Source: Psilocybe cubensis (lineage: Eukaryota). Taken from it: a stretch of DNA of 64,000 nucleotides. Positions within the stretch are counted from its first letter, which is position 1. Every line of letters starts with the position of its first letter. A program made the translations under genes and the position numbers. A model generated the notes under the pieces. The model did no database searches. It was not told the DNA's origin and saw nothing but the letters and a program-made list of their open reading frames with translations. This document shows, in pieces, positions 1-64,000 of the stretch. The stretch is from positions 620,001 through 684,000 of the forward strand of contig CM039002.1 of the NCBI GenBank assembly GCA_017499595.2, given 5' to 3'.

Positions 1-56
1 CACATATTCTTGATTTCTTGATAAACCCCAGCCCTTGACCTTTAGCGTACACCAAA

Positions 57-1011
57 ATGCCCCATCTGCCTACTTCGCAACAGTCCTCATCACAGAAGTC
101 ATATACTATGTCTCCTGTCTCGCCGACATCGTCTTATACCTCATCTGACTACTCGTATTTCTCTCCACACGCGCCATTTACCAGTCCGAGTCCAAGCACT
201 AGCAGTGGCACTTTGAGCGTTCCAAGTTCTCCGTACGTCAATGTTGGACCTCTTGCTATTGGACATGGGTACAAACCTCCAATGTCACACAGCGCAGGCA
301 CAACTATAACAACGACGACGACCTCGCCTGGCGGTCCCGTTATCACCGCCACTATGACGACGCGTACTTCAGCAGGCATTAGCAACGTCAGTAGTGCCGG
401 TGGCGGTGGCTACGGCAGTTATTCTGGCTACCAGCCCCAAGCCAACAGCAATCAGGATGTCCTTCAGCAGTTTGCGCTCCACATTCCGCCTCCACCGCCA
501 TTATCGCTGTCTCTTTCTACACAGCGCAATCCTTCCGCTTCCTCCACGGACTCTCGGAATTCCTCTGGATCTCCTCAGATGTCCCTCTCAAGCACACCGG
601 CCCAGCATACGCTCAGCGTGCTGCTTCCTCGAAACGTCCAGCCTGAAATGGTCACTATATCGGCGAATAAAGGTGATCGAATACGCGTCGTGGCCGATGC
701 ATGGGGTGGTGGAAATGAATGTGAGTCTGTTCTTACTCTCGGATGCTCCGTGACTTCTGTCCCTTTTTTGAAATTGTGAACGGGCACTAACGACTGATGT
801 TTATCCCCCTTTCAACAACTTTAATCTCCATATTGTGTTACATGCTCACCTCACGAATTTTTACGGTGCCCTTACAGGTCATTATGAATGGCAGATCAGC
901 TTCCCACCTCATGACATAGATATGGGCGCTGTACATGCTCGCTTCGATCCCGATGGCCGATTGACGCTTGAAGTGAGGAGAAGAGCTGCTGCCAGAGCGC
1001 GTTATCTCTGA
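57..1011 (+). CDS. Ser/Thr-rich protein with C-terminal HSP20/alpha-crystallin-like domain (2 exons: 57-720, 878-1011)
   Basis: ORF 57-779 up to the GTGAGT donor at 721. The acceptor TTACAG at 877 continues in frame as HYEWQISFPPHDIDMGAVHARFDPDGRLTLEVRRR to TGA 1009-1011. The V.A.F..G.L.L pattern resembles the HSP20 C-terminal strands; the domain call is inference. Confidence 0.65.
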
Positions 1012-2504
1012 TGCAACATCTCCATTGTATCCCCTCTTCCCTGACATTCAGCATCTCAAACCCGATCCAAGAGCTATGGTAGGAATACCGAACACACATC
1101 GCGTCGACGTGTCCTCTAGGCAAAACTGATGATGGGGGCACGTGTACATGAACACATGAGCGACGAGGTGGAGTTGCGGATCCGAGATCATCAGTCTGCT
1201 CTTTTTTACGGCGTTGGGACTTGGGACCCTGAAGTCCTTGACTTTGCGGGGGTATTTTATTCCCTTTTGTTATCATTCCTGAAATTCTAGATATTTTATG
1301 GTCTTATTTTTCAATGGGCCCTCCGTCGGTTTACCATGACGAAAAAGACATTCACGACCTTGTGAGTGTCTAGGTACTAGTAAACTGGTGTTTGTCAGGT
1401 TTCTTTGATCCTTCCTGGCCAGTTTTCTGCGGCACCTTGGGTAAACTCAACGTTACCTCGACTCCCGGCTCCGACACGACTTTACTCTCACTCTATTTTC
1501 TTTATATGTATGATCCGAAATTTTGACCGGCTGGCACGTCATCATATCGTGAAGGGCTATGCAATGGGAATGGGATGCTGCGGGTGTCCTAATTACACCG
1601 ATACCTCGAGAGATACCTCGTAGAACTACATTCTGATCTATGCAAACTCCTTGTCATAATGTATATATATGCAATCCATCGATATTGCAACTGTGATTCG
1701 CAAGGTAGATGACTGAAGGGCGACAGTCAACGTAAATGATTACATTAAGGATCCAAAGAGTAAATAATTCACATCGTGGTGCGAGCACAGGCCCATGCAG
1801 GCCTCCTAAACCTAGTTCCTTTCGCATTATTACCTCCGCCTATAAGATGCTTCCCGGTCTGAGTAGCCAACGGGTAAGCCCCGCAAACTGCGAGATTTTA
1901 AACGAGGCTTCCTCCGACAGCCTACCGGAGGCTCAGAAGGACGTTTCTTCACATGATGATCGAATACTTGTCTTCAATTCTGAATTTGTTCTTCGGAGTT
2001 CCACTCCTGCGAATCATAGGTGACATAGCAACAAAATTCATTACGACTTGTACATTAAGGTAATTAAACATTCAAACGTAAAGTTTAATTACTTTACAGG
2101 AGCTGAAGTAGTCGTATATTCCCGACATCAAACCATCGAGGTTTCTTGCAACGTCTAGCATCATCATTTATGACCACATTTCACCCACTGCCACATCTCA
2201 CCTCATGTCTTCAACTTCGTGACAAAAACAGACTAGTTCCAGTTCTTGAATTTGTTCACAGGAAGACGGAAGACACAAATTGAAGAATTTCTCTGTAATT
2301 CTTCTTAGACCATGATCTAAAAATAGAATCAAAAAGGCTGACATGCACAAAAACATACAATTCGTCCAAATTGCAATGGACTATACCTTGGATCCTGGCC
2401 TGGGCGGCTGACGAAAGTTTCAAAAAAGTATATGGCGCAAATCCCGCCGGCCTTACTTGTCCTTGCAGGCCAGACTCGTCCACGACCAACATAGGCACAG
2501 CAAG

Positions 2505-4009
2505 ATGGGTAACTCAAACAACAAATCGTCATTGTTCGTTGGACTGTTGATAGCGATACCCGCAGCCACTGCTCAGAATCTCAGAACAACCACCGCATTC
2601 CCTCTTCCCAGCATCCCGACCATCTCTGCTCTCGCCCCGCTCCCCGTCCAGTCGACACAAAAATTCCAACCTCAGTTATCCATTCTGCCTAGCCAGCCCA
2701 TCTCACTGAATACGCTCGTCGCTGCCCCAGTACCATCCGGATTCCCATCTCCACTTCCAGACGGTGTTGCCCGTACCGCCTCCGGGAAACCTATACCATG
2801 TTCCCCAAAGAACGTCAAGTTGAACCCTTCAACGCATAAGCTCATTTCGGAGTGTGTTGAAACCTCTTTCTGCGCCCAACCGCCTGGGACACCTGTAAAT
2901 GCTACTGGCCTCGGAATCTGCTTCCCTCGTTTGTGTAGACGCGATGAGTATCCGTTCGGATATGGCACATATGGTGGAGGACAAGGCAGAAGAAAAAACG
3001 CGACTGTGATCCCGATCCCACCCATGTGCCCAAAAGGAACATTCTGCCCGGACACCGGTAGTGGATGCAGGCTGGAAGTTGAGATTGGGGGTCAATGCGA
3101 ACTGGCGCGGGATGAACAGTGCATGGCTCCACCGCCTAATCCAAACGTCAACCCAAAGGAGAATAAAGCGATATGCCTGAACGGTGTGTGCATGTATGTC
3201 CAGATCCCATTGTTCGCACAGTTTGCGGTTATTAATGCTGCGATTACGCGTTCGTTGTTCCTAGGGCAGCAACACAACCGTTGGGTGAAAGTTGCACGAT
3301 AGAAAACACGACGTATGTGAGCGACATGAACAGAGGTGCAGCCGGAGGAGGCCAATTCATTAGTTACGTCATCAAACACAACTGCCTCGCGCCCGATCTT
3401 TTCTGTGATCCAACCGGAAGCGCAAGCGGTCCAGTTTGTCAAAAGGTCAAAAATCTGAGTGAAAAGTGCAGGTTTGATGCTGAGTGTAAATCGGTGAGAA
3501 ACTTTTTTCCTGTGACGGATCATGGAGAGATCGCTAATAAGTTGGTTTGTTGCTTGCCATTCGTTGGTCAGGGTAACTGTGCTGATATGTCCAACACTTG
3601 CATACCAGCTCCTGACTCAGCATTCCATATTGCGCCCTGGCAATGGTTTGCAACAATTATGTCTATCGTACTCTGTAAGTTCAAAGATAAACGCAGAGAG
3701 CGAAAAGGCTGACATATTCGATGACATGATATACCAGTCCTAATCTCTGCAATTCTCGTCCTCCTATTTCTCCATCGTCGGCAACGGTACCTCCGATACC
3801 AAGAGTTGCAAGAATACTATTATGAGCAAATGAGGTGAGTGGTATCAGAATTCATATAAGTCAACAACTGTGTTGACCATAGACTTGATAAAAGCTTGCG
3901 CCGGTCGATTCTTGCCCTACACGCTGCTGCTGCTGCCGACAAACATGCAACGAGCAAAAGATCCAAAAATGAGAGTGCGGATATTGTTAGCGAGAAGGAA
4001 CGATTTTAG
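2505..4009 (+). CDS. Cys-rich secreted/type-I membrane protein of unknown function (~5 exons)
   Basis: N-terminal hydrophobic signal (SSLFVGLLIAIPAATA), Pro-rich linker and many Cys. A spliced TM segment (WQWFATIMSIVL/..ISAILVLLFL) is followed by a basic HRRQR tail. GT-AG introns join ORFs 2457-3302, 3281-3712 and downstream exons to TAG 4007-4009. Confidence 0.75.
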
Positions 4010-4419
4010 TATGGTGGAGAGTATAGCCTAAGTCATTGTTGGCTTCTATCCAGTCTGACGATTGAAGGCGTGGCTGGTGTGAAGTGATAAATAGGCTGAA
4101 ATAATGATGTGCGAGAGTATGAATATATCTACTAAGTATTCTGCAAAGAGCCGTCAGTAAATTCGCGCAGAGATTTCGTTTGAGGGACAAAAAATGGAGC
4201 TATGCATCAGTGAACATTCCACTCCAATGGTGGACAAATTAAGCCGGATATAGATCACTCTGCTTCCCAAATGCGATACCGAGGCAGAAGCCTGGATATC
4301 AACATTTCGAAGCGTCATCTGGCCCCGGCAGATGTCGTCATATAGAAGTTTGAGAAGAGGGGAGGGTACAGAACATTCACTCACATATATTGTATCCTAA
4401 ACTCCTATCTGATGGGCCT

Positions 4420-5892
4420 TTACACATCGTCATCTTCTTCATCCGTGAGCTCTTCTCCCTGGCGTATTCCTTGGTGTCGCTCATAACCATCACGGCGCGC
4501 CCATGAAAATCCGTCGGTGTACGGATTAATACGCAAAGGTAAAATGAGAGTCCATAAGGAACTGGAAACCGGTAAGTTAGTCTCTAGATTGAGAAGGGGC
4601 GAGTACGTACTACCCAGAGTCTCCTAAATTGAAAAAGAACGCCAAATTCTTCTTTTTGCTATTTCCCGATCCAAATTTTAGAGCACCGTGATGTTAGCAG
4701 ATCTGTGTACGCACCCTACATCGTAGGAGTTGACAAATTCCTGATAGGAGAAGCGTCAATAATAATTCAAAAAGCCGTACCACATCACACAGACCTCATT
4801 TCTAGCCTTCGCCTTTTTCCGGTATTCGTCGTGGTCCTGGGCTTCGACGGTGGTCTCACCCCAGGAGATGCCGTATAGATGATATGATAACATGACACCG
4901 ACTGCAAAGCATAGAACAATTGAGAGAATATACATCATGGCAAACATTATTTCTGGGACGTGATGGTCCCAAGGCTAATTGACTATTAGCCAAAGGAATT
5001 GAACAAAAAAGAGTCAAAGTACCTTATAAGATACTCCAATGGAATCAAAGAATTTATCGTATCCAGAAGCGCATAAGCAGAAAGTGGAAAGGACGAGGTA
5101 GGCCCTGTAGAACCAATGAGAACATGTTTTCGCGAAATGAGTATCAATTCTTACATGAACAACACAAAATGGCGCTCATTGTGCAAACCCACGCATTGAT
5201 TAATCCCTAACGCATATCATTACTGTTGTCTAGACAGTAACTGTGCTCATATACTCACACTATACATGTCCATGAATAAGGGTGTAGGGGTCAGGCGGGT
5301 TGAACTCACTGGACAGTGGTGGTCATATTTCAAAACACATTTATTACATATCCGACAATGATGGGCTCTCTTAAAAGGGAGTTAATAATGTACACTAATC
5401 GATAGAGCAAACGCACATACCTCTGGTCGCGATTTTTTGCATTTCCAACATTTGGTATATGAGGCAGGTGTGATTTTGGTACCTCTGGTCGTCCACCTCA
5501 CCCCACCAGTCAGTACTTTCTGTTTCCCCTTCCTTCCTTTTGTTGCCCAAAATATTCCTGTTCCAGGCTCCCGTGGAGGATCATCAACGAAACCTGGCGA
5601 AACGGTCACCACGTAGTAATAATGCATAAGTAAATTCAGTGTTATGAGGATGCATAAAGGAATTGTGATTATTGGGTATGAGAGATCCGGTGCAATTACA
5701 TCAACTGGTGTACTGGTGGTTCAGTAATGTTCATATCTTAATAAAAAGCCAAGGCTCACAAAAGCATACAACTCCAAGAGACATTAAAATTACTGCGAAT
5801 CCGACAAAGTATGGCCCAGCCGCGCCTGTGATTGCGTTCCCCCATCTTTCTAGAGTTTTAAAGCACTTGAAGACTGTCTTCGCGCATATCAT
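4420..5892 (-). CDS. DHHC-type protein S-palmitoyltransferase (multi-exon, includes probable 1-nt exon at 5259)
   Basis: Spliced product reads [48 protein letters not shown] (DHHC Cys-rich domain), with TM helices, a GETTVE (TTxE) motif and an acidic C-terminus ending at TAA 4420-4422. Confidence 0.92.
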
Positions 5893-6309
5893 GACAATTA
5901 GAGAGAGAGGACCTGGTGCCAGGCCCAGGTGGTAGTGGTGCTTGAACAGGATTGTAGGACATGACGAACGCATACAGTCACAATCATAGACTCACGTGAA
6001 ACGTCACAGTCAGAGTTCGGCACGTTCGGCATACAAGCCTTCATGGTCCCGGTCCCCACGGTGCGCGCTGCCAGTACAAATTTTCTACTGAAGTATTCGA
6101 CCCTGTGTGGCAATCGCGTGAGATAATTTTTCAGGCGCATTTTGTAATTTATATTTCCTCAGATGACTATTTCTGATGAAGTAAACGGATCTATATCCGA
6201 GAATTACGGTGTTTTCGCCAGAATTTGAATAGCGCCCATACAATGATTGGATTTGGTCAAATTGGTAGGTGGATAAGCGCCTGCATTGAACTTGTAAAGT
6301 AATCCTTGA

Positions 6310-6813
6310 CAATGCAGAGAAGGTGGTCATGGAGAAACTTTTCAAACCGTATGTTATTATTACGTTAAATCGATCATTGATTTCTAAAACAATCTCTAGA
6401 ATGCGAGGCAAATAAGGAGACAAAGATGCATACGGCAAATACGTTGCCGCCCTCGACAGCAAACTCGACGCTTATGAGCGAATCCTGAGCAAGCAGAAGT
6501 ATCTCTGGCTGGAAAGGTAAGCATACTGTTTAGTATTTTTAATTTATGTTTTAGGCTACCAGAACATTACCCTTGCAGACTTGTTCCACATACCATACGG
6601 TGCTGTACTGCCACTCGCCGGAGCACCTCTTCTGGACACAGTAGACTCCAGGCCAAATGTAACTACGTGGGTATAGTAACGTCTATTGCTACACAAATGA
6701 ATAGTGCCAATGCTAATTACAAATACAACAGGTGGTGGTGGAGGGATATAACTTCGCGCCCTTCGTGGCAAGCAGTCAGACCATTGGAAAAAATTCTGAA
6801 TACCGAAACATAG
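6310..6813 (+). pseudogene. glutathione S-transferase relic (C-terminal domain only)
   Basis: Spliced fragments read AEKVVMEKLFKP / MRGK*GDKDAYGKYVAALDSKLDAYERILSKQKYL / NITLADLFHIPYG...SRPNV / WWRDITSRPSWQAV. There is an in-frame TAA near 6413, a 2-nt frameshift in the KYLAG motif (TATCTCTGGCTGGA), and no recognisable N-terminal domain. Confidence 0.8.
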
Positions 6814-6836
6814 TCTTTTCTTCACTTGGTGGATTT

Positions 6837-9800
6837 TTAACTAGTGCCGAATATATTCTTCCATCGTGGTCCCCCAACGTCACCGAGAACTCGCTCAACT
6901 TCGCTTTGTTCCAGATTGAGAAGCATCCTTTGCTCGCCTTTACGAGTGACGGTCAATCCTTCCTCCACAATAATTGCACGGGAGGCGGCAAGAGAGTCCA
7001 TTACCATCGCCAGCTCTGCTGGAGTGGGTTTACGTTTCGGGTCGTCTTCTTCAGTCAAAATATCCATATAGGTCAGATGTTGATCGTGGACCTTTAAACG
7101 TCGAGATCAATATCGGCAAATGGACATTGAGACAAACAGATCACTACTTGCCTCACTTAATTTTATCTCTTCTACTCCTTCTCGTTTGACACATTTGATC
7201 AGGGATGCTAACATGAGGCGTTCGTGGAAGCTAAGGTCACGAAGATATGCTGCAGTCGGACTGTTCTGTAGTGATTGAATGACCTGCTGGATTTGAGCCA
7301 CTTTAACCGTAGTTTTCGTACGCCTCGCCACCTCTGCAGCTCGCCTAATTATCAAGTCAAGCAAAGGTTCCCAAACAAAGTTAAGCACCTTACCGACAAA
7401 TATCCAAGACACGTCTCGCATCTCCTGTGATTCTACTAACAGTCATAGATGCGTATCTGATAGCATCGTAAGCGATGATATCTTTCGATGCATCTTCCTC
7501 GTCTTCTAACCCTTCTTTCGCACTGGCTAATCGCGCTTGCACTATTTTGATCAGCTGTGGTTGCTTATAAGGCTCGAAGTTGATACGAGTCATCCCTGAC
7601 ACATTCTTTTTTCAGAGCGGTCGGGGAATTAGTCATAAAATAAAGCAAACCTAGTCGACTTCGAACTCTTCCTGTCATGACTCTTTCTGGGAGATCCATG
7701 GTGTTTGCAACAGCGATAACAACAAGCTTGCTACCAGCCATCGTGGGCCAGTTGAAAAAGTTATAAACGACCTCCTGTTTGGGTGTCACTAGTTGGTCTA
7801 ATTCATCCATTAGGACAACGCTAAGACATTGATCAATTGAATATTCTAAAACTGGATAGATGCGATGAAGACATACCAGGCATGCCCCCCCGGTCCACGA
7901 TTTCCGGTGGCAAAATGACGCGACAGGGCTTTCAGGGATTCTTTTGCGGAAAGACGGAGATGACCATCCTTCTTAACGTCGTGTCCTGATACACCTTCCC
8001 ATAAAAGATTGTATGCAGCAGCGGGTTCAGGAATTTTTAGGCCATTGATTTCGACATATGTGAAGGGATTGATTTCCTGTTGCAAAACCACCTTATTACA
8101 CAAATCAAGAAATAAAAAGAAACAACACCCACGCTACATTCTGCCATTCGTTTTAGCTCTTTCACTACGGTGTGTACAGTGGCTGTTTTCCCAGTTCCAG
8201 GAACACCAGAGATATCTAAAAAAACAAGGAATCAGAAAATTGTGGGTAAAAGTAATACTAATGTAACGCACATATACAGCCTCCACTGCCTTCTTCCAGA
8301 AGCTGGGAAACACTATTCATGACCAACGCATATTCGTCGTCACGACAAGGCAGGGTATCAGGCCTGCTTCCTACATGGAGCGCATGCAATGAACGCAGCC
8401 AAGGATCCTTTGGGAGGTGTGCCATGCTTGCTTGGAATGTGAGTGATTGCTCTGGGAACCGCAAAGTCATCCCAGTTTTCCGCTTTCTAGGTGAGTCGGT
8501 GACATTCCCATTCCTACGAGCTAACGCAGCTTTGGAGTGTGGAGTTGGATGGACAATAGTTCGATTGCGCTTCTTCTTTCGGGGCGTTTGCAGTGCACCA
8601 CCTCGCCGTTTTTTTGATGGAGTCCGGGGTTCACCCAGAGCATCTAGCTCGTCCTCCTCTTCAAACTCCTCTTCTTCGTGTTCATCGTCCTCCGCCATTT
8701 CATCGTCAGAGCCAGATTCTTCCTCCTGTTCTATATACTGATCGGATGCACCGTCGTCGAACTCGGAGTGATCGCTCTCCGCACCGTCCTCTTGTACTCC
8801 ATCGCCATCCTCTTGTTTGCCACCCTTTCGACGAACTTTTGCGGCCTTGGCTTTTGGCTTTGTTTTGGTTGGTGATGCACCTGCTGTTGCCTTTGATCCT
8901 TTATCTCCTTCCACATCCCATATATCCCCTTCTCCCCAATTGTAGGCGTCGTTCTTCCCAGAACTTGGGCCGGAATCGTCTTTGGGGGGTTGTGATCTTG
9001 TAAGCGTTGTACGGCGATGTCGATCGTAGTCAAGCTCGTAGAACAAGCCTCGTCGAGAGTCTACTGCATATCGGCAATAAAATTTCTTTGTTGGATCGTC
9101 TTTAAAAGCAGAATCGTCTTGTTTACTTGTAGTTTCTTCTAGTTCGTCATCGGGTGATCTGAATCGAGTAGACTTTTTAAGAGGTGATTTAGGGCGCTGT
9201 GACGGTTTATCAACAACATATATGAACTTTGGTTGTTCCAAAGCAATGGCGCTGGGAGAAGTGGAGACTGTGCATCGCGAAAGAATGACACCGGGCGTCA
9301 GGGTTACTCTTGTCGAAAGGGAATAATAAATTTCATTCTGTTGATTGAATAAGATAGTCGAAAATAATCGCATGGGAAGAGTTTACAAACCTCTTTATGC
9401 TCTCTCTTTGCTCGGATACTAGCCATTTCCGAAGGTCGCAGGAACCAGTGAACACGAACACGCATCTTGGTAGAATCAAGGTCCACACTCTCCCCTTTCG
9501 TTCGTGTTTGCCACATAGACACAATGACACCGATGCTTGGAGGACGCTTTGTGAGATAAAGCGTGTCGGTTTCAACCATAACTGCATCTCCAATACGGTA
9601 TGTTTGGGTTTCTGTCGTTCCAGCTGCAATTCTTTTGGACCCTCCCTTGAAACTGGTTACTTTGCGCTTCATCAAAAACGCGTCGAAAAACACGGTTTCC
9701 TCCTCGTTATCATGCTCTTTTTCTTCTTCTGTCTGATTTTCACTTCTCTCATCCAGTTCTTCTGGCAATAGGTCGATAGCTGGATTCATTCTTCGTGTGT

Positions 9801-9918
9801 ATATTGGATCGCCTATCCATCGACAATCAAGGACATTTTTGTCGGAATGCTTCGCCGAAGGGGTTGCTGTTGGTTGAAATCTCTGAGAGCGTCGTGTTGG
9901 TGTTTGTGGCAAAGACAT
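6837..9918 (-). CDS. ORC1: origin recognition complex subunit 1 (BAH + AAA+ ATPase + winged helix)
   Basis: N-terminal BAH-like region ([10 protein letters not shown]), acidic/basic linker, Walker [12 protein letters not shown] after splicing, VEINGL, Walker [25 protein letters not shown] and [11 protein letters not shown]. Confidence 0.95.
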
Positions 9919-11681
9919 CAAGACCGTTGCTGCGGATAGCTTAGGGAATGCTTGCGCTTAAAACGACTTGAGGAAAGAATGTCAGGTTCAGTTTGGGTTG
10001 AATTCAATTAGGCGTGACGTGTTCTGGAACCGTTACATATCCCGTGATCTGCATCACATTACGTGACGTTCGTGATGCGACATGCATATAATTTCTCACG
10101 CTCTCCGGGCACTGACTCAGCTATCCCCCCGGCCTTTATCTTTACATTCCCGTCAATGACAAACGGCAACGCAATAACCCCTCCAAATGCATTATTAGCT
10201 ACAATGAGCTTGGGTCCGATATCTCTCCACATATATTCGGTGCCCTGACAAGAGCTACTCCAGAGTCCAAACTCTCCCTGTCTTGAAATTAGCTTGGCTT
10301 GAGATACAAGATGCGATGGACTACATGGCTAGACGCAGTCCCGGCACCCTAGACCATGCGTACACTCTTCCTTACAAACCAAACAGGACTGGGGAAATTT
10401 GTCATGTACCTCAGGAAGATGGTTATCAACACCGTGCAGTTCCGCTGAACAAAAGTTGATATGGAAATAATGTAGCGTTTCCGACCTTGACATTATTTAC
10501 AGTGCTGCCACGAGTCTCTTAACCTACTTTAGGAATTCCAAACGCGCTGTAGCATATATGTGCCGAACTCTTAGTATCAATCCTTCGCTAAACGTTAAGG
10601 TTCCCGAGAAAATATGAAATATTTAAGTCTATGGCATTTGCGTAATTCTGTTTTGTCACAGAGGGTGGCGAGGCTGTTCATCTCAACATTGGTCAAAGTT
10701 TGACGCGCCCCTTGCTCTCTGATCACTCGCCGCTGCGGAAGTTCAATTGGTGCTGTTGCTCCTAATCTTAATCTGGTCCGCCGCCACTGGCTTTTGTAAC
10801 GTATCCTATTGTACCGTGTCAGTACTACAATGCACAAATGCTTCTAAATGAATAGTTTCAGGAATTCGCATGCATGTTTTACGGTCGTCGGTCAGTAACT
10901 GCTCCGGCGAAAGAGAATATCAGGAGCGTCTTATATCTGCCATTACGTTTACGTTCTGTGTATAGTGAGGCTTCAAACTACAGACCAAAGATCCGCTAAG
11001 CTGTAGGTATTTTCTTCTTGATCGTCGATCCCCCTATAGCCAGATGATACACGACCTTTGATATATGCGACACTCAAAAACAGCAGCCTCCCCGCTGATA
11101 GTGAATATTTGCTCCTGCACAGGTCATTGCTGAATTTTGATGGAATGATAGATCATCAGAGGTCTCAAAGCCTCTCGGGGTGACAATTCGCCAACCCGAT
11201 AACTCGGCATCACTACAAATGATGATATCAGGCGCTCCATGCTACGGAATTGACGGATATACTCGTACAACGTGATCGATGATGCGTGGGTCCAATTTCC
11301 TTAATAGTCGATCAGAAAGGCGCCACAACTTGTATGCGATACCAAGAAGCACAGAATACTCAAACCAAAACTACTCACAAAACGGGGTCACTTCATGGGA
11401 AGCGTGAAACCAGCAGAATATGCTCTTTTTCTAGACTCTCTGATCGAATCTAGCAGCTTGACTAAAGACAACCTGGGTCTGATATGAATCTATGTCTGGT
11501 AGTGGAGGACCTTATTATCCGTTAACATTGAGCCCTTCAGTTTCGTAGTCAGCGACAATGGGGTGAGAGCGCTTACCCTGGTACAGATAACTTGGCCAAT
11601 AAAAACATATGCAAAACGGGAGTTGGGGTGTCCCCCGACCACACACTCCTAAACCCATCCTCGTCTAGACATTCATCAGCA

Positions 11682-12957
11682 ATGCCAGTTACCCACAAAG
11701 CCGCTCTGTACAAAGAAAAGTTTGGACCATTTGTTGTGGAAGAAGTTCAAACCTACAAACCCGGTCCTGGAGAGATTTTAATCAAGATACATGCAACCTC
11801 CCTGAACCCCGTCGACTGGAAAATTCACAAGACTGGGGTCTTCGGCGTGTGGTTAGAAAACTATCCTGCTATTGTTGGGACAGATATTGCTGGTGATGTC
11901 GAAGAAGTTGGGGAGGGTGTTTCCGAGTTCAAACGAGGAGACAAGGTGTATGTGTTCCTTTACTGAACTGAACTCGAGGCGCTATATTGGATTCATCATG
12001 ACCTTTCTTAGATTTTGTCAAGGAAAGCTTGAGAATGATGGAAGTAGCTTCCAGCAATACACCGTCGCTCTGGCTGCCACGGCTGCTCGAGTACGCTTGG
12101 AGCCATAAATATACTACTCCGTTTAAATGGTTTACGCTCTATTTATGTAGATCCCTCACAACCTCTCGTACGACGAGGTTGCGGCCCTCCCTGTTGTTCT
12201 CAGTTGCTCATGGGTTGCACTGTACAACAAAGTCCCCCATGGCCTAGGCATTACTCCTCCCACAACCAAGAAAACGCAGGGACTATATGCAGGTACACCA
12301 ATCCTCATCCTTGGCGGAGCAACGTCGGTTGGGCAGCTCGGTGAGTCCGTGATTGATTATCAACTTCATATATGCTCATGATGCGCCAGCCATACAATTT
12401 GCGAAGCTATCTGGCTTCTCGCCAATCATTGCTACAGCGTCATTGAAGCACAGCGATCACCTTAAATCCCTCGGAGCAACACACGTGCTGGACCGTAGTC
12501 TTCCGACAGAGACGCTCGTCGAGCAAAGCCGCCAGATCACTGACAAGCCGATCAAATACGTATTTGACACTGTATCGGCAGAGAGCACACAGAAAACTGG
12601 AATTGCTATTCTCGCGACTGGTGGAAATATGGCAGTTGTCCTTCCCCCTGCCGTCGAAGTACCGGAAGGGAAGAACATCATAGTTGCAATTGGCTTGTTG
12701 CGATTCCCATCAAATATCGAACTGCTCGAAAACCTTTACCATGATACTATCACAGGGATACTCGAGCAAGGCCTAATTAAGGTATGTGTATAATGACGGG
12801 ATCAATAAGACATCGATTTATCCGGCTCCTTCTTTAGCCTAACAAGATTGAAGTCCTTCCCAATGGGCTGGAGGGTATTGCTGAAGGAATGGCCAGAATG
12901 GAGGCAGATACCATCTCTGGTCTGAAACTTGTTGCCCATCCTCAGGAAACAGCTTAA
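11682..12957 (+). CDS. MDR/enoyl-reductase-like NAD(P)-dependent oxidoreductase (GroES-like + Rossmann), copy ER1
   Basis: SLNPVDWKI, YPAIVGTDIAGDVEEVG, ILGGATSVGQ, AKLSGFSPII; C-terminus GLKLVAHPQETA ends at TAA 12955-12957; canonical introns. Confidence 0.9.
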
Positions 12958-13946
12958 GTGCCAGAGTAACTGTGGAACAACAATTTTTACTACTACTTTC
13001 ATTACATGTAGATTCTGTTTTCTTACATACATCATAAGTCTCAATATAATGAATACACATGCAAATTGCAAGGCTAAATATTGTGCGACAGAAAGACTCG
13101 GACAGAAACAACTATATGGGCAACTTCATAATACTTAATTTTATGTTACGTAGTTCTTTGATGGCACTCGAGGCTTGAAGCTTGATTTTGAAATGCCCAG
13201 TTAGGCTATTTTTGGAGGCGCCAGCGCCAAGAAGGCAGGCATCTGATGGCAAGCGCCGGCTTGAACAATGGTGGCAACTCATGAAAGGAGACGCTTCCGA
13301 AGATTCCACAGGCACCGGTAGACAAGAGTGTCGTATTCGTTAGAGAAATGCTCTGACTTCCTCAAGACATCGAGGTTACGATTCGACAAGCACGCTTTCA
13401 CATAGACAGAAAATATGGATATAGGACCGGGAGATCACATCCGTTGAATAAGCCTCTAGTACTCAACAGGTATGACAAAAATCAGAATGAGTACAATAGG
13501 AAGTTGATGCACAAAACTATTCCGGATTGGAGCTTCCGGAGGATGAGCTTTCAGGTCTACTCATATGAGCCTCCACCTTGATATCCGTCGAAAATCAATG
13601 AAGCCTGCTAACTGCAATGAATATGATAATGGATAACATCGTTGTCGAGTCGGTAGCAACACTGTCATAAGAATTTTAAGAGAATATAAAGAGTTGAACT
13701 AGCTTTTCGGGCTAATTCGAGTAGGTAGAATTGTTGTTCAAGTTGTTGAACAAGGACACTGTTGGTCATAGCCGATGATTAGATCACTTAGTCAGCAATC
13801 CTTCGAAGCCTCGGAAGACACGCATCGACTCGGCAGTCGGCTGCTGCAACCTGCAAGAAACGTTCTACTTCTCCTCCAGTTCGAGTCTGACATGAATAAA
13901 AGGACAGACCGAATGGGTAGTCGTGTTGAACGACCTCATATCTATC

Positions 13947-15182
13947 ATGCAGAAAGCCCTTCTTCTGAACTCGAAATATGGAAATTTTGTCGTGTCCGAT
14001 ATCCCTCGTGAATCGCCTGGAGTAGGCGAGGTCCTGATCAAAGTGCAGTCCGCGGCTCTTAATCCTGTCGATTGGAAGATACAGAGATTCGGCTACCTCA
14101 TCGATGGATATCCTGCTGTACTAGGGAGCGATATCGCGGGCGACGTTGTTGAGGTTGGCGAGGGTGTTTCGGATTTCCAGAAGGGCGACAGAGTGTACGC
14201 ACCACAACAACTGCGAGCTTCATCAAACGATACTGAGATCCTATTCAAAATCATAGCTTCAGCCAGGCCGTCTTCAAAAAGACTCGTGGAGCGTTCCAAC
14301 AATATGTCGTTGCCTCCACTTCATCCTTGTCAAAAGTACGAGGTCTAGTTGCTGCCCCAATTGACATTTCATAAATTCAAGGGGTTTTAGATACCTCCCA
14401 AGTTTTCGTATGATGAAGTATCCACATTGCCCATGGCCCTAACAACTGCCTTTGCAGGCCTCTACAAAGATCCTGACTCTGGCCTTGGAATCACACCGCC
14501 AATAACTGAAGAGGCTCGGGGCAAATATGCCAACACTCCAATCGTCATACTTGGTGGCTCCAGTTCTGTAGGGCAATATGGTTTGTACCATTCGTCTTGC
14601 CACTTTCCGCCGAGCGACTTACTCTTCATTAAAGTCATTCAGTTTGCTAAGCTCTCAGGCTTCTCTCCAATCATTGTAACTGCATCGCCCTCGCACACCG
14701 ATTCCCTATTGGAGATCGGAGCATCAAATGTGATTGACCGAAATCTATCTACATCCTCTCTAAGCGAAGAGATAGGAAAAATCACATCCAAACCTATTCA
14801 TTTTGTTTTTGATTCCATTGCATTGGCAGAAACACAGCAAACTGCGATCGATATCATATCTCCTGGCGGTCGTGCCGTCGTTGTCTTACCGGCTGTAGTG
14901 GCTCCAGCTGAAGGAAAGTATCTCTCCAAAACAAATGCAGGACACGTGCATCCAATCCCTACCTTCTATCGTGAACACCTCTACGGATTTTTGGAGAAGG
15001 GTTTCATCACGGTGAGTATAAATAGACTCGATAACATGACCCCTGCTTACATCAAATAACAGCCAAATCGATTTGAGATTCTACCGAATGGTCTAGCTGG
15101 AATCGTGGAAGGACTTGAAAGGCTGGAGGCCAACAGAGTGTCTAGGTTGAAGCTTGTGGCGCGTCCTCAGGAAACATTGTAG
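13947..15182 (+). CDS. MDR/enoyl-reductase-like oxidoreductase, copy ER2
   Basis: MQKALLL..ALNPVDWKI..GSDIAGDV, ILGGSSSVGQ, AKLSGFSPII, ends RLKLVARPQETL*. Confidence 0.9.
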
Positions 15183-15567
15183 CTGTTGTGGCATCTGATT
15201 TGTACAATCATTCGTGAGCAGCGCGAGCCACTGGCACCATGAAAAATCCGCCTTTTTGATCGCATACTTCGTCATCGGATAGACCTTTCGCATCAAGTAT
15301 AACGTTGAAACAGGTTGTGAACTCATCGATCCTGAGATAAGTTACCGCCTGAAATGGAGGCTGAACCAAATATAGTCCGAGTACCGTATAACGATCAGCA
15401 GTCAATCAACATGTATCACCCACGCCCAAATACGCACCCTTCACTGGAATAACCGCACTGAACTATTATAAAAGGCTGGCTACTCTTACAATGGCATCTA
15501 TCAGTGTAATCTTCCACACTAACTTTCCTCTAAGCTTTGAGTTTTCGCTTCCGTTACTATCCCAAAC

Positions 15568-16840
15568 ATGACCCTGACCCACAAAGCCCTTGTACTTCCC
15601 GAGCAGTTTGGAAAATTCGTCGTCGCAGACTTCCCTCGCGAAGCGCCCGGTCCTGGCGAAATCCTGATTAAAGTGCAGTCAGCGGCACTAAATCCCGTCG
15701 ACTGGAAGATCCAGAAATGGGATGGTTTGATGGACGGATACCCTGCCGTTTTAGGGAGTGACATTGCCGGAGACGTTGAGGAGGTCGGAGAAGGCGTGAA
15801 AGAATTCAAGAAAGGAGATAGGGTGTAAATATTATTTTTCTACCCCCCGACTACACATTCTAACCGATGAGTATAGCTTTGGTCAGGGAGAATTCAGAAA
15901 GACCCGAGGCGCGTTCCAGCAGTACGTCGTATCATCTGCCTCAACGACATCCAAGGTGCGAACATCACAGAGCTGGATACAACCCTAGAGTCTTTCATTA
16001 ATTTTATGGTGTAGATTCCGCCTAAATTTTCTTACGATGAAGCCTCCACGTTACCGATGGCACTCACCACAGCTTATTCGGGTCTTTATAGCAAACCACC
16101 CAATGGATTTGGCCTCGAGGCTCCGTTGACCGACGCAGCTGTCGGTAAATACTCGGGGAACCCCATTGTCATTTTTGGAGGTTCCAGTTCAGTAGGACAG
16201 TTCAGTAAGTACCATTTCCTGCTCGACGCATTGACGATTAATCTAACTGCCTAACGTCCCATATTTCCAGCAATTCAACTTGCCAAAGTATCGGGATTCT
16301 CTCCTATAATTACAACCGCATCTTTGAGGCATGCCGACGCTCTTAAAGATATTGGTTGCACTCATGTACTCGACCGTAACCTTTCTTCAGACGCACTCAA
16401 TGCAGAAATTAGTCAGATCACTACAAAACCCATCCACCATGTGTACGACTCAATATCTTCCGATCTTACCCAACAAATCGCTTTCGATATTTTATCTCCC
16501 GGAGGTCGCATCGTTTATGTCTCATTCCCCACTGTAAAAGCAACAGAGGAGAAGCAAATTAATTTTGCGTATGCAAAGCTCACAATACCTCCAAACACAG
16601 AGCACATGCCTGCGTTCTATCATGACCATGTCTACAGCTTCATAGAAAAGGGTTGGATCACTGTGAGTCAATCTATACACTTTTTATGCCATGAAACTAA
16701 TAGCTTGATTATTATTATAGCCTAACAACATTGAGGTCTTGCCCAACGGTCTTGCTGGAGTCATTGAGGGCTTACAAAGGTTGGAGGCGGATAAGGTTTC
16801 GAGGCTGAAGCTTGTCGCTCGTCCACAAGAAACAGATTAA
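15568..16840 (+). CDS. MDR/enoyl-reductase-like oxidoreductase, copy ER3
   Basis: MTLTHKALVL..ALNPVDWKI..GSDIAGDV, IFGGSSSVGQ, ends RLKLVARPQETD*; TATAAAAG upstream near 15467. Confidence 0.9.
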
Positions 16841-17169
16841 TATTTATTTTTGCTCCAATGTCCCCTTCAATTCTCAGAATGTTATTTTTATGTACATGGA
16901 TTCAGACAAAGGGAGCAATCACACACTATTGATGAACATGAAAAGTCCTTTTCATTTAATCAAATCAACCAACGGGCCTCTAATAATGGTATTGTCCTTC
17001 AAATAGTAAGTATTTGGAATAGATAATGTGCTACAAAAGTTATACAAGGTAATCATAGGCTCCAGCGGCTATATGTAACTACGTGTAAAAGATACGCGAC
17101 CAGAGCTGCACTGTAACTCTTTCCTCACTCTCCACGAGTGGCAAGATATAGATAGGGATATCATAATCC

Positions 17170-20100
17170 CTAGCGTCTTTCCTTGACGAAATAATGTAGA
17201 GTGATATAGCTCGATATCGTGAAAACAACGAAGAAAATGGCGAGTAGCGAAATGTTGGGCCACCAGAATGACTTTGAAGGCAGATAGATGAGATAAAAGA
17301 ACGAAAATAGCATGTTTAAAATTTACCTGGGATCTAAGCCCGAATACAGACAAAATGGTCGCAGCTGGAACGTCCAGCTCGACGCCATACTGTTGTTGAG
17401 ATTTGTTAGGTTAAGATCATTGATGACGTCATCGTATATAGCTCACCTTCACCTCCTTCAACTGCAGGAATCTCAGCTCATTCACAGCAAGAGCCTCAAA
17501 CGCGGCATGGAAGAATGAAATAGTATGCAGCCATTGGAATGCAGGAGAAACGCTCTCGCGATTGATCAACAGACCCGTGAACAACAGACTAAAGAAGAAA
17601 AATCAATCAATCAAAAGAGCCACAGATGGCCATATCAGCTATTGGACGTACTTGAACAGCATGATGAGCGTGCCAACTAAACTCGCCACGCTTACATTCG
17701 CAAATGCGATTGAGAGCCATAGTACAACGCTGGCGGTGGTCAGGTTGAACAACACCAGCGTAAGCATGAACTTCCAGAAAATAGACACGGCTGGCACGAG
17801 GCCGACGAGGCCATATACGATTCCGCCGAACATCATGGGGGGAATGAGACGTAATGGTAAGATATCAAACAGAATCTGTCATGTAAGATTATCAATCAAG
17901 CTCTAACAAGCTATGATTAGGGGTTACCTTCGATGAGAAATATGTGAAAGAAGAATAATATCCATTTGCCCTAAGATGATGTGTAATTAGAAGGGATTCC
18001 AGGCACCAAGGTGATTAAATCGAACCTTTCTCTAATGAAGAGTATGCGTTCATTAGCGAATAGGCCCAGACTCGACAAACAAGAAAAGCCGAAAAGAGCC
18101 AGCGAGAAAAAGAAAATGCCTATAATAACAAAATTACAGAATGTCTTCATAATTCAAGATTATAACATACCGAGTCGATTCTGGAAACCTGAAATATCAT
18201 TCCTAAAGAATGGTCAACGTATAACGACGACACAGGCAAGACAACGCTTACGTAACGTTGTGGTAGAATAGCCCACAAATAACTGAAAACAATCATCAGT
18301 TTTGATACGAAGAGCAAAGACACGAAAATACATACTAGCCAGTGCAATAGCGGAAGTGTAATGAGCAGTTAGCAACGCGGGATCACGATATAAGTTCTTG
18401 AAAGCCCTGCCACTCAAAATCCTAAATTGCGTGGTCCAACTAGCCCTCTTCCGCCCTCTCAGCATCGAAGTCTCGAGGATAACATCTGGAAGCTCATTGC
18501 TTGTGGTTCCATTTGCATTGCCATTTCCACTGCTGGCGTCTGCGCGGACGACTTCCCTCCTCAGTTGTTCACCAGCCGCCTTGATCTCAGCAGCGATTGT
18601 GCTTCCCGCATACGCCTCCACAAGCACATTCAGCGCCGGTGCAACAGGTACATTCTGCATTTGATTTTTATTCGCGACGAGGCTTACAACACCGTTCTCT
18701 AGCACGGCCTTGAAGATCTGTGATGTCTTGCGCTTGATGTAGTTCCCAGATGAGGATGAACTCGTCGGCCGCAGCTCGGTATCGTCGTCGGGGTTTGTTG
18801 ACAAGAGAGAGCGAACAGAGAGGGGCACGCTATGTGGAACGATAGACAGTCCTTGTTCTGCGCTGGCAACATTAGGATTGTCGCTAGGAGGTGAGACATC
18901 GAGAGGTGTTGATGATTCCGAGGCCGCAGGAGCGTCAATGCTCGCATGCATCGTGAGATCAACTAACAAATGAATCCTTCAGTCGGCGTAATATGTCAAT
19001 CAAATAGAAGACGAACTAAGGAAATCGGCGATATTGAAACCAGGGGGGCAGGGCTGGCCTATTGAAGCAAAGTATTCCTGGCACTTGGTGAATTCACCGG
19101 AGTACACCAACTTCCCGGCGGCTAAGACGAGGAGTTGGTCGAATAGAGCAACAATATTGCTGCGGGGTTGGTGTATAGTGAAGACAACAGTTCGGTTATA
19201 GTTGCGCGCAAGGGATACAAGACTTTCAACGACGTTGAAAGCATTGTAGGCATCGAGGCCGCTGGTAGGTTCATCCAGGAAGAGGATTGAAGGCGAAGTA
19301 ACCAGTTCACAGGCAATCGATACTCTGCGCTTCTCTCCCCCTGAAATTGAACGGTGACCTGAATAAAGAAGCAACAGGTTGAGACCGAACCGGATTACAG
19401 CATAGGGTCTACTTACCGCTCTTTCCGATCCTCATGTCCTTGATACCCAGAATACCCAACTCGTTCATAGTCTCGAGTGTCCTGAATTTCTTAGCTTCAA
19501 TGCTCATCTCCCTCGGGAGTCGCAACAAGGCACTGTAAAGAATCGTTTCGTAGACGGTTAACGTGCTCATTAAGGTGTCCTCCTGATCCACATATCCTAT
19601 AACATTCCGGAATTCGGCATCACTGACTTCACGTCCATTAACAAGGGTAGTTCCATAAACGGCCCCTCTCTTTCGCTTGCGAGCAAGGATGTCGAGGAAC
19701 GTAGACTTTCCGGCACCGGAGGCACCCATAATGGCCATGATTTGCCCAGGCTTGACACATCCAGTGATGTTATCCAAAATGGTACGGCCGGCAAGGTCAT
19801 ATGTGATACCAGAAAAGTAGAGGGAAGCGGGGACGTGATCCATCATCAACTTTGCAGATTCATGTTCCGGTAGGCGAAGCTGACCAAAGTCTCCGCCCTT
19901 GTTGGCGCGACCAGAATACCATAAAACTATTGAATTTGTTAGAAGCCAGATATCGGACTAATGATGTTGTACAAACCTAGGAATGTCAAAAGAACGAAAA
20001 GAAGAGCGCCAGCTGAACTTAATGCCACCCATAAAGTGTTGTCCGGTTTCGGAGGTTGCTGGAGGGATATTAATATTGGTACCGGAACCAAAGATAACAA

Positions 20101-21436
20101 GATAATAGTACTCACGACGTAGCCAGGAACCTGCGAATAGTGTAGACATTCACCACCCTCGCATTGAAGAGTGATATACGCGTCTCCGAATATTTGATCG
20201 ATCAAATCATTCATTGCTGGCTCCTCAAATTTACACCCCTGTTTGGACTTGCAACTGAACGTCGCAGGACCTTTAATTTCTTCAGTCAAGAAATCGGAGA
20301 TGTCTATGAAACGGGCAGCACGTTCAGATTTCATAACAAAAACATGCACATGTTAACACGCACCTATGCTTCCGTCCTCCCCACAGATAAACCTCCCAGG
20401 TACACATTTGCATTTGATCTTTTCGCATTGATAGCTCGTTGTGTTGGAGGCGTAACTCCTATCCGTCTTCGATTCGCATTCTTCCAAAGCGCAATAAAAA
20501 GATTCGACTTGAGCGGTCCAGAACTGGAAGGCGCAAGTGCGGTCTTGAGCGTCGCAACTGAAAGTAACCTGCGGCGGCCGTCCTGGTAGCATATCAAGAA
20601 TCTTCCGGTCTGAGATTGAGGTAAGTAAGGCGCATTTTAAGAAAACAGTTTGCGTACTGGTGACGTCGCACATCTGATGATTGTTGAAGACAGTTTCCCC
20701 GCCCTTGTAGCATGTCATGTTTGCTACCTCATCATCCCCTTCGGTAATGATACCACCTGCCAGAGGGAAGCCGACACAAGCATTGTCGGTTTTACAAACT
20801 GGAAGAGGTAAATTGAGGAAAATCTGCTGCAAAGGTATACAAAAAAGACTACTCACCATTGCAATTTATTCCACCCCAACCATCTTTACATTCGCAACTG
20901 TCCCCAGTTCTAGGCCTTCGATGCTCCCCGTCCGCCAATGAGTCACATTCTAACGACAGAATGTCAAATATGAGGTATTGAAGAAGGTTCATTTTGACAT
21001 ACGCGGTTGTAGACAGTCAATTCCCGACCATCCAGGAGGGCATTTGCATTGACCGTCGTACTTATTGCATTCAGCAAACTGCCCGCACTCGAAAACGGGC
21101 AACATGCAATTGAAACAAGGTGGGCATTTGCCTATAATAAACAGAATTAAGAGATGGTTGTTTCGTGTCTGCCCGCCGGACTTAACAGACCTGAAGGTGC
21201 CATATCTGCGAATGTATTTAAGCTCTGCAACATCTTGTCAGAACGCCGCAGGAGTAGATTAAAGAGTATAATCCTACTTGAGAAACATAACTGCGATTCG
21301 ATAAGAGTTCGTTATATGACGTGTTGGTTGCCAACACTGAGGTCGGCAATGATATAGATGCGATGAGCACTAAGGAGAGTATTCGCCCAGCGGTAGAAGA
21401 TATTGTGCCCCTTGAACGGGCAGCTGCCATGCCCAT
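17170..21436 (-). CDS. ADP1: ADP1-like half-size ABCG transporter with N-terminal EGF-like Cys-rich ectodomain
   Basis: Signal peptide, EGF-like repeats ([24 protein letters not shown]), TM, Walker [10 protein letters not shown], signature ISGGEKRR, Walker [18 protein letters not shown] and an ABC2 membrane domain; last exon ends LHYFVKERR* at 17170-17172. Confidence 0.9.
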
Positions 21437-21711
21437 GGCTGCGGGGAAATTTAGAGGTTAAGTAGAAAGAGTGAACACAGGGCTCATGGCTTTCCCCAGA
21501 GCAGCGCTGACCTCTCGTGACCGGTTACTATAATTAAATGCCGCCGCCCCGCCGCCGTAATTGTCCGGTGTTTAACCGATCCAGCCTCGGTGTCAACCAC
21601 TTCGCCAACAACATCGACCACGCCGACAACTTGCAAGAAAGCAAGAATAAGAAAACATTCCTAACACAAAAACATCTCATCTACCATCGTATCAAATTCG
21701 GCAATCGTGCT

Positions 21712-23657
21712 ATGAGCGTTGCTTTGGACGTTCTGATCTTCGCCGTAGGTTGGGCACACGTCGTCCTCGCCCCATTCTTCAAAGTCGAAGAAAGCTTCAA
21801 TCTACACGCCACACATGATGTTCTAATGTATGGTGTTGGTCGTGAAAACTTATATAATGTGCGCTCTGGCAAGTGACAAAGACCTCCAAAGCCTAATATT
21901 TCTTTGAAAGTACGACCATTTCACATTTCCTGGGGCAGTGCCACGAACATTTGTTGGCAGTGTACTTCTTGCATGGGTTTCCACACCGACTATTAGGGTT
22001 GCGCAATGGCTAGGCTTCGTTCCTTCAAAATTTGAAATACAGATCATAGGTATGTGTTTCTTTCATATCCCGACTGTTTCTTCTCATCAACGCGTAGTTC
22101 GCTTGTCACTCGCCAGTCTCAATTCTTGGTCGCTTTGCTTGATTCGAAGAGGCGTATCACGACGATATGGAAGAGGCACAGGCTTATTTTTTGCACTGTT
22201 AACGTGTACGCAGTTTCATTATCCATTTTGGATGGGTCGCACCATACCCAACATGTTCGCCACTATCCCTGGTGTGTAAATCCTTGGTATACTTTGAACC
22301 TACATTTAATATGATATAGTCAATGTATCAACGTACCTCCTTGTTGACAGAGCTTCAAATTCGGTATATACATCCCTCAAGAGGATCTCTGCAGCAGTTA
22401 CCTTACTTACATTCGTTGGGGTTGTGCTTCGCGCGGAAGTGGCACTGTTTTTGGGACCTTTTGCTCTCCAATTATTAATTTCTCGACAAATTCCCTTGCT
22501 ACGATTATTGAAAGTGGGGTTCATTTCTGCTCTCATCTCACTACGTAAGATGCTTTCTTTGCCTTTTCACCCCTTGTTTATATTTTTTTCCTGTAGTTTT
22601 AACTCTCTTCGTGGATTCCTATTTCTGGAACAAAAGCCTTCTATGGCCCGAGTTTTCTGGGATTTACTTCAATGTTATTGAGGGCAAAAGCTCGGAATGG
22701 GGTGTAAGTTGTTTTCTCTAGATCAATATCTAATACTCATTTTCTCTAAAGACATCGCCTCCGTTGACTTACATTACGTCCTACCTACCCAAGCTCCTCC
22801 TCGGTGCCCTCCCTTTGTCGATTATAGGTTTTGCTATCGACCATCGTATAAGATCCCTGCTTCTTCCATCGATGGCCTTCATTGCTTTGATTAGTAACCT
22901 TGGACACAAGGAATGGCGATTTATTATTTACGTTGTGCCTATATTCAACGTCGCAGCGGCTAGAGGTTCCAAATGGATGTAAGTTGTACAGCTGCCATTA
23001 GTTTGACTCCCCTTTCATAACCATATTGCAGGGTTTCTCTCAGAAAGAGTAGTCTTTTTGGTCGCCTCTTTTTCATGGCCACCGCAGGCATTCTCGCTCT
23101 CAACCTCGTTATTGCTGTGCTTTTCACCAAAGCATCTATGCGCAACTACCCTGGTGGCCAGGCATTATATACATTTCACCAATTATACCCAGCGAAAACG
23201 ACATACCGTCAGTCCCCATTCTCCTTTCTCTCATCAGAACTCTAACGTTACCTTACATAAAGCTATTCCACACGTCCACATATCCAACCTTGCGGCACAA
23301 ACAGGTGCCTCCCTCTTCCTCCAACTCAATGCGCCACCTTATTACCATCCTTCCCAATCCCAACAACTCTCACAACCATGGGTCTATAATAAGACGGAAA
23401 ATCTTTCGCCTAACACTTTATCCAGTTCCTCAAGCCCTTTTACACACCTTATCTCAGAGGTGCCGCCCTCGACCGACTCGCGCATGGATCGTACATGGCG
23501 AATAGTGAGCGAAATCAAGAGTTTCGATCGCTGGGCTATCAACCGGGAGATTTTCAGTTTTAGAGGGAAGAAAAAGGGCGAATTGTTGACCCGCTTTAGG
23601 GATGTGTTGATACTGCAGGAGAGTCCTAAGCTTTGGCTTCTGGAGCGCAAACGTTAG
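21712..23657 (+). CDS. ALG12: Dol-P-Man alpha-1,6-mannosyltransferase (GT22, Alg9/Alg12 family)
   Basis: APFFKVEESFNLHATHD, YDHFTFPGAVPRTF, LGHKEWRFIIY, NYPGG, VHISNLAAQTGASLF and YNKTE motifs; multi-TM, multi-exon. Confidence 0.9.
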
Positions 23658-23813
23658 GGGATTCAGGTAGGCCTATAATGTCTGATTTTTATGCTGATTT
23701 GAACTTTCAACCAACAACATGCACTATTTATTAAAGGATTTGACGCTGGACAATAAATGAAATCTGGGACCACCATTCATCGATTGTATATCATTCGAAT
23801 CATCTGACTGGAA

Positions 23814-25087
23814 TCAAGTTTCTTGCGGATGCGCGACTAGCTTGAATCCAGACACCTGATCCTTCTGCAATCTAGCCAAACCTTCCGGAATACCTGCTAA
23901 ACCACGAGGAAGAATTTCGATGCTGTTAGGCTGTTGAAATGGAGATTAATTGTTCTTATTTAGAATTGACCTGCAAAGGGAGCTAGAGACCTACCTTGAT
24001 TACACCCTGCTCCAACCACGCGGTGATGTGATCGCGATAAAGACTTTCAAGCAGTTCGACGTTATTGGGGTCTCTTAAAAACCCGCTGACAGTGGTGACC
24101 TTCTTATCCTCTGGAGCTGGGACTGCCAATGGCAGTACGAGTATAATTTGACCGCCCGAGGCCAATATGTCGAGACCGTCCTGTTCGGTCTTCGCGGACG
24201 AAACGGTGTCAAAGACATGCTTAACTGGTTGACTTCCAGTAGCTTTCTTGATTGCAGTGATCAATGCGGATGAAGGGAGGTTTCGATCGAATACTTCAGT
24301 TGCTCCGATGGATTTGAGGTGTTCGGTATGCTTAAGCGACGCGGTTGTCAGAATGGGCGAAAAGCCTGATAATTTGGCGAGCTGTATAGCTGGAAGCGAA
24401 CTCTGTTGCTTATCAATCCAAGAGGAACAAACGAAACCGCGTACCAATCTGTCCAACAGATGAAGCCCCTCCCAGAATCACGATAGGGGTGCCAGCATAT
24501 TTTCCTTTTGTCGCTTCTGACACCGGAGGCTCGAACCCTAGACCAAAGGGAGATTTGTTGTATAGAGCAACGTAGGCGCATGTCAAGACTCCCGGGAGTG
24601 CGGAGACTTGTTCGTAGGACCAGTTGTCGGGAAGCTTGACAAGAGGGATAGTAAGTTGGCTCACAAAGTTCAAGAAACCATCGTGCATACCTTGGCTACA
24701 GTTGCAGCAATTGCAACACAATATTGTTGGAAAGAGGAGAATCTGCTGTAGTTGAATTGCCCTTGTACAAACCTAAAGCAGGTTCACAGAGTTAACGGTA
24801 ACTCGTAATGCCAGATTTACTAGCGCTTACACTCGGTCGCCTTTCTTGAAGCCAATGACTCCTTCCCCAAGTTCTTCAACATCCCCTGCAATATCGCATC
24901 CTATAACTGCCGGAAATTCCTCAACAAATATTCCATACTTCTGGATCTTCCAGTCGACAGGATTGAGAGAGGTCGCTTGAATTTTAATCAAGATTTCTCC
25001 GGGGCCAGGCTTGTAGATTTCGGTTTCCTTGATCAAGAAATCACCGAATTTTTTCTCGAGGAGGAGTGCTTTCTGTGTGGAAGGCAT
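23814..25087 (-). CDS. MDR/enoyl-reductase-like oxidoreductase, copy ER4
   Basis: MPSTQKALLL..SLNPVDWKI..GCDIAGDV, ILGGASSVGQ, AKLSGFSPIL, ends GFKLVAHPQET*. Confidence 0.9.
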
Positions 25088-25467
25088 GCTTGATGAGGAA
25101 GTGATAATGTTGCAAGATAAATGTTGGACGGCAACTTGCACTCCAACACAGACTCCTTCCATTTTATACTGCAATGCACGATCACTACCCGTTTGAGTAT
25201 TCTGCGTTTCGCCCCCTTTCTAATCTCTCAGTGCGTTATTTTCTAGCTTGCTAATGCAGTCTGATATTGTCAGGTACCGCAGCCTTTGTTAACTGCCTCC
25301 ACTTTTGAGAATGAGCTGCCACCAGTGTTGCGTAGGCCCTGACCCGCGTGAATTTGTCTTGCGGCATCACTGCGTTATCCAGCCGGCTTAACATGGGGAT
25401 CCATCATGACATAAACCGTGGGCACACAGTGTATTAAATTCGGTTATCATCCTTGGCTGACGTATGA

Positions 25468-28290
25468 TAATATACATGGTTATAAATTGTTAAGCCTGTA
25501 GTAAAAAGTGAAAACTTGGCAGAGAGTCGATGGACTTTAGACAAGTGCTAAGTCATTATTGCATCTTTCAAGTTCAAGTTACTTTTCGTCAGATGATGAA
25601 CTTTCAGCGTCGGATACGAGCACAAAATTCCTTTGCTTATACCTAACCTTTTACTTTGGACGCCTGATATTCTTACGTGGAGTGCGCAGCCAGAACGTTG
25701 AAATACGCGAACACTCAAATTTCAAACTTGATTCAAAGGACAAAGGTTGCTGAATTTTCTCCATTTTCTTCGGAGGACCGAGATTTGAAATGTAACGCGT
25801 GACTACCACGAGGTACTCCGAGTCTATATTGGGGTACGACGATACCAAAACGGGAACACTATTTTTTTTTGGAATCTGTTTATGGGAACACGAATTTCAT
25901 CTCTTGTATCTGGAAGATTTGTGGTCGTATCAAATTTGTATGCTGTTACAATAGCGACATTTCCGTTGCGATTCTTGAAGCTTGATGGCACATCGTGTGT
26001 AGTACTTAACTTGGCTGCCCATGCCTTCATACCGGAGGTCCCCTAACTTATTGCAGGCTCAAGCCGTTGAATAAATCCTCTATCAATTTCACCCTTTCTT
26101 TCCCTCTTGGGCTGACCTTGCACTTGAGAGGCTTAGGCATAAAGGATATTCCCTAATATTGCATCCAGTTTCTCAGTAATTCAATGAGCATGCACAAATT
26201 GAAGCTAGTACTTACATCGTTGTACTCATCCTCCAGGTTCCACTTAGTTCCCGATGCATTCGAACCATCTGTCGGAGTGAGGTCAAACGCCCAAATGAGC
26301 CTCATGGTAATGAGATTCTACAGTCAAATTTTATGTATGATTGAACGTAATCTTAGAGTCGAATGCATGTGATCGTACCGTATTCGTAGTAGCAAGGTGC
26401 ATTCCAGGACATAAACGCTAAGATCAGCTAATTTAGCCTATCGCTCAAAATAATATGTATATTTGAGAAAATAAATACCTTTCCGCCTCCGAACACGAAG
26501 CTCTGGCGAATGGTGTAACCTTTTTCGAGGCCGGGCTTTGTTCCATCAGTTGTGAAAAGGTACCGTTCTGGCCAGAAGTCATCTGGACGTTCGAAAAGTT
26601 CTACAAAACGTTTATTGATCAATGTACATCTTATTTTATTGTAGAGATGCATACTTGAATCATGCATGACGCCCCCTAACACAATGCGAAAACAATGAGC
26701 GACGATATTGTGTGATTTACCATGGATGGCAATTACAAGTGTTTATCAAAATGGGAACGCCCTTCGGGATGATGTAGCCTCGATACTAAAAGCATGTGCC
26801 ATTCATGGCTATATGATAGGCCAAAAAACATTGACTCACTTCTAAATCCTTTATTGCAGCGTGTGGAATGCCAAGGGGCCCTACGGGCCTCAGACGATGT
26901 ACCTATGGTCATGACTTGAGTGATCATCACTAAGATATAAGAATTGAATGAACTTCGCGAATAACAGCTTGAATGTATGGCAGGTTATTAATATCCTCCA
27001 ATGCTGGGAGCCTGCTGCTGCTAATAACCGAATCAATCTCAGCTTGTGCCTTTTTCAAACATGACGGGTATTTTATGAGGCATAGAATCAAAGAATGAAT
27101 GAACGCCGAGGTTGTATCAGTTGCGGCGTCAACCATTACTCCACCTATATAACTAAATTCAATGAGTAAAAACGCATGGTTAATGTACCACAGGTGCACG
27201 GTTTGCGCTGCTCACCCTATCATTTCCCGACTCAGTCCGAGATCTATTTGATGCTCTAGGACACCTTGGATGATGCTTCCATCTATTTGACCACTCTCCA
27301 ACCTCTTTTCTGCATGTTCAAGCAAGGAGAAGTATAAGGCTCTTTGCTGGCTGCGGGTCTTCCTCCAGAGCTTTTTCCACGGTGCGCAAAATTCAGAGAG
27401 ATATTTCAGAATGGGTATGAGGTCGACTGGAGTGGCTCCAGGTAATACAATCTTTGAGAAATGACGAAAGTATTGGGTAAATAATGTCAATTCTGGCGTA
27501 TCATTTGTAGCTGCTGATTTTTCGTAAACCACAGAGATCGTCAGCGAGAATGCCAAACGATAAATATGAGAGCAAAGATCCTGAAAGACAGTGGATGAGA
27601 GAGGCTTGCATAAGCAAACAATGTACAGGGCCGTCACCTCCGGACTATGTAAAACATTGTACAAGAACTGTGTAGTTTCGGCCTCAGCAATTGGGAGATG
27701 AGCATGTACGGCCTGCGGAGACACCAGAGATTTTATGGCGTTGCGTCCAGCTTTCCAAAGGTGACTATCTGTATGTAAGCATTATACCAGTGTGGTTAGC
27801 GTACATTAGTTTCTAATGTCAATATAAAGAGACTACACTTGCCAGCAGGTGCAAATGGGAAAAAATTTCCTTCAGTGACAGCATGCATTGCGTGTAGAAA
27901 AGGGCGGTTCGACGTTTCACTCGCTCTGTCCTCTAGAAGCTCCTTCACAATTGTCGCATCCGAAAGAACGATTATTGTTTCATTCAATGCTTTCAACTGT
28001 TCCGGTAATTTACTCTCAGGCCCTTCACAGAAAGAAAAGACACATACAGAGAAGATCCCTCCATATTGATTGGCCAACTTGCTAAATCTAATTAGCAGTA
28101 GTATACGTCGTATGTGTGCAACTTAGCGCTTATCAGATTGAGCAAAACAAGCCAATGACTCACTCAAGGAATGGAAATTTCAGCGGGATTTGGTGCATGT
28201 TGCCGACTATAGGAAATGTTGGAGGTCCGGGTGGTAAATTTTTGTCTCGTTTTCCAATCAGAAGCAGCTTGGAAATGATCCAAGCCATAG
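25468..28290. repeat. left arm of long inverted duplication (pairs with ~54808-57570)
   Basis: Identical or near-identical ORF-track translations on opposite strands (27796-28077 vs 55021-55302; 27839-28069 vs 55029-55259; 26930-27199 vs 55901-56170). The 3' flank 25468-26040 also matches 57060-57570, with indels. Confidence 0.95.
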
Positions 28291-28321
28291 CACATGTAGT
28301 CAACAGCGCGACGAGCATCAT
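26048..28321 (-). CDS. cytochrome P450 (P450-A), multi-exon
   Basis: N-terminal TM + LPPGPPTFPIVGN, I-helix DAATDTT, ExxR (IRE/VHR), PERY and heme motif FVFGGGK/RLCPG across introns; stop TAA 26048-26050. Confidence 0.92.
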
Positions 28322-31145
28322 AACACCTTGCCACCGAGCGGAACGCTGGTTAGAGGGTCAGTATCCTTTAGTAGTAACGGGGCTTTGTTGATGGTAGAAG
28401 TCTTTGGGAATTGTGCCTAGAGGAAAGGAAGAGTCGATTTGAAGCCTTATAAAACATGGGTTTGTGGCACTCAGGAATGACAGAAGGATAAACGATGTAT
28501 AGGGCTACCAGTGCTCAGGTGCGTCAGAAGAAGCAGTGAAAATGATCAATCAATCATTTAACGCTTTGGAACATTCTTGAAACGCCTTACTTGAAGTGAA
28601 ATGAATGGGGTACTTTGATAGTTTTCCATTTTGGTAGACTGGAGGTGGCAGCATATATACTAAAAATAGGAGCTTTGGTGGACCCCATGTTCTGCCCATC
28701 ACTTAAAGTTAAACACGGCATCTAGTCTCTGGAATCCCACCGTCATTCAGGAGAGGGCACGAAAAAGTTAAAATTTTAGTCTTTTTTTGGAACCTCTCCC
28801 CGTGGGGGGCATAAGGCCCAATTGTTTCCGAAGTTTCGAAATCTATCTCTGATGAAGATAGGGGCGTTATATATGAGTGAGGACACTTGCAGGTCAAGTG
28901 AGTGCAGGGACTTCGAACTCTTAGTAGTCTACCAGCAAATTTATTCAGCATAACAGTGATAGATTATACATATTGTGTAGATCTTGAAATAACATTTTAC
29001 CTTGAACCCCACCCAGTAGACCCACTGCCAGTTAAACAGGATCAAGTTTATTGTATGCATTCTCAATGACATCCATTCTTTGATTATCCCTGGGGGTGAT
29101 TTTACACCTAAAGGGCTTAGGCGATAAAGTAATTCCCTTGCGTAGATGGTTACATGTAATGCATGTATGTGATGTAGGGGTCCACTCACGTCTTTGTACT
29201 CGACTTCTATTTCTCTCCAGTGCTGGGTTACCTCACCATCAATCGGGGAAATGTCGAATGCCCAAAGAAGACGCATGACGGCAAGACTCTGTCAGCAATG
29301 ATTAGAGCGAACACAACTTCGAGCGACAATGACTATACAATGTTTGATTTTGCGAGGTGGATTCCGGGGCATATTCGCTAAATAAAAGGGAAGCCGGCAT
29401 TCAATGTGCCGTATATTCTATTGAAAGTGAAGGTCTAGAAACGTACCTTACCACACCCAAACATAAAGTTTAGACCGATCGTGTAACCTTTGTTAAGGCC
29501 TGGCTTTGTCCCATCTGGCGTCATCAAGTACCTCTCTGGCCAAAACTCTTCCGGCCGTTCAAACAGTTCTGAAAAATGCTTTTAAACATCGATAATAATT
29601 AAACAGCAACACATTACACACCAGGGTCGTGCATCATTCCCCCTAAGAACGGTAGAAATACTTAGACGGTGCCCAAGTTAACGGGGTAATTGACGTACAC
29701 ATGTTAATGAAGATTGTAGCACCCATTGGAATGATATATTCATCATACTTGGAATGACAAATGTCAAGACGCACACCAATCCGCAGAAGGAATATTTCCT
29801 CACTTGAAAGTCTTTTCCTGCAGCGTGCGGTACTCCACTTGGACCAACAGATCTTATACGAAACACCTAGTTGATTCAAATGTCACCAATTTTCAAAATG
29901 CAAATCTAAAGTGGTACAAAGAGCAAACCTCTTTTATTAATGCTTGAACGTATGGCAAGTGATCTATATCGGAGGCAAATGGAAGTCTTTCCCGACTGAC
30001 AACAGCGTCAAGTTCCTCTTGCGCTTTTTGCAGAGACTCAGGTGATTTGAGAAGGCAAAGAATTAAGGATTGGATAAGCGCCGCTGAAGTCTCAGTACCT
30101 CCATCCAACATGACTCCTCCAATATACCTAAATGTTGCGAGGTCAGTCCTAATAAAAAAATGCAACTGTAACACCCACCCTAGCATTTCCCTGTTTACCA
30201 CATCACCTGGCATTTTTTCCAAGAGGCCTTCCATAATAGTCCCTCCACCTACTGGGCCATGTCTGAATTCCTGCTCCGTGTGATCAAGCAGGGAGAAATA
30301 CAACATTCGCTGAAGTTGACGTGTCTTTCTCCAGAGTTTTTTCCACGGCGCCCAGCGCTCTGGAACGTATTTGAGAACAGGGAAGAGATCTACCGGAGCC
30401 GCATCGCCAGGTGAAAGCATCTTTGTAAAATGGTGGAAATAGTCGCAAAAAAGGGTAAAATCTTGAGAGTCGATCCTAGGAGCAGGCTTCCCATAGAGAA
30501 CCGATGCCATAAACGAGTACGTGAAACGAGTGATATGGGTGTAGATGTGCTGCAGAACTCGTATCAGTATCCGGAACGGGAAAATAAGTGGTATCGGGTC
30601 GTGTACTTCGGGTTGGTGTAAGATGTCGTACAATAACCGTGCCGACTCTTTCTCAGCAACATGAAGATGAGTTTGGACAGCTTGAAGTGAGACCAGAGAC
30701 TGCATTGCCTTGCGCCCAAATTTCCAAACCTGACTCTCTATACAAGTATCAGCGCAAGCAATAGTTCAACATTTAAGAATTCATGGACTGGCAGCACCCA
30801 CCGGATCCCGAGAATGCAAAGTAGTTCCCGCCAGTAACAACATCTAACGTGTGTGTATAAGGACGCTCGGAAGTCTCGTTAGCTCGATCTTCTAAAATTT
30901 CCTTAACAATTTTTGCGTTTGATAACACGATAATGGTCTCGTTAGCAATTTTCAGCTATTACACATATATCAATGCAGCTCAGAGGCTGGTTGCGAGTAA
31001 AACGTACAGAGAAAATTCCCCCGTAGTCTTTTGCCCATTCAGTAAACCTGGATCATCGCCTGAAATCAGCGGTAAAGAAAACGAGTAATGCAGGCAAGGT
31101 CGCACTTGAGAAAAGCGAATTTGCTGGGAATCATATGAATATTGC

Positions 31146-31154
31146 CGAGTAGTG
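31146..31154. repeat. target site duplication, left copy (CGAGTAGTG)
   Basis: Identical to 39432-39440; a single copy restores the P450 reading frame (P-L-L-G). Confidence 0.95.
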
Positions 31155-31182
31155 CAGAAAGGTTCGTCCACGAGTTTTTTTC

Positions 31183-31216
31183 GCGCGGACAGTCTGGCGG
31201 ACAGTCCGCCGGACTC
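31183..31216. repeat. left subterminal repeat array (12-bp period, core CGGACAGTCYG)
   Basis: GCGCGGACAGTCTGGCGGACAGTCCGCCGGACTC, starting at base 29 of the element. Confidence 0.9.
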
Positions 31217-31610
31217 TGGGTGTATCGTGGGTATTTGTGACCATAGTGTGACCTCCGGGCCACGTCGGGGGCCCACTTGCATGGTCACTGTTCGAGGCAG
31301 CGAGCTCAATGCTTTCCAACAATGCCCCGCCGCTTGATGCGCTACACGGCGCACGCATTGTTGTTGCCACTTGACACTACTGCCAAACACGTGAGAATTG
31401 GGCCGGCTTATTGCGGCTTCTTTTCCATTTTTGGATATTGTGGCTGGCCCAACGCAGCCACTCGTGTTTAGACGCGCTTTGTAGCGCCAAAGCTAGAAAT
31501 CTCTGCATTGACATACTATGTAGCTCTCTATAGGGAGATATATGTAATATGACAACCGAAAATCTATAAATTTGGCACAAGTTCTTGAGTTTTAGAGCAT
31601 AGTTTTAGCA

Positions 31611-34403
31611 ATGAACCCAGATAACCTACCTCCTGATCCTACTATATCACCTATTGGTCTTTGTCCAGGAAGATCCAACCGCCCATGTGGAAGACCTATG
31701 CCACCTATAGCTATATACAAAGCTACTGGATCTCCTTCCAAGAGGCATTTGAAAGGATCTCTCTGTCAAACTGTATGTGTTATTAACTTAGCTTATTGTG
31801 CAAGTCTAATTAATTGTCTAGTGTTCTGATTATAGGTGTTTGTACACCTATCATCATACTCCTGCATATATATATGAGGATGCCCAACGTCTTTTGCACC
31901 GAATTAATTTTCCTGATGATCCACAGGGCTATCCTCGCACTCTTAGACCTTATATTTCCATTTCAAACACTGCCAATCATTCTTCTTCTCAGCCAAATCA
32001 GACTCAACAAAGACGAGCTCAGTCCAACTCTACTGGTGTTATTCCTATTCCAATATCAGATAAACTACTCTGCACAGTTTCTACATGCTTTACAAAGTCA
32101 GGAACCCGAACTCAAGGGAGTAGAACTTGCATTGAAAATAAATGCAAGACCTGTTGTACCAAAGCTTGCAAAGATGCCATTTCTAAGCAAGCTTTTAGAA
32201 AGGCATGTCATGCCCATCGCCAGCCCGAAAATGTACCTTATGCTCCTGATATTTCAACTCCTGCTTCTCCAGAAAGAATCTCTCAAGTTCATTCTCCTCC
32301 TCTTCCTCCTCTTTCTACCCAATCTGTTACCCAAAACATTTCTATCTCACCACCACCGAGCCCTTTCAATATTTCTGCTTCTCAGGTCTCTCCAAATCAA
32401 TCCCCAAACCAGGATATGGTTATTTCTACACCACCTGCTACTCAGTTCGGACTTGGACAGGTTATTCCAAGAGGCCTGGCTCAACCTGTAGGAGGTACAT
32501 GGGCACAAAAGCGAACAGGATTACTTAGTCATACCCGAAACCTCAAATCTCTAAAAGTTAAACAACATGAAATGGATGAACAACGAAAAAGAACATGTAT
32601 TTTGGTTGTATATCACACTGTGAGTTCATATTCTTGTTTATATTCAAGCAGTTAATAATATTCTTCTAGAATGGACAGCCTCCTATTAGGCTTGAATATT
32701 ATATACAATCCTTTCCCCATTTTCGCTTGTCAGACTCTGCTGAGTTAATGAAAAACTTGGAGCTTCAGCCAACAACCAAACTGGATTACTGGAAAGGAGA
32801 ATGGGTAACTCTCACCATGGAAAGTGTTCTTACTGTTGAAAAGGGCCAAAGACTGATTTTAAAAATCCGTCCAAGCCTTAGAGAAACATTAGAGCACTGT
32901 CCTGGAATTGAAGATGAGCTCAAACTACAACCAAAGACATCACAAGCTTTGTTAGCCCAACAACACACCACATTAGTGTCGCCTATTCGTCAATCTGCAA
33001 TACAGGAAGCATCTTCTCTAACAATTACACATTCTACCTCAAGAAATCGGTCTGCTAGTCCAATTTTATCAAATCATATCCATATTCCTAGGAAGAAGCG
33101 CCCACATGGATATAGAACCCCAAATTCATCAGACAGTGATTTACCCCCACCACCAAAAGTTCTAAAGAAATCTCATAACTTACCACCACCACCAAAGGTT
33201 CTAAAGAAATCTCATAACTCTACAAAGCAGTGGCCGTTTGATTTCAAGGTCTATCAAATTCACAATGGATTTCTTCAAATGCAAGAAACACTATCCAAAT
33301 CTCAAACCTCTAGAAGCAACCCTTATATGAAGTCATCCAAGAAATCTGCATTATCTATTCGTCCAAGATCTCGTATAAGTGTCAAAGATGCTTTCTATGC
33401 TGCTTTTCCAGATGCTTCTTTTCACAAATCCACATTTTATGAACACAAATCTTATTGGAAAACATATGACAAAGATATTGTTGGCTATTTTGTGGACATG
33501 GGCAACTCGAAACAGGCAACATATAGGTCATTACAGGCTGCCTTAAAAAACCCCCAGGATATTCCAGATACCTTTTCTGAGTCCTCCTCTTCAGACAGCT
33601 TGGATGACTCAAGTTCTTCAGAAAACATCAGTCCTAGTGCTCGTGTCAGCCCTCTTTCCCATATTTCCTTGCCTCATATAGCTCAGTCTAATGTCAATGG
33701 TGGATTATTGACCAAAGAAAAGATATCCAGTCTCCGTCATCAAATCCAGGGTGATAAAGAATTACTTTGTTACGTTCTTATGGACCCTGAAGAAAGCATG
33801 TTTTTCTGTAATTCCAGAAAAACCTTTGAAGCTAGCTGCAGTCAAACTCCGGATAAATCAAAGAATCAACTTCTTTTAGATTGCATTGCCTAGTAAGTAA
33901 TTTTATACTGCTCTTAGATGGCTAGATTTACTAATTTGTATCTTCTACAAAGCTATGGTCCAGAGATACAAGCTCTTATTATTTCTGAGCTAAGAGAAAT
34001 GTTTCCTGAAGATTCAGAAGACATAGATATGTCAATTCTACAGCCTCTCACCTATGATTCAGTTATTGAAGAGGTGCTTTTTCCTGAAACAGTGACACTT
34101 CTCATTCAAGAAGATCTTCGGATTTCTATGCTAGAAGTAATGCAACTTTTGCAAGACAAGCATGCTATCACCAAGGATGCAGCAATATCTACTCCTACTA
34201 TAAAAGAAGAGAAGAGTGATAGTATTACCCTCACTGGCTCTGCAAAAGGAAAAGAGCGTGCTGTTATCAGCGGTGATATTATTGACCTGACCGTGGATTC
34301 TCCAGGCCAAAAACCTATCAAGCAGGATGTTTCTGCTCATCCTGGCATTGCTTTTGGTACCTGGGAAATCATTGACTTGACTTTAGAGCCTGATTCTCTG
34401 TAG
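31611..34403 (+). CDS. transposon accessory protein (~877 aa): Cys clusters, RTC4-like C-terminal domain, two IIDLT motifs
   Basis: Exons 31611-31772, 31822-32619, 32670-33892 and 33953-34403 join through GT-AG introns into one 2,634-nt frame. The splice creates AYYGP, followed by EEVLFPETVTLLIQEDL (RTC4-like pattern, recognised from memory). Cys cluster CTVSTC...CIENKCKTCC...C...CHAH. Confidence 0.8.
33141..33218 (+). repeat. 39-bp tandem duplication (LPPPPKVLKKSHN x2)
   Basis: Two adjacent near-identical 39-bp units, in frame. Confidence 0.9.
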
Positions 34404-34921
34404 CTACAGTAGCACTTTGTAACGATTACTTATATTACAATTGAACAAATTTACAGTTAATGCCAATCCGACGACCCAGAAATTGACGAAGTCGTGAGGG
34501 CGCGTGTAGTCACATGACCGTGTGCACATCCATCGTTTACACCTCCCAACACACCCGTTCGCTGTTTCCACCAACCAAGAGGCAGAGAGTATGTTACCAG
34601 GAATTTTCGGGCACGGAAATACACTGGCAACATACTCAAAACCACATCAACAACCCCCGGTCACTGAGAGGCGAGTAGAACAGCTCGCTCGTCAACGTCA
34701 AGACTCCCTGCAAGACCCGACCTCAAAATCCGTGCTGTAAGTCCGTCAAATCACTCCATCGAAATTTTTTGGATGACAACGGGCTCTGGCTTGTATTTGT
34801 AGCCGGAAACAAGTGCGAGTTTTTTAATTGTGGTATGTCTACAGCACTCTTCCCCAAGGAATGACCTGCTCATTGCGCTCATAGCTTCCGTCTCAATAAA
34901 TCCATCGGCCCTCTTTCCCTC

Positions 34922-35089
34922 AGTCGTTCATGCATCATGTTCACTGAGGTAAAGTTTCCACTCTCCCTTTAGCATCCTCTCGCCTAGTCACTAACTACAC
35001 TATTATCTAGTCTCGTGTCTTTCTCTAGGTAGATTGGAACATAGTCGTTCATGCATCATGTTCACTGAGTCTTGTGTCTTTCTCTAGGT
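34922..35089 (+). repeat. tandem pair: intron-containing copy (34922-35030) and intron-less copy (35043-35089)
   Basis: AGTCGTTCATGCATCATGTTCACTGAG-[GTAAAG..CTAAC..CTAG, 34949-35010]-TCTCGTGTCTTTCTCTAGGT versus AGTCGTTCATGCATCATGTTCACTGAG-TCTTGTGTCTTTCTCTAGGT. Confidence 0.9.
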
Positions 35090-35098
35090 CTGATAACG

Positions 35099-35904
35099 AT
35101 GACCTTCGACGACGTCAGACGGTTGAGAGTCGCGGTCTTTGGAGCAGGTGAGCTCCTTCCTCCGGTTAGTTGACTCACATGATGAACTCATAGCTAGTAT
35201 CAAGGCATGGGTGGCCTCACTTGTGCCCTCTCGTTAGCACACGAAGGGTTTCTCTATATCGATGTCTACGAAACTGCGCCCAACCTAGGTTTTGTAGGAG
35301 CAGGAATTCAACTTGCCCCCAATATGGCACGCATTCTCGATAAACTCGGCGTTTGGAAAAAGATCGAGTCCGAGGCTGTCTTAGTCAAGAGCACGAGCAT
35401 CAGACGTAAGTAATATCAGTTCTTGACATAGTAAATCAATGTGCTTAAATCTTCCCAGAGGGAACAACCGACAAAGAGCTCGGCTTTGTCGAGTTCGACT
35501 CCGTCAAAGATAAATATGGCTACGCTCACATGGTAGGACACCGTGCCTCGCTCGCTGGGAGCCTTTACGAAGGCTGCAAAGCACAATCTGCCATTACCTT
35601 TCACTTCTCGACTGCCGTATCTGAAGTGAATTTTGGCGGGGATGACAGGAAGCCATCGTTCTTGGCTACGCCATTAGTAGGTCCAGCCGTGCGAGTCGAG
35701 GCTGATATCATATTAGCCGCCGATGGTATCAAGTCGCTCACTCGAGCAGCAATGCTGAAGGAACTTGGTTCGACGGATCATGTGGTGGATTCTGGACAGG
35801 CTGCATATCGCATTATGCTGACCCGCGAGCAAATGAAGGATGATCCTGAGCTGTTGGAATTAATAGACGCTGACAGAGTTACTCGGTGGATTGGGGAGAA
35901 GCGG
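35099..35904 (+). pseudogene. 3'-truncated FAD-dependent monooxygenase (salicylate hydroxylase-like) captured in the transposon
   Basis: RVAVFGA/GMGGL (GxGxxG), GAGIQLAPN, HRASL, ADGIKS (DG motif) and AAYR, with two introns retained. Similarity appears to stop after RWIGEKR; no GD motif or C-terminal half follows. Confidence 0.85.
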
Positions 35905-36738
35905 CTACTTATTAACGAGCTCGCAGATGTCATGGGTGCGCTCACGCGGACGCCGACGGACTCAGAGCTCAGCGCAATCCTGTTCTCTGTACAACTCAAA
36001 AGTGGTATTCAGAATCGGTCTCTTCCCTTTTGCGACTCCCGTTCAATATTGTCTCCACAATGCTGCCCACAACCCCACAACCTCATCTCTCTCATCAACC
36101 GGACGAACGTTTCTCAACTCGACCTCAGTGTGCCAGAGTGATGTAGAACACGAAATGCCAATGTACCCCGGAAGCATGTATGCGCATCAATACTTAGGAA
36201 AGGAGGATGAGGATGAGGTGGTAGACATGCGTGACAACAGCGCGTGTGAAGGATGTTGGGCGTTGCGGAGGTGCTGCGAGTCAAGTCAAGGTGTGGGATC
36301 AGCATGGGTTGATATATGACGCGGTGAGTTTTCGGCATGTTAATGCGATTTCCTGCCTTCAGTTTCAATGTTTTTGATTCACGTTTGTTCTGGGTCTGGT
36401 TATTGATCGAGTGTTAGCACCCTAGCTTTCAATAAACTGGCATTCACACTTCACACTTTGTTGACGCCGTGCCCATATGTGTTTCTCAGTTTCATCAGTG
36501 GCAAAGCTTATTACAGCTTATTGTTGTGGGGTAGCGAGGCAATACTGGATGCATGTTTTGAAAAACTGCCGCTTGTTTGATAACACCAAGGATCACCCCT
36601 GGGCCGGGGTTATCGTGCGAGCGGCAGGCTTTCAAGACACAGAGCAACAACTAAACCCGGATTGCTGCTTGTTCACAACAACTAATGTAGGTTCCAACAT
36701 GATTTCTAATGCTCTTTATTACAACTTCCTACATATCA

Positions 36739-39026
36739 CTAATCGACTCTGGGTGTATCTGGCTTGAGTAAAAAATCCCTTGGGATTTCATGTGGATTTT
36801 TCCCTTTTTTCTCCAAATCCTTAATGATGTTTCGATTTCGCCTCTTGATTAACTCGTCCAAAAAGAATTCATATCTGTCGGCCTGCATCTCACGAACAAT
36901 GGCTTGATACCCTCCTAGCCAAGCGTTGGCTTGTTCTGCTGCAGATGAGTTAAAACGCCACTTCCCATCAGGCGTCATAAGCTCGGGCCATTTTGCTGGG
37001 TTACAATTGGCATTACATTTGTCGTCTTGAGCTTTATGTTTACACTTGAAATGGAATACGTCAACGGGTAATGCTGAGTGGGAAAAGTACGTGTCTTTCT
37101 CCTTTTCAAGCATTAACATAATTCGACAGTTATTGTCGTGCCAAAGAACTCCTGGAAGAGACTTTTGGGTAGGAAACAAAGTCTTCCAAAATGTCTGAAA
37201 ATTAAATAAGCAACAATTCTCTAGAAGCAAGAAAAATGACGCACCCGTACTCCGTTTGGGGCCTCTGAACCATAGAATGTTGCTCGTCCAAGAATTACAC
37301 CACACGATGCCACACACAGCTCTTCATTATGAGTGCGTCGCCTTCCAAACCGAGCTCGCAATGTTTGATTACCCTTCTCTGACTTCTCGTCACAGACACC
37401 ATTGGCGTCAATCAAAACCTCTTCATCGCCAAATATGGTTGACTGGCCATCATCAGTGGAAAAGGCATCAGTGGGCTGTGAGGTTTTGAGACGGGCAAGC
37501 CGAAGTTTTAATTGAAACATTGCTTTATTGTGGATATCGTTGTATGCTTCAAGAGCTCGGTGATCCTTCAGACTGCACGTTTGATAGCCCTCATCAATGG
37601 GAGCTGAGCAGCTAGTAACCGCACAGATAAGGTTCTGATCTTTATGTGTAGGGCAGAACCGATGTTTGACGGAATCCAAAGGAATATCGCAGTCATGAAT
37701 AGAGCAGGTAGGCCGTCCAATAGTTATGCCATCAGTAACCACAGAACGAAGGAAAGCTAGAATCAAGCATGAGTTATATATCACTAGAATCATAAATTTT
37801 CAAAATTTACTCTGTGTTCCATCGGGCAAATCATTATACCAGCAGCATAAATCACATACATGGTTCCAAGCTTCCTGACCAGTCCCTGCCATCCAAAGGT
37901 TCCGTCTCTTTAAGGCTTTTCTGAGGCGGATGGCTTGACTAGGCGCTACATGGTCAATTTGTAAGACCTCATCTTCTTCTTCCGAGTCTTCAAGAAGCCA
38001 GAAGAGACTAAGACCATTCCATACGTCATTGTGTTCTAGCACCATGCTTTTGGAATATGCTGCAGGAAGAGAGGATGACAGGGACTTTGAAGCTATTGCT
38101 TCATTATAGATGCGGGCACAATTTGAAGCAGAAGTCCTGTACACTCCAAGTTAATGGAAGAAATTCACAACAAAAGAAAGAAGCTACCAAGACGTCAACA
38201 TCATTGTCGTAAACAATTCCAACGTGGCAATGTCCATAAAAATTCCTTCTGTAACATGCAGAAAGGTGCGATGTATACGGTAAAATGTCCGAGTGGATTG
38301 TGCTCTATCTACCCAGTAGTTAGGGTAGTATCGAGTTTGGCATCCTGCGTTTATTATTGTTAGAAGGGGGAGTTTCAACAAAATAACAATACTAAACACA
38401 TACCCGAACAAAACATTGAAGTAGAAATACCCGGGATGGGTCCAAATGATTGTGTAAAAACAGTAACAGAACGGCTATGTGCTTCTTTCAGTGGACGTCG
38501 ATGGAGCTCATCCTTTTTAGAAGTCTTGGGCTTGATAACACATCGTGGATCAAGGCAATGACGAACAGGAGGCATTAGATGATAAAAGGCTCCGATTTTA
38601 GAATTAGTAGTGGTTTTAGCTTGATATATATGCTAACTCACCTATGCCATTCTGTCTTCCATAGTCAAGAAAGCATTGAATATGACGTTGACCAAAGGAA
38701 TGAACACAGCTTTCATCAACCCTAAAATTCCACGCAATATTGGCCATTGCACGCCAAATAATCTTCATAGCCTCATGATCGACACTTAAAGATTGTGCGA
38801 GAAAAGTGTGTACGTTCAGACGCAACCGTGCTGGACATTTGTCTTCACCCGCATCAGATTCTGCTAGTCCTGGTTGTTGTGACAGACAGATTGTTGGCTT
38901 TAGGAGTTGGATAAGTTCAATGAACTTCAAACATCCTTCAAAGTCCAAATATTTGGCAATACTAGCTTGGATTTGAAGGATTGATTGGAGAGTAGATGAA
39001 GAATATGCACTAGATGAAGAGGACAT
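36739..39026 (-). CDS. KDZ-superfamily-like transposase with CxC5- and CxC6-like Cys clusters (~6 exons)
   Basis: PPVRHCLDPRC...SMFCS/GCQTRYYPNYWV (CxC5-like); HVCDLC; VVTDGITIGRPTCSIHDC..RFCPTH..CAVTSC..TC..H (CxC6-like insert); RRRTHNEELCVASCGVILGRATFYGSE; WHDNNC; VDVFHFKCKH; CNP; FNSSAAEQANAWL. Exons join by GT-AG introns without evident stops. Family assignment is from motif memory, not a search. Confidence 0.85.
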
Positions 39027-39358
39027 AATGGTTGCAAGGTTAGAAGTTGTTCAACGATGTAATTGTATTAGCATTTTACATCTATTGTCTACTAAAACAG
39101 CTACAATAAATACTACCTAAACGGGCCTTGTCTATGGAAGTAGCACACCGCAGGAGTAACTGGTGGAAAAGGCGGAAAAATACAGGAGAGGCGGGGTGCC
39201 ATTAAAATATTAACCAGTGGCACTTAGCATTCTCATGGCCAGGTCGGGGGCGGGGGGCGGAGGGCGGTAATGTGTCGGGGAAGGCCACTGATCGCTGTAG
39301 AGCAGAGTGAGCACGGCTGTCACTCACCCAAGTCACACAGGCCCACCCAAAGGCCTAT

Positions 39359-39404
39359 GAGTCCGGCGGACAGTCCGGCGGACAGTCTGGCGGACAGTCC
39401 GCGC
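39359..39404. repeat. right subterminal repeat array (12-bp period, core CGGACAGTCYG)
   Basis: GAGTCCGGCGGACAGTCCGGCGGACAGTCTGGCGGACAGTCCGCGC, whose outer edge is base 28 counted from the right end. Confidence 0.9.
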
Positions 39405-39431
39405 CATTTTTTTTCGCAAACCACCTGTCCT

Positions 39432-39440
39432 CGAGTAGTG
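39432..39440. repeat. target site duplication, right copy (CGAGTAGTG)
   Basis: Identical to 31146-31154. Confidence 0.95.
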
Positions 39441-40179
39441 GGAGTGTCGGAGGGCCAGGTGGTAGGCTTTTGTCGCGTCTGCCTATCTTTAGAAGCTTGA
39501 TTAAGGCCCACACAGCGCTGCATGCGAATAGTGTGTAGAATTTAAGGTTCATTTTGGAAGGTACGGATTCGAGATAGTCTGTGTGGTGGAAACCGAAGCA
39601 ACAGTAGAAGAATAAAAGGCCGAGAAGAAGTCACTTTATAACACTAGGAGTTTCTCAGGGACCGTGGAGTTCGAACAGTGCAACAGAACTTCGAAGTATC
39701 CATATTGGGAGGGAACAGAATCCAATCTGGGAATGGCGTTTCAATCAGATAGGGTCACCTTTCAATTGTCATTCAAAATGAAATTTCAAAAAACGAAAAA
39801 ACGAGGCCCATTTAGTCATGGTATTTGGGCGGAGATCATACTGCTAGTTTGAATTTTGAGGTTGGTCGCAAACTCTCAGCCACTGTGAAGAAAAAAACTG
39901 AGCCAAACGAAATCTGTGTCATGATTGTAGTCAGAGGACAATACTCAACTATCTGGGTTCTTGTATGATTCAGTGACAACGTGGATGTAGTTGGCTCTCA
40001 GGTACTAATCACGGTAGAGATGCTCGGAGATCTCCAGCGGTGAATGAATTTGGATTCAAAAGCCGTGATTACCCGGCATACGCCGTGTGCACATAAGTTT
40101 TAACTCTCTTGTTCTTCAACAGTTGTTAGTAAAGATGTACTCTGTATACACTACCGCTTCTGATATAACAGAGGTCTCG

Positions 40180-42424
40180 CTAAGTAGTGGATACAAGCGT
40201 ACTATATGCATCTTCAATTATATCCACCCTAAATTTATCCCTGGGAGTAATCCTGCACTTAAATGGTTTAGGCGATAAACTGATCCCCTTTGATAAGATA
40301 TTTAGATAGGATATAGATATGCAGCATAAAATCCGCTCACATCATTGTATTCATCCTGTATGCCCATCTGCTTTTGTGCCGAATCACCATCAGTCGGAGA
40401 AAAATTAAATGCCCAAAGAAGACGCATCACGGCAAGATTCTTATTATCATAATGAAATCAGTCAACGATAATTTTTGAGAAATACTAGGTAAGTACTCGT
40501 ACAATGTTCGAGTTCGCGAGGTGAATCCCGGGGCATATGCGCTAGTAAAATCAACAGACAATTGAGCACAGGTGCGTTGTGATGTGGTTCGATAACGAGG
40601 AGTATACCTTGCCACTTCCAAATACAAAATTTGGGCGGGTAGTATAGCCTTTTTTAAGGCCTGGTTTTGTTCCGTCGGGGGCCAGTAGAAATCTCTCTGG
40701 CCAGAAGTCATCCGGCCGTTCGAAAAGATTTAACTATAATCTAAGTGCCAAGTATGCGTGTCAGCATATGTCAGGATATTACTTACCTGGATCATGCATT
40801 ATACCCCCTTCAGTCGGTGTATAAGTATTTCAGAAAGGCCTAATTTTTGCACGAACAACCCACATGTGTTGATAATGATTGGAGCTCCTTTTGGGATGAT
40901 GTACCCTCGATACTTATGGAGCCAAAATAGATTGGTGGAAAGACATATTAGAGCTCACTTTACAGTCTTGGGACGCTGTATGAGGTGCGCCGGACGGTAC
41001 GGCAGGCCTACTGCGATGAATCTAAAAAATAAATTGAAATCACTCCCTTGCGAGCAACAAAAGGAGCATCATATTAAACAAACTTCATTGATTATTGCTT
41101 GGACGTACGGTAGGTTTTCTATATCGCGGGGCTTTGGAAGCCTTTCTTGACCAACAACACTGTCAATTTCCTCTTGCGCCTTTTTTACCGAAGCAGGAGA
41201 TTTGAGCAGGGAAATAATCAACGACTGCATGAGGGACGCGGAGGTTTCAGTGCCTCCATCCATCATGACTCCCCCAATGTACCTATACGTTCAATAAGCA
41301 TCAGTCATGCGGAAAAAGTAGGTACAGGTCAGAGGTCAAGCACGTACGCAATCATCTCCCGACTCAGACCAAGTTCTGACTGCTTTGCTAAAATATTTTC
41401 AACAATCGATCCATCTCCTAGTCCAGCGTTGTAGTTCTTCTCTGATAATGCAAGTAGAGAGAAGAATAATTTTCGCTGAAGTATCCGCGTCTTCTTCCAG
41501 AGCTTCTTCCATGGTGCAAATGCCTCTGGAATATATTTTAGAATGGGTATCAAGTCGACGGGAGCAGCATCGGGGGCTACCATCCTCCCAAAATGACGGA
41601 AGTAGTTGGAGAAGTCAGAAACGTTGGGTGAATCACATCCTGCTTCGGGCTTTCCAAAGATCACTGATGTTACCAAAGCGAAGTTAAATCGAGTTATATG
41701 GGTGTATATGTCCTATACATTTATATCAGCATGCCGCAGCGCACAAAGAACAACAATAAATATATTTCAGGTTGGTGTAGAATGTCAAACAACAACCGTG
41801 TCGACTCGATCTCTGCCGCAGGATGATGTATATGAACGGCTTGAGGCGACACCAGTGGCTGCATCGCCTTGCGTCCAAATTTCCAAATGTGAGCATCTGC
41901 AACCAAGGCAATTATGAGTATATCATTCGGCAGGGATCAAAAAAGAAGAGAGTTTCGACCAGAATTAACAAGAGCAAAATAGTTGCCTTCAGTTATGGCG
42001 TTTAACGAATGCAGAACAGGCCGGTTGGACGTTTCATTTGCCCGGTCTTCTAGCAGCTCCTTCACAATTGTTACATCTGACAGTACAATCATCGTTTCGT
42101 TTGCTACTTTCACCTGAGGCGCCAACGTCAGCAAAAGGCATAGAACCATCATCAAGGAGAAAATACCGAGAAAATGCCACCGTATTCCTTGGACCATTCT
42201 GTGAGTCTGGAATATTGTCTGTAGTCAGTGGTGAATGGCTAGTATCAGCAAGATGAGCCAAACTTGAGAAAAAGAAATCGATAAGGGAGCAAGTGAATAT
42301 TTCCAAGAATTGGGATGGTCGGTGGGCCAGGTGGTAGGCTCTTGTCTCGCCTGCCCATCAGAAGAAGCTTCAGCGCAATCCACACAGCGCCGGAGGCAAA
42401 TAACAAGGAGATTTTTTGGTACAT
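40180..42424 (-). pseudogene. cytochrome P450 (P450-C), probable pseudogene with two splice-site substitutions
   Basis: Full motif set present ([39 protein letters not shown]). The donor after ..HQPE reads AT instead of GT (41765) and the acceptor before LFERP reads AA instead of AG (40730), where both paralogs have canonical sites. Confidence 0.75.
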
Positions 42425-43665
42425 TTTGAGGGAATATATTTTGGTCCAAAGGCGTTTTATAGCGGGTCTATCATACTATCGAAGTCCGGCAGCAAAAAAA
42501 TGGCATACCATGAATGAGGTAGAGGCATATATCGGTGGCATCTGCATACCGATTCTGCGATGAGGCCAATGAGTACCGAATAAGTGTAATATTAAAGTAC
42601 AGCATGAGGGAGAGGTTGTTGCCTTGTATCTCGCTTGCCTACTCAAATTATGTACGTTCCATGAACACCGATGCATGTCGGCCCCGAAAGCTGTATTGCC
42701 CGACAGCTGTATTGGACGTGGTTTGGGACAGCATTTGTGAAAAAACCCGGCACAAACGTGGTACTGAACTGTGGAATTCAAAAGGTTGAAAGGAACAAAA
42801 ACACTGAAGTACTGACCACTTGTAGTACAACGTAAACGTTTATCTCATCTCGTCGTTACCTTTCCCGAGCCCATTCCCCCGGCACTTTGCACGGCCTGTT
42901 CCTGTCGTCCGCAAAATGCAGAACATATCTACACCTATCAGAATCAGTCATTGAAAAAATAGTATCATTCAAACCAATATAAATACATAAATCCCAAATA
43001 CATAATAAGTAATACATAGTAAGGAAACAAATCGAGGGTCCTCAATTGGCAATGTTCTAGAATGTCTGAGCTATTTAATATCAAGTTCCAAGTTCATGTT
43101 CCAAGCCAAACCAGATATCATGAAGTGTCCATGGGATTGCAAGATAGCCTTTTAGAGTTGCGTTGAGATTTGGATTGAGATTAATAAAATAAAAAAGAGG
43201 AGGAGAAAGAGAGAGAGGAAAAGAGAGGAAAATGGTACGTAGGATAGAAAGAGGAGCATTTCAAGTTCGAGGAGGCAGTGACCGACAAACAGAGTAGTAC
43301 TTAATTAATAGCAAGTAAACCGACAGACAGAAAACACGGAGACAAAAGGAAGAAAGAGAAACGGGGGAGAGCATCAAGCCTTTAGCAAAAGAATGTACAC
43401 AATAAATCCGATGCAGCGAAAAAAGGAGGTTTATGTGTGGTGGTGTGTGTTCGTTTCGTCGGGTCACAGCAAGGTGAAGAATCGTGAATTCATAGATAAA
43501 AAGAAGGAAGATGGAAGCAAGATGAGTGGGGGAAAAATATGTGAACAGTAAGAAAATGGCAACAAAAAAGGAGCGTGTCCCATCATATCTCGTTCAAAAA
43601 CAAGAAAGCCGGAGAAAAGGGAAAAGATACGAAAAGCGAAAACATAAAGGAAGAAAAGGTTGGTG

Positions 43666-46600
43666 TCATAGAGCAACGCCAGCTGCACCCCACTCGCCAT
43701 CGTCCATCTCGACCGTCTGTCTCCTGCGAACAACCTGTCTACCACTCCTCGTCGTCACCACCGTGGGCTGTTGCTGCTTGGGTTCTTCATACTCCTCCGG
43801 GTCCTCCATTTCCATCCCAATCCCCATCTCACTTCCCGTTAAATTCAACCCAAGCCCCAAATCCTGCTGGCCTGCCCCAGGACCACCAGCACCGCCCTCA
43901 CGACCTCTTTCTACAACCCTAGCACACTCGGCCCCAGCCTCGCTGCGCAAGTGCCTGTTCAGCGCATCCATCCTCGCAAATTGTTTCCGACACCCATCGC
44001 ACTCAAACGGCCTGAAATTGCTATGCAGCTGCTCATGCCTCTTGCAATCGTGCTGCCTCGCAAATCCCTTGCCACAGCCCGGCCAATGGCACTTGTACGG
44101 CTTCTGCTCATAGTGCGAGCGCAGGTGGCCCTTGAGGTTGAACCCCCGCGTGAACGTCGAGTTGCACCCAGGCACCGTGCACGCAAAATTCGCGTCCTGC
44201 TTGCGCCGCCGGATCGACGCGTTCGCCGTCCGCCCCGTCGTCACATTCTGCTTCGCAATTGGGTTGCCTTGCGCGTCTGTTGCCCCCACGCTCGCCTGGC
44301 TGCCTGCCCGCCGTCGCCCACTGCTAGGTCCTACATCGCCACCGCCATTCGACGACGCCCCATCGTTGATGTCTCGGTATGCCCCGCGCCCGGCGATTGG
44401 AACCTCCTCGCTGAACCCGCCGCTAACAGGCGGCTCGCCAATTTCAGGGCCTGCCAGTCCGAGATTATGTACGGCATGCTGCGAGTGCGCACCGCCGAGC
44501 GTCAACCCACCGCCTCCACCCAGCCCCAACCCCAGCCCAAGACCCATTCCCATCCCACCACCTCCATACCCACCTCCACCACCACCCCCATACCCATCAT
44601 CCTCCACCAGCTCCTCATACCTCACCCGCGGACTCGCGTTCGGGCTAGGATACGGGCTGACTCTACGGTTCGCCGTCAGATGCCCAGACGGCGACACACT
44701 CAAGCCCTGCAGCCCATCCCCACCCAAACCGAGACTGCTCCCACTCCCACCACCCACACTCGAGGACCCGGCTCCGACGCTCGCATGGCGCGAGTGTCCC
44801 CCATGCGCGAACGACTGACTCCCCCACACTTCCGCGCCACGATCCGACCGGCTGCCGCTGCTCGCGCGGCGGAAGTGGCCGACATGCACATTGGGCGGAG
44901 GTGGCAGACCCAGGCTGTTGCCACTGCTGCTCCCGGCAGCACCACCCCCGAGAGACAACGAGCTGCTGTGACTGTGTCCTGAAGGCGACAGCGAGCGACG
45001 TGCGGGCGGTAGATTCGGGTGTAGGAACTGCTGGCTCTGACTCTGACTCTGCCCCTGCAACGCCGCCTGCTGCATCGAATGCAACTGCGCCTGCTGCTGC
45101 TGCATATGCATCTGCTGCTGACTCTGTGAGAAATCCGGATATATACCGCTCATTGAGCTTGTGTGTGCATGCTGCCCTCCTTGTCCTTGAGCCACACCTC
45201 CTCCCTGATACACACCGACCCCAATCGTAGGCACATTCAGCCTCACATCCTCCGACCTCGACACTCTATGCCCGCCTCTGCCAATACCCAAGCTCAGAGA
45301 GTCCGACACAGCGCGCCGGATTGGGTCCGCAGGCAACAAAAAGTTGTTGTTGTTATTGTTGGTCATGCCCACGCCCATTGTTACGTTGGAGCCAGGATTA
45401 AGGTTCGGAGGGGAAGGCGAAGATGTCTTCGTACCGGATGGAGAGGACGAGGACGAGGCGCCCATGGCGCTGGTGTTGTTGATCGTAGGCGATGCATTCG
45501 TGTTGGGGTTCGGGCTGCCTCCTCTCGACGCAGACGCGCCACCAAAGCTGAACGATTGCATCTGTTGTGCCTGCTGGGCAGCCTGCATCTGCATTTGCAT
45601 CTGCAACTGGGCATGCGCCTGCTGAGCCTGCAGTTGCTGCTGCTGCTGCTGGGCTTGCAACTGCGCCTGAGCTCGCATCTGTTGCTGGCGCGCAATCGCC
45701 TGCTGCTGCTGCTGATACTCGTACGAGCCCCACGTGTCCGAGTTACTCCGCTGCCTACCGCCCATACCCAACCCCAAACCGAGCCCAAGGCCGAGAGTTT
45801 GCGACTGTCCCGCCTGCGCTTGCCCAGATAAATTGTAGCTCATATTCTCCGGGAACACAAAGCCTCCACTTGCACTCCCTCCTGTACTTCCTCCAGCACC
45901 CGTGGACGCCGACGACGGCGCACCACCGCTCGAAAGCCCCGCACTTCCCAAGTCATTGCCAACATTTGGCAGTGGAACTGGCAGCGGCAAAGGCGATGGT
46001 ACAGGGCTCGTGCCATGACCCGCCCGGGTGGGACCAGCATACGGTGATGCATGGCGCGACGCGGGCTGCGATCGTGCTTGCTGGTGTTGTTGTTGCGGGG
46101 ACAGGCTGGTTTGTTGTTGTTGGGAGAATGACTGCTGCAGCGGCGGCGATAGGGACTGTTGGTGCTGGTAGAGGTCGTTGTTGTCATTATTGCCGTTGTT
46201 GCTGTTGCTGCCAGCATACTCCTCGGCGCCTGAACGGTACACACCCAAGTGTCAACAAAAGATGACGATGCCAAAAAAAGCGAAAGCGGTAACGATAGTG
46301 ATGAAGATGATGAGACGCCCCCAATTAGATGTAAAGGAGGGATAGCGAGGGAGACCAACACGATGATGCGACGACAATAACGGATGAGCGTCAGAAAAGC
46401 GACAAACCATCATAAACAATGCCATGTTGATGGCGACGATGTAGAGGTAGTACGTACGATGTTGCCGTAGTCGCCGTCAGTCGTTGTTGTTTGGAATGGT
46501 TGAGGTTGTATAATAGTGGCGATCCATGACGATATGATGCGATAGGTGACAGACAAAAAAAGAAATGAAAGGAAAGATTCAAGTACAGGGGATACATGTC

Positions 46601-48745
46601 CGAGGAGGATCGGCAACAGTAGCGCAATAACCGATGGGCAATGGGCAATGGAACGAGACCAGGGGGAGCAGATGTGTGAAAACAGACGGAACAAATGATG
46701 TAAACAGGAAGAAAGGATAAACAAAGCAAAGAGAGCAAGGAAGCAAGTTGAGCAAAAATGATAAAAAAATAGGGAATGAAGATAAAGATAAAGGAATGCA
46801 AGAACAATGCAATCAGAGGGATTGGGAGAAGGAAACAGATCATGCCGCAGTGATGAATGAATGAATCATTGAAAGGGACAGTGGAGAAAGACCAGATAGA
46901 AAAAATAGACGGAAAAACCATTGCAAAAAATAAAAAACAGGAAAGGAAAGAAATAAAGGAAAGAAAATGACAAAGCAAAGCAAAGCAGAGATAAGGTTTT
47001 AGGAAGTAGCCAGGCAGTCGATCATACAGTATGTTGAGCCATATGATTGCGACGACGATTCATGTAGTACAATGTCAATGTCGTCGTCAGTCATTGTTGT
47101 TGTTGTGGTTGTTCCAAAACATCGGCAATAGTAGCCCAACAATGAAAGGAAAGTTGTAAAAATCCAAAGAAGAGAAAAAAAGGCAGAACAGGCATCGAGA
47201 AAAATAAAAGAAAAAAGGGTAAAGCACAGAGAGAGAAAGGGAACCAGCAAACAGACAATCAATCATACCGTAGATTGTGTGGATGCCCGTAAGTCGTCGT
47301 CGTTATGGTTGATGATAATGATGGTGTTGACAAGGTCAATGTACCGCATAACATATACCATTCAGGGTGTCGATGCCGTCAATAATCATCGTTGTTGTGG
47401 TTGATGATGATCCAAGTACAGGGGTAGATGCCCGAGAACATCGGTGGCATTAGTGCAACAACGATTGGATAAGTGAAAAGGACCAGGGGAAACGAATGCA
47501 CGGTGTGATAGAGGCGATAACAGAACGACAAGGAGCACAAAACAGACGGAGCGAGCCGTTGTAAAAAAGATTAAAAAAAGGGGACATAGGAAAGGTAGAG
47601 ATTGATTAGCAAGATAACCCAACAAATCACAGGCGATAAGCCAGGGAAAAAAACTGACCTTGGGTGAGCGTTGCGAGAGTTTGCTGGAAAGGAACATTGG
47701 CATGCCCATCGCCTCCACCACTAATGGGTGTTGCAGGAACAATGTGAAATCTCGGTCCGCCGCCTCCGGCACCTTCAGCATTCCCATTATTCCCCTCCAT
47801 ATCGTCGTCTCCCGGGGCGTTTATCTTGGGCACAGCTGTAAGCATGCTGCTATCTTGCTGCTGCTGCTGTAAGATACTTGGTGCCTCGTATTCGTCCGGC
47901 ATGAGAAGCCTGGGTGGGCTCTGCGGCTTCTGTGAGGGTAACGGAGAGTGCATCCGCAGATTGTTCGGTGACGGTGAGGTGTTTGGGTTCGCAAAACCAC
48001 CCAAGCTGGCCGCAGGCAACGGTTGCGTGCCCCAGTTTGGTGTGTGCACCGACATATTCCCAAACGAATGTGCTACATCGAGGCGGGGCGACGGGTGGGG
48101 CTGAGGGTTCTGCTGTTGGTAGGGTTGCGGGGACGGTGAGGGGCGGGGCGACTGGCTGTTCCCGTGCAGCGATGCGACTGAAGACGCGCGCGAATGTCGA
48201 CCATCTCCCCCAGCCCCACCGCTACTATTGTTCGTTGCAGCATTGCTGTATGGATGTCCGATATCGTGCGGATCGCCGCTGCTGCTCGCTGGTGAGCTGT
48301 GGTCAAAAGGCGACCCATGGGTTCGGTGTTGTTGTTGTTGCTGCTGCTGTTGCTCTTGCTCTTGCAGTTTGTGCTGCTGTTGGTCTGCAGGTGGTGAAAA
48401 GTGTGGCGACATGTAATCGGCATCCTGCGTGAACATGAGCAAAGATGAGGCCTGGTTGGTCGACCCAGAAGGGGCGTCATAGTCGGATGGTTCGTAATCG
48501 TTCATGGCGTGGAGTTCCGACAAGATATCGTAGTTTATATCCTCTCCCGAGAACGAGAGCTCAGAATGCTGCGAAAACGGAGAGTTGTAGTAAGAACCGT
48601 TGTAACTGGGAGTGTGGGTGTTGTTCGGGTCGGCGAGGTTGAAAGATGGGTTGTCAAAGTCTAGATCTGCAGGCTCACGACGCGGTGAAGGTGGAACTAG
48701 TTTAAAGTCGCCTATATAGGGCGAACCATCAGTTGTAGCGTCCAT
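43666..48745 (-). CDS. CRZ1: Crz1-like C2H2 zinc-finger transcription factor (exons 48745-47659 and 46229-43666)
   Basis: Three C2H2 fingers (FACTVPGCNSTFTRGFNLKGHLRSH, YKCHWPGCGKGFARQHDCKRHEQLH, FECDGCRKQFARMDALNRHL), a PxIxIT-like PRFHIVPATP motif and Ser/Gln-rich regions. The phase-1 donor GTCAGT (47658) and acceptor TTCAG (46230) join the two ORFs. Confidence 0.8.
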
Positions 48746-51700
48746 GGCGTTGCTGTGTCTGCAAAATGGTCCAAAAGTAAAGAGGGAACGAGGCGATGAG
48801 CGCTCGCACGGCGGAGTCTCAATTTCTTCTCAATCAGCGCTTATCTAATCATCTGGCGCTTGTCGCTATTAATAAAACATGCCAACATCAACTTGAAGTG
48901 CTGTGCACCAGGAAACCCACAAACATAGCCTTTACCCCTTCATCACCCCTTCTGAGTCCTAACTTAATCCTTGTACAAACAAAGCATGTCGATTTATCCC
49001 CATGTTGTCCAGGACTCTACCAGCCCATTGCTGAACATCGTGAATGAACCCTCTTTGTTTTTCATTTCCGACCAGGTAAGTCTACGGGTCTCCGGAGCAC
49101 CTGTCGAGCCTATATTCCTCCATTTGCTCCGAGATCCTCTTCGCAAACCCAAATTTTCCCTCGCCCGCCGCAATGTCCGCAAGTGCACCCCACATTCATC
49201 AATTAACGACGGATCACGGAGTGGTAGTCTCCCAAAGCCAATGGGAATCCTCTGGCGTCTCGTTGCACACAAATCAAGAAACGATCTGCTCTACGATTCG
49301 TCCATTCATCCAACCGAGCAGTCAGTCAGTCGTCAATTCACCGAGACAGAACACCACAATGCACCACAAACCCACACTCGCTGTGTTATGACATTGTCAA
49401 CGCATGCACACCCACGCAGGGCAGAATTAGAGATGCTGCTCAGAGTAAGTGCAGCCTATGTATAGTATACTCATACCAGAAACACCCGCTCGCTCTGTGA
49501 GTCGAATTTACTTTTACAGAATTAACCCTGCGCATCGCTTAACCTCCTTTCCGAAAAGATCATCATCGTCGTCGCCATATTTATCGTCATCACATTCACC
49601 CAAACACTTCGATCATGATCATAAGGCTATGCCTCGATTCCCACCACCCAACGGTCTGAGTCGGTGTTACTCGGCACAAACGGACAGAACGTTGGTTCAA
49701 AAATAGCACAACACGAAACGCCTAACAAAGCGTAACAAGAGCAAGAATAATATGACGTCTGTGAAGTAAGTAAGCAGGGGCAGTACAGTGTCTAAGGATA
49801 ACTGGAAATGCGTGTATATTATAACCCAGCAAGCAGAAATGCATAGCTTGGATTTGTTATTTATTCCTGAGACTGGGCCGGCGCAGTAATTCACGATAAG
49901 AGTGCCAGATATCTATACTGACATCCAACCGCAAATCCAGACCACACCCAAACAAACAATTCGACCGGCATCGAGCATCCCAACTTGTAATTATTTAGTC
50001 TTCATATTTAAATACTGTATGCACACATGCCAGTCAGTTGGTTTAGAGACACCAAACTCTGTACATCAGGTAACGATAGGATTGGATGAGAGGAACAATC
50101 AATTCAAGTCAGCGATCTAAAGAATAGGCCCAATTCAATAAATTTACTTTACGTACGGTGTGTATGGAAGTATGGACATTGGTCAGTGACAATGCAAACT
50201 AAGTAGAAAATGGCAATTTTGATAGGTTCAACCCAGGATCAATCTGCGAGACGTATTTCGCGCTTTTGCAACATTGATACACGTTTGCAGGTTCGGGCTT
50301 AGTAAATTAATTAGGCCAAGGGCCAAGGCGAACAGCAGGTGTAAAAAAAGAATGACCTGAGAATGTCAAGGGCGCGGCGTGAGGCCAATACAACGCCGTC
50401 AGGCTTTGAAAATGGTTGCTGTCCTCCAACCAACAAAAAGCAGCTGCATGGTGATGGTCCAATTATTGTGGAATATCGACAATGTTTGCGGTGACCTGCT
50501 AATGTAGTTCATTTTCCAATTAATGCGGAATATTAAAAACGATTGCGGTGATCTATTACCTTAGTTCTCTGCCGCTGTATCCGAGTCGTGTTCCCGTACT
50601 TTGGATGGAAAAGTACGCTCAGTGATATATTTGTTCTTAGAGATAAGAGATAACACCACTACCTCATGCCTCTGACGGGTGCCCAAAATTCCAGTTAAAA
50701 CATGCTTCTAGTCAAGGTGATTAGAATACGTAGTTAGGAGAATATCATTGAGCTCTGAGCGACTACCCACAAGTCAAGGTTTTTTTTGTGTCAACTTTGG
50801 TTTCTATCAGAAAAGATGAATGACAAGTCTCTACGACTGCAACGCAGTTGGCTTCCATATATTCGTATCTGGCTAAGCAATAATCTAGCCTTAACCAAAC
50901 GGACGTGTTTCTTTTGGTTGACATGGTGAATCTTTAAAATAACTCGCAGCGCAGAAAAGTATTCAACATCGATACTAAGAAGACCTATCACCCTCATCTC
51001 ATGCGAGATATGTTATGAGATTAGTGAGTCACCAGTCTTGTCATGGAGGATAGTTACTGTAACCACTTCTCAATCTTGTTGTTTCCAAAATCTTCCAAGC
51101 ATTAGGCACCGTACTCATGTCTTTCAATGGCAAAATGGACATCAAGAAGTACGCCAGTCTCCAGCGGGGACTGCTCAAGGTATTGCGGTTTCCCAGTGAC
51201 GGGCCGGGGTTCGTGTAGTAACTCATGCTAGCCATTTAGAAGTTACAACAATACTATGGGCACATTGAATTACCCATACTTCATTCAGCCGCTCAGTAAG
51301 TACGGCAACGAGGAGAAAATGTGTATGCTGTCAATCAATGCTGGCGCTTTGTATCCCTGGAGCTGAGGCTAGAGACCAGTGACGACGCTGTTTTGTTTAC
51401 TTTCTCTGAATCGAATGGAATTAAATTATCCGACCATAAATTTCCCAGAGATGCGACGTACATGTTGTATGTACGATTGGATAGTTGTGAACGTCAAAAG
51501 ATACAACGGATTATCCATCAGACGTGGTCCGTAACGAGATAGGCATCTTCAACCAACTTGAAATTGATAATTCAATGTACAACAAGTCTTTCAGTCGTGT
51601 AGATCAGAATTTACGTATTGAAATTCTGTTTTGAAAGGGAAATGAAAGGAGATCAAAACTTAAAGTAGGATGACAAAGAAATACTTGAGGTTTGGCCTAT

Positions 51701-52359
51701 AGTTAATGTCCGATTGCAGGTAAAGTTTGATAACAATATATAATATTCAATGCTTTCCAAGCGTCTGGCCGAATAATGGCGGGACATCGGGAATTGTAGA
51801 TTGTACTTTACTTCAACCACAACTTAGTAAACTATTCTCAGGTACCAACATCCGTCTTGAATGTTGAAGTTACTACTATTGGAGTAGATTGACGCATATC
51901 CCTGGCCGAAATGGATCTAGGACCGTGAGAGGCGCGCGTTTACCCCGACGTCGGGCACGGATTCGTATCGTGGTCTGTCTACGAGAGACTAGGCACGGAT
52001 GCAGTTGATCTATTTATAGGTTGATCCGTTGATGGATTTGCTCCCCGAGATGTCAGTGAGCGAGTCATTCACCTTGTCATCGTTTCTCTTGGTTTCCTTC
52101 GCTATGAGTGGTGTGAGATTTAATCCTGTCGTCTCATCTAAAGGCATTCAATACAATCTGAGAATTATTTATTATATAGCCATTCAGTACTCGAACAGTA
52201 TCATTCCCCTAAGTTAAGTACCTATGTTTCATTCGAACTTATGGCAAGCGAATAAAGGTTTGAAAACAAATGAAATTTGTACAAGAAGTGTAAAAGTTCA
52301 ATGCTTCAAGAACACATGCTCCTTGTTTTTCCAATAGAGACCTATAACAAATGATGGTG

Positions 52360-53647
52360 TTAGTCACAGGTAAGGTCGAAGATCGTTTTAAAAGCTTCTG
52401 CCGATTCAAGTGCAGCCAACTTTGGCAGAAACAGCTTTCGCAATGTATCGCAGGGCACGACAAAACTGATTTTGGGATCAATTTTCACATGAATCCTGAG
52501 TGTGAAGCGTCGCAGCGTTGATGTCCAGCCGGATTTAAGAAGAATGCGTTCTAATAGATGCCAGTCGCTCTCAGGAACGTTGTACTTGCAAACTACAACG
52601 AGCTCGAGGTCTTTTATGTTGTGCCCGTTTTTAACTTTGGACAAAAGGTCAAGCTGTTCGCGGAGAGGTATCCACGTTTGGTCTTCTCCCTCATCCTGGA
52701 GAACAATCTTCAGAGATGTTAAGGTTTCAATGGAAGGCATAACACATTTCGATATAAAATGTATATCGTCGGGCTCTAAATATATTCCAGAGAAAAAATA
52801 GGTTACTTTTTTGATTGAAAAAATGAACAAATTTCTCACTTTCAAGATACAAACAGACGGAGTTCAAGTTCTTGGCATGTCGAAACATCTCCAATGCAAT
52901 TGCTGAGCGCTTCTCAGTAAATCTGAACTTTAGTGTTTTCAAATATTCAAAGTCGAGTATCATCGAAGGGCGTGATATGGTGGTCTTGAGCATGCCATCA
53001 GCGTCGTGGAGACTGTCGCAATCGACATTGATCTCCTTTACCCGTACATGCCCATACAAATCCAACATCTGTGGATTGCCCTCGAGATCCGGGCAGCCAA
53101 AGTAAACCAAGGAAAGAGTTTCTAAAGCAGTGCGCGGAAGCAGATGGAACACGTTAAAATTGGTGACGTTGTTTAAAACCAGATTTGCGAGTGTTGGTGA
53201 CTGGATGAGGTCAACGAACATAGATCGAGTGGACGATTCCAACAATCTCCAATTAACCCTCCATTTCAGGCGATCAAATGCAGTTAACTCTTTAGAGCAA
53301 AGGGTGAGAGTTTTGAGGTTCGAGAGTTTCATGAATGCAGATCGTTGCTCCGGGGAAATTTCATACTTCTTATTTATAGTTGTAAAGCATAACTCCCGCA
53401 CGTAATTGGCGATATGAGGATGGTTGTTGATAAGCACTACAAAGCAATCTAGGTGCTTAGTATCCCAAACCCCCAGATCAAGAGAAATTGAGCCGAAAAG
53501 ATATTTGCGACAGTGATGAAGAAACATGGTGTTGACCAATGAAATCAACTTTAGGTTACAAATAGAGCTTGGTGTCGTAGGGCACGCAATGATGTCAACG
53601 ATATCTGCAATGACATCGTACGGAAGGATTCTGGGAAGAGAAGACAT
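52360..53647 (-). CDS. F-box-like/LRR-like hypothetical protein (2 exons)
   Basis: N-terminal LPYDVIADIVDII..LKLISLV..CRKYLF pattern and PHIANYVREL, followed by LxxLxL repeats. One GT-AG intron (~52778-52839) joins ORFs 52727-53710 and 52360-52845. Confidence 0.7.
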
Positions 53648-54779
53648 AAGGCGTGAAGGCTGAACGAGTAATAGAGGTTGCTTGGAAATGTAGACGAGTG
53701 ACAACAGCACAACAAAAAGCCTGGAAAAAAGGTGCTGGAACCAGAGAGCGTCTTTTAAGCCTGAAAAGATGCCACTGCAATGGCCCCCATGACGATTCCA
53801 TTAAGTGACGGCCCAACTTGAGGTAAATGCAAAATTGTGGCCCATTACATCTTTCCAAGCAACAACAGTAGGGTCCAAGCCCTAATAACATAGCCAATGG
53901 GTTGTACTGACACAACGACGATGAAATGGGTTGCCCGTGGGCCACTGTTTCTAACGAGATTGGAAGGAACTTCCACAGGAGGCCCAAGAAAATTTTGAGT
54001 TCGTGAAGTTGAACCATCACATGATAAAAAAGTTGCGACACGTGTTGCCTCCACCTCTCATCTGCTGCGCGTTGATCCGTTGGCAGTGTTTATGGATGGG
54101 GTCAAGGTGGTTCAACTTGCAAAATGATGTTACGAGACACAACGTATAACTAATTGCTGTTTTTCTAGGTCAAATTATTGGTAAACTAAGATTCCAAAGT
54201 CCACGCACTCGCTGGACAGTGGACACTATAACTGCAACCTCATTTCTACATAAAGCCCCTATCATCAGGGCAGGCCCTAATGCCACCACCGGACCGAGAA
54301 ACTATAGTTTGACTGATTCGCGTCTTTCTTTTCTGAACAACGATGGGATCCGACTCCTAAGGTTAGACACCGCTACTATTTTCAGTTATGGGAAAACATG
54401 TGGCGCGACTCCCAGTTTACCATTATTGACAACCTCGCAGAATCGAAGGTACCGCATTCATTTCACTTCCTGCAACGTATTCCAACTTGAAGCCTAGGAG
54501 ATCCGCCAGTCTTCACCTGGAGCGGGTACTATGAGAATGTTCTAGCGGTGATGGATACACTTTGTACTTCTTCTGACGCAAGATGCGTGCAGCATTGCTA
54601 TTCAACCTGCCACGCCTCAGCGCCACGCCATTACTGCACATCCCTCTTGTCAGGTTTCAACTCGGCTTCTTTCTTATCTTTTCCCAAAGCCTTCTACTGC
54701 TACTAAAGCCTCGTCACCACTATAGATCCTGACCCTTTGGTCATCTTTTAGGTGGCGATTTTATCTAAAGGTATCTACG

Positions 54780-57052
54780 ATGCTCATCATGCTGCTCGTT
54801 ACATCTACTATGGCTTGGATGATTTCCAAGCTGCTTCTTATTGGAAAACGACGCAAAAACTTACCACCCGGACCTCCAACATTTCCTATAGTCGGCAACA
54901 TGCACCAAATCCCGCTGAAATTTCCATTCCTTGAGTGAGTCATTGGCTTGTTTTGCTCAATCTGATAAGCGCTAAGTTGCACACATACGACGTATACTAC
55001 TGCTAATTAGATTTAGCAAGTTGGCCAATCAATATGGAGGGATCTTCTCTGTATGTGTCTTTTCTTTCTGTGAAGGGCCTGAGAGTAAATTACCGGAACA
55101 GTTGAAAGCATTGAATGAAACAATAATCGTTCTTTCGGATGCGACAATTGTGAAGGAGCTTCTAGAGGACAGAGCGAGTGAAACGTCGAACCGCCCTTTT
55201 CTACACGCAATGCATGCTGTCACTGAAGGAAATTTTTTCCCATTTGCACCTGCTGGCAAGTGTAGTCTCTTTATATTGACATTAGAAACTAATGTACGCT
55301 AACCACACTGGTATAATGCTTACATACAGATAGTCACCTTTGGAAAGCTGGACGCAACGCCATAAAATCTCTGGTGTCTCCGCAGGCCGTACATGCTCAT
55401 CTCCCAATTGCTGAGGCCGAAACTACACAGTTCTTGTACAATGTTTTACATAGTCCGGAGGTGACGGCCCTGTGCATTGTTTGTTTATGCAAGCCTCTCT
55501 CATCCACTCTGTTTTTCAGGATCTTTGCTCTCATATTCATCGTTTGGCGTTCTCGCTGACGACCACTGTGGTTTATGGAAAATCAGCGCCTACAAATGAT
55601 ACGCCAGAATTGACATTATTCACCCAATACTTTCGTCATTTCTCAAAGATCGTATTACCTGGAGCCACTCCAGTCGACCTCATACCCATTCTGAAATATC
55701 TCCCTGAATTTTGCGCACCGTGGAAAAAGCTCTGGAGGAAGACCCGCAGCCAACAAAGAGCTTTATATTTCTCCTTGCTTGAACATGCAGAAAAGAGGTT
55801 AGAAAGTGATCAAATAGATGGAAGCATCATCCAAGGTGTCCTAGAGCATCAAATAGATCTTGAACTGAGTCGGGAAATGATAGGGTGAGCAGCGCAAACC
55901 GTGCATCTGTGGTACATTAACCATGCGTTTTTACTCATTGAGTTTAGTTATATAGGTGGAGTAATGGTAGACGCCGCAACTGATACAACCTCGGCGTTCA
56001 TTCATTCTTTGATTCTATGCCTCATAAAATACCCTTCATGTTTGAAAAAGGCACAAGCTGAGATTGATTCGGTTATTAGCAGCAGCAGACTCCCAGAATT
56101 GGAGGATATTAATAACCTGCCATACATTCAAGCTGTTATTCGCGAAGTTCATTTAATTCTTATATCTTAGTGATGATCACTCAAGTCATGACCATAGGTA
56201 CATCGTCTGAGGCCCGTAGGGCCCCTTGGCATTCCACACGCTGCAATAAAGGATTTAGAAGTGAGTCAATGTTTTTTGGCCTATTATATAGCCATGAATG
56301 GCACATGCTTTTAGTATCGAGGCTACATCATCCCGAAGGGCGTTCCCATTTTGATAAACATTTGTAATTGCCATTCATGGTAAATCACACAATTTTGTCG
56401 CTCATTATTTTCGCATTGTGTTAGGGGGCGTCATGCATGATCCAAGTATGCATCTCTATAATAAAATAATGTGTATATTAATCAATCAACGTTTTGTAGA
56501 ACTTTTCGAACGTCCAGATGACTTCTGGCCAGAACGGTACCTTTTCACAACTGATGGAACAAAGCCCGGCCTCGAAAAAGGTTACACCATTCGCCAGAGC
56601 TTCGTGTTCGGAGGCGGAAAGGTATTTATTTTCTCAAATATACATATTATTTTGAGCGATAGGCTAAATTAGCTGATCTTAGCGTTTATGTCCTGGAATG
56701 CACCTTGCTACTACGAATACGGTACGATCACATGCATTCGACTCTAAGATTACGTTCAATCATACATAAAATTTGACTGTAGAATCTCATTACCATGAGG
56801 CTCATTTGGGCGTTTGACCTCACTCCGACAGATGGTTCGAATGCATCGGGAACTAAGTGGAACCTGGAGGATGAGTACAACGATGTAAGTACTAGCTTCA
56901 ATTTATGCATGCTGATTGAATTACTGAGAAACTGGATGCAATATTAGGGAATATCCTTTATGCCTAAGCCTTTCAAGTGCAAGGTCAACCCACGAGGGAA
57001 GGAAAGGGTGAAAGTGATAGAGGATTTATTCAACGGCTTGCGCCTGCTATAA
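54780..57052 (+). CDS. cytochrome P450 (P450-A'), inverted near-identical copy of P450-A
   Basis: Same exon structure and motifs as 26048-28321 (DAATDTT, PERY, FVFGGGK/RLCPG); different N-terminal TM (MLIMLLVTSTMAWM); stop TAA 57050-57052. Confidence 0.92.
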
Positions 57053-57570
57053 GTTAAGGGGATTCAAGAATCACAACGGAAATGTCGCTATTGTAACAGC
57101 ACAAAAATTGATAAGACCACAAATCTTCCATAATACAAGAGATGAAATTAGTGTTCCCGTTTTGGTATCATCATACCCCAATATGGACTCGGAGTACCGA
57201 GTGGTAGTCACGCATTACATTTCAAATCTTTCTCTTGTTTGACCTCGGTCCTCCGAGGAAAATGGAGAAATTTTAGCGACCTTGTCCTTTGAATCAAGTT
57301 TGAAATTTGAGTGTTCGCGTATTTCAACGTTCTGGCTGCGCACTCCACGTAAGAATATCAGGCGTCCAAAGTATATTATGTTGATATTAAATGTTAGGTA
57401 TAAGCGAAGAAATTTGTGTGCTCGTATCCGACACTGATTCATCATCTGACGAAAAATAACAACTTGAATGATGCAATAATGACTTAGCACCTCTCTTAAA
57501 GTCCATCGACTCTCTGCCAAGTTTTTACTTTTTACTGCAGGCTTAACAATCTATAACCAAAGATGTATTA
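54808..57570. repeat. right arm of long inverted duplication (pairs with ~25468-28290)
   Basis: Reverse-complement match to the left arm, including introns and the 3' flank. Confidence 0.95.
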
Positions 57571-57626
57571 TGGAAAGCAAGAGTGTTACGCTCGATCTTG
57601 GGAGCGTAACGCTCTTGATTTCCATA
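57569..57626. repeat. short inverted repeat / hairpin (25-bp arms, 8-nt loop)
   Basis: TATGGAAAGCAAGAGTGTTACGCTC-GATCTTGG-GAGCGTAACGCTCTTGATTTCCATA; 23 of 25 positions are complementary. Confidence 0.9.
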
Positions 57627-57723
57627 TGTATTGACCAATCACATTCATCCGCATGTATTGCATGAAAAATACGATTTTGAGAACTTTTTAGTGAGAGGTG
57701 ATCGACTTGTAACTTGAGATACA

Positions 57724-58996
57724 TTAAGCAGTTTCTTGGGGACGAGCGACAAGTTTTAGCCTCGAGACCTGATCGGCCTCCAATCTTTGTAAACCTTCAA
57801 TGGCTCCGGCAAGGCCATTAGGCAAGGCTTCAACTCTGTTAGGCTAGAATTGAGATGTTGTCAGTTGCTACTTCCATTAGAAAACCAAACACAGTTGTTT
57901 AACGTACAGTGATCCAACCGTTTTCCAAAAATCGGTAAACATGATCATGATAGAACAAAGGCATGATCTCTGCATTATGAGGCGTGGAGAGTGCTGCAAA
58001 CGCAAAGTTGATTTGTTTATCTTCCGTTGCTGTGACAGTAGGTTGCAAAACATAGACGACACGGCCTCCGGGAGAAAGGATGTCAAAAGCGATTTGTTGA
58101 GTTGGACCGAAAGAGATTGAGTCGTACACATATTGGATGGGTTTCGAGGTAATTTTGCTAATTTCTTCTCTGAGGGCGTCCGCGGAAAGGTTGCGGTCGA
58201 GTACGTGAGTCGCACCAAAGGTTTTGAGCGAGTCTGAATTTTTCACAGACGCGGTTGTAATAATAGGAGAGAATCCTGACAGTTTAGCGAGCTGGATGGC
58301 TGAGGTTTGCACGTTGTTATTCATCAGATACATAAGTTGTTGCAACAGGAAGGTATACTCACTGAACTGTCCTACTGAACTGGAACCTCCAAGAATGACA
58401 ATGGGGATGCCGGCGTATTTACCAACGGCAGAGTCGGTCAGTGGAGCCTCAATGCCAAAGCCATTCCCTGTTTTACTATAGAGGCCAGAATAGGCAGTGG
58501 TAAGAGCCATTGGCAATGTAGAGGCCTCATCGTAGGTATATTTAGGTGGAATCTATATCACAGAGCACATGAGATGTATGCTTGCAATTTTATTCCGTTT
58601 GTGCGCACCTTAGATGTTGTTGAAGCAGATGATACAACGTACTGCTGAAACGCCCCTCGGGATTTTTTGAATTCCGCCTGACCAAAACTACAGTGTACTG
58701 GTCAGGAAGTGCACTTGAAAATTGATAGGCAAAACCTACACCCTGTCGCCTTTTTTGAACTCTGTCACACCTTCTCCGACTTCCTCGACGTCTCCGGCAA
58801 TGTCGCTCCCTAGAACGGCAGGGTATCCGTCAATCAAAACGTCCCATTTCTGGATTTTCCAGTCGACGGGATTTAGCGCTGCGGACTGCACTTTGATCAA
58901 GATTTCGCCATGGCCAGGTGCTTCGCGAGGGAAGTCGGCGACGATGAATTTCCCAAGTTTCTCGGGAAGCACGAGGGCTTTGTGGGTGATTGTCAT
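57724..58996 (-). CDS. MDR/enoyl-reductase-like oxidoreductase, copy ER5 (closest to ER3)
   Basis: MTITHKALVLPEKLGKFIVADFPREAPG..ALNPVDWKIQKWD, ILGGSSSVGQ, ends RLKLVARPQETA*. Confidence 0.9.
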
Positions 58997-59469
58997 TTTG
59001 AGTGCGTAGCGTAGAAGAATACAGGGGCAAGTTGTGGAGGTGGCTTGATGAATACACATTGTAAGATTGACTGGCCTTTTATACAATTTCTGGTCGGGTT
59101 TAGCATATCGGTTCGATGCTGGGTTGTTATCCGTATACGTATCTGTATAATAGTGATTCGTCATCGAATATGCATGGATATCAACAAAAGAAGATCGTCG
59201 GCAACTGCAAATCCAAAAGAGTCTAATTAGGAAGGTGCTGACCCAAGTTTAGGTTGGGTAAGCTGAAGGTGCGTTCCTCATTGGGCGTTTTTGGAAAATG
59301 CTGACTGATCGTTGGAGCAATCCTTGTGCTTTTTTTAGTTCATCCTCCATTTCACGCGGCGAGTTACCTCAGAATTGAAGAGCCCACAAGCGACTGCGTT
59401 GTTGTCTTCTTGTCGAGATAGTTCACGAGAGTTCACGGGACGAAAATTGATCTCGTTTTCGATTGATTC

Positions 59470-60175
59470 GCTGTTCGATAGAATCTCATATCTATTTGGC
59501 AGTCCTCTGATGTAAACAGCGATCATAGTATGAGGCATTGCCATACTTACCCCAATACAACCCTTCTCCAAAAATCCACAGAGATGTTCGCGATAAAACT
59601 TTGGGATTGGATGCACATGCCCTGCATTTATTTTCTATCGGTACATTCATTCGGCAGGCGTTGTGACAGCGGGCAAGACATTGACCGCAGCGTCGCCGGA
59701 AGATATGATGTCGATGGAGTTTGCTGTGTTTCTTCTCAATAGAATCAAAAGCAAGACCAAATAGAGAAGATGTGGATAGGTTTCGGATAATCACTTTCGA
59801 TGCCCCTATCTCTACAACGGAATTGATATACGAGTGCGATGCATTGAACTTTTAAGTACGATAAACCTGAAAGCCTTGCAAATTGAATGGCCTTAATAGA
59901 GAGTGAGTCGTGCGGCGGAAAGTGGCAAGACGAATGGTACGCACCATATTGCCTTAAACAATTGGAGCCACCGAGAATGACTATTGGAGTGTTGTCATGT
60001 TTACCCCGAGCCTTTTCAATTAGTGGTGGTTTGATTCCAAGGTCAAAATCAGGCTCTTTAAAGAGGCCTAAAAAGTCAGAGGTAATGTGGAAATTTCATT
60101 GTACGAAAGCTTGGGGGTACTGAAATGTCGATTGGGGCAGCAGCTGGACCTCATACTTTCGAAAAGGAGGGTAAC
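59470..60175 (-). pseudogene. degraded enoyl-reductase-like relic, inverted paralog of ER2
   Basis: Residual HVHPIPKFYREHLCGFLEKG and TPIVILGGS; the intron sequence TACCATTCGTCTTGCCACTTTCCGCCG is shared with ER2 (~14586-14611). Deletions and frameshifts present; the 5' exon is missing. Confidence 0.85.
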
Positions 60176-60492
60176 GATATATTGCGAAATTCTGGAAGAA
60201 CTGAACGTTGCGGAATTTCATGAACACGCTTCCTGCGTTCGGGCATAACGAATTTGCTTGATGCAGGTAGTAAACAAAGTGGCCAAAGTCGAAACAACAA
60301 AATTACAACTTCGTTCGAACTCCGCGCCAACTCCGATTTCTAATCTCGTGACATGCTTCTGATTTCATCAGGCTGGAGAAACCTTCACCGGAACCGATAG
60401 ATCAACGCTACACATTGTCGCCACACCACACGCACGGCCGACATCGATTCACATTCGCTATTAACTACTCTAAAACTCTATAAGTTATCAAA

Positions 60493-62032
60493 ATGCCTCC
60501 CAAAGGAAAGCAATCCCAGGGTTCCTCCAACAAAGTAAAGGAGGACAAGGTAATCTGATACCTAGTTCTGTGCGCAGTGGAATTGGATCATTGACCGCAA
60601 TGGCATACAGACTTTTGGGATGAAAAACGTCAGTGTTTACTTCTATTCCCCGTTCCAATGAGATGGTTTCAAGACTCAAAGTAATGGATCAACTGTGGAG
60701 AGTTTTGCATCCACCATTTTTCGACCTACGAATGAACTCCCCAAACTCACACATGCTTCCTCTTTTGTAGAAAAACAAATCAGCGAAAGTCAAAGCTGAA
60801 GTAGCGCGCATCCAACAACAAGCTTCTATGGCCGGAAAGTCACGCGATACCCTCGAGAAAGAGAAAGAAAAGGCTTTGCGTGCGAAGGCTGCCGCCGAGG
60901 AGGAGAAACGTAGAAAGGAGGAAGCTGCGCTCCTCAAGCCCGTTCAGACGCAGAAAGTGCCTTTTGGAGTAGACCCAAAGACAGTTCTTTGTGCGTTCTA
61001 CAAGGCCGGGACTTGCGAAAAGGGGAACAAGTGCAAATTCAGTCATGACCTCAATGTGGGGAGAAAAGTCGAGAAGAAGAATTTGTATTCGGATGACAGG
61101 GAGGACAAAGATAAGCTTACAGGTATGATTTATTTCTACATGTCAATGAATTGGATATGGTACCCTTGAGACTAACGTGGTTCGATCTGCCTTTGTTCAG
61201 ATACTATGGATACCTGGGACGAAGAGAAATTGCGAAAAGTCGTGCTATCCAAGGCTGGTAATCCTAGAACAACGACAGATGTACGTCGCTTTTTTCTCGT
61301 GGTCCTATCTTTGTAAATGTCAATAACATTGGCTTTCAGATCGTCTGCAAACATTTCATCCAAGCCATCGAGACCCAGAAGTTTGGTTGGTTCTGGGAAT
61401 GTCCAAACGGCGAGGGTTGCCAGTACCGTCATGCTCTACCTCCAGGTTTCGTCCTCAAATCGCAAAAGAAAGCTGCGGAGGATGCGGCAAAAGCTAATAC
61501 CATCAGTTTGGAAGAGTTCTTGGAAGTCGAGGTACGTTTTATATGCTTTATAATGCAGTGTTGTTATTGCTGCTAATCTTTTTCTTTGTCTTTCAATGCA
61601 AGCGTCATAAATTGGGTAGTAATCTTACGCCAGTCACCCCGGAGACATTTGCCATCTGGAAGAAGACTAGGATGGACAAGAAACAGGCGGAACTCGATGC
61701 CCTGAAGAAGGCCAAGGATCTCCAGAATAGCATGGGCAAGAGCAGCGGTATGAGTGGAAGAGATCTGGTGCGCTCTGCCTCACTCTTATTGCATTCCAAT
61801 GTTGATGATTCATGGTTATTATGTACAGTTCCAATACAACCCCGAATGGTTCGAAGACGACGAAGACGACGACGGGTCAGACGACTGGGATCTGGAGCAG
61901 TACAGACGAGAGAAAGAGAAGGAGGATGCAGAGGAGGAAGCGCGGGCACATGGCAGGGTTCAGGAAGGTCCTGCCGATTCGGATACATTATCGGAAGACA
62001 AGGGCGAGGGCGGAAGTGGTGGGACACATTGA
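60493..62032 (+). CDS. TMA46: translation machinery-associated protein 46 (ZC3H15/DFRP1 family, CCCH fingers)
   Basis: [113 protein letters not shown]. Confidence 0.93.
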
Positions 62033-62262
62033 ATGCCTATGTTTCTCCCGTTATTTTCTTCTTTCTTACCATTCCCATTCTATGTAAACCGACCTTGTTG
62101 TCGGTTTCCTGGAATGCATTTGTATAGTAGGATGGACAACGCCGCATCTAGCATTCAATTATTCTTCAACGTGCTCATATAGTAATTGAAGTTCACAGTG
62201 AAACGTACAGCAGGTCAGGCCTTGGATAGCGAACAAAATACAAAAAACAATACGTAGATGAA

Positions 62263-63580
62263 TCAATCCTCATCGCTCCCGTAGTCCGCCAGTCCCAATC
62301 CTGTCGGCTTGGCTGCGGGTGGGGGAGCACGCTGTTGTGGTGCTGGGGCACCGCCGTGTCGTTTGCGAATTTCCGCGAAATATTTGAGACCTTCTAGCGT
62401 GTCTGCGCTCAACAACCCATTTGCCTGGATAGGTTGCTCAGGCACGTCCTCTATCCTTCTCCTTTTGCTATCAGGCTGGTCATCATCTACTTGATGCTCC
62501 AGCTCCTGTCGTTGATCGTCACTATCATACTCTTCATCTGGTGGCAATGTTTCCCCTTCCTCCAGAGCTCTTACGGATCTCATGGCGTCCACAATTCTTG
62601 GGTCCATTTTGGCCTTGATAGCTTCTTGACCCATTTCCTCCAATCTGCGCTTCTCGGCAACCTTTTGAACGGGATTGGGATCCTCCGTTGCCCAGCGCAC
62701 ATTAAGGATTTCGTCATTGTCGAGAGACTGGCACGCCATAGCTTCCTTAGCAAACTGTGCGTGGAACTCAGAGACGTACGTCACGAAAGCAACGCTCCTA
62801 TATTGCAGGACACGTACTAGATTGGGGAAAAGAGAACGTTGATCAGTTATCCGTGAAAAGACAGAAGAACAAGCAGAACGTAAACATACTCCGTTCAATG
62901 GTTCCCCACTCCCTGAAATGCCTCGCAACGACCTCCTCAGTTTCCTGTCCATTGCCTGTCTCCTTGATGCGTCCAACATACAGCGTCCGATTCTGTCTGT
63001 TGAAGCTTCCAACACCACCCATGTCGTCTCTGTAGTCTGCGAACTTGTCACGGGCGAAGCAATCCTTCGACGAGTCAGGCAAGTCATCCTTCGCGTCAGG
63101 GAGGGTGTGTCGGTACTCGCATTCCCAGCCGTACGGGCAGCAGCCGCGGGAAAAGAAGAGGCAAATGTATTTCATCCCAGTCGTGTTGGCGCGCGTGAGC
63201 CCCGAGTCGCGTTTAATGCTGCATCGTGTTTGGGATTTTGTTTTGCTGTAATGGGGGTTATATGGTAAGCATATCGACTTGCGTATTGTATTGTACGTTA
63301 AAAACTTACTTTGAGTAACTGTCTTCACGGTCACCCCCTGCCCACTTGTTATACCAAATATCTATTCGTGGTGGACGGTGTAAGATCATGTATTGCGTGA
63401 ACATGGTAAGGTCTGAAACTACGTACTATATTCTTTTCCCGTCTGAACAGTCTCCTCTTTCACGACATCTCCGGGTTTGACCTGCTTTCGAGCAGGCTTT
63501 AGCTTTTTGGGTGGTTTGGGTGCTTGTGGTATCGGTGTTGGCGCAAGAATTTCAGCTTCAGTTGGAGCAGTAGTCGGCAT
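62263..63580 (-). CDS. CWC2: pre-mRNA splicing factor CWC2 (Torus/CCCH + RRM)
   Basis: KPARKQV, NIWYNKWAGGDRED, CLFFSRGCCPYGWECEYRH, DCFARDKFADYRDDMGGVGSF, RTLYVGRI, AQFAKEAMACQSL, LNVRWATEDPNP. Confidence 0.95.
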
Positions 63581-64000
63581 ATTATGTGATAGGTTATACA
63601 ATAGTTGCAAGGAATGATATAGCGGCCGAGTAAGAGGGAAACTTGGAATTGCAGTGTCAGAGTCAGCGAGCAAGATCAATTCACGAACATTGTCACGTAA
63701 GGCCGTGACGAATCACCGCGTCACATGTTCAGAGGCTGTTGTCTGTCACGGTGGTTCTGCACGGTGTTCATTTTCTTTCATTAATTATGTCTCGTAACTT
63801 TTCTCATTAGAACGCGCTCAATGCCCTCTTGTTGATTGAGTCTAAGCGCGTGCTTTCGAGAAAACATCAAGCCTCAGGATGGGCGGCTTTCTTTCCCTAT
63901 CTACTTACACCTGCCCATCTTCAAAAGCGCAAGTCCCTGTCTAAGAGGCAAAGTCTCTAGAGTATGTGCATTATAATTACCCTCGCTTGGCCTCTCCTGA

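Follow-up and report, generated by a model that had tools for sequence, protein, structure and literature searches.

Evidence for a single-nucleotide exon inside the catalytic motif of a predicted DHHC palmitoyltransferase gene of Psilocybe cubensis

Recursive splice sites, at which a zero-length exon is formed by AG/GTRAGT, occur in long introns of Drosophila and vertebrates. Exons of exactly one nucleotide have been described from plants and fungi. In Arabidopsis thaliana, Guo and Liu (2015; PMC4674806) reported a single-nucleotide exon (A333) in APC11 and proved it with substitution constructs in which the cDNA letter followed the genomic base. Nelson and Syed (2026; PMC12940212) described a one-nucleotide exon, AG/G/GT, in the PKG motif of Fusarium CYP621A; this February 2026 paper counts the case second overall and first in a fungal gene. 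A long-read annotation of Coprinopsis cinerea (2025; PMC12230235) reports 13 genes with a total of 13 such exons. Finally, in fungal stwintrons, as outlined in PMC5639578 and PMC9024468, two adjacent U2 introns are removed consecutively from a complex of about twice the normal size.

Here we describe a very probable single-nucleotide exon, T5259, in a DHHC gene of Psilocybe cubensis that lies in a stretch of 64,000 nucleotides (the window). Like APC11-A333, it appears to be a constitutive exon of 1 nt between GT..AG introns that is essential for the reading frame, mis-annotated in public models and recognised as an unexplained letter in cDNA (PMC4674806). Unlike the APC11 case, which concerns a RING protein of a plant and was proven by substitution, the present one lies in the catalytic motif of a fungal DHHC protein and is known from contigs and sequence. 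Furthermore, the rice APC11 paralogues are reported to be intronless (PMC4674806), whereas the exon described here is kept across many diverged fungal lineages.

The resemblance to CYP621A is closer. Both are fungal one-nucleotide exons in a conserved enzyme motif, both lie in an interval roughly double the length of a usual intron, both were missed by gene predictors, and both are backed by orthologues together with public runs, which for CYP621A were an orthologue alignment and SRA reads (PMC12940212). CYP621A differs in being a P450 gene of an ascomycete in which the retained base is G, counted there in 20-24 genes of Fusarium and Nectria, while here the base is T and the carriers are Agaricomycetes of several orders. 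The retained T fits neither splice-site consensus at exon positions. The one-nucleotide exons of C. cinerea belong to the same fungal class and were likewise found from transcripts; they are reported as counts (PMC12230235). The supplements of that paper that were searched contain no mention of DHHC or palmitoyl, and since one supplementary file lies outside the search, one of those 13 genes may already be the C. cinerea orthologue. Together, APC11, CYP621A and the 13 C. cinerea cases form a small known class, of which we consider the exon at 5259 a genuine and unusually well conserved member.

The locus shares with recursive splice sites a 3' splice site that abuts a 5' splice site and, probably, stepwise splicing in which the first step would regenerate a donor. 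It differs from them in that one base stands between AG and GT and is retained, and in that its introns measure about 50 nt, whereas recursive sites keep nothing and lie in very long introns. The site at 5259 probably works like a recursive splice site without being one. Nor is the locus a stwintron, because both introns have intact GT and AG ends and cDNA retains the base that separates them; stwintrons keep nothing, and their external intron has a splice signal interrupted by the internal one (PMC5639578, PMC9024468).

Structure of the gene and its transcript

Five public runs contain the stretch, namely three genome-sized contig sets (0.78-0.79 of sampled words) and two sets of about 20 Mb (0.32). 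Four of them were compared over positions 4380-6150 of the window, two cDNA-like (X1 and X2) and two DNA-like (X3 and X4). X1 and X2 are labelled as guessed RNA and have no RNA record; we treat them as cDNA on the strength of the spliced contigs themselves, from which all introns of the gene are missing. Each is represented by one contig (2557 nt in X1 and 1057 nt in X2). The resulting gene structure is given in Table 1.

Table 1. Features of the DHHC gene in window coordinates
Feature	Position	Strand	Basis or remark
Whole coding region, predicted DHHC palmitoyltransferase gene, 10 exons and 9 introns	4420..5892	minus	all joints seen in X1/X2 contigs with GT..AG ends
Exon 1	5892-5760	minus	
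Exon 2	5704-5421	minus	
Exon 3, 60 nt, encodes 20 protein letters	5310..5369	minus	translation; cDNA piece 5310-5369
Upstream flanking intron, 50 nt, GTGAGT..GTATAG	5260..5309	minus	phase 0 after the Pro codon CCA; without counterpart in cDNA contigs
Single-nucleotide exon (very probable), T	5259..5259	minus	supplies base 1 of the Trp codon in DHHCPW; TATAG upstream, GTGAGT downstream; one extra letter in X1/X2 contigs
Downstream flanking intron, 52 nt, GTGAGT..GCGTTAG	5207..5258	minus	phase 1 within the Trp codon; without counterpart in cDNA contigs
Exon 5, 52 nt, GG + 16 protein letters + AT	5155..5206	minus	translation; cDNA piece 5154-5206
Exon 6	5104-5023	minus	
Exon 7	4974-4795	minus	
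Exon 8, 26-nt micro-exon (GAATTTGTCAACTCCTACGATGTAGG) between 54-nt and 56-nt introns	4740-4715	minus	
Exon 9	4658-4611	minus	
Exon 10	4561-4420	minus	TAA at 4422-4420

Eight joints are listed in the X1 and X2 contigs, all of them CT..AC on the plus strand, that is, GT..AG on the minus strand. In seven of them, 48-56 nt are simply passed over. The remaining joint, which connects 5206 with 5310, omits 103 bases and carries a single letter between the two sides, an A on the plus strand and hence a T in the mRNA; at least 53 letters support it on the shorter side, and the word depths are 50 and 69. Read through this joint, the mRNA is CCA-T-GG, which encodes DHHCPW. The contigs on which this reading is based are assembled ones, blind to rare isoforms, splicing intermediates and the order of splicing. 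Genomic DNA presents the same interval without disturbance, as X3 and X4, two independent DNA assemblies, are colinear with the window across it and have no insertion or deletion there. The 14 substitutions that could be located between these runs and the window all lie at or below 4983, none of them within 5207-5309; the table of pieces gives 16 differences for X3/X4 in total, so two are unplaced. X1 and X2 share the substitutions of the DNA runs and were therefore taken from a strain other than that of the window, and they belong to a study different from that of the DNA runs.

On the minus strand, the sequence up to 5310 reads AAA TAT GAC CAC CAC TGT CCA and resumes from 5206 with GG ATT AAT CAA TGC GTG GGT. 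Neither flanking exon has an adjoining base able to supply the T of the mRNA. Within the 103-nt interval, T5259 is the sole T that stands between an AG and a GT, and AG/T/GT is present there once. The two halves (50 and 52 nt) resemble the other seven introns of the gene, which measure 48-56 nt. With T5259, the frame stays open for 335 amino acids; without it, a stop is reached at amino acid 212. In a shuffle control on 31 such intervals, an internal AG/T/GT with both halves of at least 40 nt arose in 2.6%, compared with 31 of 31 in the real cluster representatives described below.

These results bear on an earlier sequence-only reading of the locus, which had placed a T at 5259 between two introns with GTGAGT donors and combined it with GG into the Trp codon; its coordinates and lengths proved exact. 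That reading had also held that a single intron from 5309 to 5207 would shift the frame, which agrees with the stop found at amino acid 212, and that use of the next GT would give the motif DHHCPVRIN, as is indeed the case for an intron of 99 nt from 5305 (donor GTTCAA), which keeps the frame open. It had named the cDNA junction as the place to look, and there X1 and X2 read TGTCCA-T-GGATTAAT and not the CPVRIN form. The counter-readings at this junction would have been CCAGTGAGGATT, the form that goes with the 99-nt intron, or CCAGGATT.

Thus, four observations made at this locus are those expected of a single-nucleotide exon: a cDNA letter that is contiguous with neither flanking exon, a matching genomic base flanked by AG and GT, a need for that base both in the frame and in a conserved residue, and conservation in orthologues. 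Leaving aside the order of the splicing steps, we are highly confident that a real, constitutive exon of 1 nt exists at 5259. That T5259 itself would be the source of the T in the mRNA follows from the logic of the splice sites and from conservation.

The product of the gene is predicted to be a DHHC-type protein S-acyltransferase, on the strength of a Cys-rich domain, the DHHC motif and a family profile assigned by way of a homologue. This homologue, the transcript-like protein P0011, is 74% identical to the joined protein of 335 amino acids and carries a precomputed Pfam PF01529 match, so the family match of the window protein is one made through P0011. P0011 also matches solved chains of human DHHC20, DHHC9 and yeast Erf2, and DHHCPWVNQCVG aligns to DHHCPWVNNCVG of human DHHC20 (6BMM) with the Trp of DHHCPW aligned. 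The joined protein is 79% identical to a Galerina model (P0004). For the product of the large exon (5702-5421), identity reaches 87% with a protein of Psilocybe cyanescens and 76-78% with proteins of Galerina and Cyclocybe.

Several further features of the gene and the window were observed. The cut at the end of exon 5 may also be set one base further right, and the intron is then a GT..AG one spanning 5154-5105. For the micro-exon at 4715-4740, the cDNA contigs have a piece of 25 letters, and the joint on either side of it carries the mark 'between: not known'. The pieces table of X1 and X2 lists one 'other letter' in 5310-5369 that is absent from the table of differences; it may be a way of counting the extra junction letter. 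Past 4387 the X1 contig (2557 nt) continues for about 1500 nt with sequence unlike the window, while X2 ends there; this overhang could reflect an intron in the 3'-UTR, a transcript of a neighbouring gene or chimeric assembly of the contig. On the other side, the cDNA contigs reach as far as 5907, which is 15 nt upstream of the ATG at 5892, and a frame with an upstream ATG (MRLKNYL.., from 6140) occupies window positions 5908-6140 on the minus strand, 5' of the gene and outside these contigs. An Rfam search over the whole window gave 0 matches. At 44001-46000 the window is an outlier in composition, with a GC content of 0.62 compared with 0.39-0.50 elsewhere, and 46001-48000 shows strong GC and AT skew (+0.24 and +0.25).

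Removal of the two introns

The arrangement is one of two ordinary short U2-type GT..AG introns that lie one base apart, the loss of both leaving CCA-T-GG. Short fungal introns of about 50 nt are recognised by intron definition, and for this reason each half should be recognisable on its own. The proximity of the two sites, however, would constrain when the reactions can occur. The AG of the first intron occupies positions -3 and -2 of the second donor, within the region with which U1 pairs and which U5 later holds. Because the 3' splice site thereby falls within the area that U1 and the spliceosome cover at the next 5' splice site, the two reactions would be consecutive and recursive-like. 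General knowledge of the spliceosome thus argues for consecutive and non-simultaneous removal. Direct joining of donor 1 to acceptor 2 would skip the T and produce a frameshifted mRNA with an early stop.

As to the order, we lean slightly toward removal of the upstream intron first, during transcription, which would create CCAT/GTGAGT as the second donor. The guess is made because the upstream intron is the first to be transcribed; co-transcriptional removal is usual for short fungal introns. The same exon could also be produced in no fixed order or with the downstream intron leaving first, in which case TATAG/TGG would serve as the acceptor; to this we give somewhat less than an even chance, and it is fully compatible with the exon itself. 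Either order regenerates canonical sites, and among the 31 representatives no preference for one of them is seen in the third base of the Pro codon (A in 17, T in 12, C in 2) or in the bases that follow the T. What speaks against a free or reversed order is the earlier transcription of the upstream intron together with the generally co-transcriptional removal of short fungal introns.

Signals beyond the splice sites were sparse. The minimum free energy of RNA folding across both introns (5197-5319) was -25.3 kcal/mol, with z = 0.15, which is nothing special. A branch-point-like YT(A/G/C)AY was present in 18 of 31 representatives for each half, compared with 14.4 and 12.7 in shuffles, a weak enrichment.

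Conservation and taxonomic spread

Metagenome contigs were searched with a ten-homologue alignment (A1), which yielded 80 loci. In 62 of these, about 95-121 nt stand between the Pro codon that follows DHHC and GG-AT(A/C/T) or GG-GT(G/C), and 61 of the 62 have the form GT..AG/T/GT..AG (59 of 60, to which L065 and L074 were added by eye). The sequence-only reading had pointed to an internal AG-T-GT in relatives as a mark of the exon, and conservation on this scale bears it out. None of the 80 loci has a single intron at the Pro/GG place. Three loci (L001-L003) are cDNA-like contigs that have no introns over the full match and read CCN TGG AT; the codon is uninterrupted in another 15, which are distant or paralogous.

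The interrupted intervals and the window were grouped into 31 clusters at 80% identity, and one representative of each was compared. All 31 share AG, T, GT and a G at +5. A pyrimidine (C or T) stands at -3 in 30 of them, and a purine (A or G) at +3 in every one. The remaining positions of the interval vary, with a median pairwise identity of 0.60, and the halves measure 46-63 nt upstream and 46-61 nt downstream. Three clusters contain a second AGTGT that formally matches the pattern, with lopsided halves (5/104, 85/22 and 56/42).

Three loci depart in detail. L058 (about 2867-2979), which lies on a long branch (0.86), has TG for AG before the single T (..CTTCTG/T/GTGAGT), and L045, a close relative that belongs to the same metagenome series, has the canonical form. 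Decay of the L058 copy, an error and a non-canonical acceptor are the candidate explanations. L065 (about 912-1150) and L074 (about 3065-3300) are diverged and keep the one-nucleotide exon, and each has a further intron that lies a few codons downstream of it, in the NQCVG motif.

The loci were placed by a quick maximum-likelihood tree search (LG+G4) with 92 rows chosen from the 80 loci, the window and 48 of 101 named proteins. Rows for loci consisted of tblastn pieces on P0011 coordinates, from which P0011 positions 157-164, the motif itself, were dropped. Summed tblastn scores had also been tried as a crude means of naming these loci and were rejected as unreliable, since they assigned the window itself to Flammula at 57%. 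In the tree, the window adjoins Galerina. With starred support in each case, exon-bearing loci stand beside Lactarius (L024; 97), Boletus (L067; 100), Rhizopogon and Suillus (L005 and L064; 98), Piloderma (L049, L063 and L068; 99), Macrolepiota and Agaricus (L036 and L047; 100) and Amanita (L016; 100), in a tree in which the long rows L059, L066, L072 and L074 are flagged and the root on the paralogue is unsafe. These neighbours are genera of Russulales, Boletales, Atheliales and Agaricales; orders were checked for Lactarius, Piloderma and Galerina, and we take the usual placement to hold for Boletus, Rhizopogon, Suillus, Macrolepiota, Agaricus and Amanita. L065, L074, L075 and L080 are diverged, exon-bearing and on long branches, which makes their placement unsafe, and the 5 proteins retrieved when the large L075 exon served as query include no named relative. 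Judged from the sequences compared here, the single-nucleotide exon appears to be old and to have been kept over several orders of Agaricomycetes.

Public gene models and alternative readings

Two protein searches returned 128 homologues, 101 of which carry an organism name from genome annotation and are, by name, all Agaricomycetes. Only 2 of these 101 models have the correct DHHCPW, those of Tricholomella constricta (P0028) and Taiwanofungus camphoratus (P0072). In the others the motif continues as PVR(I/V) in 44 and as PG(I/V) in 9, the W follows extra residues in 6, other inserts that are clearly translated intron occur in 27, and the region is missing in 13. For P0028 and P0072, either the one-nucleotide exon was placed by the respective pipelines or the introns were lost in these species. 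The earlier remark that gene predictors miss such exons is thus borne out in this family. In contrast to the named models, all 20 of 20 unnamed full-length proteins from short contigs read PW; these contigs measure 1.1-2.4 kb, too short for nine introns, and the proteins are therefore regarded as transcript-like.

The donor spectrum and the classes of models suggest how the commonest misreadings could arise. In the PVR (44), PVW (3) and PVG (2) models, the predictor would have opened a single long intron at the latter of the two GTs in a GTNNGT donor. Joined to GG, the fourth base of the donor would then give AGG or CGG (Arg), TGG (Trp) or GGG (Gly) in the mispredicted models. A Lactarius pair fits this scheme, as locus L024 has the donor GTGGGT and model P0082 reads PVGI.

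The same models could be taken at face value, in which case P. cubensis would have a single intron of 99 nt (5305-5207, donor GTTCAA) and an enzyme with Val-Arg in place of Trp, DHHCPVRIN. The frame would stay open to amino acid 336, and PVR(I/V) in 44 of 101 named models of relatives would agree with it. However, the X1 and X2 contigs skip 103 bases with one letter and not 99 with none, the transcript-like proteins (20 of 20) have PW and not Val-Arg, GTTCAA is a poor donor beside a perfect GTGAGT, and the PVR, PVW and PVG models would be accounted for by a predictor start at the second GT. We therefore regard the 99-nt intron as very improbable, although contigs would not reveal it as a minor isoform.

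It is similarly improbable that the T of the mRNA comes from somewhere other than 5259, either from another T of the interval spliced through non-canonical sites or by addition after excision of all 103 nt. The contigs place one T between the exons without revealing its origin, which would leave room for such a source, but only T5259 has AG before and GT after it in the interval, and the AG/T/GT pentamer is the sole element of the interval conserved over the 31 clusters. Additionally, we know of no insertional editing of nuclear mRNA in fungi. Lastly, indel errors most often show as a single-base frame problem, yet an assembly error or a decaying pseudogene with an accidental AG-T-GT has next to no probability, given two independent DNA assemblies without an indel across the stretch, an expressed and fully spliced gene with an intact frame of 335 amino acids, and the same arrangement in nearly all of the interrupted orthologous loci.

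The reading of T5259 as a constitutive exon of one nucleotide may have a wider form. The exon could be the most widely conserved single-nucleotide exon of any nuclear gene, fixed before Russulales, Atheliales, Boletales and Agaricales split, kept since then inside a catalytic motif, apparently unreported, and misread in almost every public model examined. We put this forward tentatively, as rather less probable than not. A full-text literature search found no paper linking DHHC or palmitoyltransferase genes with microexons in fungi or basidiomycetes and, for the literature on 1-nt exons, no case in a DHHC gene.

Very few single-nucleotide exons have been documented, and the case described here has transcript support as well as DNA from dozens of diverged lineages. 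For the protein family, the consequence is practical: 99 of 101 named models carry a wrong string of residues for the Trp of the motif or lack the region, and family alignments, motif statistics and structure predictions built on such models inherit the error. If the reading of wide conservation is true, it would open the questions of obligatory stepwise splicing and of whether skipping of the T acts as an unproductive-splicing valve on the level of the enzyme. The gene would then be a natural model for an intron-defining spliceosome that faces an exon without a body; irrespective of that reading, it offers a clean system for studying how two spliceosomes treat splice sites one base apart.

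What the first reader, a model, noticed from the sequence alone, without database searches (positions are those of the whole stretch)
31155..31260. Unusual ends: weak TIRs but equidistant palindromic subterminal arrays
Seen: the left end CAGAAAGGT.. and the reverse-complemented right end AGGACAGGT.. match at only 6 of 9 positions. After a T7 (left) or A8 (right) tract, GCGCGGAC begins at base 29 or 28, followed by 12-bp-period copies of the interrupted palindrome CGGAC-A-GTCCG; the right end has one more unit. A 25-mer (GCGGACAGTCTGGCGGACAGTCCGC) is a perfect direct repeat at 31185-31209 and 39378-39402, and looser inverted similarity (GTGGG..GTGAC..GTGAC) extends to ~100 bp. Inference: the transposase binds internal sites and cuts at a fixed ~28-bp distance across a bent A-tract spacer. 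The CpG-rich CGG-N5-CCG sites could be methylation-sensitive.
Basis: partly seen in the sequence, partly recalled or inferred. Interest (0 to 1): 0.7.

Follow-up and report, generated by a model that had tools for sequence, protein, structure and literature searches.

The report
Fixed-register palindromic ends of mushroom transposon
A recently mobile jumping gene of a mushroom lacks the usual matching ends; each end instead carries a short end-specific tip and a palindromic repeat array set 31-32 bases inside, a layout kept in related elements, which suggests how this little-studied transposon group finds where to cut.

Summary
The target duplication is 8 bp, the termini match at 4 of 9, and the array starts at the same base at both ends. 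The element (31155-39432) is a two-gene CxC5/CxC6 DDE transposon (KDZ/Mutator-like) with 4 near-identical copies and 10 MITEs; other strains have an empty site. In 27 of 28 ends of TSD-flanked copies the first half-site is at base 32, so this copy is not decayed. A second family and two metagenome ends keep the array at base 33 with a different spacer and no long A/T tract, so A-tract bending is unsupported. A pure ruler also fails: within the family the first 31 bases are as conserved as the array. A third family keeps the CAG/GAG polarity and equal spacing but uses another repeat. Best reading: a bipartite end (sequence-read tip plus protein-loading array in fixed register). No binding was tested. 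The scan found this family before on another copy (e1-7270424). New variant of a known kind.

The parts
31147..31154 (.). Left copy of the 8-bp target-site duplication (GAGTAGTG)
   Evidence: 8-bp TSD in 13 of 13 paired copies
31155..39432 (.). Whole element, 8278 bp, inserted in the first coding part of a cytochrome P450 gene on the minus strand; three more copies differ at one base
   Evidence: P450; empty site in other runs
31155..31185 (+). Left tip plus spacer, 31 nt, beginning CAGA (end downstream of the transposase); contains T7 at 31175-31181
31186..31214 (.). Left array: 5 alternating CRGAC half-sites, 12-bp period, first at element base 32
31237..31252 (+). Inner GTGAC pair (bases 83 and 94); also at 84/94 in family 2 and 83/92 in metagenome relative L067
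31611..34403 (+). Accessory gene (877-aa model P0121): two Cys clusters, predicted beta-grasp domain at residues ~305-396, RTC4-like domain
   Evidence: homologues in L067 and family 3
35094..35913 (+). Captured host-gene fragment, 99% identical to G000:C8:2271105-2271924; looks like a flavin monooxygenase (label from recalled motifs; no Pfam hit for the ORF scanned)
36739..39026 (-). Transposase gene (673-aa model P0001, spliced): CxC5 + CxC6, RNase H-like core, candidate triad D360/D542/E609, DxxH at 567-570
39319..39336 (-). Right inner GTGAC pair (bases 97 and 110 from the end)
39361..39401 (.). Right array: 7 alternating CRGAC half-sites, first at base 32 from the end
39402..39432 (-). 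Right tip plus spacer, 31 nt, beginning GAGG when read inward (end upstream of the transposase); T8 on the + strand at 39407-39414
39433..39440 (.). Right copy of the 8-bp target-site duplication

Best explanation
These are the working ends of a young cut-and-paste DDE transposon of a CxC5/CxC6 lineage (KDZ- and Mutator-related). Each end is bipartite. A tip of about 20-30 bp has its own sequence at each end (CAG... downstream of the transposase, GAG... upstream) and is read by the transposase near its active site. An array of alternating CRGAC half-sites (5 left, 7 right) loads several copies of an element-encoded DNA-binding protein and must sit in register, 31-32 bp (about three helical turns) from the cut, so that array-bound and tip-bound subunits meet. 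Cutting at both tips and joining across an 8-nt stagger gives the 8-bp duplication at targets with no clear consensus. Shown: boundaries, TSD, recent mobility, conservation of tip, array and distance, DDE-like fold. Inferred: binding, which protein binds, the need for register, the chemistry.
For: Four full copies differing at 1 base and 10 MITEs of 569-631 bp, each with its own 8-bp TSD. Empty site (skip of 8286 = 8278 + 8) in a contig of run X9 and in 17 and 19 reads of X14 and X15; 123-194 reads with mixed flanks break at each of 31155 and 39432. First half-site at base 32 in 27 of 28 family-1 ends of TSD-flanked copies (4 sub-lineages); at base 33 at both ends of family-2 copies L051 and L052, and in metagenome ends L067 and L085. 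Among six representative ends the array is 76-97% identical and the spacer 14-57%. L067 carries both genes (73% identity in the catalytic exon), so the layout extends to another organism. Gene-less MITEs keep tip and array at about 5-6% divergence against 27-29% further in. Solo end L010 has a 1-nt loss in the tip balanced by a longer T run. Family 3 (41% transposase identity, accessory homologue at hhalign 98.8%) keeps 8-bp TSDs, the CAG/GAG polarity and near-equal repeat positions (43/56/68 and 42/55/67). Transposase model pLDDT 87; best structural match ISCth4 of the IS256/Mutator group, Z 10.8, rmsd 6.2, 310 aligned. Precedents read as passages: Muta1 terminal motif plus 12-bp subterminal repeats that raise binding and excision (PMC5499845); IS911/IS2 attack at a fixed distance from a subterminal site (PMC7780238).
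Against: No binding or cleavage data. Exceptions: L009 (TSD intact) has a right end with 3 half-sites at base 31; L053 (TSD intact) has a left array at 36 and no right array; L103 also has a right tip without an array; L017 36, L050 right 17, L102 left 29 (solo or no TSD). Only 4 of 6 ends of TSD-flanked family-2 copies fit. Reads show +1/-1 at 39406 (22 and 6 of 293 in X14; 7 and 16 of 253 in X15). The termini of L067 and L085 were placed by their CAG start, without a TSD (chance of CAG[AG] within 3 positions 0.024 and 0.021), and L085 holds no element gene. Family 3 has no CGGAC array, so the palindrome is not universal. Copies within a sub-lineage are near-identical and are not independent tests. 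Equal distances could be inherited from an ancestral TIR.
Confidence: 0.6

Rival explanations
1. Pure ruler across a bent A-tract: protein bound at the array cuts a fixed distance away whatever the intervening sequence, helped by an intrinsic A-tract bend.
For: Spacer length 31-32 with spacer identity of 14-57% between lineages; T7-9/A8-9 tracts in family 1; IS911/IS2 precedent.
Against: Longest A/T run is 4 in family 2, 3 in L067, 4 in L085; tip and spacer are as conserved as the array inside family 1; CAG/GAG starts are kept in three families; MITE-A interrupts the tract with an A.
Confidence: 0.12
2. The ends are an old, imperfect 70-100-bp TIR whose outer part drifted; equal distances are inherited and need not be functional.
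For: Family 2 has 15 of 17 matches at the tips and family 3 an imperfect TIR over its first ~30 bases; L009 and L053 carry perfect TSDs with altered or missing arrays.
Against: Left and right spacers of family 1 are only 44% alike yet equal in length; the two families differ by 1 base at both ends together; homopolymer tracts, which slip easily, keep their total length across MITE sub-lineages; the C/G and A/G differences at bases 1 and 4 persist in families 1 and 2.
Confidence: 0.15
3. The arrays are regulatory: sites for the accessory protein or a host Zn2Cys6 factor (CGG triplets; recalled) that drive the two inward-facing genes or counter silencing, with the tips alone directing cleavage.
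For: Both genes start near an end and read inward; two family-2 right ends keep the tip but not the array; the accessory protein has Cys clusters.
Against: Gene-less MITEs conserve the arrays as strongly as the tips; a promoter element has no reason to keep a fixed distance from both termini.
Confidence: 0.13

Closest known systems
Zisupton and Cryptococcus KDZx1 (Huang et al., 10.1101/2024.08.15.608186, passages; Kojima 2025, PMC12730594, text parts 1-4 of 7 and Table S1 rows)
   Same: 8-bp TSD; CxC domain with a DDE-type core; KDZx1 has two ORFs and no detected TIR; 3 of 9 KDZ/Zisupton rows in Table S1 begin CAGA. Subterminal repeats in fish Zisupton are recalled from Boehne 2012, which was not held.
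   Different: CxC5+CxC6 rather than CxC4+SWIM; no PF18758 match; no CGGAC-type array seen by eye in the first 400 nt of those rows.
Kyakuja (Kojima 2025, PMC12730594)
   Same: No TIRs; Agaricomycete host; the 14 rows seen all begin (C/G)A(C/G).
   Different: Kyakuja-1/2_LB make 7-bp TSDs with CA..TG termini; the characterised families carry TET/JBP; this element has 8 bp, CA..TC, and no TET hit in the ORFs scanned. Their 5' ends show dispersed GGGCC-type motifs, not a 12-bp palindromic array (by eye, first 400 nt).
Pleurotus ostreatus 6,792-bp poMSH4 insert (Lavrijssen et al. 2020, PMC7641404, passages)
   Same: Multi-copy insertion of similar size with a CxC5/CxC6 ORF that disrupts a host gene.
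   Different: Not recognised there as a DDE transposon (a Copia link was proposed); 0 hits for TIR, target site or inverted repeat in the main text; its repeats have a BC5NWY signature. The GenBank supplements could not be read.
MULE Muta1 and IS256-family ISCth4 (PMC5499845, PMC7780238, passages)
   Same: 8-9-bp TSD, (C/D)xxH motif, best fold match; terminal motif plus 12-bp subterminal repeats, with unequal repeat numbers at the two ends of a MITE.
   Different: Muta1 has symmetric 145-bp TIRs (97% alike); here the tips are asymmetric, the repeats are palindromic, they start about 31 bp inside, and a second conserved gene is present.
RAG recombination signals, P element, Tn7/Mu ends (recalled; no paper read)
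   Same: Cleavage site and binding sites separated by a defined spacer; unequal numbers of sites at the two ends.
   Different: Other transposase lineages (Z 5.2-5.8 for RAG, Transib and P; 9.1-9.5 for TnsB); here both spacers have the same length.

Membership tests
KDZ class | KDZ transposase domain (PF18758) | tested here: not met
   No hit at E up to 1 for P0001, P0017, P0108; none of 96 genome matches lies at the 4 copies. hhalign against 6 own-genome KDZ domains was not significant but the profile was shallow.
KDZ class | CxC cysteine cluster associated with KDZ transposases | tested here: met
   CxC5 E 2.5e-30, CxC6 E 2.8e-26
KDZ class | RNase H fold with acidic triad | tested here: met
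   VIA-align rows 1-25 are DDE transposases and integrases; D360 and D542 nearly invariant, E609 invariant in 67 sequences; naming them catalytic is inference; Foldseek gave nothing at E 0.001
Kyakuja | 7-bp TSD | tested here: not met
   8 bp in 19 TSD-flanked copies of three families
Kyakuja | 5'-CA..TG-3' termini | tested here: not met
   CA..TC; family 3 read in the same orientation is also CA..TC
Kyakuja | No TIRs | tested here: met
   4 of 9 and 11 of 28 matches in family 1; family 2 has 15 of 17
Kyakuja / Zisupton / Dileera | Placement in the transposase tree | not tested
Zisupton | 8-bp TSD | tested here: met
Zisupton | CxC4 and SWIM domains (as stated by Huang et al.) | tested here: not met
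   Only CxC5 and CxC6 in P0001; only RTC4 in P0121
MULE | 8-10-bp TSD and (C/D)xxH motif | tested here: met
   8 bp; D567-V-F-H570 conserved
MULE | Long TIRs over 100 bp | tested here: not met
   Longest inverted pair is the 33-nt array
MULE | Cleavage through a hairpin on flanking DNA | not testable with these tools
   Needs biochemistry

The most novel reading that the evidence does not exclude
A two-protein transpososome with an end-pairing rule: the conserved accessory protein (Cys clusters plus a DIX/PB1-like beta-grasp that could polymerise) coats the 12-bp-period array and positions the CxC5/CxC6 transposase three turns away, and only a CAG end (5 half-sites) paired with a GAG end (7 half-sites) is cut, in the manner of the 12/23 rule. 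The repeat (CRGAC here, TRAAC in family 3) would co-evolve with that protein.
Probability: 0.15. Interest if true: 0.85.

Novelty: new variant of a known kind. Interest (0 to 1): 0.52.

Why it matters
I found no mechanistic study of KDZ-type transposons in my searches, and the CxC5/CxC6 lineage is widespread in mushroom-forming fungi (245 hits), including the insertion behind commercial sporeless oyster mushrooms. This family is young, polymorphic between strains, has intact reading frames and natural ~600-bp MITE substrates. Its end grammar (polar tips, 5/7 half-sites, 31-32-bp register) is now defined well enough to test directly how a transposon without true TIRs recognises and pairs its ends. 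It also gives a signature for annotating elements that TIR-based finders miss. Subterminal repeats and fixed spacing have precedents in other DDE systems, which caps the surprise.

Tried and rejected
9-bp TSD: fits this site only; rejected by 12 other paired copies and by read breakpoints. Filing as Kyakuja, my first reading: dropped after the TSD, termini and PF18758 tests. Single-strand hairpin as the function: z -1.2 and -2.0 against shuffles, weak. Target preference: no consensus in 19 TSDs, GC 43%. hhalign to own-genome KDZ domains: not significant, shallow profile. Foldseek: no match at E 0.001 for either model; the accessory model matched only beta-grasp folds at Z up to 6.8 and its other domains were barely tested, so no DNA-binding fold was assigned. 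Protein atlas: one unnamed cluster at 0.85. No relatives in viral or prokaryotic collections. No RNA holder listed. 23 of 25 metagenome pattern hits were set aside: no transposase match by tblastn and no matching tip. Small-share run X11 gave only short pieces. Extending L050's short right end to a more distant TSD: nothing end-like found. Literature searches returned no description of such ends; one search returned nothing on methylation. Decayed CxC6 loci at C5, C6, C11 and C13 had no array in the 20 kb fetched and their ends were not defined.

Full report
Observation. A two-unit pattern matches 96 times (both strands) in the genome and its reversed control 0 times. One correction: the element ends at 39432. 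At this site both an 8-bp and a 9-bp duplication fit, but all 13 paired copies have 8 bp and a right end reading GAGGACAGG inward. Reads of runs X14 and X15 with mixed flanks break at 31155 (194 and 124 reads) and 39432 (134 and 123). With the true end the tips match at 4 of 9, and the array starts at the same base on both sides.

The element. 31155-39432 (8278 bp) splits a cytochrome P450 coding sequence. Three other copies differ from it at one base; that base gives Trp here and, by my reading of the codon, Arg in the others. The site is empty in a contig of X9 and in 17 and 19 reads of X14 and X15. The minus strand encodes a 673-aa protein with CxC5 and CxC6 (P0001, labelled Psilocybe cubensis by its source), with 245 relatives among 514 candidates; the named hits among the 120 listed are Agaricomycetes. 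Its model (pLDDT 87) aligns best to ISCth4 (Z 10.8, rmsd 6.2, 310 residues), then Tn5, TnsB, IstA and integrases; Foldseek found nothing at E 0.001. D360, D542, E609 and a DxxH motif are conserved in 67 sequences. It does not match PF18758. The plus strand encodes an 877-aa protein with Cys clusters, a predicted beta-grasp and an RTC4-like domain, with 342 relatives at E 0.001. Between the genes lies an 820-bp fragment 99% identical to a host locus.

Is the spacing fixed? Family 1 has 14 TSD-flanked copies: 4 full, 9 MITEs of 580-631 bp and L009 (569 bp). The first CGGAC is at base 32 in 27 of 28 ends; L009's right end has 3 half-sites at base 31. These are 4 sub-lineages, not 28 independent tests. 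Two solo left ends sharing one flank give 32 (a 1-nt tip loss balanced by T9) and 36. Family 2, known only from ~700-bp MITEs, has the same array, CAGA and GAGG tips and 15 of 17 tip matches. Its three TSD-flanked copies give 33, 33, 33, 33, 36 and one end with no array. Copies without a TSD give 33/17 (L050), 29/33 (L102), 33 (solo L061), a right tip without array (L103), and an old copy at C6:2538133 with clearly different spacings read by eye. Raw reads show minority +1/-1 variants in the right T tract (22 and 6 of 293; 7 and 16 of 253). Of 25 metagenome pattern hits, L067 carries both genes (73% identity in the catalytic exon) and L085 shares family 2's tip palindrome; both put the array at base 33 behind a CAG start. 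Those two termini lack TSD proof (chance about 0.02 each). Across six representative ends the array is 76-97% identical and the spacer 14-57%.

What fails. The longest A/T run in the spacer is 7-9 in family 1 (5 in L009's right end) but 4, 3 and 4 in family 2, L067 and L085, so a bent A-tract is not general. The spacer is not indifferent either: between autonomous and MITE ends, bases 1-31 differ at 3 of 62 positions on each side, the arrays at 3 of 58 and 5 of 82, inner sequence at 141 of 480 and 64 of 236. On methylation, 58 of 89 half-sites are CGGAC and 25 are CAGAC, the CpG transition; the outermost half-site is never CAGAC in 17 distinct arrays. That fits past methylation and tolerance at inner sites, and leaves the outer site open. 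No methylation data were available.

A third family. G000:C11:1293847-1300900 (7054 bp) and a MITE on C3 have 8-bp TSDs, a transposase 41% identical to P0001 and a convergent accessory homologue. The GAG tip again lies upstream of the transposase and the CAGAAG tip downstream. It has no CGGAC array; it has an imperfect TIR over the first ~30 bases and T(G/A)AAC repeats at 43/56/68 and 42/55/67. Polarity, near-equal spacing and a 12-13-bp period persist while the repeat changes. Both pentamers fit YRRAC, which is a weak lead only.

Mechanism. The best reading (0.6) is a bipartite end: an end-specific tip read by the transposase, and an array that loads several subunits in fixed register about three turns inside. 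[quoted passage not shown] Rivals are a pure A-tract ruler (0.12), an inherited decayed TIR (0.15) and a regulatory array (0.13). Which protein binds is unknown.

Comparison and novelty. It works like a Zisupton/MULE-type element but fails the Kyakuja tests (7-bp TSD, CA..TG; PMC12730594, text parts 1-4 of 7) and lacks CxC4/SWIM and PF18758. In Kojima's Table S1 I saw only the first 400 nt of 14 Kyakuja rows (28 of 76 places) and 9 KDZ/Zisupton rows; none showed this array by eye. Cryptococcus KDZ1 has 236-bp TIRs and KDZx1 none detected, both with 8-bp TSDs (10.1101/2024.08.15.608186, passages). A CxC5/CxC6 insert in Pleurotus MSH4 was described without ends (PMC7641404, passages; its GenBank supplements could not be read). 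Passages of PMC9297572, PMC9977147, PMC5751038 and PMC12568894 added nothing on such ends. Searches found no description of them, but Iyer 2014 and Boehne 2012 were not held and Repbase was not available, so related entries may exist. The scan had noted this family on another copy; those notes led me to test and drop the Kyakuja label, and they are not counted as evidence.

Verdict. Real and family-wide, not decay. A new variant of known transposon end designs in a poorly described lineage, and directly testable. Interest 0.52.

Noticed in passing
window 37895: The only difference between this copy and the other three is a CpG-type transition (CGG to TGG on the coding strand), Trp here against Arg, in a conserved stretch between CxC5 and CxC6; this copy may be impaired.
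   Followed up: partly
window 35094-35913; G000:C8:2271105-2271924: Recently captured host-gene fragment (99% identity); further cargo pieces match C10, C14, C5 and C9 at 74-93%, a Pack-MULE-like mosaic.
   Followed up: partly
window 29893-31146 and 39441-39630; also 41329-41712: The insertion disrupts a cytochrome P450 near its N-terminus, next to a second P450-like gene; the allele is intact in other runs.
   Followed up: partly
window 31611-34403: The accessory gene is strongly CpG-poor (o/e 0.29 against 0.70 for the transposase and 0.87 for the window) and ends in IIDLT motifs resembling SUMO-interacting motifs (recalled); the family-3 homologue ends similarly.
   Followed up: no
L071, L074, L075, L076, L078, L079: Longer arrays of the same 12-bp-period palindrome lie beside GTGTTCACAC/GTGTTTAGAC-type sequence in metagenome contigs with no CxC5/CxC6 match; they look like ends of another element kind (Harbinger-like is a recalled label).
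   Followed up: no
L051 (G000:C1:3923904-3924612) and relatives: Family-2 MITEs have no autonomous partner among the matches; they may be cross-mobilised, or the partner may be in other strains.
   Followed up: partly
L100:448-7501 (G000:C11:1293847-1300900): Complete single-copy 7054-bp CxC5/CxC6 element with long open frames, plus a 1.58-kb derivative on C3.
   Followed up: yes
L041:4000-4300 (G000:C11, about 1290100): A TET/JBP-like coding stretch (recalled motif) with multi-copy relatives lies about 3.7 kb outside the family-3 element, so it belongs to something else.
   Followed up: no
L065 (G000:C4:979796 and 986877): Two left ends 7 kb apart share one flank; one is interrupted by another inserted element right after its array.
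   Followed up: partly
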